In this document: one piece after another, positions 1 through 64,000 of the stretch | Numbering within the stretch: position 1 is the first letter of the stretch | Layout: each line of letters opens with the position of its first letter | Virus record (IMG/VR): IMGVR_UViG_2615840717_000004 | Coordinates: 39,604-103,603 of that record | DNA length: 64,000 nt | From: a virus | Taxonomy: Duplodnaviria; Caudoviricetes | Strand: one strand, 5' to 3' | Position numbers and translations under genes: made by a program | The notes under the pieces: generated by a model | Told to the model about the DNA's origin: nothing | The model's database searches: none | The model's input: the letters and a program-made list of their open reading frames with translations, nothing else

Positions 1-7829: not shown

Positions 7830-9121
7830 AGCGCAATTTTCCTGATTGCCTGTAGTTTCAGCTCCAAGCTTCCGCCCGGACCATATTTGGGGCGATTGTA
7901 GGCGTGGCCCATCAACTCAACCCTGATGCGCTCATCCACCCCAGCTTCCAGCAGGTTTTCTTCAAACGCATGCCTGAGCGAGTAAACCGTATGCCGCTCG
8001 CTTTCTCGCAGGCCGTTCTCCTCCAGATATTTATTGACGGTATTGCTCCACAGATCTGAATTCAGGAAGTATCTCTTCACGCCTCCAGCATCTTTCAGTC
8101 GCTGCGCCGCCTCCAAAGACACTCCGGTCAACGGAATATCGCGGGCAGAATGCTCGGTTTTGAGTTTTCGCTGATATTCACCGCCCTGATAGGCGCGAAT
8201 CTCGAAGTATGGAATCGGCCCCTCAAGCATCAGGTGCTCAGGCAGGCTGCCGATAAGTTCCGATGGGCGAACTCCGGTATTGATCATAAACAGAAAAGCA
8301 TCGCGGGCTTCATCATTGAGGCCATCGAGAGCACCTTGCGCTAAAACTTCTTTGCGCATCCATTCTGGAGAAAAGGCCGCGCGAGGTGCTGTCATGGTCT
8401 TTTTAACGCGCATACCAGCAAAAGGATTATCCAGGTCCAGTTCGTGCATAAGCCCGTAGACCTGAAAGATCTGCGCAAGGTGACCAATATCTTTGTTTGC
8501 TGAGACGGAGGATTTGCCCTCATTCAACAAACGATCCACCCACCATTCACGCAGCCTCTTTGCATCATTGCGTCCCATATCAAGGATGGGCTTGTCTCCG
8601 ACCAGAGCAATAAGGTTGTTGATGGCCTTCAGGCGCGGATTTCTCCATTTGCGCACCTGCTCTTCATTCATGCCGACGCGCTGGTCTTTCGTGAAGTCAA
8701 AATACTCCTCAAAAGCAAGACTAAGCCTCTTGGGAGGGATTTTGGCATTTCCCAGCAATGCTGGCACCAATGGGTCTTCTTTCGCCTCCAGAGCCCCTTC
8801 CAGCTTTATGAGGCGATCAATGAGGTCTCGCGGATTGCTGGAGATAAGATCTTCCATAGGCGCGTAATTGAAGCCGCTGGCATACGCCAGCTCCCGTAGC
8901 GCACCAGCAAGCGCATCTGCATCCTCAACATTACCGGCCTTGAGAGCTTCCCAATAAGAAATGAGCTGTGCCTCGATCGGTCCGGCTTTGGTAAGCGCAA
9001 TCTCATGACTGTCTGTATGGAGAGCTATCGTGACCCGGGAACGCGGATCAAACTTCTGGTACCTCTTGGGCACCCTTTTGACGAAATAATATCTGCCACG
9101 ATCACACGCAACTCCCATCAC
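7826..9121 (-). CDS. int: Tyrosine recombinase/integrase (DUF6538-type N-terminus)
   Basis: TGVRPSE, LKT, YSLRH, LMGH and YG catalytic motifs. Confidence 0.92.
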   Translation of the reverse strand: MMGVACDRGRYYFVKRVPKRYQKFDPRSRVTIALHTDSHEIALTKAGPIEAQLISYWEALKAGNVEDADALAGALRELAYASGFNYAPMEDLISSNPRDLIDRLIKLEGALEAKEDPLVPALLGNAKIPPKRLSLAFEEYFDFTKDQRVGMNEEQVRKWRNPRLKAINNLIALVGDKPILDMGRNDAKRLREWWVDRLLNEGKSSVSANKDIGHLAQIFQVYGLMHELDLDNPFAGMRVKKTMTAPRAAFSPEWMRKEVLAQGALDGLNDEARDAFLFMINTGVRPSELIGSLPEHLMLEGPIPYFEIRAYQGGEYQRKLKTEHSARDIPLTGVSLEAAQRLKDAGGVKRYFLNSDLWSNTVNKYLEENGLRESERHTVYSLRHAFEENLLEAGVDERIRVELMGHAYNRPKYGPGGSLELKLQAIRKIAL

Positions 9122-9132
9122 GACACCCTAAA

Positions 9133-9168
9133 TGTTACGGGATTTGTTACGGGATTTGTTACGGGATT
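9133..9168. repeat. 3 x 12-bp direct repeat TGTTACGGGATT (likely integrase arm-type sites)
   Basis: Perfect tandem triplicate between int start and att core. Confidence 0.8.
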
Positions 9169-9253
9169 GCCGAATCGCCGTCAAACACGCAAACGCACTA
9201 TTTTTATAAGCGCTTGATATATAAGAGGTATTTAGATTTTTGGAGAGAAAAAG

Positions 9254-9274
9254 TGGCGATCCCTGCAGGATTCG
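9254..9274 (-). mobile_element. att core: duplicated tRNA 3' end (probably tRNA-Arg)
   Basis: Minus strand reads CGAATCCTGCAGGGATCGCCA = T-loop, acceptor stem and CCA; the rest of the tRNA is absent. Confidence 0.8.
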
Positions 9275-9556
9275 CAAAATCTAGGGTTTCTGCGGGTTTC
9301 AGCGAATGTTAGGGGCAAATTTGCCAAAATTGCGCCTTTGAAAACTCTAGCGAATTTGAGGCCGATCCCTAACAGATTTTGCGTGCCGATTGTCTCTGTA
9401 ATCTGATCGCAGAGCGCCTAACCTACAGCACTCATTCTGATGAGGTAGACTGTCCGCCAGAGTACTTAGCAACTTAAAATTACTATGTTCATCAGCAACA
9501 AAAAACCCCGGCGAAATGAACCGCCGAGGTAGATTTTTGAGGTTCACACCGAAGAC

Positions 9557-11677
9557 TTAAACGAAGGAAAAATCATCCTGATGCAAGTCGGAAAGAGTGA
9601 CACCCTCAAGAGTAATCGACGTGTCTTCGTCAATTGTGATTACCGTATTCGCACTAACTTGCTGAGCTACAGCAAGCACTGCATCAAAATCAGTAAAGAT
9701 AGATGCTGCAAACTCAATTATGTCAGAAGCTCCGTCCCCAGCAGCAAAGTCTTTGATAACATTGTGGCCGGTTTGTCCTCCTGCAAAAACAAACATATCA
9801 TTGCCCTCACCGCCAGTGAGAGTATCGTCGCCGGCTCCGCCAATAATGGTATCTTCACCACCATTACCGTAGATCACATCTGCACCGTCGCCAGCTTGAA
9901 GAGTTTCAGCAGCGGCGCTACCAATGAGTTCAAGAGCTGGCATGTCAAAGGTCTCTAATACTGACGAGCCTTCTGGTTCATATACAGTGCCATCTGCACC
10001 GACATAATTGCCTTCTGAATTGGGTGTGTAGACATAGGCCGAGCCAGAATTCTCTCCCCTGTCGTCATCCAAATAAGCGGTAACGATGATAGTACCGTCG
10101 CTCGTGATGGACACCGCTCGTCCAAAAGAGTCTCCTTCTTGTCCGTCAATGGCGGAGAGTACAAAGCGTGTGTAACCGCCCTCATCGTCTGGTACGTGCA
10201 CAAAAGCTTTACCAGTATTGGAGCTATCATGTGGGACGCCTGAGACAATTACCCCATCTGCATTCATGTCAAGAGAAGCACCTCCACTTAAACTAGATAT
10301 GGTATAGTTTCCCTCACCATCTGGCTCATAAACATAGATTCTTGAGAGGCCTCCCACAACAATAGTCCCGTCGGCAGCAACCGCAACATTCCGCCCAAAC
10401 AAGCTGTCAGGTGCAGGTCTGTTAATCACCATCTCGCTGTAATTACCTTGCCCGTCCGGTGTGAAAATGGAAACAGAAGTACCGTTGCGTACAGAGATTA
10501 TACCTTCTTCATTAATGTGAACGCCTCCATTCCCGCTGCTCGCATATCCAGAAACTGGGATGTTGAGTTCGTCATACCCACCTTGTCCGTCAGGTGTGAA
10601 GACATAAATCCGGTCATATGATCCTTCAAATGCGGTAGCAACGATTACCCCATCATCATTGATGACAAGATTTCGTCCGAGCCAATCATTAGTGAAACCA
10701 CTAGAAGCAATCAGTTTAGTCTCATCATAGCCACCTTCTTCGGTTGGAGTGTAGACATAGACTGATCCGGAGTTTTGGCCCTTATCGTCATCTAAATAAG
10801 CACTTACCGCAATAACACCATGATTATTAATCACCGTGGTGATGCCAAAGTTGTCTGACTTGGCTCCGTCTGAGGCAGTGATTTTGGTCTCAGATAGCCC
10901 GCCTTCGCCGTCCGGCGTATAAACGTAGACTGAGCCAGATGACGCACCCCTATCATCATCTGAATCTGCTCCAACAACAATTACACCATGATCGTTGATC
11001 TGGGCAGAAATACCAAAAGAGTCTCTGCGAGCACCGTCTGATGCCCAAATTTTCTGAGGAGCAATTAATACTTCACTTTCTCCATTAATAGTCACTGTCA
11101 CGGTTTCAGTAGAGCTCTCTCCAGCTGCATCTGTCACTGTATAGGTAAAGGTATCTGTCGCAGTCTCACCGGCTTCGAGGTGATCAAACTTCCCATTTGG
11201 ATCATATGAGAAAGTGCCATCCGCATTTACTATCACGCTGCCAATCGTGCCGGACGTATCTACTGTAAAGCTGTGAGTATCGTTGTTGTCTGGGTCGGTA
11301 AAATCAGGGAGTATGACTATCGAAGTGCTCTCATCAGTCTCAACTGCCACTGCAGCAGCTATGGGGCCGTCATTATGCCCGGTAATAGTTATCGTGACCG
11401 TTGATGTAGAGCTTTCACCTGCAGCATCTGTCACCGTGTATGAGAACGTATCAGTCGCCGTCTCGCCAGCAGCGAGGTAATCAAACGCAGTTCCTGGATC
11501 ATAGTGGAACGTATCATCACTGACCACAGTGCCAGAACCAGTCATTTCGTCTGTGTTTAGGGCTAGGGTATGAGTATCGCTGAGATCAGAGTCCTGAAAA
11601 ATGACTCGAATTGAAGTTACCCCGTTCTCATCGGTATTGACTAAGACGGGAGAGGAAACTGGTGTGCTGTTTGGCAT
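9557..11677 (-). CDS. VCBS/Ig-repeat, FG-GAP propeller, RTX-repeat protein (putative T1SS-secreted adhesin)
   Basis: Two YDP..F..L.AGETATDTF.YTVTD repeats; FG-GAP-like SDG...D.FG...DDDKG..SGSVYVY repeats; GGAGDDTLTGGEGND nonapeptides. Confidence 0.85.
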   Translation of the reverse strand: MPNSTPVSSPVLVNTDENGVTSIRVIFQDSDLSDTHTLALNTDEMTGSGTVVSDDTFHYDPGTAFDYLAAGETATDTFSYTVTDAAGESSTSTVTITITGHNDGPIAAAVAVETDESTSIVILPDFTDPDNNDTHSFTVDTSGTIGSVIVNADGTFSYDPNGKFDHLEAGETATDTFTYTVTDAAGESSTETVTVTINGESEVLIAPQKIWASDGARRDSFGISAQINDHGVIVVGADSDDDRGASSGSVYVYTPDGEGGLSETKITASDGAKSDNFGITTVINNHGVIAVSAYLDDDKGQNSGSVYVYTPTEEGGYDETKLIASSGFTNDWLGRNLVINDDGVIVATAFEGSYDRIYVFTPDGQGGYDELNIPVSGYASSGNGGVHINEEGIISVRNGTSVSIFTPDGQGNYSEMVINRPAPDSLFGRNVAVAADGTIVVGGLSRIYVYEPDGEGNYTISSLSGGASLDMNADGVIVSGVPHDSSNTGKAFVHVPDDEGGYTRFVLSAIDGQEGDSFGRAVSITSDGTIIVTAYLDDDRGENSGSAYVYTPNSEGNYVGADGTVYEPEGSSVLETFDMPALELIGSAAAETLQAGDGADVIYGNGGEDTIIGGAGDDTLTGGEGNDMFVFAGGQTGHNVIKDFAAGDGASDIIEFAASIFTDFDAVLAVAQQVSANTVITIDEDTSITLEGVTLSDLHQDDFSFV

Positions 11678-12261
11678 TGAAATTACTCCAAAAAATGCAT
11701 TCGCATTTTAGGAGTGGAACGCTTGCGCAAAACTTGAGGTTGTACCCTTAGACTTGCCTAGTAGACAAAAACAGCAAGTGCCTAGGCGTTTAATACGCAA
11801 AATGGCGCTGCGATAGCAAAGTGGTTAAACTACCCACCACCTACCAGCAACACATACTCCTCACGAGTCGTGCATTCACCAGCTCTGAGCGTATTCTCTA
11901 AGTTGCGAACTTAAGTAGATAAGGCCCCTTGCGCGACCTCGAGGTGAAAGAGATTTTGCTCAGCAACTCAGGATAAACTTTGGTCGCCAAAAGTTATACG
12001 AACGACCCATTTTGATTGTATTATCAAGAATCTCCGGCGGGACTATTACCGGAAATTCTTTAGTTATTTAAACTAAACTTATTGTTCTCACCGCAATCCT
12101 TAGCAATACAATATCGTTAATCAATCACTTTATGTAATTAGTTAGAAATATCTATCTATTTCAACTTACACAAAATATTTTCCTTGCGGAATGACAGCGC
12201 TTTGCCAATAGTTTTTAAAGTCTGCTCTTTGGAATAATGAAGAAATTTAAAAGGTAAACTC

Positions 12262-12420
12262 ATGCTATCCGCGGCTTTAGATTTTATTGCACAGCGTTGC
12301 GAAGTCACCACCGTTGGCGAACTCATCCATCTGCATGTGGCACTAACCCAAAAGGAAATGGACCGTCTCGCATTGTTTGGTGCAGCGCTTGATGATTTGG
12401 AGCCTGATGACTGGATCTAA
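12262..12420 (+). CDS. Small hypothetical protein (52 aa)
   Basis: MLSAALDFIAQRCEV...LEPDDWI with AAAGGT RBS; below track cutoff. Confidence 0.45.
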   Translation: MLSAALDFIAQRCEVTTVGELIHLHVALTQKEMDRLALFGAALDDLEPDDWI

Positions 12421-12565
12421 GCAGCATCAAGTCTAGCTTCGATTGGCGCGATTAGGCTGACTTGCATTCAGCGAGAAACTAACTAGGCTTATCTAAGTTG
12501 ACCTTAGGGTAGAAATCCCTGTCTACGATTGGGATTAGCTGCTCGATTGATTACTTAAAGAGATA

Positions 12566-13360
12566 TTGGACAGCCTTATGAAGTCGCTCATTTCCGGCCT
12601 AGCGTTATCAGCTATGCTTGTCACTGCATCAACGACAACTGTGTTTGCTTGGGGTAAAACCGGGCATCGGGTAACCGGGTTGATCGCAGAAGAATTCCTA
12701 TCTGAAACTGCTCAGATGAAAGTTGAAGAAATACTAGGTACTGAAAACCTTGTCGATGCTTCAACTTGGCCTGACTTTATGCGTTCCGACACAAGTCCGT
12801 TTTGGAAGAACTCAGGCCCCTACCATTACGTCAATACCAAACGTGGTGAAGGCTACGACGCTGCAAATGCTCCAGAGCATGGTGATGCGGTCACAGCCCT
12901 CACTGACTTTCGCGCGACATTGGAGGATGAAAATGCTCCATTGGAAGATCGGCAACTAGCCCTGAGGTTCATCGTCCACATTGTGGGGGATTTGCATCAA
13001 CCAATGCACGCAGGCTATGCGGATGACCGTGGTGGGAACGCCGTGAAGCTTGAGTTCTTCTGGGAGAAGACAAATCTCCATCGATTGTGGGATACAGACC
13101 TAATTGAACATGGCGGCCTGTCCTATACGGAGCTGTCTGAGCGACTGCTGCGTAGATTAGAAGACCAGCAAGCTGAAGACTGGAAAGAGCCAGATCCGTT
13201 GGTGTGGATCTCTGAAAGCGTTTCGTATCGCGATGGGCTGTATCCTAGTGAGACGAACCTTAGCTACGGTTATGTCTTCAAACATCGTGAAACTCTGCAT
13301 CGGCGCCTTACACAAGGTGGTGTTCGGATCGCTGCTTATCTGAATGATATCTTCAAATAA
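12566..13360 (+). CDS. Secreted S1/P1 nuclease
   Basis: Signal peptide then WGKTGH, WPD, HYVN, HIVGDLHQPMH, NLHRLWD zinc-binding motifs. Confidence 0.93.
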   Translation: MDSLMKSLISGLALSAMLVTASTTTVFAWGKTGHRVTGLIAEEFLSETAQMKVEEILGTENLVDASTWPDFMRSDTSPFWKNSGPYHYVNTKRGEGYDAANAPEHGDAVTALTDFRATLEDENAPLEDRQLALRFIVHIVGDLHQPMHAGYADDRGGNAVKLEFFWEKTNLHRLWDTDLIEHGGLSYTELSERLLRRLEDQQAEDWKEPDPLVWISESVSYRDGLYPSETNLSYGYVFKHRETLHRRLTQGGVRIAAYLNDIFK

Positions 13361-13639
13361 GTGTTTGATACTCATGAGCCTTGCAAAGGAGTTTCAGTGT
13401 AAAACACTTTTGCAAGGCCTCTCAGCTACGAGGAACTTCAATATCAAAGCCTCTATCGAGCCTAGCAAATTATTGAAAGGAACGACTGCCTCGTTTTTCA
13501 ACGATATTCACACGCTGGTACTAGACGCCTAAGAGACATACCGTGACTAACAGCCAAGCAATACATGATGATAAATCTATGGGTTAGGTAGGGATACTGA
13601 ACAAAATGCAGCTATCTCCGCCGCTGGATAGCTGAGTGA

Positions 13640-13900
13640 TCAGATTGCCTCTAACACGCTATCAACTCTTCTCAAAGTGACTGTTCGATTAGATGAAATT
13701 TGCTTGAAAGCATTCTGCGAAATAGCTGCAACCTGCAAGCGACTGAGAACATAAAACTTCTCTTCGAGCTCTAAGTTCTCCAAAAGGGAGGTAGCCTCTT
13801 TGACTACCTGCTCTTCACTCTCTCCCATACCTAGAATTGAGTTTCTATAAGTTACAACAAACATGAAAAACTCCTGATACTTACGTGTAAAAAATTTCAC
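13640..13900 (-). CDS. Hypothetical protein
   Basis: ORF with AGGAG before internal Met. Confidence 0.4.
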   Translation of the reverse strand: MKFFTRKYQEFFMFVVTYRNSILGMGESEEQVVKEATSLLENLELEEKFYVLSRLQVAAISQNAFKQISSNRTVTLRRVDSVLEAI

Positions 13901-13974
13901 ACATGTGCATTAGGAGCCTTTTTTGCGGTGCGGGTTACTCGTGAGATTAAGTGGTCGCTTCGATTGGTGTTTCG

Positions 13975-14202
13975 TCACTCCTCGTTTTGCTCCAACTCCT
14001 CAATCTGAAGCAACTTAATTCGAGTATCCAAATGCTTGTTACGCGCATCCACCCATCTGCCATAAGCGAGTAAGATTGCACCGATCAAAACAGCGATCAG
14101 CAAGGCTAGTTGAAGCGCTGGCTCCAGATAACTGCTTGCATAGCCGAGCAGTCCATAAACACTCAATCCGGTCACTGATCCCATTTCTGTTTTGGGTATC
14201 AT
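13975..14202 (-). CDS. Putative holin
   Basis: Small, 2 TM, charged C-terminus; last gene of lysis cassette. Confidence 0.55.
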   Translation of the reverse strand: MIPKTEMGSVTGLSVYGLLGYASSYLEPALQLALLIAVLIGAILLAYGRWVDARNKHLDTRIKLLQIEELEQNEE

Positions 14203-14495
14203 TTGGCAATTCCTTTCAAGTTGTCCTGAATGCTTCCGTAAAAGGACTGCCAGCCCTGTTCCTTTGCATGGCAGGCTATCAATGCAGCTCTATGCCTGAT
14301 TGCATCCCGGCCTTGATCGCCGGTAATGCCAGGGTCTTTTGTTGTGACTGTCAGATCGGGTGGAGGATCTGGAGGCTTGAACAGCTCCCCAGAGTTCTTA
14401 ACGAGCCTTCCGGAATTGAAGTGCCCGCATCCGGCTAAGATAAGCGGGATCAGGAGGACAAGCGGATATCTTGCCCCTCTCCAGCTCAAGTTCAT
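14199..14495 (-). CDS. Putative o-spanin (Rz1-like lipoprotein)
   Basis: Lipobox LILAGC, Pro-rich, overlaps preceding gene. Confidence 0.65.
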   Translation of the reverse strand: MNLSWRGARYPLVLLIPLILAGCGHFNSGRLVKNSGELFKPPDPPPDLTVTTKDPGITGDQGRDAIRHRAALIACHAKEQGWQSFYGSIQDNLKGIAK

Positions 14496-14832
14496 AGTCC
14501 CTTACCTTTTCTTCAATTGAGTTTAGCTGCTGGATACGGTCCAACAGGCTTTTACTCGCTTGCTCTGAGATGACTTTGTGTGCCGCTGCTACGCGTGTGA
14601 GAGCGCTGTTATCGGCTTTCAGCTGGGCTACTTCGGCTTCCCTGTCATGATGTAAGTCAGAGAAGAACCAGACTGAGACGCAAAGCAGCGCGGTTGTTAT
14701 GATTGAAGAAAGCCAATTGGGTGTGCGAGGCTCAAAGCGTGCGATGAATGCCAGCAAGGCGCCCACAAGTGCCCCGTAGGCCAGCAAGGTTTCAATGCCT
14801 GTGCTGATAAACGCGGAGATGAGATCTATCAT
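14398..14832 (-). CDS. Putative i-spanin (Rz-like)
   Basis: TM segments plus coiled coil; ATGA-coupled to endolysin. Confidence 0.65.
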   Translation of the reverse strand: MIDLISAFISTGIETLLAYGALVGALLAFIARFEPRTPNWLSSIITTALLCVSVWFFSDLHHDREAEVAQLKADNSALTRVAAAHKVISEQASKSLLDRIQQLNSIEEKVRDYELELERGKISACPPDPAYLSRMRALQFRKAR

Positions 14833-15299
14833 CCCTTCGCCCCTTGCATGCACAGCTTGTATTCATCTTGCCTTCGGTTGACTAACCCCTGAACTTTGCG
14901 GCCACCCGCCCTGTTAAACCAAGTAGCTGCCTTACAGGCTCCTGCCCAGTCACCGGCATTAAGCCTGCTGCGAGCCGTTGACCTACAGAAGTTGCCAACT
15001 CCGATATTGTAAGTGAGTGAGACAAAGGCGACATAGGTCCTAATGGGGATCTTGTCGGGATTGTTGAGGCACTTCCTCATACCTGCTTCATGGCGCTTCA
15101 GAGACTTGATAAGCATTGTGTCACACTGAGCTTTGGTCGCCGTGTCACCCATCTTGACGCCTTTGGTTTCACCATAGCAAATTGTCGGCTTACCAATGAT
15201 GTCATGATATGCAGTTGTGCGAAGCCCTTCCCAAGCGCCGACGAGGGCCACGACCAACGCGACCACCCAGCCAGTGAGCCGGGTTTTGGTAGATTTCAT
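14829..15299 (-). CDS. Endolysin, GH24 lysozyme (SAR type)
   Basis: Hydrophobic N-terminus, E-x8-D-x5-T triad (EGLRTTAYHDIIGKPT), YNIG, GLVNRR. Confidence 0.92.
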   Translation of the reverse strand: MKSTKTRLTGWVVALVVALVGAWEGLRTTAYHDIIGKPTICYGETKGVKMGDTATKAQCDTMLIKSLKRHEAGMRKCLNNPDKIPIRTYVAFVSLTYNIGVGNFCRSTARSRLNAGDWAGACKAATWFNRAGGRKVQGLVNRRQDEYKLCMQGAKG

Positions 15300-15314
15300 T
15301 CCAGAAAACTCCAT

Positions 15315-15340
15315 AAAAAAACCCGCCTCAATGGGCGGGT
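15315..15340 (-). terminator. Intrinsic terminator fused to endolysin RBS
   Basis: ACCCGCC...GGCGGGT hairpin, U-tract, then ATGGAG. Confidence 0.7.
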
Positions 15341-15494
15341 GATGCGGTGGGTTTTGTAAAGGCGGTGGAGATGAACTAGTCTCCACCGCCACGTAGATCA
15401 AAGGAAAGCCAAGTTTCGGTTTCTACGAGATTGTTTAGAAACATATTACGCCGGAACAGTTCGAGACGGCCAACAACTACGCACTAACTTCGTC

Positions 15495-16337
15495 TTATTT
15501 TACGTTCTTAGCGTACTCTAGGACGGTCTGCATAAAGTTGTGCCAGCAATAAGCAATCTGTCCTTTGCTTGGTTCATAAGGCTTATCTGTCTTCAGAACA
15601 CCGTCAGGGTCTATTACAAGAAACTTCCCTTCTTTAGTCATGATCCCTTGAAGATCTAAAATAAGTTGAGCCCCGCCACCACCAGGGAACATAAAATCAT
15701 TAATTAGCGCTAAGCTATCAATGACATTGTCTCGCTCGGGGGATTTGGAGGCCTTTATAAACTGACCGAAGTTTGTTTGATTGATTAAATCTGTGAAGGC
15801 AACTTTAGTGCATTCCGCCTTCGCGGCTTGTTCTGCACCAACCGAACCGATTGTGTTTAGTGCCTTTTTTTGAGGGCTTTTGATGATTTTTAAATACAAG
15901 TTTTCAGTGAACTCTGCATCTCCGACAAACTCTTGAACATAGCCGTAGCATTTCTTGTTCCATTCTCTGTAACAGGGGATATCTGATTGTATGGGTTCAA
16001 ATGTCTTTGGCATAGGAACATTTCCTGCAGCAAGCATCGCAAGATTATTCAGCTGCTCAGATATAAAGTCATAGCACTTGGTTTTTCCGAGCCCACCGAC
16101 CTTAAACTTGCTTCTTTTGCAAAAAGCCAAAGCTAAACCTGATGCAGCACTCAACTGACACAAAGCTTTGTCTTCCCCTTTTAGTACTTTCGCACAGCGA
16201 TCAACAAGCTTCCCGCTGATGTTATCATTTATCTCGGTTTGAGCATTCATTGGAACCGGATCCAGAGCGTTTACGGGAGACATCTGAATACAAAGTAGCC
16301 CAAATGCAAATGCACCGATTAGTTTTATACGTTTCAT
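15495..16337 (-). CDS. Exported Cys-rich moron with atypical-kinase-like C-terminus
   Basis: Signal peptide; LILDLQG...FLVIDP motif; AT-rich. Confidence 0.55.
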   Translation of the reverse strand: MKRIKLIGAFAFGLLCIQMSPVNALDPVPMNAQTEINDNISGKLVDRCAKVLKGEDKALCQLSAASGLALAFCKRSKFKVGGLGKTKCYDFISEQLNNLAMLAAGNVPMPKTFEPIQSDIPCYREWNKKCYGYVQEFVGDAEFTENLYLKIIKSPQKKALNTIGSVGAEQAAKAECTKVAFTDLINQTNFGQFIKASKSPERDNVIDSLALINDFMFPGGGGAQLILDLQGIMTKEGKFLVIDPDGVLKTDKPYEPSKGQIAYCWHNFMQTVLEYAKNVK

Positions 16338-16415
16338 GTGATCCTCTTTTTAATTGTTGTTTTTGCAACGCAATTGAGTGACGCATGGAATAAGGACTTG
16401 TGATGGTGGCAATCG

Positions 16416-17519
16416 CTACTGCTGTGTTCCGGTTCTACCGTTTCGATTTAGTCCGTCGCCAGTTAGGGCGGGCTTCTTGGTCGGGGTCTTGGGTTTGGCC
16501 CCTTCCCGTTTCCCTGCCCCGTCCTGCGGTTCTTTCACGCTCAAGGTCGTTGTTGCACCTCCACCCCTCGCGGCTTTATGTGTTCTGCTCTCTACCCGAT
16601 ACTTGCCATCAATGCCTTGCTTGATGCCTTCTACCGTGCAAAGGGCTTCCGCTTGTGCCTGAGGTTCAAAATTGATTGTGATCGACCCTGAAGCCTTCTC
16701 ACGCTTGCTTTGACCTTCACGAGCTTTCAGAAGCTCTTTAGCTTGGTCTTCGTCTTTGACCGTGGAGCGAATGGCATTGAGCACTGGATCTGAGAACGCG
16801 GGGTCTTCGATTTCCTCCTCTTTGTAGGGTCGTTTGACTTCGACTACCTTGCCTTTTTCCCTGTCCACATAGCGTACTGAACTACCTGTGAAGGCCCTAC
16901 GCAGATCACGGGGTTTCAAACGCCAAGTGATGATGTTACCGGGATAGATGCACTTGAGCACAGGAAGCCCATTATCAGCACCCAGCGGCAGTAAAACAGC
17001 CGTCTTGTCCCTGATCTTGAATGCCCCATTCAGCTCTTTTGCATAACGCTGGCCGATTGAATGGAAGCTCTCCCCATTAGCTGACCAGTAGTCGCGAAAA
17101 ATCTCCTTAAATGCCGGGGCTACCTTGATGTTAAATCCGGCTTTCTTGGCAGCGCCCTGCAGAAACTCTTCAAGCGTTGCATCGTCCTTATGGAAGAAAA
17201 GCGGTTGCTTGACTGGGGAGCGTTCGTCGAAGCCCTTGGCCTTGATTGAGAGCTTTTGCCCGCCTGATCGATTGCTTGAAGAAACCGGCTGATCAGTAAT
17301 CCCTTCAAAGACCTTTTTGCCTTCAAGGAGAACTGATAGCCGGTGACCTGCACTCGGCAACTTGATCTGCCCTGCGCGATCATCAAGGCTAAGACTACAA
17401 CTGTCTGAGCTGATCCCAGCCTTATCCGTCGCTGAAATGTTCATCAGATAGGGGCGAAGATCCTGCGAGATGTCATCGCCATTCAAGATGACTTTCCAAT
17501 CTACAGTCCATTGGTTCAT
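16416..17519 (-). CDS. Baseplate hub, P2 gpD-like
   Basis: D..G..SD...L.LDDR N-terminus; position in tail module. Confidence 0.85.
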   Translation of the reverse strand: MNQWTVDWKVILNGDDISQDLRPYLMNISATDKAGISSDSCSLSLDDRAGQIKLPSAGHRLSVLLEGKKVFEGITDQPVSSSNRSGGQKLSIKAKGFDERSPVKQPLFFHKDDATLEEFLQGAAKKAGFNIKVAPAFKEIFRDYWSANGESFHSIGQRYAKELNGAFKIRDKTAVLLPLGADNGLPVLKCIYPGNIITWRLKPRDLRRAFTGSSVRYVDREKGKVVEVKRPYKEEEIEDPAFSDPVLNAIRSTVKDEDQAKELLKAREGQSKREKASGSITINFEPQAQAEALCTVEGIKQGIDGKYRVESRTHKAARGGGATTTLSVKEPQDGAGKREGAKPKTPTKKPALTGDGLNRNGRTGTQQ

Positions 17520-17522
17520 GCG

Positions 17523-17747
17523 CTATCCAAACAAGTCTATTGTCGGCTCTGGTGTGATTGTGGATTCGGATGGCAGGTCAGGAATAAGCACCTCCCGGCC
17601 TGCTGTGAGCAATGCGCCCTCAGCAGCTATGCCAGGGTTAAGGCTAAGTGCATCGGTGATGAGATCTTGCCCCTTCCAGCCATGCACGCGCACAAGCAGC
17701 AGATCCAAGGTGATCCCTTCACCTGTAACGGTAATCTTGGTGGACAT
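17523..17747 (-). CDS. Tail protein X (P2 gpX-like)
   Basis: TLDLL...LNPGIA...L.AG..V.IP. Confidence 0.85.
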   Translation of the reverse strand: MSTKITVTGEGITLDLLLVRVHGWKGQDLITDALSLNPGIAAEGALLTAGREVLIPDLPSESTITPEPTIDLFG

Positions 17748-17756
17748 GGCCGCCCC

Positions 17757-18191
17757 TTAAAGCAGGTCGAAAACAGAAATCAGATCTGGAATGAGATCAG
17801 CAGAAGTCGGAGTTTCATCCGGCAACTGCTCAAGCCCAATCTGATAGGAGATCACAAAAGGAACGCCGTCCCATTCCAGCTCTTTGTGAGTTTGCTTTGA
17901 GGACTTGATAAAGTAGTTCCCCATCGGTTTGCCATCGCCACGCATAACCGGAAAGACCTGTCCAGTCCGCCGCATTTGATCGGCTATCTCAAGCTCAGTA
18001 AGGCCACCTATGCGGATGGGAAGCAGCTGGCCTGAAAGGTTGATGGTTTTGCCGCCATCCCCCATGAACTCACCGGGCTTTATCCCGCCCATAACTGGCT
18101 TCTTCGCCCAATCTGCCTTTGCGGAGATGGACACCTGATCCACGTTGAATGGAAAGGTGTCCATCTGCAAAGCTCCAAGAATGTAAAGCAT
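17757..18191 (-). CDS. P2 gpU-like tail protein
   Basis: Follows tape measure; EFMG.G...I.LSG.L.P motif. Confidence 0.85.
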   Translation of the reverse strand: MLYILGALQMDTFPFNVDQVSISAKADWAKKPVMGGIKPGEFMGDGGKTINLSGQLLPIRIGGLTELEIADQMRRTGQVFPVMRGDGKPMGNYFIKSSKQTHKELEWDGVPFVISYQIGLEQLPDETPTSADLIPDLISVFDLL

Positions 18192-20470
18192 TAGCGCACC
18201 GCATATTCTCGGTCTGCATGAAGTCCGGACATCCGATCTTCGACCTGTTCAACAAATCCTTCGACCATCTCAGACGCACTGCTTGCCGCGTCTACATAAA
18301 ACGGCCCGAAATAATAATGAGTTTCACCTGAAGATAAGTCCGAGCCGCCACCGCCGAGCATCTTTGCACTCTCTGAAGCGGTGTGGACGTATCCGGACTG
18401 GCTTGGTGTCACCAGTTCTGCGCCATTCTCTCCAACCAGATAGTTGCGACCACCCACAATCTGCCCGCCCAAAGCGCGTGCGCCAGCAATTTGTGGCACC
18501 TTCAAACCAGAACCAGCAGAAGGTTTGGGGATTGGAACTGCGAGGATTTGGTTTGCTTTGGTTTGAAGGGCTTCCGCCACCTTAGCGTCAGCAACTCCAT
18601 TTGCAGTCTGCGCAAGCTCTGCATTGAGCGCCTTCAACTGCTCGACAATTTCCTCACGGTCTGTCTGCAGGCCGCGCTTGGTTTGCCTTTCGCTTCGGCT
18701 GTCACCCAACTCAGCAATCTGGCTATCGATTAGTGCCAGGTCTTGCTTAAGAGCCTCAACAAGCACATTCCCTTTTTCGACTGGCCCTTTGCGCACCCCG
18801 ATGAGGTCTTCAAGCCATTGGTTCATTGCCTCACCGTTGGCGGCTCCAGCATCAAACCTGTTCTGGGCGTATTGAGCTCTATCTTTCCAGCTCATTCCCC
18901 ATGTATTGATTGAGTGCTCAAACTCATTGAGGATCAAACCCACCAAATTCAGGCTTGCTGCACCTTTCAACAGCTTGCCAGCCTTCAACCCTTTGATATT
19001 AGATTTTCCGCCTCCGTTATCGTTGGCGGCGGCTGGCATTTTACGGGATACCTGAGGAACACCGGCTTTCTTAACTGAAGAAGGTTTAGCGCCTGCCGGG
19101 CCTGCGACCCGTTTTGTCTTACCAGCACGACGACTTCCAAGACCGGGCAACTTTGATAGCTTGCGAAATGCCTTAAAGATCCCAGCTGCAAGGTCCCAAG
19201 TCACAGATTTCAAAAGCAAGAAAGCATATCTTAGGCCAGCTAAGGCAATCAAAATACCAAGCGCAACGCTGCCCCATTTAATAAGCTCAGATAGAATTTT
19301 CGGGTTTTCTTCGGCCCATTTTGTGAACGCTTGAATTTGGGGTCCTAAGGCATCAGTCAAATCATTGATTACCGGCAGGAGACTATCGCCAATCGCAATT
19401 GAAGCAGCTTCAATCTTGTTTTGGAACACCTGAAGTTGAGCCGCTGAGGTTCTCGAACGTTCCTCGAACTCAGCCTGAGATGAGCCAAGGAACTGAGCCT
19501 TTGAAGCGACTGATCCCAATGCGTTATCCAGTAGCTCTGCATTCTCAATCAAAGGTGCGATTGCACGGGCTTCATCTCCAAACAGATCAGAGATGACGGA
19601 GGTTTGTAGTTCCTTAGGCAGCTCTCTGATTTGCCCAATGACAGTCTTAAGCGTGCCTACAGCGTCCTTTTGCAGGTTCTTGGATACCTTTACTGCATCC
19701 AGTCCCAAGCGCTTGTAGGCCTTGTGTTGGCGCTTTGTTGACCCCTCACCTCGTGCTAATGCCTTGCCAGCATTTCGGAAGCTGGTGGCCGCGACATCAG
19801 CTTGTGCGCCTGACGCGATCATTGCAGAGCCAATAGCTGCTGTTTGCTCCGCGGTGAAACCATACTGCTTACCTACTGAGCCAACGCGGCGCATGAAGTC
19901 GAGCAGATCAGGAGCAGAACTTGCAGAGGTGTTTGACAGATGGTTGATTGCATCTGCCAGCTCGCCAGTTTCGCTCACGGTCAACCCGAGTGCCGTCTTG
20001 ATCTTGGCAAGGCTTTCACCTGCGGTGCCGGCACTCACATCAAAAGCAACACCGACCTTCGCTGCCATCTCTGCAAACTGGGTCAGCTCATCCCCGGCCA
20101 TACCGGCCTGACCGGCTGCGGCGACAATGTCTGCAATCTGAGAAGCAGTCATTGGCATGCGAGTGGACATATCGATGATGTCCTTGCGCATCTTTTTGAA
20201 GCCTTCAGGACTATCGAAATCAACGACCTTCTTCACGTCCGACATAGCGGACTCGAACTCTATTGCAGACTTCACCGGGGCAGCAATGGAGCGGGCCAGA
20301 ATATAGCCCGTTCCGACTGCGCCAAGCATCTGCCCCTGCATCCGGTTCAGCTCGCGCCTATTGCGATCAGCTGAGGCCTGCATCCCCTTCATGGAGTTGG
20401 CGATAGCTCGCGCAGGACCGCTTGCCCGGTCAAGAACTGAAATGACCAGCTTGGAGGTTAAAACACCCAT
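18191..20470 (-). CDS. Tape measure protein
   Basis: FESAMSDVKKVVDF TP901-type core; Ala-rich, helical. Confidence 0.92.
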   Translation of the reverse strand: MGVLTSKLVISVLDRASGPARAIANSMKGMQASADRNRRELNRMQGQMLGAVGTGYILARSIAAPVKSAIEFESAMSDVKKVVDFDSPEGFKKMRKDIIDMSTRMPMTASQIADIVAAAGQAGMAGDELTQFAEMAAKVGVAFDVSAGTAGESLAKIKTALGLTVSETGELADAINHLSNTSASSAPDLLDFMRRVGSVGKQYGFTAEQTAAIGSAMIASGAQADVAATSFRNAGKALARGEGSTKRQHKAYKRLGLDAVKVSKNLQKDAVGTLKTVIGQIRELPKELQTSVISDLFGDEARAIAPLIENAELLDNALGSVASKAQFLGSSQAEFEERSRTSAAQLQVFQNKIEAASIAIGDSLLPVINDLTDALGPQIQAFTKWAEENPKILSELIKWGSVALGILIALAGLRYAFLLLKSVTWDLAAGIFKAFRKLSKLPGLGSRRAGKTKRVAGPAGAKPSSVKKAGVPQVSRKMPAAANDNGGGKSNIKGLKAGKLLKGAASLNLVGLILNEFEHSINTWGMSWKDRAQYAQNRFDAGAANGEAMNQWLEDLIGVRKGPVEKGNVLVEALKQDLALIDSQIAELGDSRSERQTKRGLQTDREEIVEQLKALNAELAQTANGVADAKVAEALQTKANQILAVPIPKPSAGSGLKVPQIAGARALGGQIVGGRNYLVGENGAELVTPSQSGYVHTASESAKMLGGGGSDLSSGETHYYFGPFYVDAASSASEMVEGFVEQVEDRMSGLHADREYAVR

Positions 20471-20634
20471 GACATTCTACCGATTTGGAGGGGGAGCATT
20501 TTCTGCCTTAAGCACGCGCCCAAGGCTGGAAACTGTTTCAAGAAAGAAATCAATCTCCCAGTTCATGACCACATCAACTGGTGTGTGGAGCCTGCGCGAA
20601 ACAGCGACAATCAAGTCTCGAGAATGGGGGGCGT

Positions 20635-20946
20635 CTACCCCTCCAGATACTCGTCCCGAGCGTCCAGTTGCTTCAGCGCCAAGATTCCCTGCTTTCCCAT
20701 CAAGGGAGCAGCACCCCGCGTAGCTTTGTCGAGGTCTTCGATATCGAGACGTTCGATCACATCCAGATCAACGCCTGCCAGCTCTGCCAGAAGTGCAAAA
20801 CCTGCCTTCTGCTCGTTTGTGTGCTTCTCCCCGATCAGAGTGTCACCGGCGCGCATGCGGCGGAAACTCAGAGAGGTGACTTCGCGCCCGTCATGTTCAA
20901 AGGGGTAATCCAGCTGCACCGTTGCTTTGGTTGCTTTCTCAGTCAA
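20635..20946 (-). CDS. Tail assembly chaperone (gpE/G-like); -1 frameshift extension to 20477
   Basis: Lies between tube and TMP; GGGAAAG slippery site at 20698-20692. Confidence 0.8.
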   Translation of the reverse strand: MTEKATKATVQLDYPFEHDGREVTSLSFRRMRAGDTLIGEKHTNEQKAGFALLAELAGVDLDVIERLDIEDLDKATRGAAPLMGKQGILALKQLDARDEYLEG

Positions 20947-21022
20947 TTTTCCACGTCCTTAAAGCAAAAGAGCCCCCAGCGATGCTGAAGGCTCTAAGAG
21001 TTATGATAATTGGTTGTGCGAC

Positions 21023-21532
21023 TTAGATACCGAGCGCTCGCTTGCGTTCGCCATCTGTTGGATCTGGCCGTATTTCACGTTCCCAGAAATCCCAATAGAA
21101 CAGCTCTTTGCCATCTAGGATGAGCTCAACGTGAGTGACTTCCTTGAATGCCAGGTTGCAGCCTTGCAGATCGTCGGCGCCCATTTCATCGGGTTCCCAC
21201 TCCATGAGAGTAGCGTGAATGAAGCCGCGGACGGGAAGCCAAATATTCCCCGGCATCTGGCGATAGTTGCCAGCGAAAACCCACTCTTCGTGTTTTCCGA
21301 GTTTTTCAAGCAGCTTCCCATCAAGCCCTTTGTGTTCAGCTTTGGGTTCAAAGGCTTCGGTGCGCGGCTTACCGAAGTCTACTGCTCCGATACCCCCGCC
21401 GGGATTGTGGTTGACCGTTGTGTATTTGAAAGCGGGCAGAACAAGCTTGCTCAGAATGTTTGCGCGGGAGTCTTCCGGTTCACTGACCAAGCGCAGGTCA
21501 ATGTCACCATTAATCAGCATAGGGCGCTGCAT
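21023..21532 (-). CDS. Major tail tube protein
   Basis: P2 FII-like size and motifs; follows sheath. Confidence 0.8.
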   Translation of the reverse strand: MQRPMLINGDIDLRLVSEPEDSRANILSKLVLPAFKYTTVNHNPGGGIGAVDFGKPRTEAFEPKAEHKGLDGKLLEKLGKHEEWVFAGNYRQMPGNIWLPVRGFIHATLMEWEPDEMGADDLQGCNLAFKEVTHVELILDGKELFYWDFWEREIRPDPTDGERKRALGI

Positions 21533-21555
21533 GTGGGGTTCTCCAGTTAAGGGGA

Positions 21556-22788
21556 TTAAACAACAGCGCGCAAACGCGCCAGAATGTCTTTGATCAGGCC
21601 TTCAGTTGCAGGGCGATAGCGGCGCAGCTCAAAGTCAGCACGCTTGAAGGCACTTGCAGTTTCCTGACCAAGCTCAAGCTTGATGTGACCAAGCTCGATG
21701 GACTCAGGCTGGTTCTTATCGGTAGTGAACATCTCGGAGGCAGGCGTATAGCCAAGGATATGCCCATCCTGTTTAAGCCCGCGCAACTCACCGATTATTT
21801 CACGGATCCAGCTTTCAACCCGTGGTGCTGTCTGCTTCTTGCCCAAGTGGCGCCGGGTGATCTTCATCATCTGTGTGACGATGTAGTCAGAGCCGCGCAA
21901 CTGGTGCAGCTGTGGCCACATCGCGTCGGTCTGCGCCATGTCTGTGCCAAGGAAGGTAAAGCCACCATCAGCAACCGCGCCATAAACGCCAATCTCACCT
22001 TCTGCAGCAATCGCAATATCAGCAGCAAGCAATCGCTGCCCTTCCTTGGAACCATCAAGGAAGTTAAACGGGATCTTCCGCGATAGACCGGCAAGACCAA
22101 AGATTGGTTGATTACAGATCGTCTCGAACGGCATGTTGCCGTTGTTGGTGTCGGTCCGAACAATCAAGCCAGCCACACGTGAGGCCATGGGACGGGTTAC
22201 AACAGCATCCCCTTCCCAGACACGCGCAGCCACACCAACCGGCATCAAACGGCCTGATGCCATGGTTTCACGGGCGTCAATAGCGTTATCTGCACTCGTA
22301 GGGTCTACATCGACTGGTGCCACTGCAAGGATCTTGCCGATGTTAGCTTCAAGCGCAGCAACCACCGGGTTGACAGTGTCCAGATCAGGGCGCCATGCAG
22401 TTGAACCTGCGACCACAATGCCGGGTGTTGCGTTGACCGCTGAGGGGATTTCCGTGATGTTGTTGATGATGCTAACGATCGCAGCCGCACTCGCCTCAGG
22501 GGTTGCCCCCTTTTCGGTTCGCACGATTGTAACATCAGCAGCTCGATCAAGTTCATTGAGCTGATCCTGAATGCCCCGAATGTGATCCCGCAAAGGACCG
22601 GAGCCAAGAGCTGAAACCGCGTCTTTGTCGCTGGAAGAGATGCGCTTTGCTGTATCAAGCGGAAATTCCGTGTCTGAAGCATCATCAGAGCTCTCGATCA
22701 CCACGACCTTTGATAGGTCGCCTTCTGAAACCGGATACGGATCATCCGATTTGTAAGAGAACTGCATGCCGATTGTGGGCGCGCTCAT
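21556..22788 (-). CDS. Tail sheath protein
   Basis: P2 FI-like (PMASRVAGL...NQPIFG). Confidence 0.85.
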   Translation of the reverse strand: MSAPTIGMQFSYKSDDPYPVSEGDLSKVVVIESSDDASDTEFPLDTAKRISSSDKDAVSALGSGPLRDHIRGIQDQLNELDRAADVTIVRTEKGATPEASAAAIVSIINNITEIPSAVNATPGIVVAGSTAWRPDLDTVNPVVAALEANIGKILAVAPVDVDPTSADNAIDARETMASGRLMPVGVAARVWEGDAVVTRPMASRVAGLIVRTDTNNGNMPFETICNQPIFGLAGLSRKIPFNFLDGSKEGQRLLAADIAIAAEGEIGVYGAVADGGFTFLGTDMAQTDAMWPQLHQLRGSDYIVTQMMKITRRHLGKKQTAPRVESWIREIIGELRGLKQDGHILGYTPASEMFTTDKNQPESIELGHIKLELGQETASAFKRADFELRRYRPATEGLIKDILARLRAVV

Positions 22789-22864
22789 AGATATTTCTCC
22801 ATGAAAAAACCCGCTCCGGTTATGCCGTGCGGGTGGGTTAAGTCTTAAAGGGTTTGGGGACTGG

Positions 22865-23437
22865 CTAGGTCAGTTCAGCCAGAGCCACAGGTAGGGTTTT
22901 ACTCAGATCCCAAAGGGCGTCCTGTGACGGGTCAGGGATTGGATCAAGCTGCTGGATCTCGGCAGAGCGGGTAACGATGCCAGCGCGGTACTTAATGGCC
23001 GCGTGATAAAGCGCCTGCACCTTCTCTTGAGTTTCAAGCACCAGCAAAACGCCTTCGGCTGTACATGCTTTCACTTGGGAGGCTTCCGGCAATCCCGCTC
23101 CGAACCCATCAAGCATCTCTCTGAGGCGACTGACTGACGCTTGATCTGTTTTGAACTGGTGGCCGTTGATCTGAGTACCTTGTTCAATGCGGCGCTCAGC
23201 TTCATCTGATACAATTTGACGATAAAGCTGGCTGCCATTTGAGGTGTTGTCACCTGTGACCTCCAAGCGCTCTTCATCAATCTCCTGCTGAAGCCAACCG
23301 GACCACAACGTATCTTTGGCAGAATACCAAGTGTGTGTAACGTCCTCACCAGAGATCAATAATAGCGTGGCGAGGTAGGCCTCACCACTTCGCACAACAG
23401 AGATGACATCTTCAATATCCGTAGGTTTATTGATCAT
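22865..23437 (-). CDS. Tail fibre assembly protein (DUF4376-like)
   Basis: EAERRIEQG..INGHQFKTD..S motif; follows fibre gene. Confidence 0.65.
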   Translation of the reverse strand: MINKPTDIEDVISVVRSGEAYLATLLLISGEDVTHTWYSAKDTLWSGWLQQEIDEERLEVTGDNTSNGSQLYRQIVSDEAERRIEQGTQINGHQFKTDQASVSRLREMLDGFGAGLPEASQVKACTAEGVLLVLETQEKVQALYHAAIKYRAGIVTRSAEIQQLDPIPDPSQDALWDLSKTLPVALAELT

Positions 23438-24666
23438 TATGCGATCCTCTGGAAGTTGTAGACATAATTGCCACTGCCCCAGTCACCGGACATTCCTCGG
23501 CAAGCCCAGGTGCCAATAAGTGCAGAACCGCCTCCAGTAGTGCTGTAGTACCTCGTGTCGGTGCCAAGCCGAACGGTATATGCCTTGTTTCGCTGCAGGT
23601 AAGTGTTAGTAGGTGCAGCAACCGCAATGATTGTCCCTATGGGAAAATTCAAGTTGTTGGCGTTTGACCCTTCATAGACACTACCGATCCCAACAGCTGC
23701 TGCTTTCTCAACAAGGTTCCCTTCATGGATAGCTTCATCCTTACTGGGGCCAATGAATATTTTATCGCCGCTGACTTGCAGTGACAGGTCATTCCTGAAA
23801 ATTGCCGCCACTTGTGGAGCTGTTTGGCCGTTTGGTGTCACCGCCACACGCGCTTCGGTGCCAAACTGGTCCGGACCGTGATCTTGAGTTGCCAGCCACA
23901 CCAACATGCCTTTAGTCGCACCAAAGCTTCCAATCCAAGGCCGCGCACGCACAGAAGCAATTAAGTCTCCATATTTAAGATACTCAGGGTTTGCTTTTGA
24001 GCCTCTTGCGATACCCAGAACAAGCGCAGAGCCATGATCGACACCACCATACCCAAAAGCCTCCCAGCTGCCATGTCCGCCATCGACTGAGCAATACTGT
24101 CTTGCGGCAAATGTATTTGAGATATTCCATCCAGCTTTCGTTGCGATTGACGAGATAAGAGCAGCAATTTCACTGTCGTTGTCTAACAAGGCTTCTGACA
24201 GTTCTTTGAGAGTATCCAACTGTGCTTTGGTTGCACCGCCCATGACAACAGCTACCGCCGCATCGCGTGTAGCATCTAGATCACTTTGCAGGCCTGCAAC
24301 ACTCACCTTTTCTGCAAGTAGGTTATTTATCTCGGCAACAGAATATCCTCGACCACCAAAACCCCAGGCACCGCCAACCTTTTGCAAAACTGAGCCATCC
24401 GGAGCATCCGTCACATTAACATCGGAAAGATCATTAAGTTTATGCAGATGATCAGTCAAAGCCCGCAGCGCCAATGCCTCTGCCAGTCCATTGATCTTAG
24501 CGATCTCGTGAGAGTGCCCAGCAACAGCAAGACTTGCCAGAGTGACTGCAATCTCACCTAGGCGAGCATCAAGAGTCTGCAAGAACACATTGATTTTCTG
24601 ATGATCCTCGGAGACATTTTCCGCACTGTCGAGCAGTGGCAGGTTTAAATTTAGCGTAGTTGCCAT
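23437..24666 (-). CDS. Tail fibre protein
   Basis: H.H repeats, LSDV, LDTLKEL..AL motifs. Confidence 0.8.
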   Translation of the reverse strand: MATTLNLNLPLLDSAENVSEDHQKINVFLQTLDARLGEIAVTLASLAVAGHSHEIAKINGLAEALALRALTDHLHKLNDLSDVNVTDAPDGSVLQKVGGAWGFGGRGYSVAEINNLLAEKVSVAGLQSDLDATRDAAVAVVMGGATKAQLDTLKELSEALLDNDSEIAALISSIATKAGWNISNTFAARQYCSVDGGHGSWEAFGYGGVDHGSALVLGIARGSKANPEYLKYGDLIASVRARPWIGSFGATKGMLVWLATQDHGPDQFGTEARVAVTPNGQTAPQVAAIFRNDLSLQVSGDKIFIGPSKDEAIHEGNLVEKAAAVGIGSVYEGSNANNLNFPIGTIIAVAAPTNTYLQRNKAYTVRLGTDTRYYSTTGGGSALIGTWACRGMSGDWGSGNYVYNFQRIA

Positions 24667-24678
24667 TGATCGCTCCTC

Positions 24679-27600
24679 CTAGATGGTCGCCACAGCGCGC
24701 AGGTCTTCCAGAACCGGCCTTGAAGCAGGGTTACCTGTGACAGTGAGCTTTACTGCCGTCTCGCTTCCAAGATCTTGAGGCAGCTCATAAGTGGCATCTA
24801 CAGTGCCCAATGCATCGAGAACCTCACCTTCCTTGTAGGAGGCTTCTACAAACGTCCCTGAGTTGTCCTGCAGAAACACTTTCAAACTTGAGCCATTGGG
24901 AAGAGTGCGTTTTAGGCGAACCGGGAAGCGGTTTGCGTTACCGGTCTTGAACAAACGCCCCACGTAGTCAGCAGTTTCGGCAAGCTTGCCCGCCCGCACC
25001 TGAACACCAGGGAAGAGACGCGGGGTTGCCGTTTCCGTTCCCTTCATGATCGCGGCAATACTGACTGTTTCCTTCACCCATTCATCAAACTGCACACCGG
25101 CATAAGCCACCGTCTGGATCGTGGACCCATCGGCACGAGTAATTTCAAAAGTAACAGAACAGCCGGTTTCAGGAAGATCGACCGCAGCTGCAATCATAAG
25201 GTCAGAGCAGCGATCAAGCTCAACTTCACCCAGCTCCACGCGTTTAGTGGCTTGAGTAAATCTGGCACAATCAATACCAAATGTGAGATCTGAGCCATGT
25301 ACAGGGATATATGTCGAGTTGTTTGAACTCTCGATTTCAGTTCCTACAGTGTAAGGGTTCACACCGAGGAAACTCTGATTGATCTCATCGAACTCACCCA
25401 AAGTAGCTGCGTATATCGAATGCTCATTGTCCGGTGTAATAGCAATCACCGCATACTCTCTCGTTGAGAGTATGTACGGCAACCCCGGAAACGGGCACGG
25501 CGTTGGCTTATTCAGTTCTACTAAGGACATATCAATCTCAGCCTGAGCCAAAATCTCATCTGTCGGATAGCCTGCCCCATTGGTTGCTCGAAGTTCTACG
25601 ATTACAGGTGTTTTAGGATTCCCCTTTCTGCAAAACCAAAGCGTTGCTTGCGCAATATGGCGATTACCCGCAGGAATATTGAAGGTTTGTCCTCTTGGAT
25701 CGCGATTTTGAGTGCGTTCACTCCTCTCTCGCCGAACTCTTACAATCTGAGGCGGCGGTGGCGGCGGTGGAACGACAACAAGTGTTGTCACCCGTTGCAT
25801 GGTTTGAATGGTGACCTTGCCATCGCCAACGAATTGCGCAAAGGCCTCTGAGCCACCAACACCGTAGGCCTCAACTTGCTTCTCTCCAACGGCATGTTTG
25901 CGCGCCGGGATGTTGAGGATGAGCGTCATAAGTCCATCATCATCGGCAGCCGGTTTGGGAACTGGTGTCATATCCACATTATCAAATAAGATACGATCAA
26001 GAATTTCACCTCCACCGAAGCCTTCAATGCTTACCGTGATTTCAATGGTCCGCAAAAACTTTGCATTCTCTTCGGCAATGCCAACCACTTGTTGCTCTGT
26101 TGTTGTGGACGCCGTTGGACCAAACACTTCATGGGTTACATCTGAATCCCAAACCTCATCAACATCCGTCCAGAAATCTTGGGCCGGATCCAGTGACATT
26201 TTTGCTGGGAATGGGTCATGGTTGGCAAATCGGTTGACCAGCTTGCAGGTATTGCGCAAGGGCTGATCAATCACATTTTCCAGCTCATAAGGGAGCATTT
26301 CAACAGCGTTAGAGTTCAGATTATGGATCGTGACATCCAATGGCAGGGTGAGCATGCCATTGCGGGTGGCCGCATTCTGATTAACACCCGGATCTCGCCA
26401 ACGGTCATCTGTAAAGGGGTCAATAAAAATGCCTCTTTTGGCCGCGGGCTCCTTATCATGGATATCAAGCTGCAAGCGATTTAAGGCAATCAGATCTAGT
26501 GCATCATTGAGCCGGTCCAAGGCTACTTGGATCTGATCATAAGTGACATTGTGAGTGCCATCGTTTTTAACACGAGGCAGCCCATCAAAGTCATTGTAAA
26601 CTGTCGCCAGTTTCAAGAGGTTGCCCGGAACTTCGGGCACAATAGCGCGCGCTGCTGAAAGCCCTTCATGGTACACTGCTGCGCCTGCCTGATCGAGACA
26701 GACCAGATCCACGCGAGGCAGTTTCCGAGTGTAGATGATTACCACCTCCCCACCTTTTCGGCCTCCAGACAACTCAAAATCATGTGCGGTTGGGTTTTGA
26801 GGGACAACCGAGTCCCGATAACGATACTTGCAGGTGTATGTGGAACCGGGGGACGGCTCATCCCCTGCCAGCGACCAATCGACTTTATCGGCGGTGAGCT
26901 GATAGTCGGCGCTCTTCGTAAAGGTTTTAGAGCCCTGCTTGATCTCAACAAGCTCCTTTACACTATCATTTTCAAGCCCATCAGAACCGTTGAGTATCTG
27001 TTCTCGTGTGACGACTTCTGTGATTTCTTTTTCAAGCGAAATGTTAACGATTGTATCAATTGGCCCGTAATGCACTCGGAAGCGCTGGGTTTCATTTTGC
27101 TGCACCGTGTAGGTGTGCTGCTCACCATCGATCTGGAAAGTGTCCCACTTCTCTTCCACCTCAAGGCGCAGCGCGTATTGACGTGGACGCTTAAAGCCTT
27201 TGATATTGCCGGTGCCAGCAGCGATGGAAAAGACCACATTGCCGTCAGATTTCTCAATTGCAGTAACGCGGCAACCCTCGTCAATGTAGTTGCCATTTGC
27301 TCCAAAATCCTGCGCAGCAGACACTTGTGCTACTTGGCTCATTTCTGCCGGTGGAGTCTGGTCCAATGGGGTGCCCTTGACCAGATTGTAAACCGGATAG
27401 AGCTGACCATCCGCACCATCTCCGGCATAGCCCCAAACAAGACGGGTCACGATCTTTGACGCACCTTGCTCGCCTTCGGCTTCTGTGCCGGGTTTTAGGC
27501 CCGCAAGTGTTGGATCATCTTCAGAGTTAATCACAGTGGAGCTGACACGCACGCCAACCACAAGATCACCTGTCAGGTCCACACCTTCCAAAACAGCAGC

Positions 27601-27879
27601 ATCAACCGGACGCACGTCCCCTGCGATGTAAACAGTCCCTGCACCAAGCAGAATTCGGCTGCCTTCACGATCAATCTCAATGGCCGCGCCGGACTTGCGG
27701 TCACCATCACGGGAGACAGTGTTGCCGATACGAGTAGACTGGCCACGCGCAATACCAAACGCATCATTGAGATCCGTTCCGGTGATAAAGACGCCTTCAG
27801 GCCATACAGAGGCGGAATCGTTCTGGCGCGCAGGCGTGCGATCAAACGCGCCTTGCACGAGTGGATGTTCAAAAGCCAT
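24679..27879 (-). CDS. Large baseplate/virion structural protein (DUF4815-like)
   Basis: GIFIDPFTDD..RD motif; follows gpI. Confidence 0.75.
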   Translation of the reverse strand: MAFEHPLVQGAFDRTPARQNDSASVWPEGVFITGTDLNDAFGIARGQSTRIGNTVSRDGDRKSGAAIEIDREGSRILLGAGTVYIAGDVRPVDAAVLEGVDLTGDLVVGVRVSSTVINSEDDPTLAGLKPGTEAEGEQGASKIVTRLVWGYAGDGADGQLYPVYNLVKGTPLDQTPPAEMSQVAQVSAAQDFGANGNYIDEGCRVTAIEKSDGNVVFSIAAGTGNIKGFKRPRQYALRLEVEEKWDTFQIDGEQHTYTVQQNETQRFRVHYGPIDTIVNISLEKEITEVVTREQILNGSDGLENDSVKELVEIKQGSKTFTKSADYQLTADKVDWSLAGDEPSPGSTYTCKYRYRDSVVPQNPTAHDFELSGGRKGGEVVIIYTRKLPRVDLVCLDQAGAAVYHEGLSAARAIVPEVPGNLLKLATVYNDFDGLPRVKNDGTHNVTYDQIQVALDRLNDALDLIALNRLQLDIHDKEPAAKRGIFIDPFTDDRWRDPGVNQNAATRNGMLTLPLDVTIHNLNSNAVEMLPYELENVIDQPLRNTCKLVNRFANHDPFPAKMSLDPAQDFWTDVDEVWDSDVTHEVFGPTASTTTEQQVVGIAEENAKFLRTIEITVSIEGFGGGEILDRILFDNVDMTPVPKPAADDDGLMTLILNIPARKHAVGEKQVEAYGVGGSEAFAQFVGDGKVTIQTMQRVTTLVVVPPPPPPPQIVRVRRERSERTQNRDPRGQTFNIPAGNRHIAQATLWFCRKGNPKTPVIVELRATNGAGYPTDEILAQAEIDMSLVELNKPTPCPFPGLPYILSTREYAVIAITPDNEHSIYAATLGEFDEINQSFLGVNPYTVGTEIESSNNSTYIPVHGSDLTFGIDCARFTQATKRVELGEVELDRCSDLMIAAAVDLPETGCSVTFEITRADGSTIQTVAYAGVQFDEWVKETVSIAAIMKGTETATPRLFPGVQVRAGKLAETADYVGRLFKTGNANRFPVRLKRTLPNGSSLKVFLQDNSGTFVEASYKEGEVLDALGTVDATYELPQDLGSETAVKLTVTGNPASRPVLEDLRAVATI

Positions 27880-27890
27880 TAGGATGGTCC

Positions 27891-29000
27891 TTATGCGAAG
27901 CTCAGGAGAACCTTCACGCGGGTGCGCTTGGTGAGCCGCAATTCAGTTGTAAGCGCCTGCGAGCAAACAGCTGCAAACGGTGTTTCGATCTGGTCAGGAA
28001 GAAGCCAGCGCTTTCCTTGTGGCTGGTCCGGCTTTGGTGTGGCTCCGAACAGCAGAGCAACAGAGGCGCAGTCTTCGCCTGCCCCTTCGCCAAATCCGGT
28101 GAGCGCCTCCACATAGACACGCTGCCCTTGATCGTGCGGAGTGATCTGCTCTGCGCCGACCTTGTAAGTGGAGCCGGGCGCAACCTGATGCAGTGCCTTA
28201 AAACGCCTTGCCCCGATCATGGAGCCATCGGCACGATAAAAGCCCATATAGCCGCCCAGCAACGCTGTTTGGCGGGCCATGACGCGAAGCTTCGCCCCAC
28301 CCCCCAAATCCTGCCATGAGGTTTCAATCTCGCTCCATGGCGCTGCCAGCTCGTCCCAAGTCACACCACCTGAAGAGATATCGATGTAAACACCGATTTC
28401 CTGCTTTTCAGCATCTGTAAGCGCTCTTTGAAACTCATGCGTGGTGCCAAAGCTCCACTTGGTTGGAACGTCACCGACCTTTGCGCCGGAGTGCGACGAT
28501 AGAAGCGCATTTCCAAGCTTGGAATAAGACAACTCAGCAGCGCGAATGTCATAGCCGTTGAACGCCCGCATCACCTTGGTGCGCCGGGAAACGGAAAGAC
28601 CAACGATCCCGGCAATGCGAGGTAAATCCTCTTCACTGTGCGGGAGCCGGTCAAGTGCCAGCTGGTCCCAATGCCATTTGCGCCGCCTGCTTGGCGCCTG
28701 CTCCAAGAGCCCGCCATAGTCTATAAAGCCTAGCCCCTTATAGACCGCAGCCTCAAAGCCGCGAATGCGCAGCCATTCAAGGCCCACATCATAGAGCTGA
28801 TAGATGTTATCTACGTAGGGGCTCAGGATACCAAGCCCAGTTTCCTGAATGAGGTGCGGCATGATACGTGGCTGCGGATTGGCCCACTTCATGCCGAAAT
28901 TGTCATAGTGCTGGCGGACCTGCTGAAGCGCTTCATGATTGGCCTCGGAGATCGCCTGCATCCATGGAGTGGCGCCAGCTGGCAAAAGTGTTTCTGTCAT
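27891..29000 (-). CDS. Baseplate protein, P2 gpI-like
   Basis: LLP.GAT N-terminus; W.RIRG. Confidence 0.75.
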   Translation of the reverse strand: MTETLLPAGATPWMQAISEANHEALQQVRQHYDNFGMKWANPQPRIMPHLIQETGLGILSPYVDNIYQLYDVGLEWLRIRGFEAAVYKGLGFIDYGGLLEQAPSRRRKWHWDQLALDRLPHSEEDLPRIAGIVGLSVSRRTKVMRAFNGYDIRAAELSYSKLGNALLSSHSGAKVGDVPTKWSFGTTHEFQRALTDAEKQEIGVYIDISSGGVTWDELAAPWSEIETSWQDLGGGAKLRVMARQTALLGGYMGFYRADGSMIGARRFKALHQVAPGSTYKVGAEQITPHDQGQRVYVEALTGFGEGAGEDCASVALLFGATPKPDQPQGKRWLLPDQIETPFAAVCSQALTTELRLTKRTRVKVLLSFA

Positions 29001-29854
29001 CGCCCGCGCCCCATGGAACTGATTGAAATCGTGCCAAGCGCAATAGCTTCATTGGGATCAGCCACAACGTCAGTAAATGGCGCGTCAACAATCACGTTGT
29101 TGATCCCATCGCCCATGGCCGTGTTGATCAGCCAAGCGCGGGTGAGATCGAGTCCGAGGCGGTCTTCAGCCTCCCAAGCAGCCCGCAGTTTTGTCTCCAA
29201 TGTCTCTAAGGCTGAGTTGCGTGCATGCTCTTCAAGCTGAACCTTCAAAGCCACATCAATGGTCTTGGTGACAGCAGACACCACACTGAAACGATCTGAA
29301 GTGACTTTGTTGGTTGGCAAGTTCAGATGTGCCAGGACGGTTTCAAGTAGTTCATCGCTTGCATGGCCACCGGGAACAGCTGAGAGAATGCCCACATGGA
29401 GTGTCGGATCAACTCCGTCATCCCAGATTGCAACGCCCTTCACATCCAAATGCGCGTCCATTGCAAGCGCCTTGTAACGCTCCTCAGGACCACCGCCAGA
29501 ACGCCCGACAATGTGAAGCTTGATGCGCGTCTTAAAGCGCTCATCGTCTTCCCCTTGCATGCGTGTGACACCATAAAAGGTCGCCAATACATCAAGCGCC
29601 ACGCCGTAGGAATAATCCACGAAGTAGAGAACGAACTTCTCATTCCCCAGCTGCAGAAGATAGACGACCAGATAAACCAGTTCCTCTTGCAGAATTTTAG
29701 CCGGATCTGTTTCAAGTTCGCCAACGGTCCAAGGGATGCCTGCTGCTTCAAACTTGGTTTTCAGGCGGTCAAGCGAGGCTGCAAGGATGGCCTCATAGTC
29801 GATATTCTCAATCAACTCTGGTGGCGGAAGCTTGGTCTGGGCCATATGGATCAA
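28997..29854 (-). CDS. Baseplate J-like protein
   Basis: LPPPELIE..DYEAIL, LD.LA, E.DERF. Confidence 0.9.
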   Translation of the reverse strand: MIHMAQTKLPPPELIENIDYEAILAASLDRLKTKFEAAGIPWTVGELETDPAKILQEELVYLVVYLLQLGNEKFVLYFVDYSYGVALDVLATFYGVTRMQGEDDERFKTRIKLHIVGRSGGGPEERYKALAMDAHLDVKGVAIWDDGVDPTLHVGILSAVPGGHASDELLETVLAHLNLPTNKVTSDRFSVVSAVTKTIDVALKVQLEEHARNSALETLETKLRAAWEAEDRLGLDLTRAWLINTAMGDGINNVIVDAPFTDVVADPNEAIALGTISISSMGRGR

Positions 29855-30255
29855 CTTTCCAGTGTTTGCACCTTCCCATCCCGAAAGAACAGGCCGAAGG
29901 AAACAGAACGTTCAACGGTAAAATCTGGTGGTGAAAGGTGCGCTTTCGGGCGAAAGTCTGCCTCAATAGTTAGGCCGACAGCCCCCAAGCGAACTTGCTC
30001 TACAGAGCCTTGCGGAGTCAGACGCCGGACCTTGAACCGGGGCTCCCAGCGATCAATTGCAACCGCAATCAGCTGCATGAAGACAGCAAAACGCTTTGGT
30101 GAAAGCTTCTTACCCAAAATCTCTACAAAGCCCGCGCCGAATTGCCTGCGCATCACCCGAGAGTAAAGCCGGGTGCCTAGGGTGACTTCCACGCCTTGGA
30201 GTGCTGATTGCAGGTTAGAGATCGGCTGCCCTGTGTGCCTGCAAATCCCCGCCAT
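29851..30255 (-). CDS. Baseplate wedge gpW/gp25-like
   Basis: SRVMRRQFG...AIDRWEPR. Confidence 0.88.
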   Translation of the reverse strand: MAGICRHTGQPISNLQSALQGVEVTLGTRLYSRVMRRQFGAGFVEILGKKLSPKRFAVFMQLIAVAIDRWEPRFKVRRLTPQGSVEQVRLGAVGLTIEADFRPKAHLSPPDFTVERSVSFGLFFRDGKVQTLES

Positions 30256-30256
30256 A

Positions 30257-30463
30257 TCAGGCCTCTGGCTTTGCAGGAGCTTTACTGCGCCGCTTGCGCG
30301 GTGCTGGTGGGGTGCCGTTTTCGCCGTCATCAAGGCTGGCAACACCTATTTCAACGTAATAGGCAGCCGCCTGCTCTGTCATTTCGACAATGCGATCCTC
30401 AGGCACACGCGCACCATCAACGGTGTCCGCACCTTCGCGGATCCGGTATCTCTTCTTTGTCAT
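30257..30463 (-). CDS. Small hypothetical phage protein
   Basis: AGGA RBS; in operon. Confidence 0.55.
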   Translation of the reverse strand: MTKKRYRIREGADTVDGARVPEDRIVEMTEQAAAYYVEIGVASLDDGENGTPPAPRKRRSKAPAKPEA

Positions 30464-30474
30464 GTCTGGAGTCC

Positions 30475-31038
30475 TTAGTTGGGGCCTTTGGTGTTAGCTG
30501 GTCCCGGCGAAATGCCGCCGTGTGTGTGGGTAGAGCCGACGTTCTTACTATTGTGCGTAACCTTGCCGCCTTGAGTATCAACACCATCGCCGCTGATTAT
30601 ATGTGTCACGCCGCCCACGGTGATTTCGATACTGTTCTCCGCTGAGATCTGGAGCTTGCCGCCTTTGATCTGGATACGCACGCCCGCATCTTGAAAAACA
30701 TTGGCTTCCATATCGGTATTGGGCGTTTCGTGGTCGTTGCTATAGCCGCCTGGCAGCAGTATTCCTTGCCGGGGATCGCCGTTTGGATTGAGCGTCCCCA
30801 CCATCTGCCCGACCTTTAGCGGAATGGAAGTTTTAGAGGTTTCCGGATGCGGTTTCCAAGGTGAGAGATAAGGGGCGCCCTCTTCATCCTCTCCCAGTTT
30901 GATCCGGTAGCCCTTATCCGGATCGATATCATGTACCGGCCCGACCTGTATCATCTCAGAAATAACAGACCTCAAGGTTTCCAGTTCAGCCTGCTGCTGA
31001 GTGAGCAGCTCGGCGATTACCTCCCACTCGCTATCCAT
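30475..31038 (-). CDS. Baseplate spike gpV-like
   Basis: SPW, P.VGQ, C-terminal HTHGG. Confidence 0.88.
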   Translation of the reverse strand: MDSEWEVIAELLTQQQAELETLRSVISEMIQVGPVHDIDPDKGYRIKLGEDEEGAPYLSPWKPHPETSKTSIPLKVGQMVGTLNPNGDPRQGILLPGGYSNDHETPNTDMEANVFQDAGVRIQIKGGKLQISAENSIEITVGGVTHIISGDGVDTQGGKVTHNSKNVGSTHTHGGISPGPANTKGPN

Positions 31039-31768
31039 CTTGTGCGACCTCATTGAGCCCGAGCGTTTGGATCTGGTCTGGATGCATGCCGTTTTCCATT
31101 CTGAACACATCAAGCGGAGGCGCATCCGGCTCTAAGGCAGCGCGCATTAAGTCAGCTTTAGCGGCTATGCTTGGATCATCACTGGCCTGCATGAGCTCAA
31201 ATAGTTCCCCGAATGGGTTTGAGAGCACTTCAGCGCCGGTTCTTGGCTCTTCTAAAAGCATGCACTTGAGCTCAAACTGGTGAGCCGCGAGCCGCAATCC
31301 ATCTTGTTCATTTGCAATACGACCCTTTTTGAAGCTGGTCACACCTATCAAAAGCTCTCGGAACATCTTCACATATGGATCTCTGGTATCTGATAGTGCG
31401 TTGAGGATCTCGCGGCCAATAAGATCAAGTTTGAACTCCATATTGGCATCAGTAACCGGAATATCCTGCACGATGACAGCTTCGCCTGTTTCATTATCTT
31501 TGACGGACATAGAAGAGGTGATGCCCCACTCGAAATAGATTTTGGTGTCGGCTTGGCCGAGCAACTCCAGACTATTGCCCCTCGCCTGCATGTCTGCCTC
31601 ATCTGTATAGACAGTCAAAAAAGGTTGGTCTTGGCTCGTTTCTGGCAGACCATCCTCATTGAAGTTGAGCGCACCAAAAGCCGAGTCCTGAACGTTCTCG
31701 CCGACACTTGTCTTGCCCTTCAGAGCTTCGCAAAGGCAGTATCGTGCAGCAATCCTAACTAGGCTCAT
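31031..31768 (-). CDS. Putative tail completion/terminator protein
   Basis: Position; P.L.VYTD motif. Confidence 0.55.
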   Translation of the reverse strand: MSLVRIAARYCLCEALKGKTSVGENVQDSAFGALNFNEDGLPETSQDQPFLTVYTDEADMQARGNSLELLGQADTKIYFEWGITSSMSVKDNETGEAVIVQDIPVTDANMEFKLDLIGREILNALSDTRDPYVKMFRELLIGVTSFKKGRIANEQDGLRLAAHQFELKCMLLEEPRTGAEVLSNPFGELFELMQASDDPSIAAKADLMRAALEPDAPPLDVFRMENGMHPDQIQTLGLNEVAQDG

Positions 31769-32142
31769 GCTTCCCCCAATTCCAAAACAATGCGCAGCTG
31801 ATCGCGATAGTTAGCGTGCAGCACGTCAAACCAAGGCATCCCATCACGGGTAATTGCTCTGATGGTATCGCCCTTTTTGATTTCCGGGCCGGTGTAAAGC
31901 GACTTTGCGATATGCAATTGAGTCTTTGCTGAGTTGACGCGGCCACGCCACTTCAAAGCGTCACCACCACTCAAGTTGGTGTTGCGTACATTGCCTACTC
32001 TCAAAATCGCTTGGATTGTCGTGTTTCCGCGTGATTGGTCCTGTCTGCCATCCTGCAAAAACTTGAGCTCAATAGCTTCCGCCCATCGTTCATCTGCGGC
32101 CTTCACTACTTTCTCAAAATGTTTCTTTGTTTCAGGTGTCAT
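31765..32142 (-). CDS. Putative head-tail joining protein
   Basis: Position and size. Confidence 0.55.
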   Translation of the reverse strand: MTPETKKHFEKVVKAADERWAEAIELKFLQDGRQDQSRGNTTIQAILRVGNVRNTNLSGGDALKWRGRVNSAKTQLHIAKSLYTGPEIKKGDTIRAITRDGMPWFDVLHANYRDQLRIVLELGEA

Positions 32143-32191
32143 AGCTTGGCCTCACAAAAGGAAAAGGCGCGAGTTTCCCCGCGCCTTTGTT

Positions 32192-32623
32192 TTACTGTGC
32201 TTCGGCGGCTTCAATAGCCGCTTGGTACTCTTCGACGGTCCAGTCTTCGTCCGGCGTAATGCCAAGCTCTTTGGCTTTGGTGTCGAGTTCGTCAAACTGA
32301 GCCCGAACCAGATCGCGAACGTTGTCACGTAGGGTTTCAAGACCAATGTTTTTAGGCGGACGGTAATCAAGCTTTTCAGCTTCTTCACGCAACGCGTCCA
32401 TGCTCATGGCGCTGTAAGCATCTTCGCCGCCCTCATCGGCAACTGGCTCGGTGTCTGGTTCGTCTGCTTTATAGGCAAGACCATCATCGATCAGGCTTGT
32501 TGCATAAGAAACCGGAACCTCAACGGCTTCACCGGGTTCAATCGTGACGACGCCGCCCTCACCTACGACCTCTCCGGGGATCATGAGCCCAGAGAGGTTT
32601 GCAATCCACATAGTTTTAGTCAT
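32192..32623 (-). CDS. Hypothetical head-associated protein
   Basis: Acidic; follows capsid gene. Confidence 0.6.
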   Translation of the reverse strand: MTKTMWIANLSGLMIPGEVVGEGGVVTIEPGEAVEVPVSYATSLIDDGLAYKADEPDTEPVADEGGEDAYSAMSMDALREEAEKLDYRPPKNIGLETLRDNVRDLVRAQFDELDTKAKELGITPDEDWTVEEYQAAIEAAEAQ

Positions 32624-32635
32624 GGAGCACCCCCC

Positions 32636-33658
32636 TTACTGGCCCGGTGTATAGTTTTGAAGACGGATTTTACGCAGAACACTGGGGTTGGTGCAGAGGG
32701 ACATGGCGTTCATCTGCACTTCAATGGAGCGCCCTTTATCGTTTGGATCCTTGAACTGTCGAAGGTAAAGCGGCAGGCCTTCGGAGTTCACCGTATCTTC
32801 GTAGTCAGCGGGACCGAAACGAGTGATAAACAAATCAGGCACGCCAAACGGAACAATGCGAGCCTCATTGTGGGCAATATAGGTGCCCCCACCGGCTTCT
32901 CTCGCTTTACGGCCCTGTTTGTAGCGTTCAAACTTGAAGCCACCGAAATCGAACTTATCCGGGGCTGCGTTCCGCAACTTCCCTGCAGAAGAGGTGTTGA
33001 GGAAAGTCTCGCGAACTTCAGGACGGTTCCAGATCCATTCATGAAAATTTCGACCAGAGAACACATGCATATGCCCGTATGCCCGATCAAGGTCATCTTC
33101 AATGCCATACAGCGCATGCATCAAGAAAGAGCCAAGGCTCAGATCTGCGTCTTCATGATCGAGGTCAAGCGGAGCTGGGATTGCATAGCCAAACTTGGCA
33201 TAGAGGTTCGCCAGCGTTTTGCCATTGCGGGTCAGAACGATGCCGTTCAGTGCACCCATGCGTTGGTGTTCCAGCGTATTATCAAGGTCGCGGGTATGTT
33301 TGCGCCCCTTCTTCACAACGCGTTCCTGAAGCCGCTCCAACTGATCATTTGTCCCGGTTCTACGAACGTTCTGGATTTCGTCAGCTGAGATATGATCATT
33401 GCGCTCGTAATGAGGGATCTTGAAGGACTCGAGGGTGCGCTCTTCATCCCCGGTTGTTTCCCCAGGTCCACCACGAGCGGTTGGCTCGACTAGCTGCAGG
33501 TCGTTGCCTTCCCGTTCAATGTCGATGTAAGTGGTGTCCACCCCATCTTCTTCGAACAGGCCGGACTTGCCGATCTGATCAGGAACCGAAGGTTCTTCAT
33601 TGATGGCAAGCGTAAGGTTGTGAACGCTAAAGCGGTCGTCATCCCAGATATCAGGCAT
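32636..33658 (-). CDS. Major capsid protein (lambda gpE family)
   Basis: LT.AIN, TLEHQRMGALNG, FGPADY.DTVN..GLP.Y. Confidence 0.9.
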   Translation of the reverse strand: MPDIWDDDRFSVHNLTLAINEEPSVPDQIGKSGLFEEDGVDTTYIDIEREGNDLQLVEPTARGGPGETTGDEERTLESFKIPHYERNDHISADEIQNVRRTGTNDQLERLQERVVKKGRKHTRDLDNTLEHQRMGALNGIVLTRNGKTLANLYAKFGYAIPAPLDLDHEDADLSLGSFLMHALYGIEDDLDRAYGHMHVFSGRNFHEWIWNRPEVRETFLNTSSAGKLRNAAPDKFDFGGFKFERYKQGRKAREAGGGTYIAHNEARIVPFGVPDLFITRFGPADYEDTVNSEGLPLYLRQFKDPNDKGRSIEVQMNAMSLCTNPSVLRKIRLQNYTPGQ

Positions 33659-33700
33659 TTAAGTCTCACATATTTTTGAAAGAAAGGGGTTGGTTGGCCG

Positions 33701-34081
33701 TTAGCGTGTGATCAGCCCGACCGCTTTTAACTCAGCGAGCTTTGCGGCTACTTTGTCGGCATCATCCACCGTCGAATGGAAGTTCAACATGACTTCCTTT
33801 ACTTCGGCATCCCGACCCAAAACCACTGCTTCGACATCCTGAGACGTAGCATCAACAGCGTTAGCGAGAACCGCTTTTGCCGTTTCTGAACCATCAGCAC
33901 CTGTTGCCGGGGACGGAACATACTTTTGGGAATCGGTCTGCTTTCCGACCACAGTGGCAGCCGCTACCACACCTGAGCCAGCCGCAATGGTCACAGTCTC
34001 GCGAGAGCGGTTGCCGCTTGCTTCGGAAAGTAGAAAAGACCAGTCACGCTGGCGCATTTTCGTTGACATGCAAAACTCCAT
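33701..34081 (-). CDS. Head decoration protein (gpD-like)
   Basis: SEASGNRSRE, DGSE.A.AVL. Confidence 0.85.
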   Translation of the reverse strand: MEFCMSTKMRQRDWSFLLSEASGNRSRETVTIAAGSGVVAAATVVGKQTDSQKYVPSPATGADGSETAKAVLANAVDATSQDVEAVVLGRDAEVKEVMLNFHSTVDDADKVAAKLAELKAVGLITR

Positions 34082-34134
34082 AAAAAAAGGCCGCGTATGC
34101 GACCTGCTTAAGCTTTGTTGCGGGTGAAGAAGGC

Positions 34135-35160
34135 TTAAGAGGCCATCAACTCACGACGTTTTTTGTAAATAGAACCAGCACTCATCGTCGGCTGTTGTGG
34201 CTTGTCAGTGCTGTCCAGACCTGCACCCGTCTGTCGCAAATTGTTGTATTCGCTCTGCGATGGGTTGTTGTTGGGGGCTGGCTCGTTGTCTTCCATCAAG
34301 TCAAACTTCGCTTTGATCTGTTCAAAATCCATGCCATCGGCCATGAAGGATTCTGCAAGCTTTGGCTGCTTCTGCGCCTGCGGGAGTTCCATCACTTGCT
34401 TTTGCAACTTCATGTAGGTTTCGACGCCTTCCTTGACGCCATCGGCTTTGCCCTTAGCTTCCGCATCAGCCACCATCTGAGCAATTTCTTCATCAGTCTT
34501 TGGCATTTTCGTCTGTTCCTCTTGGGTTGGGGTTGTCTGCTCAGGCTCCTTGCCCCACTTGTTCGTGCGGGTCATAGTCACCAGCTCTTTTGGAGCTTTC
34601 GAGTATTGGGTGTAATCAAACGGCGGGCACATAAGCGAGTTCGTGCTGCCATCGTGAGTTGTTGCAAAACCAGCGATGACCGCCTCTTCACCCATCATCC
34701 ACGTTTCAGCCTCCATGATCTCTCGGGCTTCTTCCGTAGTCTTGCCGGATGCTTTAGCGTAAAGCTTTGCATACTCATCAGCCTGCATGTCGAGCAGAGC
34801 CGCACCTTCTTTGAGATCTCGCGCAGTGCCCCAAACGCCAGAGGATGGATCATGGATCATCATCTGAGCACCAGCTTTCATGATACGAACATCTGCGCCC
34901 ATTGCGATGAGTGAAGCAGCTGAAGCTGACATTGCATCAATCTGAACTGTAACCTGGCCGTCATGGGCTTTGAGAGCGTTGTAGATGGCTATAGCAGTGA
35001 TCGGATCACCACCACCTGAGTTCATTCGAACAGTTACGTCCTTTTCACGCCCGTGCTCTGCGAGTGCCTCAATGACCTGCAGCGCGGTAAAGAACTCTTC
35101 GTACCAGTCGAGCCCAACAGCCCCATACATGAAGATTTGCCCGTCTCGATAAATTCCCAT
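34135..35160 (-). CDS. ClpP-type head maturation protease
   Basis: NSGGG, SAAS.IAM, MMIHDP, ETWM. Confidence 0.92.
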   Translation of the reverse strand: MGIYRDGQIFMYGAVGLDWYEEFFTALQVIEALAEHGREKDVTVRMNSGGGDPITAIAIYNALKAHDGQVTVQIDAMSASAASLIAMGADVRIMKAGAQMMIHDPSSGVWGTARDLKEGAALLDMQADEYAKLYAKASGKTTEEAREIMEAETWMMGEEAVIAGFATTHDGSTNSLMCPPFDYTQYSKAPKELVTMTRTNKWGKEPEQTTPTQEEQTKMPKTDEEIAQMVADAEAKGKADGVKEGVETYMKLQKQVMELPQAQKQPKLAESFMADGMDFEQIKAKFDLMEDNEPAPNNNPSQSEYNNLRQTGAGLDSTDKPQQPTMSAGSIYKKRRELMAS

Positions 35161-35168
35161 GTGTTCCT

Positions 35169-35408
35169 CTAAGCTCTCACACGGGCAGCAAAGCGCCTAC
35201 GCTTAAGCTTGCCCTTTTGGATTTCACACTGTGCTCTGGCGTAATCGCGGTCCTTCTCAATCCGGTTGAGATCAGCGTTACGATATTTGATGAAATCCTC
35301 ACCAAAGCGGCTTTCTGTGACCTGTTCACCATCGCGAACAGTCTCATAAATTGTCTGAAGCTTCTCGACTTCAGCGCACCAGTCTTTGCCCATACAAAGA
35401 CCTTTCAT
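35169..35408 (-). CDS. gpW-like head completion protein
   Basis: G.Q....FGED.IKY..ADL. Confidence 0.6.
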   Translation of the reverse strand: MKGLCMGKDWCAEVEKLQTIYETVRDGEQVTESRFGEDFIKYRNADLNRIEKDRDYARAQCEIQKGKLKRRRFAARVRA

Positions 35409-35464
35409 GTTTTGATCTGAAGGAATCGTGTTACCTCTTTGCTCGGTTGCAAAGGAGCGTACTC

Positions 35465-36331
35465 ATGTCTGAAGTTACTGGAGTAGAAAGCAAAAGAAGT
35501 TTCTTGCTCAACTCATCAACTGCTTTGATGGTTTTCGTAGGTGTTTTTATCGCAATTGTTCTTCTATGGGTTGCAAACGCTTACTTTGCTTTGACCGGCG
35601 AGTTACCCTTTGATCTCTTTAATGTTTCAATGACTGAACCAAACTTCGGGGCAACTGAGCAAGTTTCTGTTGCGCAGAGCGAGCGTGGCCCAGTGGGAGA
35701 TAGTTTTGGTATCATCAACTCCCTCTTCTCCGGTATGGCATTCGTAGGTCTGGTCTACGCAATTTTGTTGCAACGGCAAGAACTGCATCTAGTAAAAGAA
35801 GAACGAGATGACACTCGCTCAATATTGCGACATCAACAGGCTAATCTTGACGAGCAAAATAAAGTTACGAAGAAGCAGGCTTTCGAGACTACGTTTTTCA
35901 ATCTACTAAGTTTAGTTTCAACTAGTCGCGCTGGGATTATGATGCCCGGTAAGTTTGAAGTCAGTGGAGAGCGGGCTCTAAGCAATTATGCTGCGAATGC
36001 AGAAAGAACTTATAGTAAGCAAGGTGCTAAAAGTGCTCTGGCTGATTACAGGAACTCTGATCCCTATAAAATTACTACCACTCACATAAACCTTTTTGTA
36101 AGCGCTGCACTGCTGTTGGAAGAGTACAATTTGGATGAGCAAGGTATTTACATCAACATACTCTGCGACTCCATCTCTCCGTCTGAGCAGATACTTTTAG
36201 CATTTGAAGCTTACTCACCGGGACGGGACATGATGGCCTCGATCATTGCAGACCATGGATTATTGAACGAAGCTAAAAGTGTAACTCTTGAAAGACTTTT
36301 GCGTGAATTTGAGGCTGTTAGGTTTCCTTAA
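35465..36331 (+). CDS. Reversed moron: 2-TM protein resembling putative phage abortive-infection family
   Basis: GDSFGIINSLFSG.AF.GL...ILLQ...FETTFFNLL; AAGGAG RBS. Confidence 0.7.
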   Translation: MSEVTGVESKRSFLLNSSTALMVFVGVFIAIVLLWVANAYFALTGELPFDLFNVSMTEPNFGATEQVSVAQSERGPVGDSFGIINSLFSGMAFVGLVYAILLQRQELHLVKEERDDTRSILRHQQANLDEQNKVTKKQAFETTFFNLLSLVSTSRAGIMMPGKFEVSGERALSNYAANAERTYSKQGAKSALADYRNSDPYKITTTHINLFVSAALLLEEYNLDEQGIYINILCDSISPSEQILLAFEAYSPGRDMMASIIADHGLLNEAKSVTLERLLREFEAVRFP

Positions 36332-37943
36332 CGACTTTACTCCTTTGTGAGTCACCACCTTGCACTTTTACAGAAGGATGGAGGCGCCCCTCTTTTTCAA
36401 ACTCCTTCACTTCTTCGCTGATCTCTCTTTGAACTTCGTCATAGTCAACACCATCAGCAGCACATTCGCGGCGAACAGAGGTCACACCGTTTTCAAGCCG
36501 CTTCTTGCGCGCGCTTTCCTTCTTGTCATCATCGGCGGTTGGCTGAGCCGGTCCTAAAACATCAACCTGGCTCACATGCTCCCGGTTGGCCCGAAATGCC
36601 GCATATCCGCCTTTGAATGGGATGCGTCCTTCTGCAATTTCTTCATCCAACCAGTTGGCGAACGTCACTTTTGTAAGCGGTGCTACCACGCGATCGCGCC
36701 GACGAGTTACAATCGGCCAGATGGTCGCATACTCCATTCTGACTGAGCTGTAAGTTGCGCCGGTGTGATCCATGGTGACGGATGAAGCTGTTGCCCCGAT
36801 CCGTCGCGCAACTTCTCTTAGAAGGTTCTGGAAGAAGGAAACATAGTGCGGGTTTGGCGTTTTGCTTGAGTGAAGCTCAAACTCTTCTCCCGGTGCTAGA
36901 TGGTTGACCCTCACTCCATCTGAAAGGTTGATTGTTCCTTCCTGAAGGGCCTCAAGGCGTGACCGCCATAGGTTTGCAAGATCTTCGCCGATATCTTCGT
37001 TGTCACTTCCATCAAGCGCCTGAAATGCTTGAAAGATATCTTCAGAGGCATCGGGACTTTTGACTGTAGCCGCCATGATCGCCTGCGCGAGTGCGGTAGC
37101 AAGCGTCGCGTTTCCCAGCTGCTCCTGAAAGCTCATATTGTTCAGAACTGCGGTCATCAGAGGGACTCCGCGAGAGGCGTCAGGGTTCTCTGAACGATCC
37201 ATTAGCTGCACTACTTGACACAAACCGAGACCATCAAAGGCGTCCACATCGTGATCGACTAACCCGCCTATTTTGCCTTTGCGCTGGAACCTGTACTTCA
37301 GGTGTCGCCCGTTATCATCCTTGAAGATGCCATCTTCTAAGCCAATTAACTGGCTTGTTTCCCACTTCAGTTTATGGGGTGAAACGAGCGAAACCTTAGT
37401 GCCGGTCCTAATGCCATACTTCTTCCGCTCCGCAGGAGACATAAAGCTGAAAACGCCATATGCCTCACCTTTAGTTGCGTAGATCCGGCAAACACCATCA
37501 TCCATTTCAGCAAGCTTCTTCTGGCCCGCTAGATCCACTTCAAGAGGGTTGTTTGCGTATGCGCGGAACTCCTTTTCAACGAGCTCTGCAAACTCTTTCT
37601 CTTCCTTCTTGTCATACCCGAGTTTTGAGAGGTCTGGCTTATAGTTGATCTTGAGCCCTTCCCCGATTGTATCAGTGATGACCTGATCAACTGCACCGGC
37701 GATCCATCCGCTGTTGTGCATGAAGTCAGTCGCAAGGGCAGAAGCCCGCGCCGCCGCCGCTCTCACATCCTCGGACCCTGAGCGGATCGGGGCGGAGCGC
37801 TTTGCCAACACGCCAGATGGATCGCCCCCAAGATAGCGCATTGTCGAGCGGGGGGTGCTCGTCAAGCGTGCGCTAGTCTTCGCGAGCTGCCGGGTATTGG
37901 CAGGCACGCGGACACGAGGTCGCGTCAAACCTTTGCCTGTCAT
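36318..37943 (-). CDS. Portal protein, lambda family
   Basis: RGVP, L.PGE, YSS.R motifs. Confidence 0.9.
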   Translation of the reverse strand: MTGKGLTRPRVRVPANTRQLAKTSARLTSTPRSTMRYLGGDPSGVLAKRSAPIRSGSEDVRAAAARASALATDFMHNSGWIAGAVDQVITDTIGEGLKINYKPDLSKLGYDKKEEKEFAELVEKEFRAYANNPLEVDLAGQKKLAEMDDGVCRIYATKGEAYGVFSFMSPAERKKYGIRTGTKVSLVSPHKLKWETSQLIGLEDGIFKDDNGRHLKYRFQRKGKIGGLVDHDVDAFDGLGLCQVVQLMDRSENPDASRGVPLMTAVLNNMSFQEQLGNATLATALAQAIMAATVKSPDASEDIFQAFQALDGSDNEDIGEDLANLWRSRLEALQEGTINLSDGVRVNHLAPGEEFELHSSKTPNPHYVSFFQNLLREVARRIGATASSVTMDHTGATYSSVRMEYATIWPIVTRRRDRVVAPLTKVTFANWLDEEIAEGRIPFKGGYAAFRANREHVSQVDVLGPAQPTADDDKKESARKKRLENGVTSVRRECAADGVDYDEVQREISEEVKEFEKEGRLHPSVKVQGGDSQRSKVVKET

Positions 37944-40033
37944 TGAAATCTTCTCCGAAACTTGTTCTTCGAGCGGGGCGCCTTAGGTGCTGGTCGAGTA
38001 GTCCCACGACTGGCCTTGATTGGCGCTTCGGGTCTACTCGTCTGTTTGGGTTCCTTAGGCTCGTTCGGCAACGCCGGTTTAGGTAGGCTCTGTTTACCGC
38101 CCGGTTTACTGATCAAACGATCAGGTAGTGATAGACGCGCGGCAGCTGCATAAACCTTGCAGTCCCACGCTTCGTTGCGGATACCGTCTTCCTTAGGCTC
38201 CCAGCACCTAACAGACTTACCTGCATGCTCTTTGATAATCGCTTGCTCAGCAGTCATTTGAGCGAAGTAGTCGGCAGGTAAATCATCACAAGGGAAATGC
38301 GTTGCGTTCGGTGTTGGCCCACCGTCTTCAGGCAACAGAACCCCGAGCTGCAAGGCGATCAAATCCTTTGCGGTATCAACACCCACAATGTAGACATGCT
38401 CACCGGAATTCTTGGTTCGTGACGGTGTTTTAGGCCAGATCTGACGGTGCCCCGCATTGTTCCCTTTACCCTTGATTGCGTAGATACGGCGATGTTTCCG
38501 TTTCGCACAAAATGATTGCACGATGGCTGCCCTGTGGCCTTGAGAGTCAATGCAAGTCGCCTTGACTGAGAGCCGCTTCCCATCCTCGCGGTGGTAGACT
38601 CTACGTAACTCTCTGTCGAACTCATCCCAGACCCGCTTGCCTGCTGTATCGCCATCCAGAACTATATGCCGGATGACCCAGTTTTCATCGTCAAGGCCAT
38701 AACCAACCACAGTCATTTCAATGCGGTCGTCTTGCGTGTCTGCCCCTACAACAAGCAGGCGCACACCTTCTGGTATCGCTTCATGGGTGTAGTTCTCCAC
38801 CCGCTCAGCCAGACCTTCAGCGCTCAATGCCAGCTTGATACCTTTCACGACCTCTGCAAGGGCGGTGTTGGTCCATTTGCGCAGCATTAAAGGTTTTTTG
38901 TAGGAGTTGAGGAACTCCTTCACGACATCAAAAAGGGAATGCCTCGTTGAATAGAGCTTGGATACATGGAAGCCTGCATGCCCTTCATAGTGCGAAACTT
39001 TTTTGCATTCGGGACAGTGTGAGCGGCCTTGCTCATCCCAGTGTCCTGCGCCACTCCAATCGAGTGGCTTATGTGTCTTTCCGCAGCACGTGAAAGGCTT
39101 TGTCTGCCTCCACCCAAAATCCGGTTCATCAGCAATGCTCAGCAGCGCTAACTTACGCTCCTTCTCACTCCATCCAGCACCACACTTTGAGCAAAAGTAC
39201 TCGGCGGTATTTGAAAGATGGTTGCCGTTGTCGTCTTTGTCCCACTGAACTGTTTCGCGGGACCAATAAAGAACTTGCTCTTCATCGCAATGAGGGCAAC
39301 GAACAAAGCACTTCCGCTGATCGCTGGCCATGTACTCATGATAGATTTTCGATGTTTCTTCGTCTGAAGGTGAGCACACTCGGACATTCAGGCGACGCTT
39401 GTTAAAGGTTGATGATCGCTCCTCACCCAATGCCAAAGGGTCACCCATTCCGCCTGCGTCGGCGGGGTAAAGGTCAACCTCATCAGCGAGGGTAATGCGC
39501 TTAGGGCGTGATGCCAGATCGTTTGGCGAATTAGCGCCCACAAAATCCAACGCTCCGCCTGGGTACTCTTTGTGATCAAGTGTTGTGCCAGAGTCTCTCG
39601 ACTTGGCGTCTGGTATCAACTCTCTCAGGACTGGTGTTGTATCGACGGTTTTCTGAAAGCGTTCCTTCGAAAAGGAAACAGCAAGCTTTTGCGTAGGCTG
39701 CACAAACAATATGGGCGATGGGTCTTGGTGTATGTGGTAACCCGCAACGTTCTGGAGGAACTCAGTCTTCATCAGCTGAGTGCACGCCATAGCGGTGAGA
39801 ACCTGCGTATCCTTCTCTGTAACTGCCATCATGGGACCAATCGAAACGGGAACACGCCTTGTCTTCCAGCGCCCCGGATTGGCTGTGTTCTCGCGCGCTA
39901 CATAGCGGTACTCATCTGCCCACTCTACGAGGTTAAGTCGTGGTGGTGGCTTGAGATCGCGCTGCCTACATTCTGCAAACACATCATCAATTCGCTCACC
40001 AGCTATCGTCCGCCAATGCTTCAAGGATTTCAC
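37940..40033 (-). CDS. Terminase large subunit (lambda gpA family)
   Basis: QLMKTE, LADEVD, CPHC, GADTQDDRIE, RNEAWDC. Confidence 0.93.
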   Translation of the reverse strand: MKSLKHWRTIAGERIDDVFAECRQRDLKPPPRLNLVEWADEYRYVARENTANPGRWKTRRVPVSIGPMMAVTEKDTQVLTAMACTQLMKTEFLQNVAGYHIHQDPSPILFVQPTQKLAVSFSKERFQKTVDTTPVLRELIPDAKSRDSGTTLDHKEYPGGALDFVGANSPNDLASRPKRITLADEVDLYPADAGGMGDPLALGEERSSTFNKRRLNVRVCSPSDEETSKIYHEYMASDQRKCFVRCPHCDEEQVLYWSRETVQWDKDDNGNHLSNTAEYFCSKCGAGWSEKERKLALLSIADEPDFGWRQTKPFTCCGKTHKPLDWSGAGHWDEQGRSHCPECKKVSHYEGHAGFHVSKLYSTRHSLFDVVKEFLNSYKKPLMLRKWTNTALAEVVKGIKLALSAEGLAERVENYTHEAIPEGVRLLVVGADTQDDRIEMTVVGYGLDDENWVIRHIVLDGDTAGKRVWDEFDRELRRVYHREDGKRLSVKATCIDSQGHRAAIVQSFCAKRKHRRIYAIKGKGNNAGHRQIWPKTPSRTKNSGEHVYIVGVDTAKDLIALQLGVLLPEDGGPTPNATHFPCDDLPADYFAQMTAEQAIIKEHAGKSVRCWEPKEDGIRNEAWDCKVYAAAARLSLPDRLISKPGGKQSLPKPALPNEPKEPKQTSRPEAPIKASRGTTRPAPKAPRSKNKFRRRFQ

Positions 40034-40463
40034 TCACTTTTGAAGAGAGGATCTCCTCAATGTCTGGAGCCTCAAGAAGTTCAAGATCAGCTGAGATTTC
40101 ACCCGGCATTGCCACAAAGTTTGCTCGGATCTCAGCGTATTCCTTTGTCAATTTCTCCTTGACGATATCTATCGGGATTGCTGTTTTGCGCAGCAGCTCA
40201 AGTTCAATTTCGGCTGTCTCCGCTTTGGCGTTGTCCCTGCGGATTGCTGCTCGCTCTCGTTCAGGTATCTTGTCTTCGGAAAGAGAGGAGCGGATGAACG
40301 TCTCTCGCCACGCGAACACCTCAGCTGTGTTGAAGAGTTTAGGCTTCCCCTTGCCTTCATCAGAGTGAACCGGGCATCCCTTCACCATCCAATTTCGGAG
40401 CGTTTGACGCGTGATCCCATAGAGATCTGCAAGCTCTAACTGGTTTACAATTTTGCCCGACAT
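39996..40463 (-). CDS. Terminase small subunit (Nu1-like)
   Basis: VNQLELADLYGITRQTLRNW..KGCP HTH. Confidence 0.88.
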   Translation of the reverse strand: MSGKIVNQLELADLYGITRQTLRNWMVKGCPVHSDEGKGKPKLFNTAEVFAWRETFIRSSLSEDKIPERERAAIRRDNAKAETAEIELELLRKTAIPIDIVKEKLTKEYAEIRANFVAMPGEISADLELLEAPDIEEILSSKVSEILEALADDSW

Positions 40464-40610
40464 GCAGCTGTGAACCTCAAAACGTGACGATTTTACATGT
40501 TCGCGCACGTTTTAAAGTTGCGGAACATTGATTCTATTGGATTTTTTGGGATCGATCGTAAGGAAAACGTGACAAGTAAAACGGCGGTTTTTGAAATTAA
40601 AACGCGCCAT

Positions 40611-40680
40611 AATGCGGGCTTCGCAGCCGCAGCAAACTGAAAAAATCGAAATACGGTCCCTAGACCGGGGGGGGGGGGTA
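40611..40680 (-). other. Candidate cos region
   Basis: Minus strand: C-run, GGGACCG (cosQ-like), then dyad TGCGG-N9-CCGCA upstream of terS. Confidence 0.45.
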
Positions 40681-40752
40681 TGCATCGCGCATGCCTTTTG
40701 CCGCGCCTCGTGCCCCTAGCCTGCCCCTGCGAATCCAACTATTGGAAGTCGT

Positions 40753-41607
40753 ATGAACAGTCGGACATTCTTTCTTCTCAGCCTTTGCCTATTTTGCGCA
40801 GTCCTCATCGTCATCCCATTTTGGGCACAGTATTTTAAGGTGACCGGTGTTGATGGACGAGTGATCGAGTGGCTGCAAGTCTTGGCAGGCTTCTCTGCTT
40901 TGGCAATAGGTGCTGTCACACTCTACTTTGTGACCATCCAGCTCACTAAGGCTGATGACCAGCTGACAAAAGCAAACGAACAGCTTGTGAAGGCAGATTT
41001 GCAGATCTCTCTAGCACACAAGCAGCTCGAACTTGCTGATGCTCAACTTGCACTCGCCCGCAAAGACAGTGCCATACTAACTCTTCAGCTCAGAGCTGCG
41101 GCATTTGCCGCTGTGGAAACAGAAATAGCACTCATGGAGAAAGTCTTTCAGTTGCTCAATGATGCACGAATTGAGGGAATTGCGAGTGCCTTCCAAAAAA
41201 TGAATGAAGAAAACGCACACCCGAGCGTTGTCGACATTTGGGATCAACGCATTCGAAAGAATAGTAGAGGCCTCACCCCAGAGTTTGCTGCTCTACATGA
41301 GCAAATCACAAACAATGTCGAGCCCGCCATCGCTCACCTCTCCGATATCTTATATGCCGATAGAGAAGAGTTTGTTCATCAGTTCCATATGCTGTCTATC
41401 TATATTCGGTCCATATCTAAAGGCCCGCTTGATAGCCATGATCACGAGCTAGAAGATAGGGTACAAACGACGGCAGCCAATTATTACAACGTTATTGTAT
41501 GCATTGGAGAGGCCTACAAGAGTCATTTGGAAGACGCGAAGAGAGCAATCGAGCTGCCAATTCCTACATCTGAGCGTCCCCCATCTATAATGCCAAGATA
41601 CGAGTAA
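40753..41607 (+). CDS. Reversed moron: 2-TM, coiled-coil protein
   Basis: Two TM helices; heptad QL..A..QL repeats. Confidence 0.75.
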   Translation: MNSRTFFLLSLCLFCAVLIVIPFWAQYFKVTGVDGRVIEWLQVLAGFSALAIGAVTLYFVTIQLTKADDQLTKANEQLVKADLQISLAHKQLELADAQLALARKDSAILTLQLRAAAFAAVETEIALMEKVFQLLNDARIEGIASAFQKMNEENAHPSVVDIWDQRIRKNSRGLTPEFAALHEQITNNVEPAIAHLSDILYADREEFVHQFHMLSIYIRSISKGPLDSHDHELEDRVQTTAANYYNVIVCIGEAYKSHLEDAKRAIELPIPTSERPPSIMPRYE

Positions 41608-42202
41608 TCTCCGCTTCCATTGCCGGGGCAAAGGAGCGGGTTGCGTTGTCGTACTGGGCTTTTGATGGGCCTATTACCATTTCATCCGGAATGCGGACGC
41701 TACTCTTGAGGCTATGGAAGCCCCTGTACCAACGCTTACCAACGTTGAGGTTAGCCCGGAAGACTGCCCCGCCCAGGTTCAAAGTTTTACGACCCGGGAA
41801 GCGCCCGCCCTTCATGAATGCCTTTTCCAGATAGAGCCGCTGGCCTCTTGGGCGTGCTACAACACCGCCCCGCTTCAACTCTCTTGGCTTGAAGTGCTTC
41901 AGGCTGATGAAACCGCCCTTGGCTGTCAGCACATAAGACAGGCTGGCAGCGTTGCCCTTATAGCTCGCGCTCGCCCTCTTGGGCTTCCCCAGAGCCTTCC
42001 TGATTGTACGGGATGGCAAGCCGGTCTGCTTTGGAAGCGTCTTCAGTACGCCCCTACGCAGCTTGGTGCCCGTTTTGTTGATGACCTTTCTATAGGCGCG
42101 CTCTGCTGTCTTCCTGTTCCCTATACGTTCAACAGCCTTCTCGAACCTTATAAAGTTGTCGTCTAATTTGAGCGTAAATGGTGCCAATTGGATGCTCCGC
42201 AT
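41585..42202 (-). CDS. Lambda gpZ-like tail completion protein
   Basis: Basic; INKTG...TGL..RTI...AFM pattern. Confidence 0.65.
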   Translation of the reverse strand: MRSIQLAPFTLKLDDNFIRFEKAVERIGNRKTAERAYRKVINKTGTKLRRGVLKTLPKQTGLPSRTIRKALGKPKRASASYKGNAASLSYVLTAKGGFISLKHFKPRELKRGGVVARPRGQRLYLEKAFMKGGRFPGRKTLNLGGAVFRANLNVGKRWYRGFHSLKSSVRIPDEMVIGPSKAQYDNATRSFAPAMEAEITRILAL

Positions 42203-42284
42203 CTAAATTATTAGTTCTCAGCCATACACCGAAGGAAAACATGTATATTTATGTAGAATTATTGATTCACTCACGGAGTTCTAA

Positions 42285-43616
42285 ATGACCGCTGAGATCG
42301 CAATACTAAATAAATCATGCGTTGCTTTAGCTGCAGACAGCACCGTCTCCTTTGGCCCGTATAAGACATTCAATTCTGCTGAAAAGCTATTTGAGTTTAG
42401 TGAAAAACAACCTCTAGCTGTTATGATTTACAATGCAGCTAGTTTTCTTGATTGCCCTATCGAGCTCTTGATCAAAGATTACCGTTCCAAAAACGATCAG
42501 TTGTTCAATTCAGTTGAAGAGGCAGCAGAAGACTTTCTTTCTCACCTTACCGAATATGGCCAAACCGTCTCAGATGCAGTTCGAACAAGCAATTTGATTA
42601 ACCTTTGCCGTGATGTGCTCAACGTTATCGAAGCTAAACTACAAAAAAGAATATCTGCTATATCGATGAAAAGGGAAATGGACAGCTTCACAACCGATGA
42701 GTTTCAAGATGTGGTCAGGGAAATCCTCGCAACAATTGGAGCCGGGTTGGGTTTCAACGCTGCTAACTTTAATTACGCGCCGACTGACCAAGACGTTTTT
42801 GATAAGGAGAGAGAAGAGGCCGACAAAATAATACACGATTATATAGAGAGTTACACAAAGCACTATAGCAATGTGAGAATTCAGGGCGAATTGATTAAAG
42901 AGATAGTTGATCTACTTTTCTTCTACGCCACGACGAAAGTTCCTTCCGCATTTACTGGAATAGTTGTGGCTGGGTACGGAGAGAACGACATGTTTCCTTC
43001 GCTTTGTAGTTACGCGGTTTCTGGCATGTTAGGGGGTAATCTAGTTTTCCAAAATCAAGACAATTGCAAAATCGACAGGGACAACTTCCCCTCCGCTATT
43101 ATCCCCTTTGCACAAAAAGAAATGGTATCTAGGTTCCTAACTGGCGTTGATGATGAATTTATTGATCAAACAAACACTTACCTGAATGAAATATTGGGTG
43201 AGTTAAATAGAGAGATTATTGACTTTCTTGAATACGAAACCTCCGATGATAAAGACCGACTTAATAGTTTTCTGTCAGCTGTATCAGAGAGAATATTGGA
43301 CGATCTAAACAACAAGTGCTTCTTGCAACTTCGCAGCAACTTTCTGCAAGAGGTACAACATATGGTCAGTGCTATGCCAAAAGCAGAAATAGTAGAGATG
43401 GCACGATCACTAGTTGAACTGACCTCATTTAAAAGAAAAATATCTTCACAAATTGAGACAGTCGGTGGTCCTATTGATGTTGCCATTATCTCAAAGAACG
43501 AAGGTTTTGTCTGGGTAAATAGAAAACACTATTTCCCTGCTGAGCTCAATGCACGATACTTTAATAGGATTCGCAGAGGCGCGACTCAACATCGGGAGAG
43601 GGACGATGCTGTCTAA
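42285..43616 (+). CDS. Proteasome-beta/Ntn-hydrolase-like protein with helical insertions
   Basis: N-terminal M-T, VALAADS, EKLF, C-terminal TVGGPIDVAIIS. Confidence 0.65.
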   Translation: MTAEIAILNKSCVALAADSTVSFGPYKTFNSAEKLFEFSEKQPLAVMIYNAASFLDCPIELLIKDYRSKNDQLFNSVEEAAEDFLSHLTEYGQTVSDAVRTSNLINLCRDVLNVIEAKLQKRISAISMKREMDSFTTDEFQDVVREILATIGAGLGFNAANFNYAPTDQDVFDKEREEADKIIHDYIESYTKHYSNVRIQGELIKEIVDLLFFYATTKVPSAFTGIVVAGYGENDMFPSLCSYAVSGMLGGNLVFQNQDNCKIDRDNFPSAIIPFAQKEMVSRFLTGVDDEFIDQTNTYLNEILGELNREIIDFLEYETSDDKDRLNSFLSAVSERILDDLNNKCFLQLRSNFLQEVQHMVSAMPKAEIVEMARSLVELTSFKRKISSQIETVGGPIDVAIISKNEGFVWVNRKHYFPAELNARYFNRIRRGATQHRERDDAV

Positions 43617-43818
43617 AAATTCACTTTTTTCAGATGATAGTGTATCAAACCATGGCTTTGATGAGTACCTAATCCGAGCAAGAACCACTTCCCGTTTAGA
43701 TGCCTCAATCGAAGAGGCAAAAGAGAATTTACGGAACACTTTGATCCGTGCAGTCGATCAAAATGCTGGTGGTCAGGGTAAAGTAATCAAGGTTCGTTCA
43801 GCTGGGCCAAGTAAGTGA
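43606..43818 (+). CDS. Small protein overlapping the Ntn-hydrolase-like gene
   Basis: GGGAGAGG RBS; overlaps upstream stop; followed by terminator. Confidence 0.5.
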   Translation: MLSKNSLFSDDSVSNHGFDEYLIRARTTSRLDASIEEAKENLRNTLIRAVDQNAGGQGKVIKVRSAGPSK

Positions 43819-43822
43819 CAAG

Positions 43823-43853
43823 AAGCAGTCAACGAGCCAGTTGACTGCTTTTT
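43823..43853. terminator. Intrinsic terminator (likely bidirectional)
   Basis: AAGCAGTCAAC-N6-GTTGACTGCTT followed by T-run. Confidence 0.8.
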
Positions 43854-43896
43854 ACATAAACTAAATATCCCCGTTTTTCTGTGATTTTTTAGCAAA

Positions 43897-44814
43897 TTAT
43901 GCGGAGCCTTCAAACTCGTAGCCGGTCACCTTCCCTGCTGCCTCAGTTGCCGCTTTGGGGTCGCCTTTCACGAAGATCAGTACGTTCTGATGTGTCTTGC
44001 CGAGCTTGCGCCCGCTTTCAAAGCCTCCGCGAGCCCTCAGAGGTAGCGAACCGGCTTGAGTGATCAACACAGCGTCATTGTAGAACCGCAGGCCCGCGTC
44101 TTCGCAAGCTTCAATGGTGTCCCGTACAAAGCCCCGATTGATACCTTCCCGGTCCCTGAAATCACCAACCACGATAGCTGCAAAGCGGTCTTCCTTCAGC
44201 CGCGCTGCGGCCTGCTTCATTGAGGCACGGAAGGCGCCTATAAACACGTCGTAGTGCATGTTCGAAAGGTCTGCCGGGTCATCTGAATACTTCTCCAGAT
44301 CTCCGTAGGGCGGACAGGTCAGGATGAAATCGAAATAGCCGCGCACATGCTTATAAAGCTGTACGGCATCGCCAACCTTCCACTTGGGTCTTGGCTTCAC
44401 ACCAAGAGCATCCGCCTGCAGGTCATTGGCTTCTACCTGCTCAGGGCGCAAGTCTACACCTGTGTACTCGCGCCCCATGTAGGCGGCCACTAAGCCCCGT
44501 ACAGATCCACCGGCGAAAGGATCAAGAACCTTCCCTCCAGGCGGGCAGAACCATGCATAGCAAAGCTCAGTCAGAACCGGGTCAAATATGCTTTTACTTG
44601 CCCATGAGCCGGGCGTGGTGCCCTTCCCGTTGGTTTCTGACCACTTGGCCATAGCGCTGGCGTATCCGCCTAAGAGATCTTCTTTTCGGCCTTCCCCGCT
44701 ATCAATTCCCAGGTCGAGCCAAAGGCGCTTGCGGTCTTGCCATTCCTTGGCCCTTGCGCTCAACACTGAAAACGGCGGTACGATAAAATCTTGGCTTAGT
44801 GCCCCTTTACTCAT
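43897..44814 (-). CDS. DNA amino-methyltransferase
   Basis: LDPFAGGS (motif I) and TCPPY (motif IV). Confidence 0.85.
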   Translation of the reverse strand: MSKGALSQDFIVPPFSVLSARAKEWQDRKRLWLDLGIDSGEGRKEDLLGGYASAMAKWSETNGKGTTPGSWASKSIFDPVLTELCYAWFCPPGGKVLDPFAGGSVRGLVAAYMGREYTGVDLRPEQVEANDLQADALGVKPRPKWKVGDAVQLYKHVRGYFDFILTCPPYGDLEKYSDDPADLSNMHYDVFIGAFRASMKQAAARLKEDRFAAIVVGDFRDREGINRGFVRDTIEACEDAGLRFYNDAVLITQAGSLPLRARGGFESGRKLGKTHQNVLIFVKGDPKAATEAAGKVTGYEFEGSA

Positions 44815-44824
44815 TCCATGCTCT

Positions 44825-44983
44825 CTAAGCTTGATGCTCAGGGCATTCGCTTGTGGGCTCTAAAGGCCTCAACTGGTTTAAAGTGGCGCATCTGCGGCAC
44901 TTGATTTCAATGGTCTTTACGATGGCGCCCGGTTCGTTTTTAAACAAGAGCGCATTGCAGTTGCCACATCTGGTTGATTCCAA
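44825..44983 (-). CDS. Mu Com-like zinc-ribbon regulator (52 aa)
   Basis: MESTRCGNCNALLFK...IEIKCRRCATLN; directly upstream of MTase; missed by track. Confidence 0.8.
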   Translation of the reverse strand: MESTRCGNCNALLFKNEPGAIVKTIEIKCRRCATLNQLRPLEPTSECPEHQA

Positions 44984-45148
44984 AATGATTCTCGACGCAT
45001 AAAGGCCCCCTGCTCATTTATTGCAGTGAGTAGATATGGCGGGGGCGGTAATATGCATAATCTTACCGGGCGGGTGCTGTAGTCATAAACATGCCCGTAG
45101 CTCTGGAGGTGGCTGCCTCCAAGCCTCTCGCCTCATTCTGAGGTTTTC

Positions 45149-45973
45149 ATGATCAAGTTCAAAGAAAAAACACTCACGGTACAATTAGCTCTACTGGTAC
45201 CGAACTTACTGTTCGTCACTATTATATTAATATGTGCGGTTATCTTGTTCGGTCTACTTTGGAGCGGCTTAACTAGCGCATTTCAAACCTTTTCCGAAAT
45301 AGATTGGGACTTAGCAACACTCTCTGATATCGGTACGGCGGCGATGCCAGTTGTAACTATTGGTGGCTTTATATTAATCAGGCGACAGATCGGGAAAGCA
45401 GATGAAGCTAACCAAATTGCTCTTCTTCCTGTAGTCAGAGAAGCCCACTCGCTTGTTTTAGATGAGCAGCGACACATCCATAGTTTGACCCAAGTATCTT
45501 CACTCCTTCAAGCTGTTCACATTGCAAATGATCTAAGCAACGGCATAGGGCCCAAGGGTGACCCTCAGACAAACTTCAATGCACAGGGAGCAATTCTGGC
45601 GTTCCAGAGCTTAGAAGCGAAAGTACATGATTACCTATCTCCCGAAGTTTCTAAACAACGTGTAGAAATCACTCTTGTAATCAACTACATCCAGAAAGAA
45701 GTTAAGCTTCTTGAACCCATCTCAAACGAAACTCAAGAGGCACTAAGAAAACGATACGACCACAAAAATGACGAGTTAAAAAGTATCTATGACGTCAAGT
45801 ATACGATGATGGATTATCAGCAAAACAGCACTGCAAGCGTATCACAAAACCAACTAAAATTCGGAGATAAACTAAACGCTTATAGTGCGTCACTTGCAAG
45901 GGAAAGTGACGTTCTAGCGAAGAGGTTGACGTCTCTACAGAAGCTGATCAAAGCAAATAAAACTCTGCTGTGA
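45149..45973 (+). CDS. Reversed moron: 2-TM, helical protein
   Basis: Two TM helices, ILIRRQIGKADEAN; AT-rich. Confidence 0.75.
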   Translation: MIKFKEKTLTVQLALLVPNLLFVTIILICAVILFGLLWSGLTSAFQTFSEIDWDLATLSDIGTAAMPVVTIGGFILIRRQIGKADEANQIALLPVVREAHSLVLDEQRHIHSLTQVSSLLQAVHIANDLSNGIGPKGDPQTNFNAQGAILAFQSLEAKVHDYLSPEVSKQRVEITLVINYIQKEVKLLEPISNETQEALRKRYDHKNDELKSIYDVKYTMMDYQQNSTASVSQNQLKFGDKLNAYSASLARESDVLAKRLTSLQKLIKANKTLL

Positions 45974-45984
45974 TCTCAATATCA

Positions 45985-46518
45985 TCAAGCCGCAAGTTGT
46001 CTCATCTTATCTGAATAGATACCCGATTTAGGGCGAAACTGCACGGATAAATCTTTATCAGCAAACGCGGGTAAATCTCTTTTATTACAAACATTTACCG
46101 AAATTTGATGAAGTGCTCTCTCAAAACGGTCATGAGCCGTTTGTTTTGCAAGCCCCATCTTGTCCAGAACCTTCTTTGGCTGGATCTTGTAGGCGTAGCA
46201 AAACACCAGAAGCGAGAGCGCTTTTCTCTCTTCGTTTCGCTTGATGTGACGCATCCAGTCCCATGTCTCTTCCATGCGGGCAATTGCTGCAGCATCTGGC
46301 CCAGTCATGTTCCTGGCTCTCTTTTCCGCTTCAGTAAGCTTCTTTGCAACGGCATTCAAAGCCGCTTCCCATTGATCATCATCGCACGGGCTGAAGTCCG
46401 GCCAGAAGCTTTGGGGCTGCCCCGGTCTGACCCCTCTCACTCTCATAAGACGCATGACAACCTGTGCCTCGATCAGCCTGTCCAATATCACGGCATAGAG
46501 TGCTTGAATGTCGCTCAC
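45985..46518 (-). CDS. Putative late regulator (Q-position, C-terminal HTH)
   Basis: P.AAAIARMEE.WDW motif plus HTH; last gene of early operon. Confidence 0.55.
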   Translation of the reverse strand: MSDIQALYAVILDRLIEAQVVMRLMRVRGVRPGQPQSFWPDFSPCDDDQWEAALNAVAKKLTEAEKRARNMTGPDAAAIARMEETWDWMRHIKRNEERKALSLLVFCYAYKIQPKKVLDKMGLAKQTAHDRFERALHQISVNVCNKRDLPAFADKDLSVQFRPKSGIYSDKMRQLAA

Positions 46519-46937
46519 TTCGTGATCCTTTCCAGATAATCAAGGAGTGCATGACCTGCTGGCAGTAGGAGGTATCCAGTGCCTTTGACTTCGATTAGCC
46601 CCAGCTCAACCAACTTGTCTGGTTCCACCAGCGCCTTGTTGTATTTCATTATCTTCTTTCTTCGCAGATCCATTAGGAACGCAATTTGACCAAGATGAAT
46701 AGGCGCAGAGTTTTCAGGAGGTACTGGCGTTCCATAAGGCTCAAGCCCTGCTTCAATTGCGGTGCAAGCAAGGGCGATATGCTTTGGTATTTCTACCGCT
46801 CGTGACGGGTCGTCCCGCCTGTGCCCCAACTCGTATAGCCTAATCGTCTCAGAGGATACCCCAAGAGCTGCAGCAGCGGCATCACGAGATTTGAAGCCAC
46901 TTGCAGTCCGCCAATACTTGAATTCTTCAGGTGTCAT
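46515..46937 (-). CDS. XRE HTH protein
   Basis: MTPEEFKYWR...AAAALGVS..TIRLYE.G...IP..IALAC. Confidence 0.8.
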   Translation of the reverse strand: MTPEEFKYWRTASGFKSRDAAAAALGVSSETIRLYELGHRRDDPSRAVEIPKHIALACTAIEAGLEPYGTPVPPENSAPIHLGQIAFLMDLRRKKIMKYNKALVEPDKLVELGLIEVKGTGYLLLPAGHALLDYLERITK

Positions 46938-47020
46938 ATGGTAATCTCTCTTTCAGAGAAGGAAGGTAAGACACTTTTCTATATCCGGTGGGTCCGGGCT
47001 ATTGCCCGAACCCGTTAGCA

Positions 47021-47098
47021 CTAGGCTTTAAAGATCAGATAGATTTCGATTTGCAGACCGAGAAATCTGAACTTAAAACCCGCTTTCCGGATTTTCAT
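47021..47098 (-). CDS. 25-aa basic/hydrophobic peptide MKIRKAGFKFRFLGLQIEIYLIFKA
   Basis: Strong AGGAAGGTGA RBS, own promoter, followed by hairpin and HTH gene. Confidence 0.6.
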   Translation of the reverse strand: MKIRKAGFKFRFLGLQIEIYLIFKA

Positions 47099-47273
47099 AT
47101 GCGTCTCACCTTCCTTTCTTTTTTGTCGGGAGTTAACTCCCTACCGACAACCTTAAGATATGGTACATAGAACCAAATATCAATAAACATTTGCGTATTC
47201 AGTACCTTTTTATTTATCTAACCTGCCCATGTCTGAACCCAGCCGTAGCGCAACTGTTGTTTTGTCTCGTCGT

Positions 47274-47462
47274 TCATGCCGCTTTCTTTTCCTGCTTGTT
47301 GGCCCGGCTGCGTAAAGCCTCATAGTTCAATGGGGAAACATGGAGCACCCGATTGAAAAGCGCACAGACCCGATCTATGACCTCTGCTCTGTCGCCTGTC
47401 TCATTATCTTCCACCACTGTTCCAACCTCCACTTTCTGCACAAAGCGAATTGGGACGCTCAT
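47274..47462 (-). CDS. Small hypothetical phage protein
   Basis: ATGA-coupled to helicase. Confidence 0.55.
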   Translation of the reverse strand: MSVPIRFVQKVEVGTVVEDNETGDRAEVIDRVCALFNRVLHVSPLNYEALRSRANKQEKKAA

Positions 47463-48820
47463 AAGAGCATCCCGTCTTGGTGTCCTCTGTCTTCCCTGAA
47501 GGTCGTAGTGGGCCCATCAAAAACCAGCTCGGCACAACGACCGCCTGAGCCCATGCGAACTTTGTCAGCGTGCACCTGTGCCCGGTTCTTCCAATCAAGC
47601 ATGTCTGTTTGCCATTTGACATGAAGATCCGTGCCTTCTTTAGGCTCTTTCCGCAGCAGTATTGGCTCAGGGCGGAAGAGAATGAGGATGTTGTCTGCGC
47701 TGTCTTCCATGTTGGAACCGCCAAACAACTCTTTGCGCGTCAGGCGTTGCAGTGGCTCTCGCTCAGACCTGACTTCATGGGCAAGGGCAACGACTGGAAT
47801 ATTGAGGGCTTTGGCAAGCTCCTTCAACTCAGAAATTACGTAGCCGCAGCGTGCAGGAAGGTTTGAGTCTAAACGGCTATCTTTAGCCCGCATGGCCTTT
47901 ACGCTATCGACAAACAGCGCTCTCGTACCAAACCTAGACTTGTTAGCTTTTGCCCGGATAAACAGCTGCTCAACAGTCGTTCTTGAAGTCTCATCAATAT
48001 AAAGCGGGATGCTTTGGCAATCCTCTTTAGCAAGGTAGATTTTTTCCAGTTCATCAGCCGAAAGCCCGCCCCGGCGCATAGCATGGGTACTAATGCCAGA
48101 CATAGCCGCAACGCGCCGCATGGTGAGCTGTTCTGCATCCATTTCCTTTGACTGAAAATCAACTGGGCCATACTGGCAGGCAATAAACTCGGCAATCTGC
48201 AAAGCAAGAGCTGTCTTACCGCTTGCCCCCTCTGCACCGATTACAGTTAGCTCTCCATCAACCAAGCCGCCGCCCAAAAGGTTATCAACCTGCTTTAGAC
48301 CTGTCCCCAAGGCATCACCCCCTGTTTCCTGAGGCTGCGCAGCTCTCTCATAAACAGCTTGTGCGCTTTGCCCAAGGGTTACAGAACTCGCTCGCTGCGC
48401 TTGGCCTGAAATCTCTTGAAGCTCTTCAATAGCGTTCTCTGCAAGCTCAGCAGCCCTTGTGTCAGTGTAAAGAGCCTTCTGTCCCTTCTGGAAAGTCTCA
48501 GCAATCAGCTCCTTGTTCCGCCGATTGAGGAGCGGCTTCACAAGATCCTCGATTTCAGCAGTAAGCTTCTTCCCCTTGGCTGCAAGCGATTTGATGCGCG
48601 CCACTAGATCTGCATCGCCTTCATAAGGGGCGTTTGTCTCTACCAAATGCAGATCGAAGCTGCCTTCCTTGTGACAGGTGTCCAACCCGGTCCAGACAGC
48701 CTTCCAGATTGCATCATGGAAGTGCTCACGGGTCATCTGGTCAGCGACATCCCAATACAGCTCTGGAGAGGCTAAAAGGCGCGCTAAAACCTGTTGTTCG
48801 ATTGGTTCAAGGTTTGTCAT
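47459..48820 (-). CDS. DnaB-like replicative helicase
   Basis: GASGKT Walker A, SKEM, LKELAKALNIPVVAL, EDSAD. Confidence 0.9.
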   Translation of the reverse strand: MTNLEPIEQQVLARLLASPELYWDVADQMTREHFHDAIWKAVWTGLDTCHKEGSFDLHLVETNAPYEGDADLVARIKSLAAKGKKLTAEIEDLVKPLLNRRNKELIAETFQKGQKALYTDTRAAELAENAIEELQEISGQAQRASSVTLGQSAQAVYERAAQPQETGGDALGTGLKQVDNLLGGGLVDGELTVIGAEGASGKTALALQIAEFIACQYGPVDFQSKEMDAEQLTMRRVAAMSGISTHAMRRGGLSADELEKIYLAKEDCQSIPLYIDETSRTTVEQLFIRAKANKSRFGTRALFVDSVKAMRAKDSRLDSNLPARCGYVISELKELAKALNIPVVALAHEVRSEREPLQRLTRKELFGGSNMEDSADNILILFRPEPILLRKEPKEGTDLHVKWQTDMLDWKNRAQVHADKVRMGSGGRCAELVFDGPTTTFREDRGHQDGMLL

Positions 48821-49692
48821 GCAAATGCACCTCGGCTTATGTTATCAAAAGGATTCGTGTGAAATTTTAGTGAGTGTTTATGCTGTCGTTTATTCCCACC
48901 CGGTATCGGGTTCTTGTTGCCTGGGTCGGCATTATTTTGCTTGGGAGCCTCGGCGGTTTTGTTATTGCGGTAATTTACGATCTCAACCTCTCGCAAGGAC
49001 GATTGTGCGACGGGTTTGCACTTCAAACACCATGGGCGTGCAGTCGGACATGGATCAGTGCTTTGAGTGGATGGGTCGCAGCAATTGCTGCAATTGGCGC
49101 TGCTATTTATGCTGGTTCGCTTGTTAAGATTCAGATTGATCGCACTGAGGAGCAAATTGACAAAACGATCGAAGCCAATGCGATTGCTAAGCTTGAGTAC
49201 ACAACAGGTTGCTACGCGCAAATGCTGACAGAAGAGAAATGCACGAATGAGCTTCACAACTTTGCGGCTGAAAAGAACAGAATTGAGCGCAGCGATAAAC
49301 TCCATGACACCAAACCTGCCGAGACCCTTCTGGCGCTTGGAAAAAGCGTGATGTACAAGTTTGAAACTCAAGAACAGATAAATGACGCTGTACTTCCAAT
49401 TAGACTTATACAACTCAGGATAATTCTTCTTAATGAAGTCAAGGCTTTGATTGACTTTTGGGCAAATCACGGCGCGCAAACTAAAACGGTGCGTGCCGCT
49501 GACGACACGTACTACTCCATAGACCAACACGGCTGGGAAGACGCGAAAGCATGGGAAAAGCACAGGCCTGAGTATATTGATCAGATTGAGAGATGCGTGG
49601 ATGCTCATTCGGAGTTCATTAATCAGATCATTCAGCTTAAAGCTCTGTTCGAAGGTATCCAGGAAACAGCACTGAAAAAGTGATTGTTTCAT
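48817..49692 (-). CDS. Antisense shadow ORF bridging primase to helicase
   Basis: ATGA overlap at both ends; in register with 48874..49683. Confidence 0.65.
   Translation of the reverse strand: MKQSLFQCCFLDTFEQSFKLNDLINELRMSIHASLNLINILRPVLFPCFRVFPAVLVYGVVRVVSGTHRFSLRAVICPKVNQSLDFIKKNYPELYKSNWKYSVIYLFLSFKLVHHAFSKRQKGLGRFGVMEFIAALNSVLFSRKVVKLIRAFLFCQHLRVATCCVLKLSNRIGFDRFVNLLLSAINLNLNKRTSINSSANCSNCCDPSTQSTDPCPTARPWCLKCKPVAQSSLREVEIVNYRNNKTAEAPKQNNADPGNKNPIPGGNKRQHKHSLKFHTNPFDNISRGAFA
48874..49683 (+). CDS. Reversed moron: 2-TM, helical protein
   Basis: Two TM helices, VKIQIDRT...EANAIA. Confidence 0.75.
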   Translation: MFMLSFIPTRYRVLVAWVGIILLGSLGGFVIAVIYDLNLSQGRLCDGFALQTPWACSRTWISALSGWVAAIAAIGAAIYAGSLVKIQIDRTEEQIDKTIEANAIAKLEYTTGCYAQMLTEEKCTNELHNFAAEKNRIERSDKLHDTKPAETLLALGKSVMYKFETQEQINDAVLPIRLIQLRIILLNEVKALIDFWANHGAQTKTVRAADDTYYSIDQHGWEDAKAWEKHRPEYIDQIERCVDAHSEFINQIIQLKALFEGIQETALKK

Positions 49693-50732
49693 ACAGTCGC
49701 TCCATAAAGATCATTGTATACGTCCAGCCAGTCAGAGCCCGCCTCAGGCAATGCGATGTCCAGCACTTCCAATCCGGTTTCCTGAAGGTTCTGAGCTGCT
49801 CTCTTTGCAGCCTTCTCGCCCGGTGCCATCTCCCATGATCCGTCGGGCTTCTGATAAGCCTGATCGCCGTCGCCATAGATCCGCAGCCGGTCTATATCCA
49901 AGGGAGGTTCAAAGTTGATGAGGCCCGCCGTAGACAAGCAGGACCAGCAAGGACGCCCCGTCAGGGCGTAAACCGCAAGGGCTGTCTCAACGCCTTCAGC
50001 TATGCCGACTTCCCCGTCAGTAGCTTCCTGAAGTCGCACTGCGCCCCCTGCAACCGGACCAAGGCCGAGCTTGGCGTTGGCTACCGGCGCTTTCTTTCCG
50101 TCCTTAGTGATGAAAATTCGCCAGATCCCGGTGAGATCGCCCATGGTGTCATCAACACGGCAAACAAGAGCGGGAAGCTTTCCTGCGTCCGGATACTTCA
50201 ATCCCGGGTGGAAACGCAGGCAGTCTGGCCACTGCATTCTTGGGAGCCTGCGCCCCAGCAAGTAAGCTTCTGCAGGAGTACCCTCAATCGGCTTGGCTTG
50301 ATCCCAAAGCTTTTGTGCGTATTCGGTGCTATCGGCTTCCTGTTGGGCTTGCTCTTCAGATTCGCGCTCTGCCTTTGCAGCTGAGGCTTTCTTCCGTTCT
50401 GCGGCTTTGCGCTTTGCCTCTTCATCCCAAGTGCCTTCACCGGAGGGAGGTTCTTCACCAGTCAGAATCTCGCATGCTGCTTTGAAGTCAACGGACATGC
50501 AATGCATCACCACACCGATGGCATCACCTCCACCGCCAGCCCCTCTACAGTTCCACTTCTGCTTGACTGGATTCACGCTAAAGCGATCTGTGCCGCCGCA
50601 TGCCGGACAAGGGCCTACATGCTCCTTCCCGCTTCGTCTAAGCGTCGCATTAGAGGATTTAGCCGCTTCAAGTAAAGATACATCCAGTGCGCGTTGCTTA
50701 TAGTCTTTCCATTGTTGGTCGAGAAGGTTCAT
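49689..50732 (-). CDS. Primase (zinc-finger plus Toprim)
   Basis: GPCPACGGTDRF...CRG, AEGVETAL, GDGD, DWLD. Confidence 0.88.
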   Translation of the reverse strand: MNLLDQQWKDYKQRALDVSLLEAAKSSNATLRRSGKEHVGPCPACGGTDRFSVNPVKQKWNCRGAGGGGDAIGVVMHCMSVDFKAACEILTGEEPPSGEGTWDEEAKRKAAERKKASAAKAERESEEQAQQEADSTEYAQKLWDQAKPIEGTPAEAYLLGRRLPRMQWPDCLRFHPGLKYPDAGKLPALVCRVDDTMGDLTGIWRIFITKDGKKAPVANAKLGLGPVAGGAVRLQEATDGEVGIAEGVETALAVYALTGRPCWSCLSTAGLINFEPPLDIDRLRIYGDGDQAYQKPDGSWEMAPGEKAAKRAAQNLQETGLEVLDIALPEAGSDWLDVYNDLYGATV

Positions 50733-51505
50733 GCTGACCTCTCGCAAAAATGGGAAGACAGAATCAGTCCATGGTCACTAAAAGAAGTCGGTGTTTTCTC
50801 AGTAATTTTGGAATTAGTATTGTAATGCGAAATAGAGATCTGGTCTTGTGTGCAGCAGCTTGCTTTACGGGGGCTTTTATTGGAGCGCTCTGCATTATTG
50901 TCGTGACTGGCGACTTTTATGATGGACCACCTAAGGTTGGGGAAACGAGGGAAGCTCTGATACGCGGTTGGATAGCTGTTGCAATAAATGGAATAGCCGC
51001 ACTCGTTGTAGGAGTTGGTTTGTTGTTTACAGCGCGACAAACACGAAGCGCCAAACTGCAGGCGTTCCAAATGAACCTTCAGGTCATAAACGATGAAATC
51101 AATACTCTTATGATGCTGCGCCCTATCCTTCTTAACATCGGCGTTGCCACCGAAGTTATAAGTAACGCAGCCAACACAGCAAACGCTGCGCAATACTATG
51201 AAGATATAAAAGAGATCAATTTGGACATCTTTAAAACGACTTACAAAATCGGCGACACCGAGAGCAGAACAACAATTGGGGAGATATTTGACGGCATTGG
51301 GGCAATCCAAAGAGGGATAAGGGCAGAGTACCCTCTTGAGACAATACAGTGTTCTGCAAGTAAGGTGTTTCCTCTTGCTAATAAGTATTATGACAATCAT
51401 ATTAGTCGACTGCTTCCAAAACTTGAAGAAAGACAGAGCGACTTGAGAGATCTTATTATTAAGGAGACTAAGCGACTTAGTCGGCACTAGATCTTGCATC
51501 ATCAC
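50729..51505 (-). CDS. Antisense shadow ORF bridging gcrA-like gene to primase
   Basis: GTGA overlap at start, ATGA overlap at end; in register with 50750..51490. Confidence 0.65.
   Translation of the reverse strand: MMMQDLVPTKSLSLLNNKISQVALSFFKFWKQSTNMIVIILISKRKHLTCRTLYCLKRVLCPYPSLDCPNAVKYLPNCCSALGVADFVSRFKDVQIDLFYIFIVLRSVCCVGCVTYNFGGNADVKKDRAQHHKSIDFIVYDLKVHLERLQFGASCLSRCKQQTNSYNECGYSIYCNSYPTAYQSFPRFPNLRWSIIKVASHDNNAERSNKSPRKASCCTQDQISISHYNTNSKITEKTPTSFSDHGLILSSHFCERSA
50750..51490 (+). CDS. Reversed moron: 2-TM, helical protein (true start probably near 50825)
   Basis: Two TM helices, LLFTARQTRSAK. Confidence 0.75.
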   Translation: MGRQNQSMVTKRSRCFLSNFGISIVMRNRDLVLCAAACFTGAFIGALCIIVVTGDFYDGPPKVGETREALIRGWIAVAINGIAALVVGVGLLFTARQTRSAKLQAFQMNLQVINDEINTLMMLRPILLNIGVATEVISNAANTANAAQYYEDIKEINLDIFKTTYKIGDTESRTTIGEIFDGIGAIQRGIRAEYPLETIQCSASKVFPLANKYYDNHISRLLPKLEERQSDLRDLIIKETKRLSRH

Positions 51506-51942
51506 GCTACCTCCTCCTTTTGCTCATAAAGGAAGGTCTGGCAGTGCTCACAGTAGGTCTGGCGAAGATCTACTGGAGCACCACAGTAAAAGCGCTCTTT
51601 AATGGGTGGCTCACCTACCCACATAGGGCGTTTGCATTGCCTGTCTGTGATCTGGAACAGGTTCACAGGGTTTGCATCAGGAGCTTGCAGGCGGGCTTCA
51701 AGGCTATGCTGGAAGCGATTGCCACCCTTACGCCACTGGACAGAGCGCGAAACCCCTCTCTGCCCTGAGAACTCGCCCCCATTGCGCCTGACTACACCAA
51801 AGACAGCCCCCAATGTTAAGCCGGGATTAAAGGGCAAAAGCAGCTCCTGAATAGCTCTTGCTGTTCGGGTTCCATCAGCAAGGAACTTCACTGCCTCTGG
51901 TTGGGAGAGCTGGGAAATATCAATCTTTTTTCTGGCAATCAT
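51502..51942 (-). CDS. GcrA-like protein
   Basis: GAVFGVVRR; C-terminal CKRP...YCGAP...YCEH. Confidence 0.75.
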   Translation of the reverse strand: MIARKKIDISQLSQPEAVKFLADGTRTARAIQELLLPFNPGLTLGAVFGVVRRNGGEFSGQRGVSRSVQWRKGGNRFQHSLEARLQAPDANPVNLFQITDRQCKRPMWVGEPPIKERFYCGAPVDLRQTYCEHCQTFLYEQKEEVA

Positions 51943-52403
51943 AAGAACACACCTTGTTCTTGAGGTTCCATGACCGGCATAAGCAGCACTTGCAGATAGC
52001 CGGTTATCAAAATTCGGGTTTTCGGGGGCGCCCCATCAATACCGGGACCGCTCCAAGCAAGGCGCTGCAACTCATCAAGGTCGAGCAAGTCCAGCGCGTT
52101 CAGGAAGTCACCCAGCCTTCTTTCCCAAGCCGGGTAATTGGAGAACAGGTCGCTTACCGCGCCTATCAGTGAGCTTTTGAGTTCGATAGGTGGGTTTTCC
52201 ATCTCGGAAAGCGCGTATAGGACTGCCCACGCATGCTCCCTGCCCCTCAGATTGATCATCTTCTGGATCCGCACTGCGGAATGCGTCTGTTGAGGTGAGC
52301 AAGGCCCAGTTCTGATCCGCTTGCTGGCGTGCAGAACCTCTATTCCCAGTTCCGCGCACAGGCTTTCCGCTTCCCTTGTGTCGGTTGTCGTTACCGCAGG
52401 CAC
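51939..52403 (-). CDS. Hypothetical phage protein
   Basis: GAGG RBS; coupled in operon. Confidence 0.6.
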   Translation of the reverse strand: MPAVTTTDTREAESLCAELGIEVLHASKRIRTGPCSPQQTHSAVRIQKMINLRGREHAWAVLYALSEMENPPIELKSSLIGAVSDLFSNYPAWERRLGDFLNALDLLDLDELQRLAWSGPGIDGAPPKTRILITGYLQVLLMPVMEPQEQGVFL

Positions 52404-52623
52404 GTTCCAACCTCCTCTGAAGTTCGCGCTTCTCCCGCTTCAGTGTTTTGTTTGCTGATGAGGCGAGTTCGAATTGAACCTGATAGTAATGAGCGCGTGC
52501 TTGCTGCAGTTTCAGATCGGCGTCTATTGAGCTGCCGGGGCGATTTGCAGCGATCTGAGCGCGTGATAGGCGGCGCTCTGCTGCTTCTAGTCTCTCATTG
52601 TCCTGAGACTTCCAAAGGTCCAT
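52108..52623 (-). CDS. Coiled-coil hypothetical protein (C-terminus runs into next gene)
   Basis: In operon; helical N-terminal ~75 aa. Confidence 0.5.
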   Translation of the reverse strand: MDLWKSQDNERLEAAERRLSRAQIAANRPGSSIDADLKLQQARAHYYQVQFELASSANKTLKREKRELQRRLERACGNDNRHKGSGKPVRGTGNRGSARQQADQNWALLTSTDAFRSADPEDDQSEGQGACVGSPIRAFRDGKPTYRTQKLTDRRGKRPVLQLPGLGKKAG

Positions 52624-52640
52624 TGCTTTGCCCCGTAAAA

Positions 52641-53183
52641 CTAATGTCTGCTGAAAAGATCGGTGGTCTGAAGCGCGTAGGAAGGCGACTGAGTAGCTCG
52701 GAAGTAATCAAGAATTCCAAGAGCTTCCGCTTCGTTGTCGTCCTTTGGTTCCCACCCCAAGAGTCTGCCCCGGCCTATTGCCTGCTGCTTAAACCAAGCT
52801 CGGCTGTCTCTGGTGCCTTTTGGCGCCTGCCCTCGCCCGAGGTAGTGCTTGCGCCACGTCTGCATTGCAATCTTCTGATATGGGATCTGGTTTGCAACAG
52901 CTGCCATCTCGCAGAGCCGATGTTGCGCGGGCTGCCACTGCTCATTGCCCCGGTTCATCTGCTTCCCGCTGATAGCTGCAAGTTCATCTTCAATTGCAAG
53001 GTGCGTGACGCCAAAGCTTTCGATCTTACCTAGCAACCAACCATAGAAAGAAAGACTTCTGCCACCGTATCCGCCTGTTTTGTCTTTAGCCCCGCAGTCA
53101 AAAACTCCTGAGACTGGTTTAGAAAGACCGGGCTCCCAACGAGCCCAGCCAGTCTTCACACCAAGGTCGAGTGCCAGGTACAT
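52641..53183 (-). CDS. RuvC-like Holliday junction resolvase
   Basis: LALDLG..TGWA, AIE, DDNEAEALGI. Confidence 0.8.
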   Translation of the reverse strand: MYLALDLGVKTGWARWEPGLSKPVSGVFDCGAKDKTGGYGGRSLSFYGWLLGKIESFGVTHLAIEDELAAISGKQMNRGNEQWQPAQHRLCEMAAVANQIPYQKIAMQTWRKHYLGRGQAPKGTRDSRAWFKQQAIGRGRLLGWEPKDDNEAEALGILDYFRATQSPSYALQTTDLFSRH

Positions 53184-53551
53184 CAGGCGGCCTCTGGCTG
53201 ATCTTCGTTGTCATTGTCTGCCCAACCAAGCGCCAGCTCCATTTGATCAACCAGTTCGGCTTCGTCATCATCCATGTTGGAAACGACGGCCTTGACCTGA
53301 TCCATCAGCTTCTTACGCTTCAGCACTGCGTTGAGTTCTTTGGTAGGAACTCCGCTGTCGCGGGCATCCTGCTTAATCTCCTTGATCTTCTCGCGGTTGG
53401 TTGCGCACTTGGACATGTACGAGCCCTTGTCGCTTTCAATGACGGTTTCGACTTCGAGGATTTTTTTGACAGCCTCTGACAGGGCTTCTTTATCGACTTG
53501 ATTGCTCATGTGCTGCATCTCCTGCGGGTTGCTGGTGGTAGCTGGGTTCAT
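53183..53551 (-). CDS. GapR-like (DUF2312-like) DNA-binding protein
   Basis: IKEIKQDARDSG..TK.L..VLK.K...ALG. Confidence 0.55.
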   Translation of the reverse strand: MNPATTSNPQEMQHMSNQVDKEALSEAVKKILEVETVIESDKGSYMSKCATNREKIKEIKQDARDSGVPTKELNAVLKRKKLMDQVKAVVSNMDDDEAELVDQMELALGWADNDNEDQPEAA

Positions 53552-54066
53552 TCCGCAGCCATTTGGCGTTGGCTGGCGTTGTAGCTCGCGTCGTAATTGC
53601 GCATCAGCTCCTTGATCTGCTCAAAGCTCTTCTTGATGCGTTCGTGTTCTTTGGGGGAAATTTCGCCGTCTTCTGCGGCCTGCACGATCTCTTTCATGCT
53701 GTCGCAATGCACGGGCACAACATTCATTGCCGCGGCTGCAGGGTCCAGTTTGGCAACCCCCTCAGCTTTCTTGCGTACTTCATAGCCGCAAGCCTCAAGG
53801 TGGGCCTTGGACAGGCTTGGTTCCAAGCCAATGGCAGCCATCTCGCGCTCAAGGTAGAGAGTGTCTTTGAGGGTCAGGCTGCGCGCTTCGTTGACTTGGT
53901 AGGTCTTGCGTATAGTGCCTGAGGAATGCCCCAACACTTCTGCGGAACTCTCAACGCCAAACGCTGTCACGAGGTTCTTAATCTGCGTGCAGATCCAATT
54001 GTTAAACTGGTCAGATGTTCTCGGTGCGTTCATGGAGCGCTTTCCTGTATTTTGCCCCCATGACAC
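53548..54066 (-). CDS. CII-like regulatory protein
   Basis: FGVESSA..LG...EDGEISPKE; downstream of cro. Confidence 0.65.
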   Translation of the reverse strand: MSWGQNTGKRSMNAPRTSDQFNNWICTQIKNLVTAFGVESSAEVLGHSSGTIRKTYQVNEARSLTLKDTLYLEREMAAIGLEPSLSKAHLEACGYEVRKKAEGVAKLDPAAAAMNVVPVHCDSMKEIVQAAEDGEISPKEHERIKKSFEQIKELMRNYDASYNASQRQMAAE

Positions 54067-54188
54067 AACCGGAGATAGAGGCTAACTTTATGTTGTTCCA
54101 AACGGCAGGAGGCCACCAAGAGAGGCACTACTTCCAAGAGAGGCCTCCTGCCACATCACACCGGCTCAAATTGCAAGGAGCTATCAGC

Positions 54189-54431
54189 GTGAATACAGAG
54201 AATGAAGTTGAGCAGATGCTTTCTGACCTGAAGGACAAAAGCCCTGCTGGAATAAGAGGATCATTAGAGGACAGAATTACTTTCCTTGAGGCTCTAATGA
54301 TTTCGACTTTGCGGGAAATGGATGCCGATAAAGCAGAGGAGATCATCAGATTGTCACCTCACAAGATCGGAAATCTTCCCTCTCACTATGATATTCAGGC
54401 GGACTACTACAAAGCTGTGCTGGGTAAGTAG
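54189..54431 (+). CDS. Small reversed moron between cro and cII
   Basis: AAGGAG RBS before GTG 54189. Confidence 0.5.
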   Translation: MNTENEVEQMLSDLKDKSPAGIRGSLEDRITFLEALMISTLREMDADKAEEIIRLSPHKIGNLPSHYDIQADYYKAVLGK

Positions 54432-54480
54432 TCCCGAGGCGGCTGGCTGGGAGAAGACCAGCCGCCCCCGCCAGGCACGC

Positions 54481-54675
54481 CTAGGCCGCAAGCGGTACTT
54501 GGCATTGAGCCTTTAAGAGGTAGAGGAGCCGCTTTGAGGGCTCTGGAATCTCTTGACCTTGCTCGAAACGATTAACTGTAGGCTGTTTGACGCCGAGAAA
54601 ATCGGCGAGATCAGATTGCGACCAACCCAACTCCGTCCGCAGCTCTTTCACTGACTGATTATCCATGGGTTCCAT
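54481..54675 (-). CDS. cro: Cro-like repressor
   Basis: VKELRTELGWSQSDLADFLGVKQPTVNRFEQG. Confidence 0.85.
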   Translation of the reverse strand: MEPMDNQSVKELRTELGWSQSDLADFLGVKQPTVNRFEQGQEIPEPSKRLLYLLKAQCQVPLAA

Positions 54676-54696
54676 CCTCTATCGTGATGGAGATAA

Positions 54697-54736
54697 AATA
54701 CAAAACGGATTTATCAGTGTCAATACCAAATGTATT
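54697..54736. promoter_or_regulatory. OR operators and PR
   Basis: AATACAAAACGGATT (54697-54711) and AATACCAAATGTATT (54722-54736); TTGACA on minus strand at 54723-54718. Confidence 0.8.
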
Positions 54737-54760
54737 TTATTAGAGGGCATATTGTATGCC

Positions 54761-55432
54761 ATGACACAAGCATTCAAAGACCGACTCAAGACAGCCAGAG
54801 AAAAGGCAGGCTTTGCCAGTGCAGCTGATGCAGCTGACGCTCTTGGTATCAAAATACCTACATACACCCATCACGAAAATGGCACACGGAAACCTAAGAC
54901 AGATGCAATCGAAAGGTATGCTCGCTTTTTTGGAGTCGCAGCTACCTGGTTGATGTTTGGGAAGAATGAAACACCTGCAGAAGTTGAACCAGCAAGTAAC
55001 CCCATAAGGAAGCGACAGGTGGCGAAACTTCTCAGCCCCTTCACGGTTCCGGTCTATGGCTCCATTTCAGGTGGTGATGAAGATTATCTAGAAGCTACCA
55101 GCGAGGCGCTGGATCACATAGCTGCCCCAAACTCGCTAATGGATGTGGAAGGTGCATTCGCGCTTTACATGCCGGGTACAGCGATGGAGCCGCGCTACCA
55201 TGAAGGCGAGACGCTTTTTGTAAACCCGAAAAAGCTACCTCGCCCAGGTGAGTATGCCGCCATCATGCACTCCGATCAAACACCTACAGGCTCTCCAATC
55301 TGGCAGGTAGGGCGCTATGAGCGCGTGGATGCGGGCAACCGTGTATTTTCAAGGTATAACGGACAAGAACTTCGCATTCCAACAGACAAGATCCGTGCAA
55401 TACACAAGATTGTCGCTACAGGAGAATGGTGA
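54761..55432 (+). CDS. cI: CI-like repressor (XRE plus S24-like domain, catalytic dyad apparently lost)
   Basis: N-terminal HTH; GTAMEP where GDSMEP is usual. Confidence 0.85.
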   Translation: MTQAFKDRLKTAREKAGFASAADAADALGIKIPTYTHHENGTRKPKTDAIERYARFFGVAATWLMFGKNETPAEVEPASNPIRKRQVAKLLSPFTVPVYGSISGGDEDYLEATSEALDHIAAPNSLMDVEGAFALYMPGTAMEPRYHEGETLFVNPKKLPRPGEYAAIMHSDQTPTGSPIWQVGRYERVDAGNRVFSRYNGQELRIPTDKIRAIHKIVATGEW

Positions 55433-55451
55433 GACAGGCCCGGCACAGCTT

Positions 55452-55676
55452 TTAGTTATCAACTATCCGCAAATCGTAATAGTACTCGTTACTTTGCGTG
55501 GTAATTGTGTATCTAGCCTTCCGTATACCATCATTCGAATCTTGGATTACTGCACTGCAGGTTCTACGATTGCCCTCGAAATCAAATGAAACCTCGCGAA
55601 TACCTGAGGTTTTGTACACCGTTGCGCTGTCAGTATTCTTAGTAATGCCGGGATAGATACTCTTTATCATAGACAT
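55452..55676 (-). CDS. Hypothetical protein
   Basis: ORF in immunity region. Confidence 0.45.
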   Translation of the reverse strand: MSMIKSIYPGITKNTDSATVYKTSGIREVSFDFEGNRRTCSAVIQDSNDGIRKARYTITTQSNEYYYDLRIVDN

Positions 55677-55703
55677 GGAAATCTCACTATTGCAGAGGGG
55701 TGG

Positions 55704-56297
55704 CTAATGCACCAACATCTTTGCAATCAGCTCCTCAACAAGGTAACTCCCCGCGATACTGAACAGCAAGTAGATAACAGTCAGAAGCAAGCCCTTACCG
55801 TGCGTCTTACTCGCTCTAAATAAGACGTAAAGCGGCACCAGGAAAAACAACCAAACTATCAAGCTTCCAGTAACGTCCTTGCGTCCGCTTTTATCCAGCG
55901 CTCGTATATCGAGCAAGACTAGTGTCACGGAAGTGGTAAGGTACAGCAAAATAACACCCATACCACCAGTGAGCCACTCAGGAAAAAGATACCATAAACC
56001 AGCCTCTACCAGCGCAAGAGGAACAGGCGAACAGATCAAAATATAGAACCAAAAATTATCTGGCATCTTTTTAGGTGCGGCAGGCACACAAACCTCAGGC
56101 ACCTTAGCAATAATGACCGCTCCGAGCTCCTTCCAGTCGTCATCAAATTTTGCCGTCCAAACCAATGTTTTCTCATGCAGGGTGCGTGAGCTAAACCTCC
56201 TCTCCAGTTCAGCAAATGAAACTGGGCCAACTCTCTTGTCGCCATCAACATAAAACCAATCCGCGTATAGCGGACTACCTTCTGCAATATTACTCAT
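55704..56297 (-). CDS. GYF_2 (DUF4339) domain membrane protein
   Basis: WFY..G..RVGPVS..EL...TLVW...W plus TM segments. Confidence 0.8.
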   Translation of the reverse strand: MSNIAEGSPLYADWFYVDGDKRVGPVSFAELERRFSSRTLHEKTLVWTAKFDDDWKELGAVIIAKVPEVCVPAAPKKMPDNFWFYILICSPVPLALVEAGLWYLFPEWLTGGMGVILLYLTTSVTLVLLDIRALDKSGRKDVTGSLIVWLFFLVPLYVLFRASKTHGKGLLLTVIYLLFSIAGSYLVEELIAKMLVH

Positions 56298-56361
56298 TAA
56301 AATCTCCGTAAAGTCCGGCGGATCTTAGAGAGATTCGCGAAATATATCTGCCAGAATTTAG

Positions 56362-56877
56362 CTAATACACGCCTCTCTCTTTGAGTAAATCTTGGCACAT
56401 CCTTACCCATTCGCTGTAAAGTTTAAGGCGGACCTTAACACTTGCTTCAGCCTCTTCAAGCTTCTCAAAAAACTCTGCTATGGAAGGCGTAAATTTGCAC
56501 TCAAGGTGAACCTTAGTAACTGCCGCACGTAGCGCACCAACAGTCAAATCGTTTCGTGCAGCAATGTAGACCATCAGATGCTCCTTCATAGCCTCCATAC
56601 CTACCTGCCGGTCAGAGGAGTAGCCTGCAAACAAATCAACGGTCAGCCTTATTATGTCTTCTCTTCTAGGCTTACAGCTGCCCTGTTCAAGCACGACCTT
56701 ACTGTGTCCAAGCCTACCCAGCATCCCGACAACAGCCTCACTTTCCATCAACTCAATCGAGCGCATGCTTTTCGAGAAAAGCGTACAATCGTTAAATGCT
56801 TCGTTGAATTGAAGACTGCTGTAACTTGAAGTAGTTACAGATTGAGAATTATCAAAACCTAACTGATTTTCACTCAT
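56362..56877 (-). CDS. Replication protein P-like / helicase loader
   Basis: KFTPSIAEF motif; overlaps initiator gene. Confidence 0.5.
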   Translation of the reverse strand: MSENQLGFDNSQSVTTSSYSSLQFNEAFNDCTLFSKSMRSIELMESEAVVGMLGRLGHSKVVLEQGSCKPRREDIIRLTVDLFAGYSSDRQVGMEAMKEHLMVYIAARNDLTVGALRAAVTKVHLECKFTPSIAEFFEKLEEAEASVKVRLKLYSEWVRMCQDLLKERGVY

Positions 56878-57682
56878 CTAAAAATCCTTTACTTAGCATG
56901 TTGGAAACCGCAGTTCGCGTTGTGTCTGGCTGGGTTTCATTCGATTGAATAATCCGCTCTACAGCCCGCATCGCCCATGTGCGCCATGCTGCATCCCAGT
57001 CCCGCTTCACAGCTGTCTTGCTGCTAGACTGGATCCAATAATTAAGAAACAGCTGAGCTTGCCATTCGATTTGATCTGGAGACAGACCTTTTCCGAGTGC
57101 GAACTCCCACCCCTTCTCCGAAAGAGCCCAGTCCTCAGCAATCCGGCTCGCACTTTGTGACTTCCTCTTCTTTGAGGTTACATCAGCTGGGAAAAGTTCA
57201 GCGCTTTGAATGTTTTCCAAAAAAGTGTCTACGCCAGTAGACGCTGGTTTTTTGTTCCCTTGTTTATTTGTTATATTGTTCTTCTTTGTTGCGGATTCCG
57301 TTGGGTTGCTGTCGCGTTCTTGTCGCACTTCGTGTCGCGACGCTGTCGCACTCTCCGACTCCACAAGCTGATATTTTGAATAATTACAAATGGTTATGAC
57401 ACTTCCACCTGTAGCGGACTCGATGGTGATAAGGTTCCATTTCTGCCACTTATCAAGTAGGCGCTTTGTCTTATCCTTAGTGACCCCCCATTTTTCCGCC
57501 AGAAATCTCAATGAAAAACACAACTGCCCCTCTTCCAGATCTATTTTACACCCCGCACGATCAACTGCCTTCCTCCGCCATGCAGCATTCGCGATTAACC
57601 ATCCCCAACACCCCCATTCCAACGGCCCCTTTAACGCCTCATGTTCGTACAAAGCACGCTCCATCCTGATCCAGCCTGACAT
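56870..57682 (-). CDS. Replication initiator (O-like / replisome organiser)
   Basis: MSGWIR..R, GQL..SLRFLAEKWG, ITICNYSKYQ, K.DW.AAWRTW; internal iterons. Confidence 0.8.
   Translation of the reverse strand: MSGWIRMERALYEHEALKGPLEWGCWGWLIANAAWRRKAVDRAGCKIDLEEGQLCFSLRFLAEKWGVTKDKTKRLLDKWQKWNLITIESATGGSVITICNYSKYQLVESESATASRHEVRQERDSNPTESATKKNNITNKQGNKKPASTGVDTFLENIQSAELFPADVTSKKRKSQSASRIAEDWALSEKGWEFALGKGLSPDQIEWQAQLFLNYWIQSSSKTAVKRDWDAAWRTWAMRAVERIIQSNETQPDTTRTAVSNMLSKGFLDE
57260..57349. repeat. Candidate replication origin
   Basis: TGTCGC at 57310, 57321, 57333 and 57344 beside an AT-rich tract, inside the initiator gene. Confidence 0.6.
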
Positions 57683-57732
57683 TTAGCTCTCCGCAACAGC
57701 CTTCCAGCTCCAATAACAAAACCCTCAACATC

Positions 57733-57774
57733 AATACATTTTGTATTTGACATTGTAAATCCGTTTTGTATTAT
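57733..57774 (+). promoter_or_regulatory. OL operators and PL
   Basis: AATACATTTTGTATT; AATCCGTTTTGTATT (exact reverse complement of an OR site); TTGACA-N16-TATTAT. Confidence 0.85.
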
Positions 57775-57819
57775 TCACAGCATCAAACGGGTTGAACCAC
57801 TCACAAAACGAGTTTCCTG

Positions 57820-58119
57820 ATGAACTTCGAGACAGACATTCAAACGACCTTGGATCTGATCTCCAACGGCTTCCTTTACGCAGAGCAAGTGATCGAAGCG
57901 AAGATCAATTGCGCGCTTGATGATGATTGCGATGGCTTCGTCATTCAGGAGATCAGAGTTGAGGAAGCTGGCTCTGACCGTGAGAAGCGCCTTGATGCCA
58001 AGAGCGAAGGCGAAGAGCGCATTTTGTGGCTCATGCTTTCCGCAGTTGTTTACAGCTGTGAGCACATCTCCGAACAGTTTTGGGACGCCTACAACAGTGA
58101 AATGAGGATGGCAGCATGA
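57820..58119 (+). CDS. Hypothetical acidic phage protein
   Basis: First gene after PL; coupled to next. Confidence 0.6.
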   Translation: MNFETDIQTTLDLISNGFLYAEQVIEAKINCALDDDCDGFVIQEIRVEEAGSDREKRLDAKSEGEERILWLMLSAVVYSCEHISEQFWDAYNSEMRMAA

Positions 58120-58565
58120 AACACTATGTGTTCCCCTTTGAGCTTGTAGCCATGTCGGCCTGCTCTACCAACCGCGCTAAGTTCGGCGAGCTTCTAATCC
58201 TCGCCGAGTTCGACAAGATCTATGAAGACCAAGAGCTTGAAGCTCGTATCTTTCTACCTTGCTATGAGATCTCGGACCTCGATTACTCTTTGTTCCCCGC
58301 CAGCCATCGCCGGATTGACCGCAAGGGGCGCCGTTACATCGAATTAGATCTGAAGGACTCCGGCCTTCCTGAGATGGGTTCCGCAATTCTGGAATCGCTA
58401 CAGGAGCACATTGAAGAGCTGCGCGATTGGGCAACGCGAGACGGCTCCTTGCTAGTGCATGACCCTGAGTTAGACGATTACCGGCCTCTTAGGGAGCTGG
58501 ACAAGGCAATATCGGTCGTTGATCTGCGCGCCTATCTGGAAAGTAATCTAGCGGCAGCGGCATAA
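58116..58565 (+). CDS. Hypothetical phage protein
   Basis: ATGA coupling. Confidence 0.6.
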   Translation: MKHYVFPFELVAMSACSTNRAKFGELLILAEFDKIYEDQELEARIFLPCYEISDLDYSLFPASHRRIDRKGRRYIELDLKDSGLPEMGSAILESLQEHIEELRDWATRDGSLLVHDPELDDYRPLRELDKAISVVDLRAYLESNLAAAA

Positions 58566-58685
58566 CACGCACCCCTGATTTGAGCCCTTAAAGGGCGAAC
58601 TCACAGACAACCAAACACCACCCAACTGCGGAGCCTATCGTTCCGCAGAACGCCACCACTTTGTTTTGCGCGAGGAGGAAATGCT

Positions 58686-58874
58686 TTGGAAGAGATGACC
58701 CATGGGGACTGCCTGCGGTGGGCTCAAAAATACCGCGACATGTGCCTCACCCATCAGGAAATTCATGAGCGAACCGGGAGTGCCGGCTCTTTGAGTTTCG
58801 CTCGGCAGTATGAGCGCCTCGCCAAGCATTGGCAGGCAAAAGCTGACAGCTTTGAACCGAAGGAAGCAGCCTAA
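58686..58874 (+). CDS. Small hypothetical phage protein
   Basis: GAGGAGG RBS. Confidence 0.5.
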   Translation: MEEMTHGDCLRWAQKYRDMCLTHQEIHERTGSAGSLSFARQYERLAKHWQAKADSFEPKEAA

Positions 58875-58875
58875 C

Positions 58876-59871
58876 ATGAATGCAGTGACCGACAACGAGG
58901 AACGCAAGAAACTTGATCTTGCTGACCTTCGCGCCAACCCGGAGAAATACTTCGGTGAGGAAGGCATCAGCTTTGAAGATCTAGAGGCTGTCATCGCAGC
59001 TGAGAACGCAGCATTCAAGGCTGATCTGAGCACTGAGAAAGGCCGCAAAGCGATTATCTCCTTCTCTCGCCAGTGCTCAACTTTGAAAACTGCCATTGAT
59101 GGCGCGGGCAAGGAGAAGGTGGCTTCCATTAAAGCGCAGGCCACCGCCATTGATGCACGACGTAAAACCATGCGCGATTTTCTTGATGCAATGCGTGATG
59201 AGCGACGGTTGCCACTTGATAATTGGGAGGCACAGGAAAAGAGCCGCATTGAATCCCATCGGACAATCATTGAGGGAATGATCCAGAACGGTTGTGTCGC
59301 TTTCAATGAGAGTTCTGCTGACATTCAAAAGCGGATCGATGCAGTGCGTTCTGTTGATGTGACAGAAGGTGCAATGCAGGAGTTCGCCGACCAAGCTAGC
59401 TCAAAGAAAATCACCACTCTCGAAAGCCTCGATAGGCATCTGAAGCAGGCCCTTCACACCGAAGAGCAACAGCGCAAGCTGGCTGTGCTTGAAGCCGAGA
59501 AAAAAGCTGAAGCAGCCAAGGCCGAAGCCGACCGCAAGGAACGCGAAGCGGAAGAAGAGGCAAAGCTTGAAGCTGAGCGGGAGAAGACCCGTGAGGCCGA
59601 AGAACGGGCTGAGAAAGAACGGATCGAAGCCGACAAGGCCAGAGCAGCTGCGAAGGCTGTCGCCGAAGCTGAAGCAAAGCGCAAGGCCGAAGACGACGCA
59701 AAGCGGAAGGCTGATGCAGATCGCGCAGCAAACATCGAACACCGCAAGAAGTTCAACAATGCAGCGCTGAAAGCAATCATGGAGGCCGCTGGCATTGGCG
59801 AGGATCGCGCTAAGAAGATTGTGCAGGCCATCGCCTCCGGCGCCATCCCCCACGTTTCAATCAAATACTGA
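58876..59871 (+). CDS. Coiled-coil phage protein of recombination module
   Basis: DLSTEKGRKAI, E/K/A-rich coil, IPHVSIKY end. Confidence 0.7.
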   Translation: MNAVTDNEERKKLDLADLRANPEKYFGEEGISFEDLEAVIAAENAAFKADLSTEKGRKAIISFSRQCSTLKTAIDGAGKEKVASIKAQATAIDARRKTMRDFLDAMRDERRLPLDNWEAQEKSRIESHRTIIEGMIQNGCVAFNESSADIQKRIDAVRSVDVTEGAMQEFADQASSKKITTLESLDRHLKQALHTEEQQRKLAVLEAEKKAEAAKAEADRKEREAEEEAKLEAEREKTREAEERAEKERIEADKARAAAKAVAEAEAKRKAEDDAKRKADADRAANIEHRKKFNNAALKAIMEAAGIGEDRAKKIVQAIASGAIPHVSIKY

Positions 59872-60002
59872 GTTTCACATGCAGGGTTTTGGGTTTTGGG
59901 CAGCTCTTCCTGCTGCCTTCAAGTGGGGAGCAATAGCCTTTGTTGCTTCTCAGTTTTTCACTCACGCTGACCGCTGGGTCGCTACAATCGCGGGATAACA
60001 TC

Positions 60003-60980
60003 ATGGCTGAGAAAATTTGGGATACCTACACAATCACAGAGCCGGGCATTTATGCCGAGCTTCCGATTGAGAAGTACCATTCCCACGTTTGCGTTGGTCC
60101 GTCCATTTCCTCCAGTGGACTGCGCGCAATCGCTAACGGCTCTCCGGCAGAGTACTGGGCAACTTCCTATCTGAACCCTGAAGCGGAGCCTCGTGAAGAC
60201 AAGGACCACTTCCGGCTCGGGCAAGCTGCGCACACGCTTTTTCTGGGTGAAGGCAAGTTCGACGAACAGTTCTCTGTAAAGCCTGCCACCTACGTTGATC
60301 CAAAGACAGGTGCGGAGAAGAAATGGAACGGCAACGCCAACGTTTGCAAGGAATGGATTGCAGAGCAAGAGCAATCAGGTAAGCGACTTCTTTCAACTGA
60401 GCAGATGCATGATCTCAAGGGAATGGCAGGCATGCTCCCCTGGCAAGCTAATTGCCCGAACTCTGGCTTACGAAATTCAGGGATGGTGCAGTCTGGAATC
60501 CTTGACGGTGCGATTGAGCGCTCTTTGATCTGGAAAGACCCTGAAACCCACATTTGGTTGAAAGCGCGCCCTGACCTTGTGGACCTCAATGACGCTTATC
60601 CGGTTGACCTGAAAACAACGCGGGAAGCCCGGAAAGTAGAGAACTCAATTGCAGACCTTGGCTACAACATGCAAGCCGCCTTGGTTGCTGAGGGGCTTCG
60701 CGAGGTTTGCGATCTTGATTGTCGTGGGTTTGCGTTCGTTTTTGTACAGACCAGCGCCCCTTACACGGTCGAAGTCGTCGAGTTGAGCGAAGAAGATCTT
60801 GAACTGGCTCGCCGTGAACTACGTCGCTCTATTCGACTGTTTGCTGACTGCCTGAATAAGAACGAGTGGCCAGCCGGAACAGGCGAGCCTCGTACTTGGA
60901 TTACTCCTCAATGGTATTCCTCCAAGCTTGAGAACCTTGAAGCTGCCAATGACCTGCCAATTCTGGAGAATGTAGCATGA
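60003..60980 (+). CDS. RecE-like PD-(D/E)XK exonuclease (DUF3799)
   Basis: ISSSGL, KARPD, DLKTT, GYNMQAA. Confidence 0.88.
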   Translation: MAEKIWDTYTITEPGIYAELPIEKYHSHVCVGPSISSSGLRAIANGSPAEYWATSYLNPEAEPREDKDHFRLGQAAHTLFLGEGKFDEQFSVKPATYVDPKTGAEKKWNGNANVCKEWIAEQEQSGKRLLSTEQMHDLKGMAGMLPWQANCPNSGLRNSGMVQSGILDGAIERSLIWKDPETHIWLKARPDLVDLNDAYPVDLKTTREARKVENSIADLGYNMQAALVAEGLREVCDLDCRGFAFVFVQTSAPYTVEVVELSEEDLELARRELRRSIRLFADCLNKNEWPAGTGEPRTWITPQWYSSKLENLEAANDLPILENVA

Positions 60981-62083
60981 GCAACAAGGCTCTCACACCT
61001 AACGGTAATGGTCGCAGTATAACTGCGGCCATGGCTGAGCGCTATGGCATGGACGCATCTGCATTTGAGCAGACTTTGCGTAGCACAATCATGAAGCCAG
61101 ACAAAAACAAGGAGCCGCCCTCCAAAGAAGAGTTTGCTGCATTTCTGGTTGTTGCCCATGAGTACAATCTGAACCCTCTCACCAAGGAGATTTACGCGTT
61201 CCCTGCAAAAGGCGGCGGCGTAGCCCCGATTGTCTCCGTTGACGGATGGGCAAACCTCATCAACTCCAACCCTCAGTTCGATGGCATGGAGTTTGAAGAC
61301 GAGCTGGACGAGAAAGGCGCGGTTGTTTCGATTACGTGCCGGATGTTCCGCAAGGATCGAACACGCGCCATCTCTGCTACCGAGTACATGGAGGAGTGCA
61401 AGCGCGCCACTGACCCATGGAGGCAGTGGCCTCGGCGTATGTTGCGCCACAAAGCAATGATCCAAGCAGCACGCTATGCATTCGGCTTCTCTGGAATCTA
61501 TGAAGCAGATGAGGTTGAACGGGCTTTTGACGCGCCTGAACGCCCTTCGAGCGGACTTGCGCAACGATTAGAGGCACGACGCGCTCGCCCTCTAGCAGGC
61601 CCTCAGGAAGGCTATAATGCTGCAGCTGAAACAATCGAAGGTGAGATCCTCGCCGCAACTGATGAAACTCAAGCGGAGTACACGGCTGATGCACATTTCG
61701 AACAGGTTGAACGGGGAGAAGCTGGCTATCAGGCAGAGGAAGAAGCTCAAAAAGCTGCTCAGCAAGACGGACAATGTAATCCTGAAACTATCAAAGGCGG
61801 TGGACAAAGAGCGCAAGGGATTAGCGACAATCCACTCTCTCAAGGCGCAACTGCGATCTGGTCACGACTAGATCCTGAAGCTCGTAAGTCTCTGGATGAA
61901 GATTCCAAAGCCATACTCAAGCTTTTGATGGAAGACCTTGCCAAGGTTGGTAACCCCAAAGCAGCGAAGAACGCCCTCACAGGCCACCAGAAGAGCATTC
62001 GTGCAATTGGTGAGCAATCCTTCAGTGAGCTGTGTCAGGCAGCTGTGACCGTGCGCTGCGCCCAGCTTGATGGAGGTAAGTGA
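60977..62083 (+). CDS. RecT/Bet ssDNA-annealing protein
   Basis: LNPLTKEIYAFP, VSVDGW, PRRMLRHKAMIQAARYAFG. Confidence 0.9.
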   Translation: MSNKALTPNGNGRSITAAMAERYGMDASAFEQTLRSTIMKPDKNKEPPSKEEFAAFLVVAHEYNLNPLTKEIYAFPAKGGGVAPIVSVDGWANLINSNPQFDGMEFEDELDEKGAVVSITCRMFRKDRTRAISATEYMEECKRATDPWRQWPRRMLRHKAMIQAARYAFGFSGIYEADEVERAFDAPERPSSGLAQRLEARRARPLAGPQEGYNAAAETIEGEILAATDETQAEYTADAHFEQVERGEAGYQAEEEAQKAAQQDGQCNPETIKGGGQRAQGISDNPLSQGATAIWSRLDPEARKSLDEDSKAILKLLMEDLAKVGNPKAAKNALTGHQKSIRAIGEQSFSELCQAAVTVRCAQLDGGK

Positions 62084-62478
62084 TGGGCTTTCGCTTACGC
62101 CGACCCGATACAGCATTCTCCTACGACCCTTCAGGGAAGGAACATGCGCGCAGAAAAGATGAAGGTCACCTGGCCTTTGTCCGCAAGCTCCCTTGCCTCA
62201 TCACTGGCCGGTATGGCGTTGACCCCTGTCACGTCCGCTATGGCGATCCGCTCTACAAGAAGTCGCGAACCGGCAAAGGCACCAAGCCTGATGATTGCTG
62301 GGTCGTTCCTATGATCAGGAAAAAGCACGACGAGCAGCACGACCAGAATGAGCGTGAGTTCTGGCGGGCTCAAGGCATCGACCCGCTCGCTGTCGCTAGA
62401 GATCTCTACGCGGTCTCTGGTGATGAAGAAGCAGCAAAACGCATCCTAACAGCAGCAAGAGTGAGAAAAGCAGCATGA
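62080..62478 (+). CDS. DUF968-like HNH-fold protein
   Basis: HLAFVRKLPC, H, KPDD.W.VP...H.EQH. Confidence 0.7.
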   Translation: MMGFRLRRPDTAFSYDPSGKEHARRKDEGHLAFVRKLPCLITGRYGVDPCHVRYGDPLYKKSRTGKGTKPDDCWVVPMIRKKHDEQHDQNEREFWRAQGIDPLAVARDLYAVSGDEEAAKRILTAARVRKAA

Positions 62479-62786
62479 AACACACTGAAGATAAACTGAA
62501 AGCCCTTTGGGATGATGCCTGCAAAGCTAACCAAGAGCTAACAGCCTTCTGCATACTCCATAAGATTGACGGAGATGCCTTCGGAAAGCCTGAGGGCATG
62601 GCCCGTGCGGTCGCAGCAACCAACTTCGACAGAGCGATGTTTGACGAGCTTGCAGGCCTCTACAACGCTGCGGCTTGGTCTGCTCGTAAGTACTGCTATG
62701 CGGTGGGCGAAAACAAAAAGCAGGATCGCGCTTGGGCTAAGAAGCAGCTCAACAAGAACCCTGCTGATTTGGTGGAGGCAGCATAG
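62475..62786 (+). CDS. Hypothetical phage protein
   Basis: ATGA coupling. Confidence 0.55.
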   Translation: MKHTEDKLKALWDDACKANQELTAFCILHKIDGDAFGKPEGMARAVAATNFDRAMFDELAGLYNAAAWSARKYCYAVGENKKQDRAWAKKQLNKNPADLVEAA

Positions 62787-62801
62787 CGGAGGAGTGATGC
62801 T

Positions 62802-62981
62802 TTGAGGACTAAATCACCATTCAAGCAGACTGATATCGCGAGAGCTATAAAAGGGGCTGAAAAAGGTGGCCTTTCCGTCCGCAGCGTCGAAATCAAAGCA
62901 GATGGAACAATACGCCTAAGTTCCGAAGTGGCCACGAGCGACAACGACAATAAGGAACCACCCAAGGTTAGCTCAATATGA
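62802..62981 (+). CDS. Small integrase-associated protein (possible excisionase), 59 aa
   Basis: FKQTDIARAIK...VEIKADGTI; GGAGGAG RBS; ATGA overlap with int. Confidence 0.6.
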   Translation: MRTKSPFKQTDIARAIKGAEKGGLSVRSVEIKADGTIRLSSEVATSDNDNKEPPKVSSI

Positions 62982-64000
62982 GACAGAGGAGAAAACGCCT
63001 CCCGTATATCCTGCGGGAGGTTGGGCGTGGGAAGGTCTTTTGGTACTTCAGGCGCGGGAAAGGCCCCAGAAGTCGCCTACCCGGCGAATATGGCTCTGAG
63101 GAGTTCATGGAAGCCTATACCGCGGCCCTCAATGGCGCTGATGCACCTCCAAAGAAGAAACGCGAAGAGAACACCCTTGGCTGGCTGATCGACCAGTATC
63201 TCTCCAGCCCTGAGTTCTCCTCATTGAAGGAGAGCACTCAAGCGGTAAAGACAAGCTTCCTAACCAACATCGCAAAAGAAAGCGGCCACCATCCACTGGA
63301 GGCGATTGATGCATCAACGATCCAAGGTGGGAGAGATAAACGCGCAAGCACCCCAGGTGCCGCCAACAACTTTCTGAAGCACATGTCGGCGATGTACAAA
63401 TGGGCTATCAGCAACAACAGCATTCACATCACCAAGAACCCTACCCGTGACGTACCGCGCCTCAAGAACAAGTCAGACGGCCATCACACATGGACGCCTG
63501 AGGAAATTGAGCAGTACAGGAACCGTTGGCCACTTGGAACACGCGAACGTCTTGCGCTTGAGGTGCTGGCCTTTACCGGGCTTCGACGCGGGGATGTTTG
63601 CAGAGTTGGCCCTGCCCACGTCAAGGACGGGGTAATAAGCTTCTCAACGGAAAAAGGAGAAGTGGAAATACATCTACCGATCTTACCACCCCTTCAGGAA
63701 GCAATCGATGCAACACCACATGGCGTCAGCTACATCGGCAAAGAAGACAAAACGCCATACACGAAGGAATCGTTCGGGAATTGGTTCAGGGAGTGCTGTG
63801 TCGCAGCTGGTGTGCCCGGTCGTGCTCATGGAATGAGGAAAGCTGCGGCGACACTGGCCGCAGAGAACGGTGCGACCGATTCTCAGCTAAAAGCGATCTT
63901 TGGCTGGACGACAGATGATATGCCGTCTCTGTATACGCGCAAAGCGAACCGCAAGAAAATGGCAGAAGAAGCCATGAAGACGTTGCAACGAAACCCCTAA
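62978..64000 (+). CDS. int: Prophage tyrosine integrase
   Basis: TGLRRGD, K, HGMRK, FGW and Y motifs. Confidence 0.92.
   Translation: MRQRRKRLPYILREVGRGKVFWYFRRGKGPRSRLPGEYGSEEFMEAYTAALNGADAPPKKKREENTLGWLIDQYLSSPEFSSLKESTQAVKTSFLTNIAKESGHHPLEAIDASTIQGGRDKRASTPGAANNFLKHMSAMYKWAISNNSIHITKNPTRDVPRLKNKSDGHHTWTPEEIEQYRNRWPLGTRERLALEVLAFTGLRRGDVCRVGPAHVKDGVISFSTEKGEVEIHLPILPPLQEAIDATPHGVSYIGKEDKTPYTKESFGNWFRECCVAAGVPGRAHGMRKAAATLAAENGATDSQLKAIFGWTTDDMPSLYTRKANRKKMAEEAMKTLQRNP

What the first reader, a model, noticed from the sequence alone, without database searches (positions are those of the whole stretch)
48817..49692. Primase-to-helicase translational bridge across a reversed moron
The primase TGA (49691-49689) overlaps the shadow ATG (49692). 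The shadow TGA (48819-48817) overlaps the helicase ATG (48820), preceded by GAGGTG. All 291 codons are open opposite the 2-TM cargo 48874-49683. An insert between two replication genes is where polarity would cost most.
Basis: partly seen in the sequence, partly recalled or inferred. Interest (0 to 1): 0.85.

Follow-up and report, generated by a model that had tools for sequence, protein, structure and literature searches.

The report
Stop-free bridge ORF over backward phage gene
In a Pseudovibrio prophage, a real membrane-protein gene sits backwards between the primase and helicase genes, and evolution keeps the operon strand free of stop codons across it, most likely so that ribosomes can follow the polymerase through to the helicase gene.

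Summary
A 291-codon minus-strand ORF (48817-49692) starts in the primase stop (ATGA) and ends in the helicase start (ATGA, behind GAGGTG). It lies codon for codon opposite a real plus-strand 2-TM gene (48880-49683).

This is not chance. The cargo has 27 Leu and 11 Ser but no TTA, CTA or TCA. P is about 1e-5 with the codon usage of neighbouring low-GC cargo and 0.02 with genome usage. A second case lies 1 kb upstream, and three more lie in a neighbouring element.

The same design recurs in about 30 related loci from several genera of the order, including this same primase-helicase junction. Four family members that are not tightly embedded in an opposite-strand operon use these codons freely. 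Substitutions fall on cargo third positions, so the bridge peptide is not conserved; only its openness is.

Best reading: a translated ribosome conduit that prevents Rho polarity and couples helicase translation. This mechanism is inferred, not shown.

The closest principle in print is the ambigrammatic narnaviruses. I found no description for phages. Earlier notes of this scan report the same design in Achromobacter, Stenotrophomonas and Janthinobacterium-type prophages.

The parts
49689..50732 (-). Phage primase gene (ATG 50732; stop TGA 49691-49689)
   Evidence: Pfam Zn_ribbon_DnaG, DUF7146 and Toprim_3. 70-90% identical in related prophages.
49700..49703 (-). GGAG Shine-Dalgarno-like element, 7 nt before the bridge ATG
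   Evidence: Sequence
49689..49692 (-). ATGA overlap: primase stop / bridge ORF start
   Evidence: In close relatives the same junction is coupled by different letters: TAAgTTGATG in L066 and TAATG in L067.
48817..49692 (-). Bridge ORF A: 291 codons, codon-aligned antisense to the cargo; the peptide looks unnatural and is not conserved
   Evidence: No Pfam above threshold (only a sub-threshold Mpv17_PMP22 match, 18.3 vs 27 bits), no PHROG, no PADLOC. Codon LLR favours the opposite strand by 27 nats. RNA C/G ratio 1.20 against a genome sense median of 0.93.
48880..49683 (+). Cargo gene A: 2-TM N-terminus with the motif C.R.WI.ALSGW.AA, plus a variable helical C-terminal domain (alternative GTG start at 48874)
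   Evidence: Homologues at 40% identity in Pseudovibrio. The family has 416 cluster representatives. AF2 pLDDT 82. 27 Leu and 11 Ser with no TTA/CTA/TCA. GC 0.467 against 0.52-0.56 in the flanks.
48814..48843 (+). Promoter-like site (TTGTCA, 18 nt, TATGTT) just upstream of the cargo start, overlapping the helicase start region
   Evidence: It is a consensus match only; the number of matches in the region is not above the shuffled expectation.
48828..48833 (-). GAGGTG Shine-Dalgarno element for the helicase, inside the 3' end of the bridge ORF
48817..48820 (-). ATGA overlap: bridge ORF stop / helicase start
   Evidence: The same kind of ending (cATGA behind an SD-like run) occurs in 17-18 of 20 IMG/VR loci.
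47459..48820 (-). DnaB-type replicative helicase gene
   Evidence: Pfam DnaB_C and DnaB. 96-98% identical in L066 and L067.
50729..51505 (-). Bridge ORF B: 258 codons, GTGATGATG start overlapping the stop of the GcrA-like gene behind AAGGAGGAGG, TGA overlapping primase ATG 50732
50750..51490 (+). Cargo gene B: a different 2-TM protein with no TTA/CTA/TCA in 23 Leu and 12 Ser
51502..51942 (-). Upstream early gene (weak GcrA-like match)
54665..55432 (+). CI/LexA-like repressor (HTH + peptidase S24), same orientation as the cargo and divergent from the minus-strand early operon
2306..3400 (-). Bridge ORF of the neighbouring element (364 codons), over the TM-pentapeptide cargo 2420-3391
3..2308 (-). 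Part of a 1083-codon bridge ORF over three in-frame plus-strand cargo genes (84-1346 pentapeptide protein, 1347-1775, 1854-2303); it runs past the window start

Best explanation
Cargo gene A is a lysogeny-type accessory gene. It encodes a 2-TM membrane protein, probably for exclusion or abortive infection, and sits backwards in the early replication operon of a temperate Pseudovibrio prophage. On induction the operon must be transcribed through it to reach the helicase gene, and that stretch of RNA is antisense, C-rich and otherwise untranslated.

Selection has removed from the cargo every TTA, CTA and TCA codon. These are the only sense codons that read as stops in the codon-aligned reverse frame, and all three have synonyms, so the cargo protein pays nothing. 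Selection has also kept the spacers in frame and placed an SD plus start on the primase stop and a stop on the helicase start.

Ribosomes that finish the primase can therefore re-initiate, translate 291 meaningless codons close behind RNA polymerase, and terminate on the helicase ATG, where they re-initiate again. This would keep Rho (present in the host) and R-loop formation off the transcript and would couple helicase translation to the operon.

Shown here: selection for openness, coupled junctions, dependence on context, and the absence of constraint on the peptide. Inferred: actual translation, the role of Rho, and the benefit for helicase expression.
For: - Codon specificity. Eight bridged cargo genes here (2188 codons) have TTA 0, CTA 0 and TCA 0, but ATA 37, GTA 21, CCA 22, ACA 42 and GCA 62. 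Six unbridged low-GC plus-strand genes nearby (1846 codons) have 21, 36 and 26. P for A alone is 9e-6; for all eight it is 1e-42.
- Junctions. All ten bridge junctions in this contig are ATGA, GTGA or TGATG overlaps behind GGAGG-like elements, like ordinary gene junctions.
- Same hotspot in relatives. L066 and L067 have helicase at 98/96% and primase at 90/87% identity, yet their cargo is only 41-49% identical. The bridge is still open (292 and 263 codons) and is coupled by different junction letters. G058 and G094 (another genus) have family cargo plus a 248/249-codon bridge with overlaps at both ends. G067, G023 and G064 have forward cargo that carries 2-14 antisense stops.
- Breadth. 20 of 20 IMG/VR loci, 8 of 9 GTDB loci and 9 of 12 loci from the order-wide search are bridged. 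Some loci recur in more than one set.
- Context dependence. Family members that are not tightly embedded (L060, L061, L062, L093) carry 17, 13, 14 and 7 such codons.
- The cargo strand is the coding strand. Pfam Pentapeptide hits on sister cargo at 1e-21, codon LLR, and AF2 pLDDT 82.
- The peptide is not conserved. L078 versus L082 differ at cargo codon positions 1, 2 and 3 by 28, 19 and 89; cargo identity is 83% and bridge identity 60%, the same relation as for ordinary genes.
- Unrelated cargo families are bridged: the 2-TM family, TM-pentapeptide proteins, cargo B, small multi-TM proteins and a 1-TM gene.
- The host encodes Rho. No sigma-70-like promoter was found on the minus strand between 47300 and 52200. 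A CI-like repressor points the same way as the cargo.
Against: - There are no expression data, so translation of the bridge, Rho dependence and any effect on the helicase are untested.
- The same prophage has a tightly embedded backward gene in its late region (35351-36331, 326 aa, GC 0.43) with 16 antisense stops. Bridging is therefore not obligatory for every backward gene.
- Only four unbridged family members are available as contrast. Their contexts were judged with a crude ORF caller, and L061 is ambiguous.
- The C/G excess of the bridge RNA is modest: 1.20, inside the upper tail of sense mRNAs.
- The related loci are kin, so the counts overstate independence.
Confidence: 0.62

Rival explanations
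1. Ribosome cover for another reason. The frame is kept open so that ribosomes coat the antisense RNA, protecting it from RNases or from pairing with cargo mRNA (dsRNA, RNase III), or so that strong read-through shuts off the cargo during the phage's own lytic cycle. Rho polarity would not be the selected problem.
For: The sequence signature is the same as for the best explanation. In ambigrammatic narnaviruses, protection of RNA by ribosomes is the favoured idea (PMC8316113). The cargo promoter-like site faces the operon.
Against: It does not by itself explain why both ends are exact stop/start overlaps with the neighbouring genes in nearly all loci. It also does not explain why members with a long gap before the next gene are unbridged.
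Confidence: 0.15
2. True dual coding. The 291-aa product is itself a functional protein, for instance a regulator or an antidote of the membrane cargo, so both strands encode selected proteins.
For: There is an SD, a start codon and a long ORF. Translated long antisense genes have been reported in Pseudomonas (bioRxiv 10.1101/2021.02.09.430400, title and abstract seen). Two bridges of the neighbouring element end in SSNDN...AA-like tails resembling the host tmRNA tag ANDNYAMDNAVAA.
Against: Bridge-frame identity is 15-18% where cargo identity is 25-32%, and 60% where cargo identity is 83%, with 89 of 136 differences at bridge first positions. No family matches. The sequence is Cys-rich and unnatural. 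Bridges span one, two or three unrelated cargo genes. Bridge A itself ends ...RGAFA, with no tag-like tail.
Confidence: 0.08
3. An ordinary shadow ORF. Codon bias of this genome makes long codon-aligned antisense frames common, and this one merely happens to reach both neighbours.
For: There are 725 codon-aligned antisense ORF pairs of 600 nt or more in the genome. 3% of genes of 230-310 codons have no antisense stop. P is 0.02 under genome-wide usage.
Against: The cargo is low-GC, and such genes carry 9-11 antisense stops. All six low-GC exceptions in the genome belong to this system. ATA, GTA and NCA codons are used normally. The spacers are in frame and the junctions are coupled. The design recurs in about 30 loci with diverged cargo. 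Unbridged family members use the codons.
Confidence: 0.02
4. The minus-strand ORF is the only real gene and the plus-strand '2-TM gene' is the artefact.
For: On the minus strand the ORF chain looks like a perfect operon.
Against: Codon LLR favours the plus strand by 27 nats. Substitutions concentrate on plus-strand third positions. Two canonical TM helices and a conserved motif are present across the 13 aligned members, and the family counts 416 cluster representatives. AF2 pLDDT is 82. Sister cargo genes hit Pfam Pentapeptide at 1e-21.
Confidence: 0.02

Closest known systems
Ambigrammatic narnaviruses (reverse ORF over the RdRp gene; DeRisi et al. 2019, PMC6884476; Retallack et al. 2021, PMC8316113)
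   Same: A reverse frame that is codon-aligned with a conserved gene is kept free of stops. Only in this register can all stops be removed by synonymous changes (avoiding CUA, UUA, UCA). The reverse product has no homologues, and translation itself, not the protein, is proposed to matter (abstracts read).
   Different: Those are about 3-kb RNA viruses of eukaryotes, with one ORF over the whole genome. Here the host is a dsDNA temperate phage of an alphaproteobacterium. The open frame covers only the backward cargo and its spacers. It is joined by SD plus stop/start overlaps to the flanking operon genes, and the proposed benefit is operon continuity (Rho, coupling).
[quoted passage not shown]
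   Same: Statistically significant avoidance of antisense stops without negative selection on the antisense translation. The authors speculate that translation has a role other than encoding a protein.
   Different: That is a genome-wide statistic with no context. It does not propose a link to backward genes inside operons, junction coupling or phage cargo.
Antisense overlapping genes (OLGs) of E. coli O157 and P. aeruginosa ('shadow ORFs illuminated', bioRxiv 10.1101/2021.02.09.430400; pop, laoB)
   Same: Long ORFs embedded antisense to annotated genes, reported to be translated (abstracts only).
   Different: Those are claimed to be protein-coding and under purifying selection. Here the peptide is unconstrained, and the ORF runs exactly from one neighbour's stop to the next neighbour's start.
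Translational coupling in operons, and cis-acting translated leader ORFs that keep Rho off a transcript (textbook knowledge; Rho review PMC12360218, listed but not read)
   Same: Stop/start overlaps with an SD inside the upstream ORF, and translation as protection against Rho-dependent polarity.
   Different: Known examples are real genes or short leaders. None is a frame of hundreds of codons laid over a gene on the other strand.
Phage morons and defence hotspots (from my own knowledge: Hendrix-type morons, P2/P4 hotspots)
   Same: Accessory genes of deviant composition sit between conserved phage genes, with cassette turnover at a fixed junction. Here the neighbours are 96-98% identical and the cargo 41-49%.
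   Different: Classical morons carry their own promoter and terminator, and read-through is provided by antitermination. Here there is no room for a terminator (5 nt to the primase stop), and the operon strand is recoded to stay translatable.

Membership tests
Ambigrammatic (codon-aligned, stop-free reverse frame) coding | The reverse ORF is in the codon-aligned register with the forward gene | tested here: met
   Codon boundaries coincide. 725 of 765 long antisense pairs in this genome are in this register, and all bridges are.
Ambigrammatic (codon-aligned, stop-free reverse frame) coding | [quoted passage not shown] | tested here: met
Ambigrammatic (codon-aligned, stop-free reverse frame) coding | The reverse ORF is translated and required | not testable with these tools
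   Needs ribosome profiling, mass spectrometry and mutants. SD and start signals are present.
Antisense overlapping protein-coding genes (OLGs) | Purifying selection on the antisense protein sequence | tested here: not met
   Bridge-frame identity is no higher than expected from the cargo constraint alone, and differences concentrate on bridge first positions.
Translationally coupled operon gene | Stop/start overlap with the upstream and downstream ORFs, with an SD at 5-10 nt | tested here: met
   ATGA at 49692-49689 with GGAG; ATGA at 48820-48817 with GAGGTG. Conserved in relatives.
Moron (autonomous accessory transcription unit in a phage) | Lies between genes that are adjacent or differently filled in relatives, and has deviant composition | tested here: met
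   G049 has only a 73-aa gene there; G067 and G023 have forward cargo. GC is 0.467 against 0.52-0.56.
Moron (autonomous accessory transcription unit in a phage) | Own promoter and own terminator | tested here: inconclusive
   A promoter-like site lies at 48814-48843. There is no terminator-like site after 49683, and only 5 nt separate it from the primase stop.
2-TM abortive-infection effectors (retron Ec48 effector PF28197, AbiC PF16872, DUF4760) | A match to the family HMM | tested here: not met
   No Pfam, PADLOC or PHROG hit for P0002 or for 28 relatives. There are only weak language-model leads at 0.80-0.84, and Foldseek against PDB gave nothing.
Rho-antagonising cis-translated ORF | Downstream expression depends on translation of the ORF and on Rho | not testable with these tools
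   The host has rho, and the bridge RNA has C/G 1.20. There are no functional data.

The most novel reading that the evidence does not exclude
Temperate phages of Proteobacteria may follow a general design rule. Lysogeny-expressed defence or exclusion genes can be embedded backwards inside early lytic operons if they are synonymously recoded (no TTA, CTA or TCA, spacers in frame), so that the operon strand stays one unbroken relay of translated frames. These bridge ORFs, hundreds to more than a thousand codons long, would be a class of ORF selected purely as ribosome conduits. They would be a bacterial and phage counterpart of ambigrammatic narnavirus genomes, and a sequence-only marker of operon structure and of lysogeny cargo.
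Probability: 0.6. Interest if true: 0.9.

Novelty: new variant of a known kind. Interest (0 to 1): 0.85.

Why it matters
If this reading is right, it shows a cheap evolutionary solution to a real conflict. A prophage can carry host-benefit genes in the orientation of its repressor, in the middle of essential lytic operons, without breaking transcription-translation coupling.

It has four consequences:
- It gives long 'meaningless' antisense ORFs a concrete, testable function, which is an open question in the antisense-ORF literature.
- It warns annotators that either strand may be called wrongly at such loci.
- It offers a purely sequence-based signature (loss of three codons plus coupled junctions) for finding lysogeny cargo and operon boundaries.
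- It extends the ambigrammatic principle from eukaryotic RNA viruses to bacteriophages.

The cargo family itself, with a conserved 2-TM anchor and a hypervariable C-terminal domain, is an unnamed candidate exclusion or defence family with hundreds of members.

Tried and rejected
IMG/VR locus L066 served instead.
- tblastn of the cargo against the INPHARED phage collection gave no match.
- A class-wide HMM search of 400 genomes gave no members outside the order.
A smaller alignment, A5, worked.
- Pfam, PHROGs and PADLOC gave nothing for the cargo; the bridge has only a sub-threshold Pfam match (Mpv17_PMP22, 18.3 vs 27 bits). Foldseek against PDB returned only generic helical bundles. Rfam found nothing in the window.
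- Cargo A and cargo B are not detectably homologous.
- Degron idea from earlier notes: bridges 1 and 3 of the neighbouring element do end in SSNDN...AA-like tails resembling the host tmRNA tag. Bridge A ends ...RGAFA and bridge B ...CERSA, so I do not claim a degron for this finding.
- I first leaned towards 'categorically new' and withdrew that after reading the narnavirus papers.
- I considered the minus ORF as the real gene, and chance, and rejected both (see the rival explanations).
- Seven full-text literature searches found no description of bridge ORFs over backward phage genes.
Full report
**1. What is there**

The window is contig C39:69175-133174 of a 5.85-Mb, 51.2% GC genome. The tmRNA tag (ANDNYAMDNAVAA, matched by ARAGORN to Pseudovibrio sp. 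JE062) and the nearest protein homologues place it in Pseudovibrio.

On the minus strand lies a primase (49689-50732; Zn-ribbon, DUF7146, Toprim) and a DnaB-type helicase (47459-48820). Both belong to an early operon that diverges from a CI/LexA-like repressor gene (54665-55432, plus strand).

Between primase and helicase, the plus strand carries ORF 48874/48880-49683. The minus strand carries a 291-codon ORF, 48817-49692. Its ATG overlaps the primase TGA (ATGA, with GGAG 7 nt upstream). Its TGA overlaps the helicase ATG (ATGA, behind GAGGTG).

**2. Which strand codes**

The evidence points to the plus strand.
- The plus-strand product has two TM helices and a helical C-terminal domain.
- It has full-length homologues at 40% identity in other Pseudovibrio.
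- It belongs to an unnamed family with 416 cluster representatives that share the motif C.REWIGALSGWAAA.AA.
- It folds with mean pLDDT 82.
- A codon log-likelihood trained on unambiguous genes of this genome favours the plus strand by 27 nats.
- Between two relatives with 83% identical cargo (L078 and L082), differences fall on cargo codon positions 1, 2 and 3 as 28, 19 and 89.

The minus-strand translation is Cys-rich. It has no family match above threshold; Pfam gives only a sub-threshold hit to Mpv17_PMP22 (18.3 bits against a cut-off of 27). It is no more conserved than the antisense frame of any ordinary gene.

**3. Is the open frame more than chance?**

The two frames are codon-aligned, so the only cargo codons that would close the minus frame are TTA, CTA and TCA. 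Long shadow ORFs in this register are common in this genome: there are 725 pairs of 600 nt or more, and 3% of genes of 230-310 codons have no such codon. Length alone therefore proves nothing.

Cargo A, however, is low-GC (0.467). Low-GC genes of this size carry 9-11 such codons. With the usage of six neighbouring low-GC plus-strand genes, P(none in 27 Leu + 11 Ser) is 9e-6; with genome usage it is 0.02.

The decisive control is codon-specific. Eight plus-strand cargo genes of this contig (2188 codons) have TTA 0, CTA 0 and TCA 0, but ATA 37, GTA 21, CCA 22, ACA 42 and GCA 62. The control genes (1846 codons) have 21, 36 and 26.

Genome-wide, only six of 261 low-GC genes of 200 codons or more lack these codons, and all six are these cargo genes. 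Of 96 tightly embedded single backward genes, only A and its neighbour B have none.

**4. It is one link of a system**

One kilobase upstream, cargo B (50750-51490, another 2-TM protein with no detectable similarity to A) is covered by a 258-codon frame. That frame starts at GTGATGATG on the stop of the GcrA-like gene, behind AAGGAGGAGG, and ends on the primase ATG.

A second mobile element at the window start has three further bridges of 364, 1083 and 575 codons. They run over TM-pentapeptide proteins (Pfam 1e-21 and 3e-13), small multi-TM proteins and a tandem pair of 2-TM family genes. Tandem cargo genes that share a bridge are in the same frame; where the frame changes, a TGATG restart joins two bridges.

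All ten junctions are ATGA, GTGA or TGATG overlaps behind GGAGG-like elements, indistinguishable from ordinary gene junctions.

**5. Relatives**

*The same junction.* IMG/VR prophages L066 and L067 have helicase at 98% and 96% and primase at 90% and 87% identity to this prophage. Their cargo at the junction is only 41-49% identical. Homology runs from the helicase into the cargo's N-terminal TM region and breaks at the 3' end of the primase gene, so the variable part is the cargo's C-terminal domain. Both keep the bridge (292 and 263 codons), but the upstream coupling is written differently: TAA-g-TTGATG and TAATG instead of ATGA.

G058 (same genus) and G094 (another genus) carry family cargo with 248- and 249-codon bridges that overlap neighbours at both ends. 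G064 and G092 have bridges of 553 and 443 codons in front of the primase. G067, G023 and G064 carry forward-oriented cargo at the primase-helicase junction, with 2-14 antisense stops, and G049 has only a 73-aa gene there.

*The neighbouring element.* In G009 (named Pseudovibrio sp. Alg231-02), the backbone is 85-91% identical and the cargo 25-32%. The bridge translation is 15-18% identical, yet frames of 724, 909 and 403 codons stay open.

*The family at large.* 20 of 20 IMG/VR loci, 8 of 9 species-representative loci and 9 of 12 loci from an order-wide search have the frame open over the cargo. Most end in cATGA behind a purine-rich run. The named records are Pseudovibrio, Labrenzia/Roseibium, Cohaesibacter, Hoeflea, Rhizobium and Kaistia. 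Some loci occur in more than one set, so the total is about 30 distinct loci.

*The contrast.* The four unbridged members (L060, L061, L062, L093) carry 17, 13, 14 and 7 of the 'forbidden' codons. None is tightly chained. L060 has a 575-nt gap before the next gene and L093 a 287-nt gap. L061 sits in a co-oriented block. L062 sits at a convergent operon end.

Codon avoidance therefore goes with context, not with the protein family. It also occurs over unrelated cargo families.

**6. Mechanism**

*Shown:* selection on openness, frame and coupled ends; no selection on the peptide.

*Inferred:* after induction, ribosomes leaving the primase re-initiate at 49692, translate the antisense RNA behind the polymerase, and terminate on the helicase ATG. 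This would keep Rho off an RNA that is otherwise untranslated and relatively C-rich. The host has rho, and the bridge RNA has C/G 1.20 against a median of 0.93 for sense mRNAs.

The aligned register is the only one in which stops can be removed by synonymous changes alone. This is established for narnaviruses (PMC6884476), and it explains why every bridge uses that register.

The cargo points the same way as the repressor and has a promoter-like site at 48814-48843. This fits expression in lysogeny and shut-off by read-through after induction. No sigma-70-like promoter was found on the minus strand in 47300-52200 (a consensus scan only).

*Counter-evidence:* a tightly embedded backward gene in the late region (35351-36331) has 16 antisense stops, so bridging is not universal. 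Late operons may rely on antitermination or internal promoters; I did not test this.

**7. Known or new**

Seven full-text searches found generic reports of antisense ORFs with stop avoidance (bioRxiv 10.1101/724807) and of translated antisense genes. None describes frames that bridge backward genes in phage operons.

Earlier notes of this scan pointed me to ambigrammatic narnaviruses, and I read both abstracts. They describe a codon-aligned reverse ORF, conserved absence of stops, and translation itself as the likely function. That is the closest principle in print. The host, the genome type, the local extent, the junction coupling and the proposed benefit all differ, so I rate this a new variant of a known kind.

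The scan's notes also report the same design in Achromobacter, Stenotrophomonas and Janthinobacterium-type prophages. I did not re-test those.

**8. Cargo function**

The function is unknown. Pfam, PADLOC, PHROGs and Foldseek/PDB give nothing. A protein language-model search gives weak leads (0.80-0.84) to the retron Ec48 effector, AbiC and DUF4760, all 2-TM proteins.

A role in exclusion or abortive infection is suggested by three features: the conserved membrane anchor, the hypervariable C-terminal domain between near-identical flanks, and the repressor-like orientation. This is inference only.

**9. Verdict**

The mechanism awaits the mutant, Rho-inhibition and ribosome-profiling tests listed under next steps.

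Noticed in passing
window 35351-36331 (+): A 326-aa low-GC (0.43) backward gene is tightly embedded in the late or structural region, overlapping both minus-strand neighbours. It has 16 antisense stops and no bridge, so it is an internal counter-example. No Pfam hit.
   Followed up: partly
window 45149-45973 (+): A backward low-GC gene (274 aa, no Pfam) with 22 antisense stops lies next to a 335-nt intergenic gap. It looks like an operon boundary rather than an embedded cargo.
   Followed up: partly
window 2306-2342 and G000:C39:65750-65830: Bridge ORFs 1 and 3 of the neighbouring element end in ...SSNDNWRAAA and ...SSNDND...CAA. Both resemble the host tmRNA tag ANDNYAMDNAVAA and could be a built-in degron. 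Bridges A and B lack such tails.
   Followed up: partly
window 84-1346 and 2420-3391 (+); L052:6928-8085: Membrane-anchored pentapeptide-repeat proteins are a second recurrent bridged cargo family, 25-32% identical between Pseudovibrio species at the same position.
   Followed up: partly
L047:4370-5062 (-): In G064 the cargo in front of the primase is a 1-TM protein with a Cys/His motif (CNCPARTACKH). It lies under a 553-codon bridge that also crosses two small doubtful ORFs.
   Followed up: no
whole genome (G000): There are 725 codon-aligned antisense ORF pairs of 600 nt or more in a 51% GC genome, and 82 ordinary genes of 200 codons or more have no antisense stop. I did not examine whether any of these are selected.
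   Followed up: no
window 47452-47473 (-): A terminator-like hairpin (9 pairs, then a T-rich tail) lies directly after the helicase stop, followed by about 520 nt before the next sizeable minus-strand gene (46515-46937). It may mark the end of this transcription unit.
   Followed up: no

What the first reader, a model, noticed from the sequence alone, without database searches (positions are those of the whole stretch)
50729..51505. gcrA-like-to-primase translational bridge across a second reversed moron
GTGATGATG at 51505 overlaps the gcrA-like stop. The 258 open codons lie opposite an AT-rich cargo gene, and the final TGA overlaps the primase ATG (50732) behind GAGAGG. This independently repeats the same architecture 1 kb away.
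Basis: partly seen in the sequence, partly recalled or inferred. Interest (0 to 1): 0.85.

Follow-up and report, generated by a model that had tools for sequence, protein, structure and literature searches.

The report
Stop-free bridge ORF across backward phage gene
A membrane-protein gene sits backwards inside a Pseudovibrio prophage's early replication operon, and the operon strand across it is kept free of stop codons and joined end to end to its neighbours, most likely so that ribosomes stay on the transcript up to the primase gene; no description of this design in phages turned up in the literature searched.

Summary
The minus-strand ORF 50729-51505 (258 codons) starts in GTGATGATG, over the TGA of the GcrA-like gene and behind AGGAGGAGG. 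It ends in a TGA that overlaps the primase ATG (50732), behind GAGAGG. It is codon-aligned and antisense to a real plus-strand gene (50825-51490), which encodes a protein with two membrane helices and a helical bundle.

The real gene is under purifying selection (dN/dS 0.31). The minus-frame peptide is not (0.67). The cargo contains no TTA, CTA or TCA codon. Given its amino-acid sequence, the chance of that is 1e-3 to 4e-6.

The pattern recurs. Nine cargo genes in this genome and a related one have 0 such codons in 2348. A related cargo family in 20 viral contigs (15 DNA-level lineages) has 0 in 4935 codons, against 2.0% in flanking genes (Fisher 1.6e-40). In 19 of 20 the bridge stop is an ATGA overlap with the next gene's start.

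Best reading (0.68): a translated spacer cistron selected to stay open, not for its product. It would prevent Rho-dependent polarity and hand ribosomes to the primase. Translation itself is inferred, not shown.

The closest published parallel is the ambigrammatic narnaviruses. Other agents of this scan reported the same design in prophages of other bacteria.

The parts
50729..51505 (-). Bridge ORF (258 codons, P0001). It is stop-free and codon-aligned antisense to the cargo. Its product has shadow-like composition (Cys 6.2%, Ser 11.6%, Glu 1.9%).
   Evidence: no Pfam, PHROG or PADLOC match
51497..51505 (-). Start cluster GTGATGATG. GTG overlaps the upstream TGA as GTGA, and the first ATG overlaps it as TGATG.
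   Evidence: the same GTGATG motif is found in L012, L015, L016, L018 and L019
51510..51518 (-). Shine-Dalgarno-like AGGAGGAGG, 4 nt before the GTG and 7 nt before the first ATG of the bridge. It lies inside the 3' end of the GcrA-like gene.
   Evidence: conserved in L011, L012 and L013
50729..50732 (-). ATGA overlap between the bridge stop (TGA) and the primase start (ATG).
   Evidence: the same overlap ends the bridge frame in 19 of 20 viral loci
50738..50743 (-). GAGAGG Shine-Dalgarno for the primase, inside the 3' end of the bridge ORF.
50825..51490 (+). Cargo gene. The ORF is open from 50750, and the start conserved with P0006 and L012 is ATG 50825. It encodes a protein with two membrane helices plus a helical bundle. 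It has 0 TTA/CTA/TCA and GC 0.44.
51502..51942 (-). Upstream operon gene, weakly GcrA-like at its C-terminus.
   Evidence: E 8e-4, below the Pfam cut-off
49689..50732 (-). DNA primase (CHC2 zinc finger, DUF7146, Toprim).
48817..49692 (-). Second bridge ORF (291 codons), with ATGA overlaps to the primase stop and the DnaB start.
48880..49683 (+). Second cargo gene (P0004/P0007), from a family with two membrane helices and a variable C-terminal domain. It has 0 TTA/CTA/TCA.
47459..48820 (-). DnaB-like replicative helicase.
54481..55432 (.). Immunity switch: a Cro-like HTH gene (54481-54675, minus strand) diverges from a CI-like HTH plus peptidase S24 repressor gene (54665-55432, plus strand). 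This makes the minus-strand chain the early lytic operon, and puts the cargo genes on the repressor's strand.
3..3400 (-). Two further chained bridge ORFs (2306-3400, and 3-2306 running off the window) lie opposite four plus-strand cargo genes. Two of these are pentapeptide-repeat proteins. They belong to a neighbouring primase/D5-helicase element.

Best explanation
The minus-strand ORF 50729-51505 is a translated 'bridge' cistron of the prophage early operon (cro-like ... GcrA-like, bridge, primase, bridge, DnaB). An accessory membrane-protein gene sits backwards between the GcrA-like gene and the primase. Ribosomes that finish the GcrA-like gene restart at the GTG/ATG cluster behind a strong Shine-Dalgarno sequence. 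They read 258 sense-less codons across the antisense of the cargo and terminate on the primase ATG (ATGA). Selection acts on the act of translation, not on the peptide. The cargo simply avoids the three codons (TTA, CTA, TCA) that would read as stops on the operon strand. The likely benefit is twofold. First, the C-rich antisense RNA is never left naked for Rho, so transcription reaches the primase and helicase. Second, ribosomes are delivered to the next start codon. Shown here: the anatomy, the codon exclusion, its conservation, and the lack of constraint on the peptide. Inferred: co-transcription, translation, and the involvement of Rho.
For: (1) Anatomy. There are 4-nt overlaps at both ends, with Shine-Dalgarno sequences before the bridge start and before the primase start.
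(2) The cargo is the selected protein. Against orthologue L012 there are 28, 29 and 56 substitutions at plus-strand codon positions 1, 2 and 3. dN/dS is 0.31 in the plus frame and 0.67 in the minus frame, and 0.33 against 0.95 in a second cargo pair. Among paralogues the plus translations score about twice the minus ones. Other cargo genes carry Pfam pentapeptide repeats above the cut-off.
(3) The codon exclusion is specific. In nine cargo genes (2348 codons) TTA, CTA and TCA each count 0, while GTA 22, ATA 39, ACA 38, GCA 72 and AGA 43 are used freely. The other four frames hold 4-40 stops per gene.
(4) P(open | protein sequence) is 1e-3 to 4e-6 for this gene alone.
(5) An independent sample was chosen only by protein homology to the related cargo family: 20 IMG/VR loci in 15 DNA-level clusters. 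It has 0 of 4935 cargo codons against 549 of 27271 in flanking genes, Fisher P 1.6e-40. In 19 of 20 the bridge stop is an ATGA (once TTGA) overlap with the next start. In 16 of 20 an in-frame start overlaps, or lies within 5 nt of, an upstream gene's stop.
(6) Spacers between consecutive cargo genes are multiples of 3 in 6 of 6 cases, so one minus frame stays aligned.
(7) Internal control. Plus-strand genes of the same prophage that stand at gaps of 280-330 nt (42285-43616, 45149-45973) use the three codons at 4.7% and 8.0%.
(8) The minus RNA over the bridge is C>G (C/G 1.22, against 0.80-0.91 in flanking genes). The host has Rho. Rho terminates untranslated, pyrimidine-rich antisense RNA (PMC13323073).
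Against: There is no transcript, ribosome-footprint or peptide evidence. The primase has its own Shine-Dalgarno sequence and could initiate independently. Making a 258-residue useless peptide is costly. The 20-locus sample tests the family of the neighbouring cargo (P0004), not of this cargo, whose only orthologue with DNA is L012. In that sample family and context are confounded, because no member was found in a co-directional setting. In one related locus (L011 8762-9424) the cargo is not codon-aligned, and its open antisense frame is not significant on its own (P about 0.1). No promoter for the cargo gene could be identified, so its expression in lysogeny is assumed.
Confidence: 0.68

Rival explanations
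1. The minus ORF is a genuine antisense overlapping gene, and its 258-residue product has a function of its own.
For: It has a strong Shine-Dalgarno sequence and a start codon, and it is open in all relatives. An experimentally supported case exists in phage Fc02, where lytic-operon gene 10 overlaps an exclusion gene on the other strand and both show exclusion activity (PMC9936078). Bridge peptides end in Ala far more often than expected (17 of 20, against 20% background), so at least the C-terminus may be selected.
Against: The minus-frame dN/dS is 0.67-0.95, and its amino-acid identity is always below that of the plus frame. At the same site between the GcrA-like gene and the primase, related prophages carry unrelated cargo and therefore unrelated bridge peptides. 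The composition is shadow-like (Cys 6%, Glu 2%). There are no Pfam, PHROG or PADLOC matches.
Confidence: 0.12
2. The three codons are avoided for the cargo's own sake, for example through dependence on rare tRNAs or a bldA-like regulatory effect on the plus mRNA. The open minus frame is then a by-product.
For: The exclusion is seen as a codon-usage feature of the plus genes. Atypical genes can have odd codon usage.
Against: The three codons are exactly the reverse complements of the three stops, while other rare A-ending codons (ATA, AGA, GTA) are used freely. The non-coding flanks and the spacers between cargo genes are also open in the same frame, and spacer lengths keep that frame. The frame begins and ends on stop/start overlaps with the neighbouring genes. 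Unrelated cargo families share the trait.
Confidence: 0.05
3. It is an ordinary shadow ORF produced by genome-wide codon bias or by chance.
For: Codon-aligned antisense open stretches of 600 nt or more are common in this genome (1035 pairs). TTA+CTA+TCA make up only 1.9% of codons overall. Such ORFs are known to be frequent and mostly meaningless (bioRxiv 10.1101/724807).
Against: For genes of this GC content (0.44-0.48) and length, only about 1% have a zero count, and all the zero-count AT-rich long genes lie in these two elements. P is 1e-3 to 4e-6 for this gene alone and 1.6e-40 for the neighbouring cargo family across viral loci. Chance does not explain exact stop/start overlaps at both ends.
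Confidence: 0.03
4. The cargo is an invertible or transposon-like cassette that can be read in either orientation.
For: Both strands are open over the same interval, and the cargo is hypervariable between conserved flanks.
Against: There are no terminal inverted repeats or flanking direct repeats at the cargo borders. No recombinase gene is adjacent. The minus peptide is not conserved.
Confidence: 0.02

Closest known systems
Ambigrammatic narnaviruses (reverse ORF opposite the RdRp gene; DeRisi et al. 2019, PMC6884476; Retallack et al. 2021, PMC8316113)
   Same: A codon-aligned reverse frame is freed of stops purely by avoiding the three codons that are reverse complements of stops. The openness is conserved across relatives. 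The process of translation, rather than the product, is proposed to matter.
   Different: Those are RNA viruses of eukaryotes with one gene and a whole-genome reverse ORF. Here it is a dsDNA temperate phage of a bacterium. The open frame is on the operon strand, is bounded by stop/start overlaps with neighbouring cistrons, and covers a swappable accessory gene. The proposed benefit (operon continuity and Rho avoidance) is specific to bacteria.
[quoted passage not shown]
   Same: There is statistical avoidance of stops opposite real genes without negative selection on the antisense translation. The authors speculate on a role for translation other than encoding a protein.
   Different: That work is a genome-wide statistic dominated by conserved genes such as dnaK. 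As far as its abstract and author summary go, which is all I read, it describes no operon context, no coupling at the ends and no link to reversed cargo in phages.
Noncontiguous operons (Staphylococcus aureus atlas, PMC11034616)
   Same: An operon transcript runs across a gene transcribed in the opposite direction.
   Different: There the emphasis is on antisense RNA regulation of the embedded gene. I have not read of a stop-free, coupled reading frame across the embedded gene there, but I saw only the title and the start of the abstract.
P1 immI c4-icd-ant and P4 eta/kil: translation of an upstream frame is needed to avoid Rho termination before the downstream gene (from my own knowledge: Biere, Citron & Schuster 1992 Genes Dev; not read here)
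   Same: Translation for its own sake keeps a phage operon transcribed. A C4 RNA (Rfam RF01695) actually lies inside a neighbouring bridge frame of this genome.
   Different: Those are short leader-type frames on ordinary sense sequence, not hundreds of codons laid over an antisense gene.
Phage Fc02 gene 10 / olg1 (PMC9936078)
   Same: A gene of the lytic early operon overlaps, on the opposite strand, an exclusion gene expressed in the lysogen next to the repressor.
   Different: In Fc02 both products are reported to be active. Here the operon-strand peptide shows no sign of selection.

Membership tests
Ambigrammatic coding (stop-free, codon-aligned reverse frame kept by selection) | The two frames are codon-aligned. 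| tested here: met
   The low coordinates of the plus and minus codons share the same residue modulo 3. The cargo has no TTA, CTA or TCA.
Ambigrammatic coding (stop-free, codon-aligned reverse frame kept by selection) | [quoted passage not shown] | tested here: met
   The frame is open in orthologue L012 (77% aa identity). For the neighbouring cargo family it is open in 20 of 20 viral loci from 15 lineages.
Ambigrammatic coding (stop-free, codon-aligned reverse frame kept by selection) | The reverse frame is actually translated. | not testable with these tools
   Only signals are available: a Shine-Dalgarno sequence, start codons, and stop/start overlaps.
Antisense overlapping protein-coding gene (functional product) | Purifying selection acts on the antisense amino-acid sequence. 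| tested here: not met
   dN/dS is 0.67 and 0.95 in the minus frame, against 0.31 and 0.33 in the plus frame.
Antisense overlapping protein-coding gene (functional product) | The antisense product has recognisable homologues or domains. | tested here: not met
   There are no Pfam, PHROG or PADLOC matches for P0001. Unrelated bridge peptides occupy the same site in L011 and L013.
Codon-bias shadow ORF | The openness is explained by the codon usage of comparable genes. | tested here: not met
   About 1% of comparable genes have a zero count. P is 1e-3 to 4e-6. Fisher P is 1.6e-40 across viral loci.
Noncontiguous operon | A single transcript spans the flanking genes and the antisense of the embedded gene. 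| not testable with these tools
   This needs strand-specific RNA-seq of induced lysogens. Only tight packing and the absence of a convincing intrinsic terminator within the bridge interval can be seen; the simple scan listed one weak 5-bp minus-strand candidate at 51261-51249.
GcrA cell-cycle regulator family (upstream gene) | A Pfam PF07750 match at or above the gathering score. | tested here: not met
   The score is 20.3 bits against a cut-off of 26.9, covering the C-terminal part only. There is no NCBIfam match.

The most novel reading that the evidence does not exclude
Stop-free 'bridge' cistrons may be a general design rule of temperate phages and satellites. Accessory or defence genes could then be carried backwards inside essential early operons because they are written without the three codons that would stop ribosomes on the operon strand. 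That would make a pool of ambigrammatic cargo genes that swap between elements without causing polarity. The bridge peptides may also be marked for degradation by C-terminal Ala or Ala-Ala.
Probability: 0.55. Interest if true: 0.88.

Novelty: new variant of a known kind. Interest (0 to 1): 0.8.

Why it matters
If true, it shows a constraint on synonymous codon choice that comes from the opposite strand's need to be translated, not from any protein it encodes. That would explain how phages can carry backward-facing accessory or defence genes inside essential operons without cutting those operons in two. It gives annotators a simple signature for such cargo: zero TTA/CTA/TCA, and a frame-locked antisense ORF with ATGA junctions. 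It would extend ambigrammatic coding from a few eukaryotic RNA viruses to bacterial DNA phages. It also offers a clean genetic system for measuring how much translation protects a transcript from Rho, because single synonymous changes in the cargo create stops in the bridge.

Tried and rejected
- DNA (blastn) and protein (tblastn) searches of the locus against GenBank phages found nothing.
- Genome-contig scans with P0006 and P0008 found nothing. One scan with the alignment failed for lack of a conserved stretch.
- A class-wide search of 400 genomes with the cargo-family profile gave no hit outside the window's own genome.
- A viral-contig scan with P0002 peptides found nothing. The finding's own cargo therefore has only one orthologue with DNA, L012.
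- P0002 and the P0004 family are not demonstrably homologous (BLASTP E 12; hhalign probability 16%).
- Inversion-switch and transposon readings were rejected, because the cargo has no terminal inverted or direct repeats.
- The non-aligned open frame in L011 was tested by synonymous resampling and is not significant on its own (P 0.07-0.13), so I do not count it.
- The promoter scan gave a plausible sigma-70-like site only for the second cargo (48814-48843), not for this one.
- Six literature searches, several of them aimed at a published description of bridge ORFs in phages, found none.

Full report
**Setting.** The window is contig C39:69175-133174 of a 5.8-Mb Pseudovibrio-type genome. The genus is inferred from the only named homologues of the cargo proteins, which come from Pseudovibrio sp. 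Ad46 and P. ascidiaceicola. Around 47-55 kb lies a prophage immunity and replication region. A CI-like repressor gene (HTH plus peptidase S24, 54665-55432, plus strand) diverges from a Cro-like HTH gene (54481-54675, minus strand). Downstream on the minus strand run a weak CII-like gene, a RuvC-like resolvase, a small gene, a weakly GcrA-like gene (51502-51942), a primase (49689-50732) and a DnaB helicase (47459-48820). From the gene starting at 54066 down to DnaB at 47459 most neighbouring minus-strand ORFs abut or overlap by 1-4 nt; the stretch 52403-52641 was not resolved.

**The observation.** It is correct to the base.
- GTG 51505 overlaps the TGA of the GcrA-like gene, two in-frame ATGs follow, and AGGAGGAGG lies 4-10 nt upstream.
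- 258 codons later, TGA 50731-50729 overlaps the primase ATG 50732, which has GAGAGG 5 nt upstream.
- The ORF is codon-aligned and antisense to the plus ORF 50750-51490.
- A second pair (minus 48817-49692, plus 48874-49683) fills the gap between primase and DnaB, with ATGA overlaps at both ends.

**Which strand codes.** The plus strand does.
- The plus products have two clear hydrophobic helices and a helical C-terminal part. The Atlas model of the first is two membrane helices plus a four-helix bundle, pLDDT 0.72.
- They have database homologues: P0006 at 77% identity, and P0008 and P0009 at 40%.
- A profile of the second family finds 160 representatives.
- Against the orthologous prophage L012, substitutions fall 28, 29 and 56 on plus-strand codon positions 1, 2 and 3. 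Changed codons are synonymous 39 times in the plus frame and 19 times in the minus frame. dN/dS is 0.31 (plus) against 0.67 (minus). A second cargo pair gives 0.33 against 0.95.
- Among paralogues the plus translations score about twice the minus ones.
- Other cargo genes in the neighbouring element carry pentapeptide repeats above Pfam's cut-off.
- The minus products have shadow-like composition (Cys 6.2%, Ser 11.6%, Glu 1.9%) and no family match.

**Is the open antisense frame chance?** No.
- Long aligned antisense frames are common in this genome (1035 pairs of 600 nt or more), because TTA+CTA+TCA make up only about 1.9% of codons.
- But among coding-like genes with GC 0.44-0.48 these codons reach 3.5%, and only about 1% of genes of 220-320 codons have none.
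- Every AT-rich gene of 200 or more codons with a zero count lies in two places of C39: the locus studied here, and a neighbouring primase/D5-helicase element at the window's left edge. The one exception is an ORF in a masked stretch.
- Given the cargo's amino-acid sequence and the synonymous usage of other window genes, the chance of an open frame is 1e-3. With the usage of AT-rich window genes it is 4e-6.
- In nine cargo genes (2348 codons) TTA, CTA and TCA are all zero, while other A-ending codons are frequent (ATA 39, AGA 43, GCA 72). The other four frames carry 4-40 stops per gene.
- Plus-strand genes of the same prophage that are not tightly embedded (42285-43616, 45149-45973) use the three codons at 4.7% and 8.0%.

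**Independent sample.** A scan of IMG/VR with only the conserved membrane-helix motif of the second cargo family returned 20 loci. They fall into 15 clusters without DNA similarity, with locus GC from 0.49 to 0.64.
- In all 20 the aligned antisense frame is open over the whole cargo gene: 0 of 4935 cargo codons, against 549 of 27271 (2.0%) in flanking minus-strand genes, Fisher P 1.6e-40.
- In 19 of 20 the open frame ends in TGA overlapping the ATG (once TTG) of the next minus-strand gene, usually behind a GGAG-type Shine-Dalgarno sequence.
- In 16 of 20 an in-frame start overlaps, or lies within 5 nt of, the stop of an upstream minus-strand ORF. In most of these it lies 3-33 nt from the cargo's 3' end, often as GGAGG-N4-5-GTGATG.
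- Several frames run 600-930 codons across two or more cargo genes.
- Spacers between consecutive cargo genes are multiples of 3 in 6 of 6 cases (0, 3, 36, 48, 75 and 78 nt), so one frame stays aligned.
- Between this genome and a congener, the flanks of the second element are 87% identical, while the cargo between them is unalignable. Both versions are still fully bridged.
- At the site between the GcrA-like gene and the primase, related prophages carry different cargo. L011 and L013 have a BRCT-like or another membrane protein, an sRNA-Xcc1 element and a KilA-N gene. They keep the same start motif on the GcrA-like stop and a stop on the primase start.

**Mechanism.** Only a frame-reading process can select against stops in one frame, so the minus frame is almost certainly read by ribosomes. 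Its peptide is free to change, so what is selected is the act of translation. Two benefits are plausible.
- The minus RNA opposite the cargo is C-rich (C/G 1.22, against 0.80-0.91 in neighbouring genes). The host has Rho. Rho terminates untranslated, pyrimidine-rich antisense RNA (PMC13323073). An untranslated 0.8-kb stretch ahead of the primase and helicase would therefore invite polarity.
- The ATGA junctions would pass terminating ribosomes to the next start. Because the primase has its own Shine-Dalgarno sequence, I rank avoidance of polarity above re-initiation.

Both benefits are inferences. No expression data exist here.

**Cargo function.** This remains uncertain. The protein has two membrane helices and a helical bundle. 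The nearest named Atlas clusters are DUF4760 and the retron Ec48 membrane effector, at scores below 0.85, and there is no PADLOC match. The gene lies on the repressor's strand and is AT-richer than its neighbours. These features fit an accessory gene expressed in the lysogen (exclusion or defence), but that is a guess.

**Comparison with known systems.** Six literature searches, several of them aimed at this design in phages, found no description of it.
- The closest principle is ambigrammatic coding in narnaviruses (PMC6884476, PMC8316113). I took this lead from earlier notes of this scan and checked it in the papers.
- Stop avoidance opposite prokaryotic genes without selection on the product has been shown statistically (bioRxiv 10.1101/724807).
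- Noncontiguous operons (PMC11034616) and phage Fc02 gene 10/olg1 (PMC9936078) share parts of the architecture.
- Earlier follow-up reports of this scan describe the same design in Achromobacter, Stenotrophomonas and Janthinobacterium-type prophages. These are AI notes. I cite them as leads and did not count them as evidence.

**Verdict.** The finding is a new variant of a known coding principle, in a new biological setting.

Noticed in passing
L009:10684-10766 (-) = C39:68683-68765, about 410-490 nt before the window's start; also L011:8498-8582 (-) and L013:8427-8511 (-): A C4 antisense RNA (RF01695, 55 bits) lies inside the roughly 1088-codon bridge frame upstream of a Bro-N gene. An sRNA-Xcc1 element (RF02221, 66 bits) lies inside the long minus frames upstream of KilA-N genes in related prophages. 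The stop-free frames run straight through these RNA genes, which recalls the P1 c4-icd-ant logic.
   Followed up: partly
window 50732-50737 and the bridge stops of L011-L030: Bridge peptides end in Ala in 17 of 20 viral loci (Ala-Ala in 9 of 20). The two in this window end in Ser-Ala (50729-51505) and Phe-Ala (48817-49692). At ordinary ATGA junctions of the host genome the last codon is GCA in 20% and the ending is Ala-Ala in 6% (246 junctions). This could be a degradation tag or a nucleotide preference before the next ATG.
   Followed up: partly
window 84-1346 (+) and 2420-3391 (+): Two further backward cargo genes encode pentapeptide-repeat proteins (Pfam E 1e-21 and 3e-13). They have weak, below-cut-off similarity to the anti-phage Hailong effector HalA. 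Both have fully open antisense frames chained by a TGATG stop/restart at about 2306.
   Followed up: partly
L009 (C39:58000-70000) compared with L008 (G002:C8:570000-588000): A second mobile element (Bro-N, small ORF, primase, D5-type helicase) adjoins the prophage. Its flanks are 87% identical between two species, but the two-gene backward cargo between Bro-N and the primase is completely replaced. This marks a cargo hotspot.
   Followed up: partly
window 42285-43616 (+), 43897-44814 (-), 45149-45973 (+): Two AT-rich plus-strand genes of unknown function flank a DNA methylase gene, with intergenic gaps of 280-330 nt. They use TTA/CTA/TCA normally (4.7% and 8.0%) and have no bridge frame, so they serve as an internal negative control.
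   Followed up: yes
L011:8762-9424 (+): A cargo gene with a BRCT-like C-terminus is not codon-aligned with the long minus frame that covers it, yet that frame is open. Synonymous resampling gives P of only about 0.1, so this may be chance or may reflect constraint at the amino-acid level.
   Followed up: yes
window 32636-33658 and 34135-35160: Structural-module genes on the minus strand have 240-codon plus-strand shadow ORFs, with 2-4 TTA/CTA/TCA codons per gene. These look like ordinary codon-bias shadows, not bridges.
   Followed up: no
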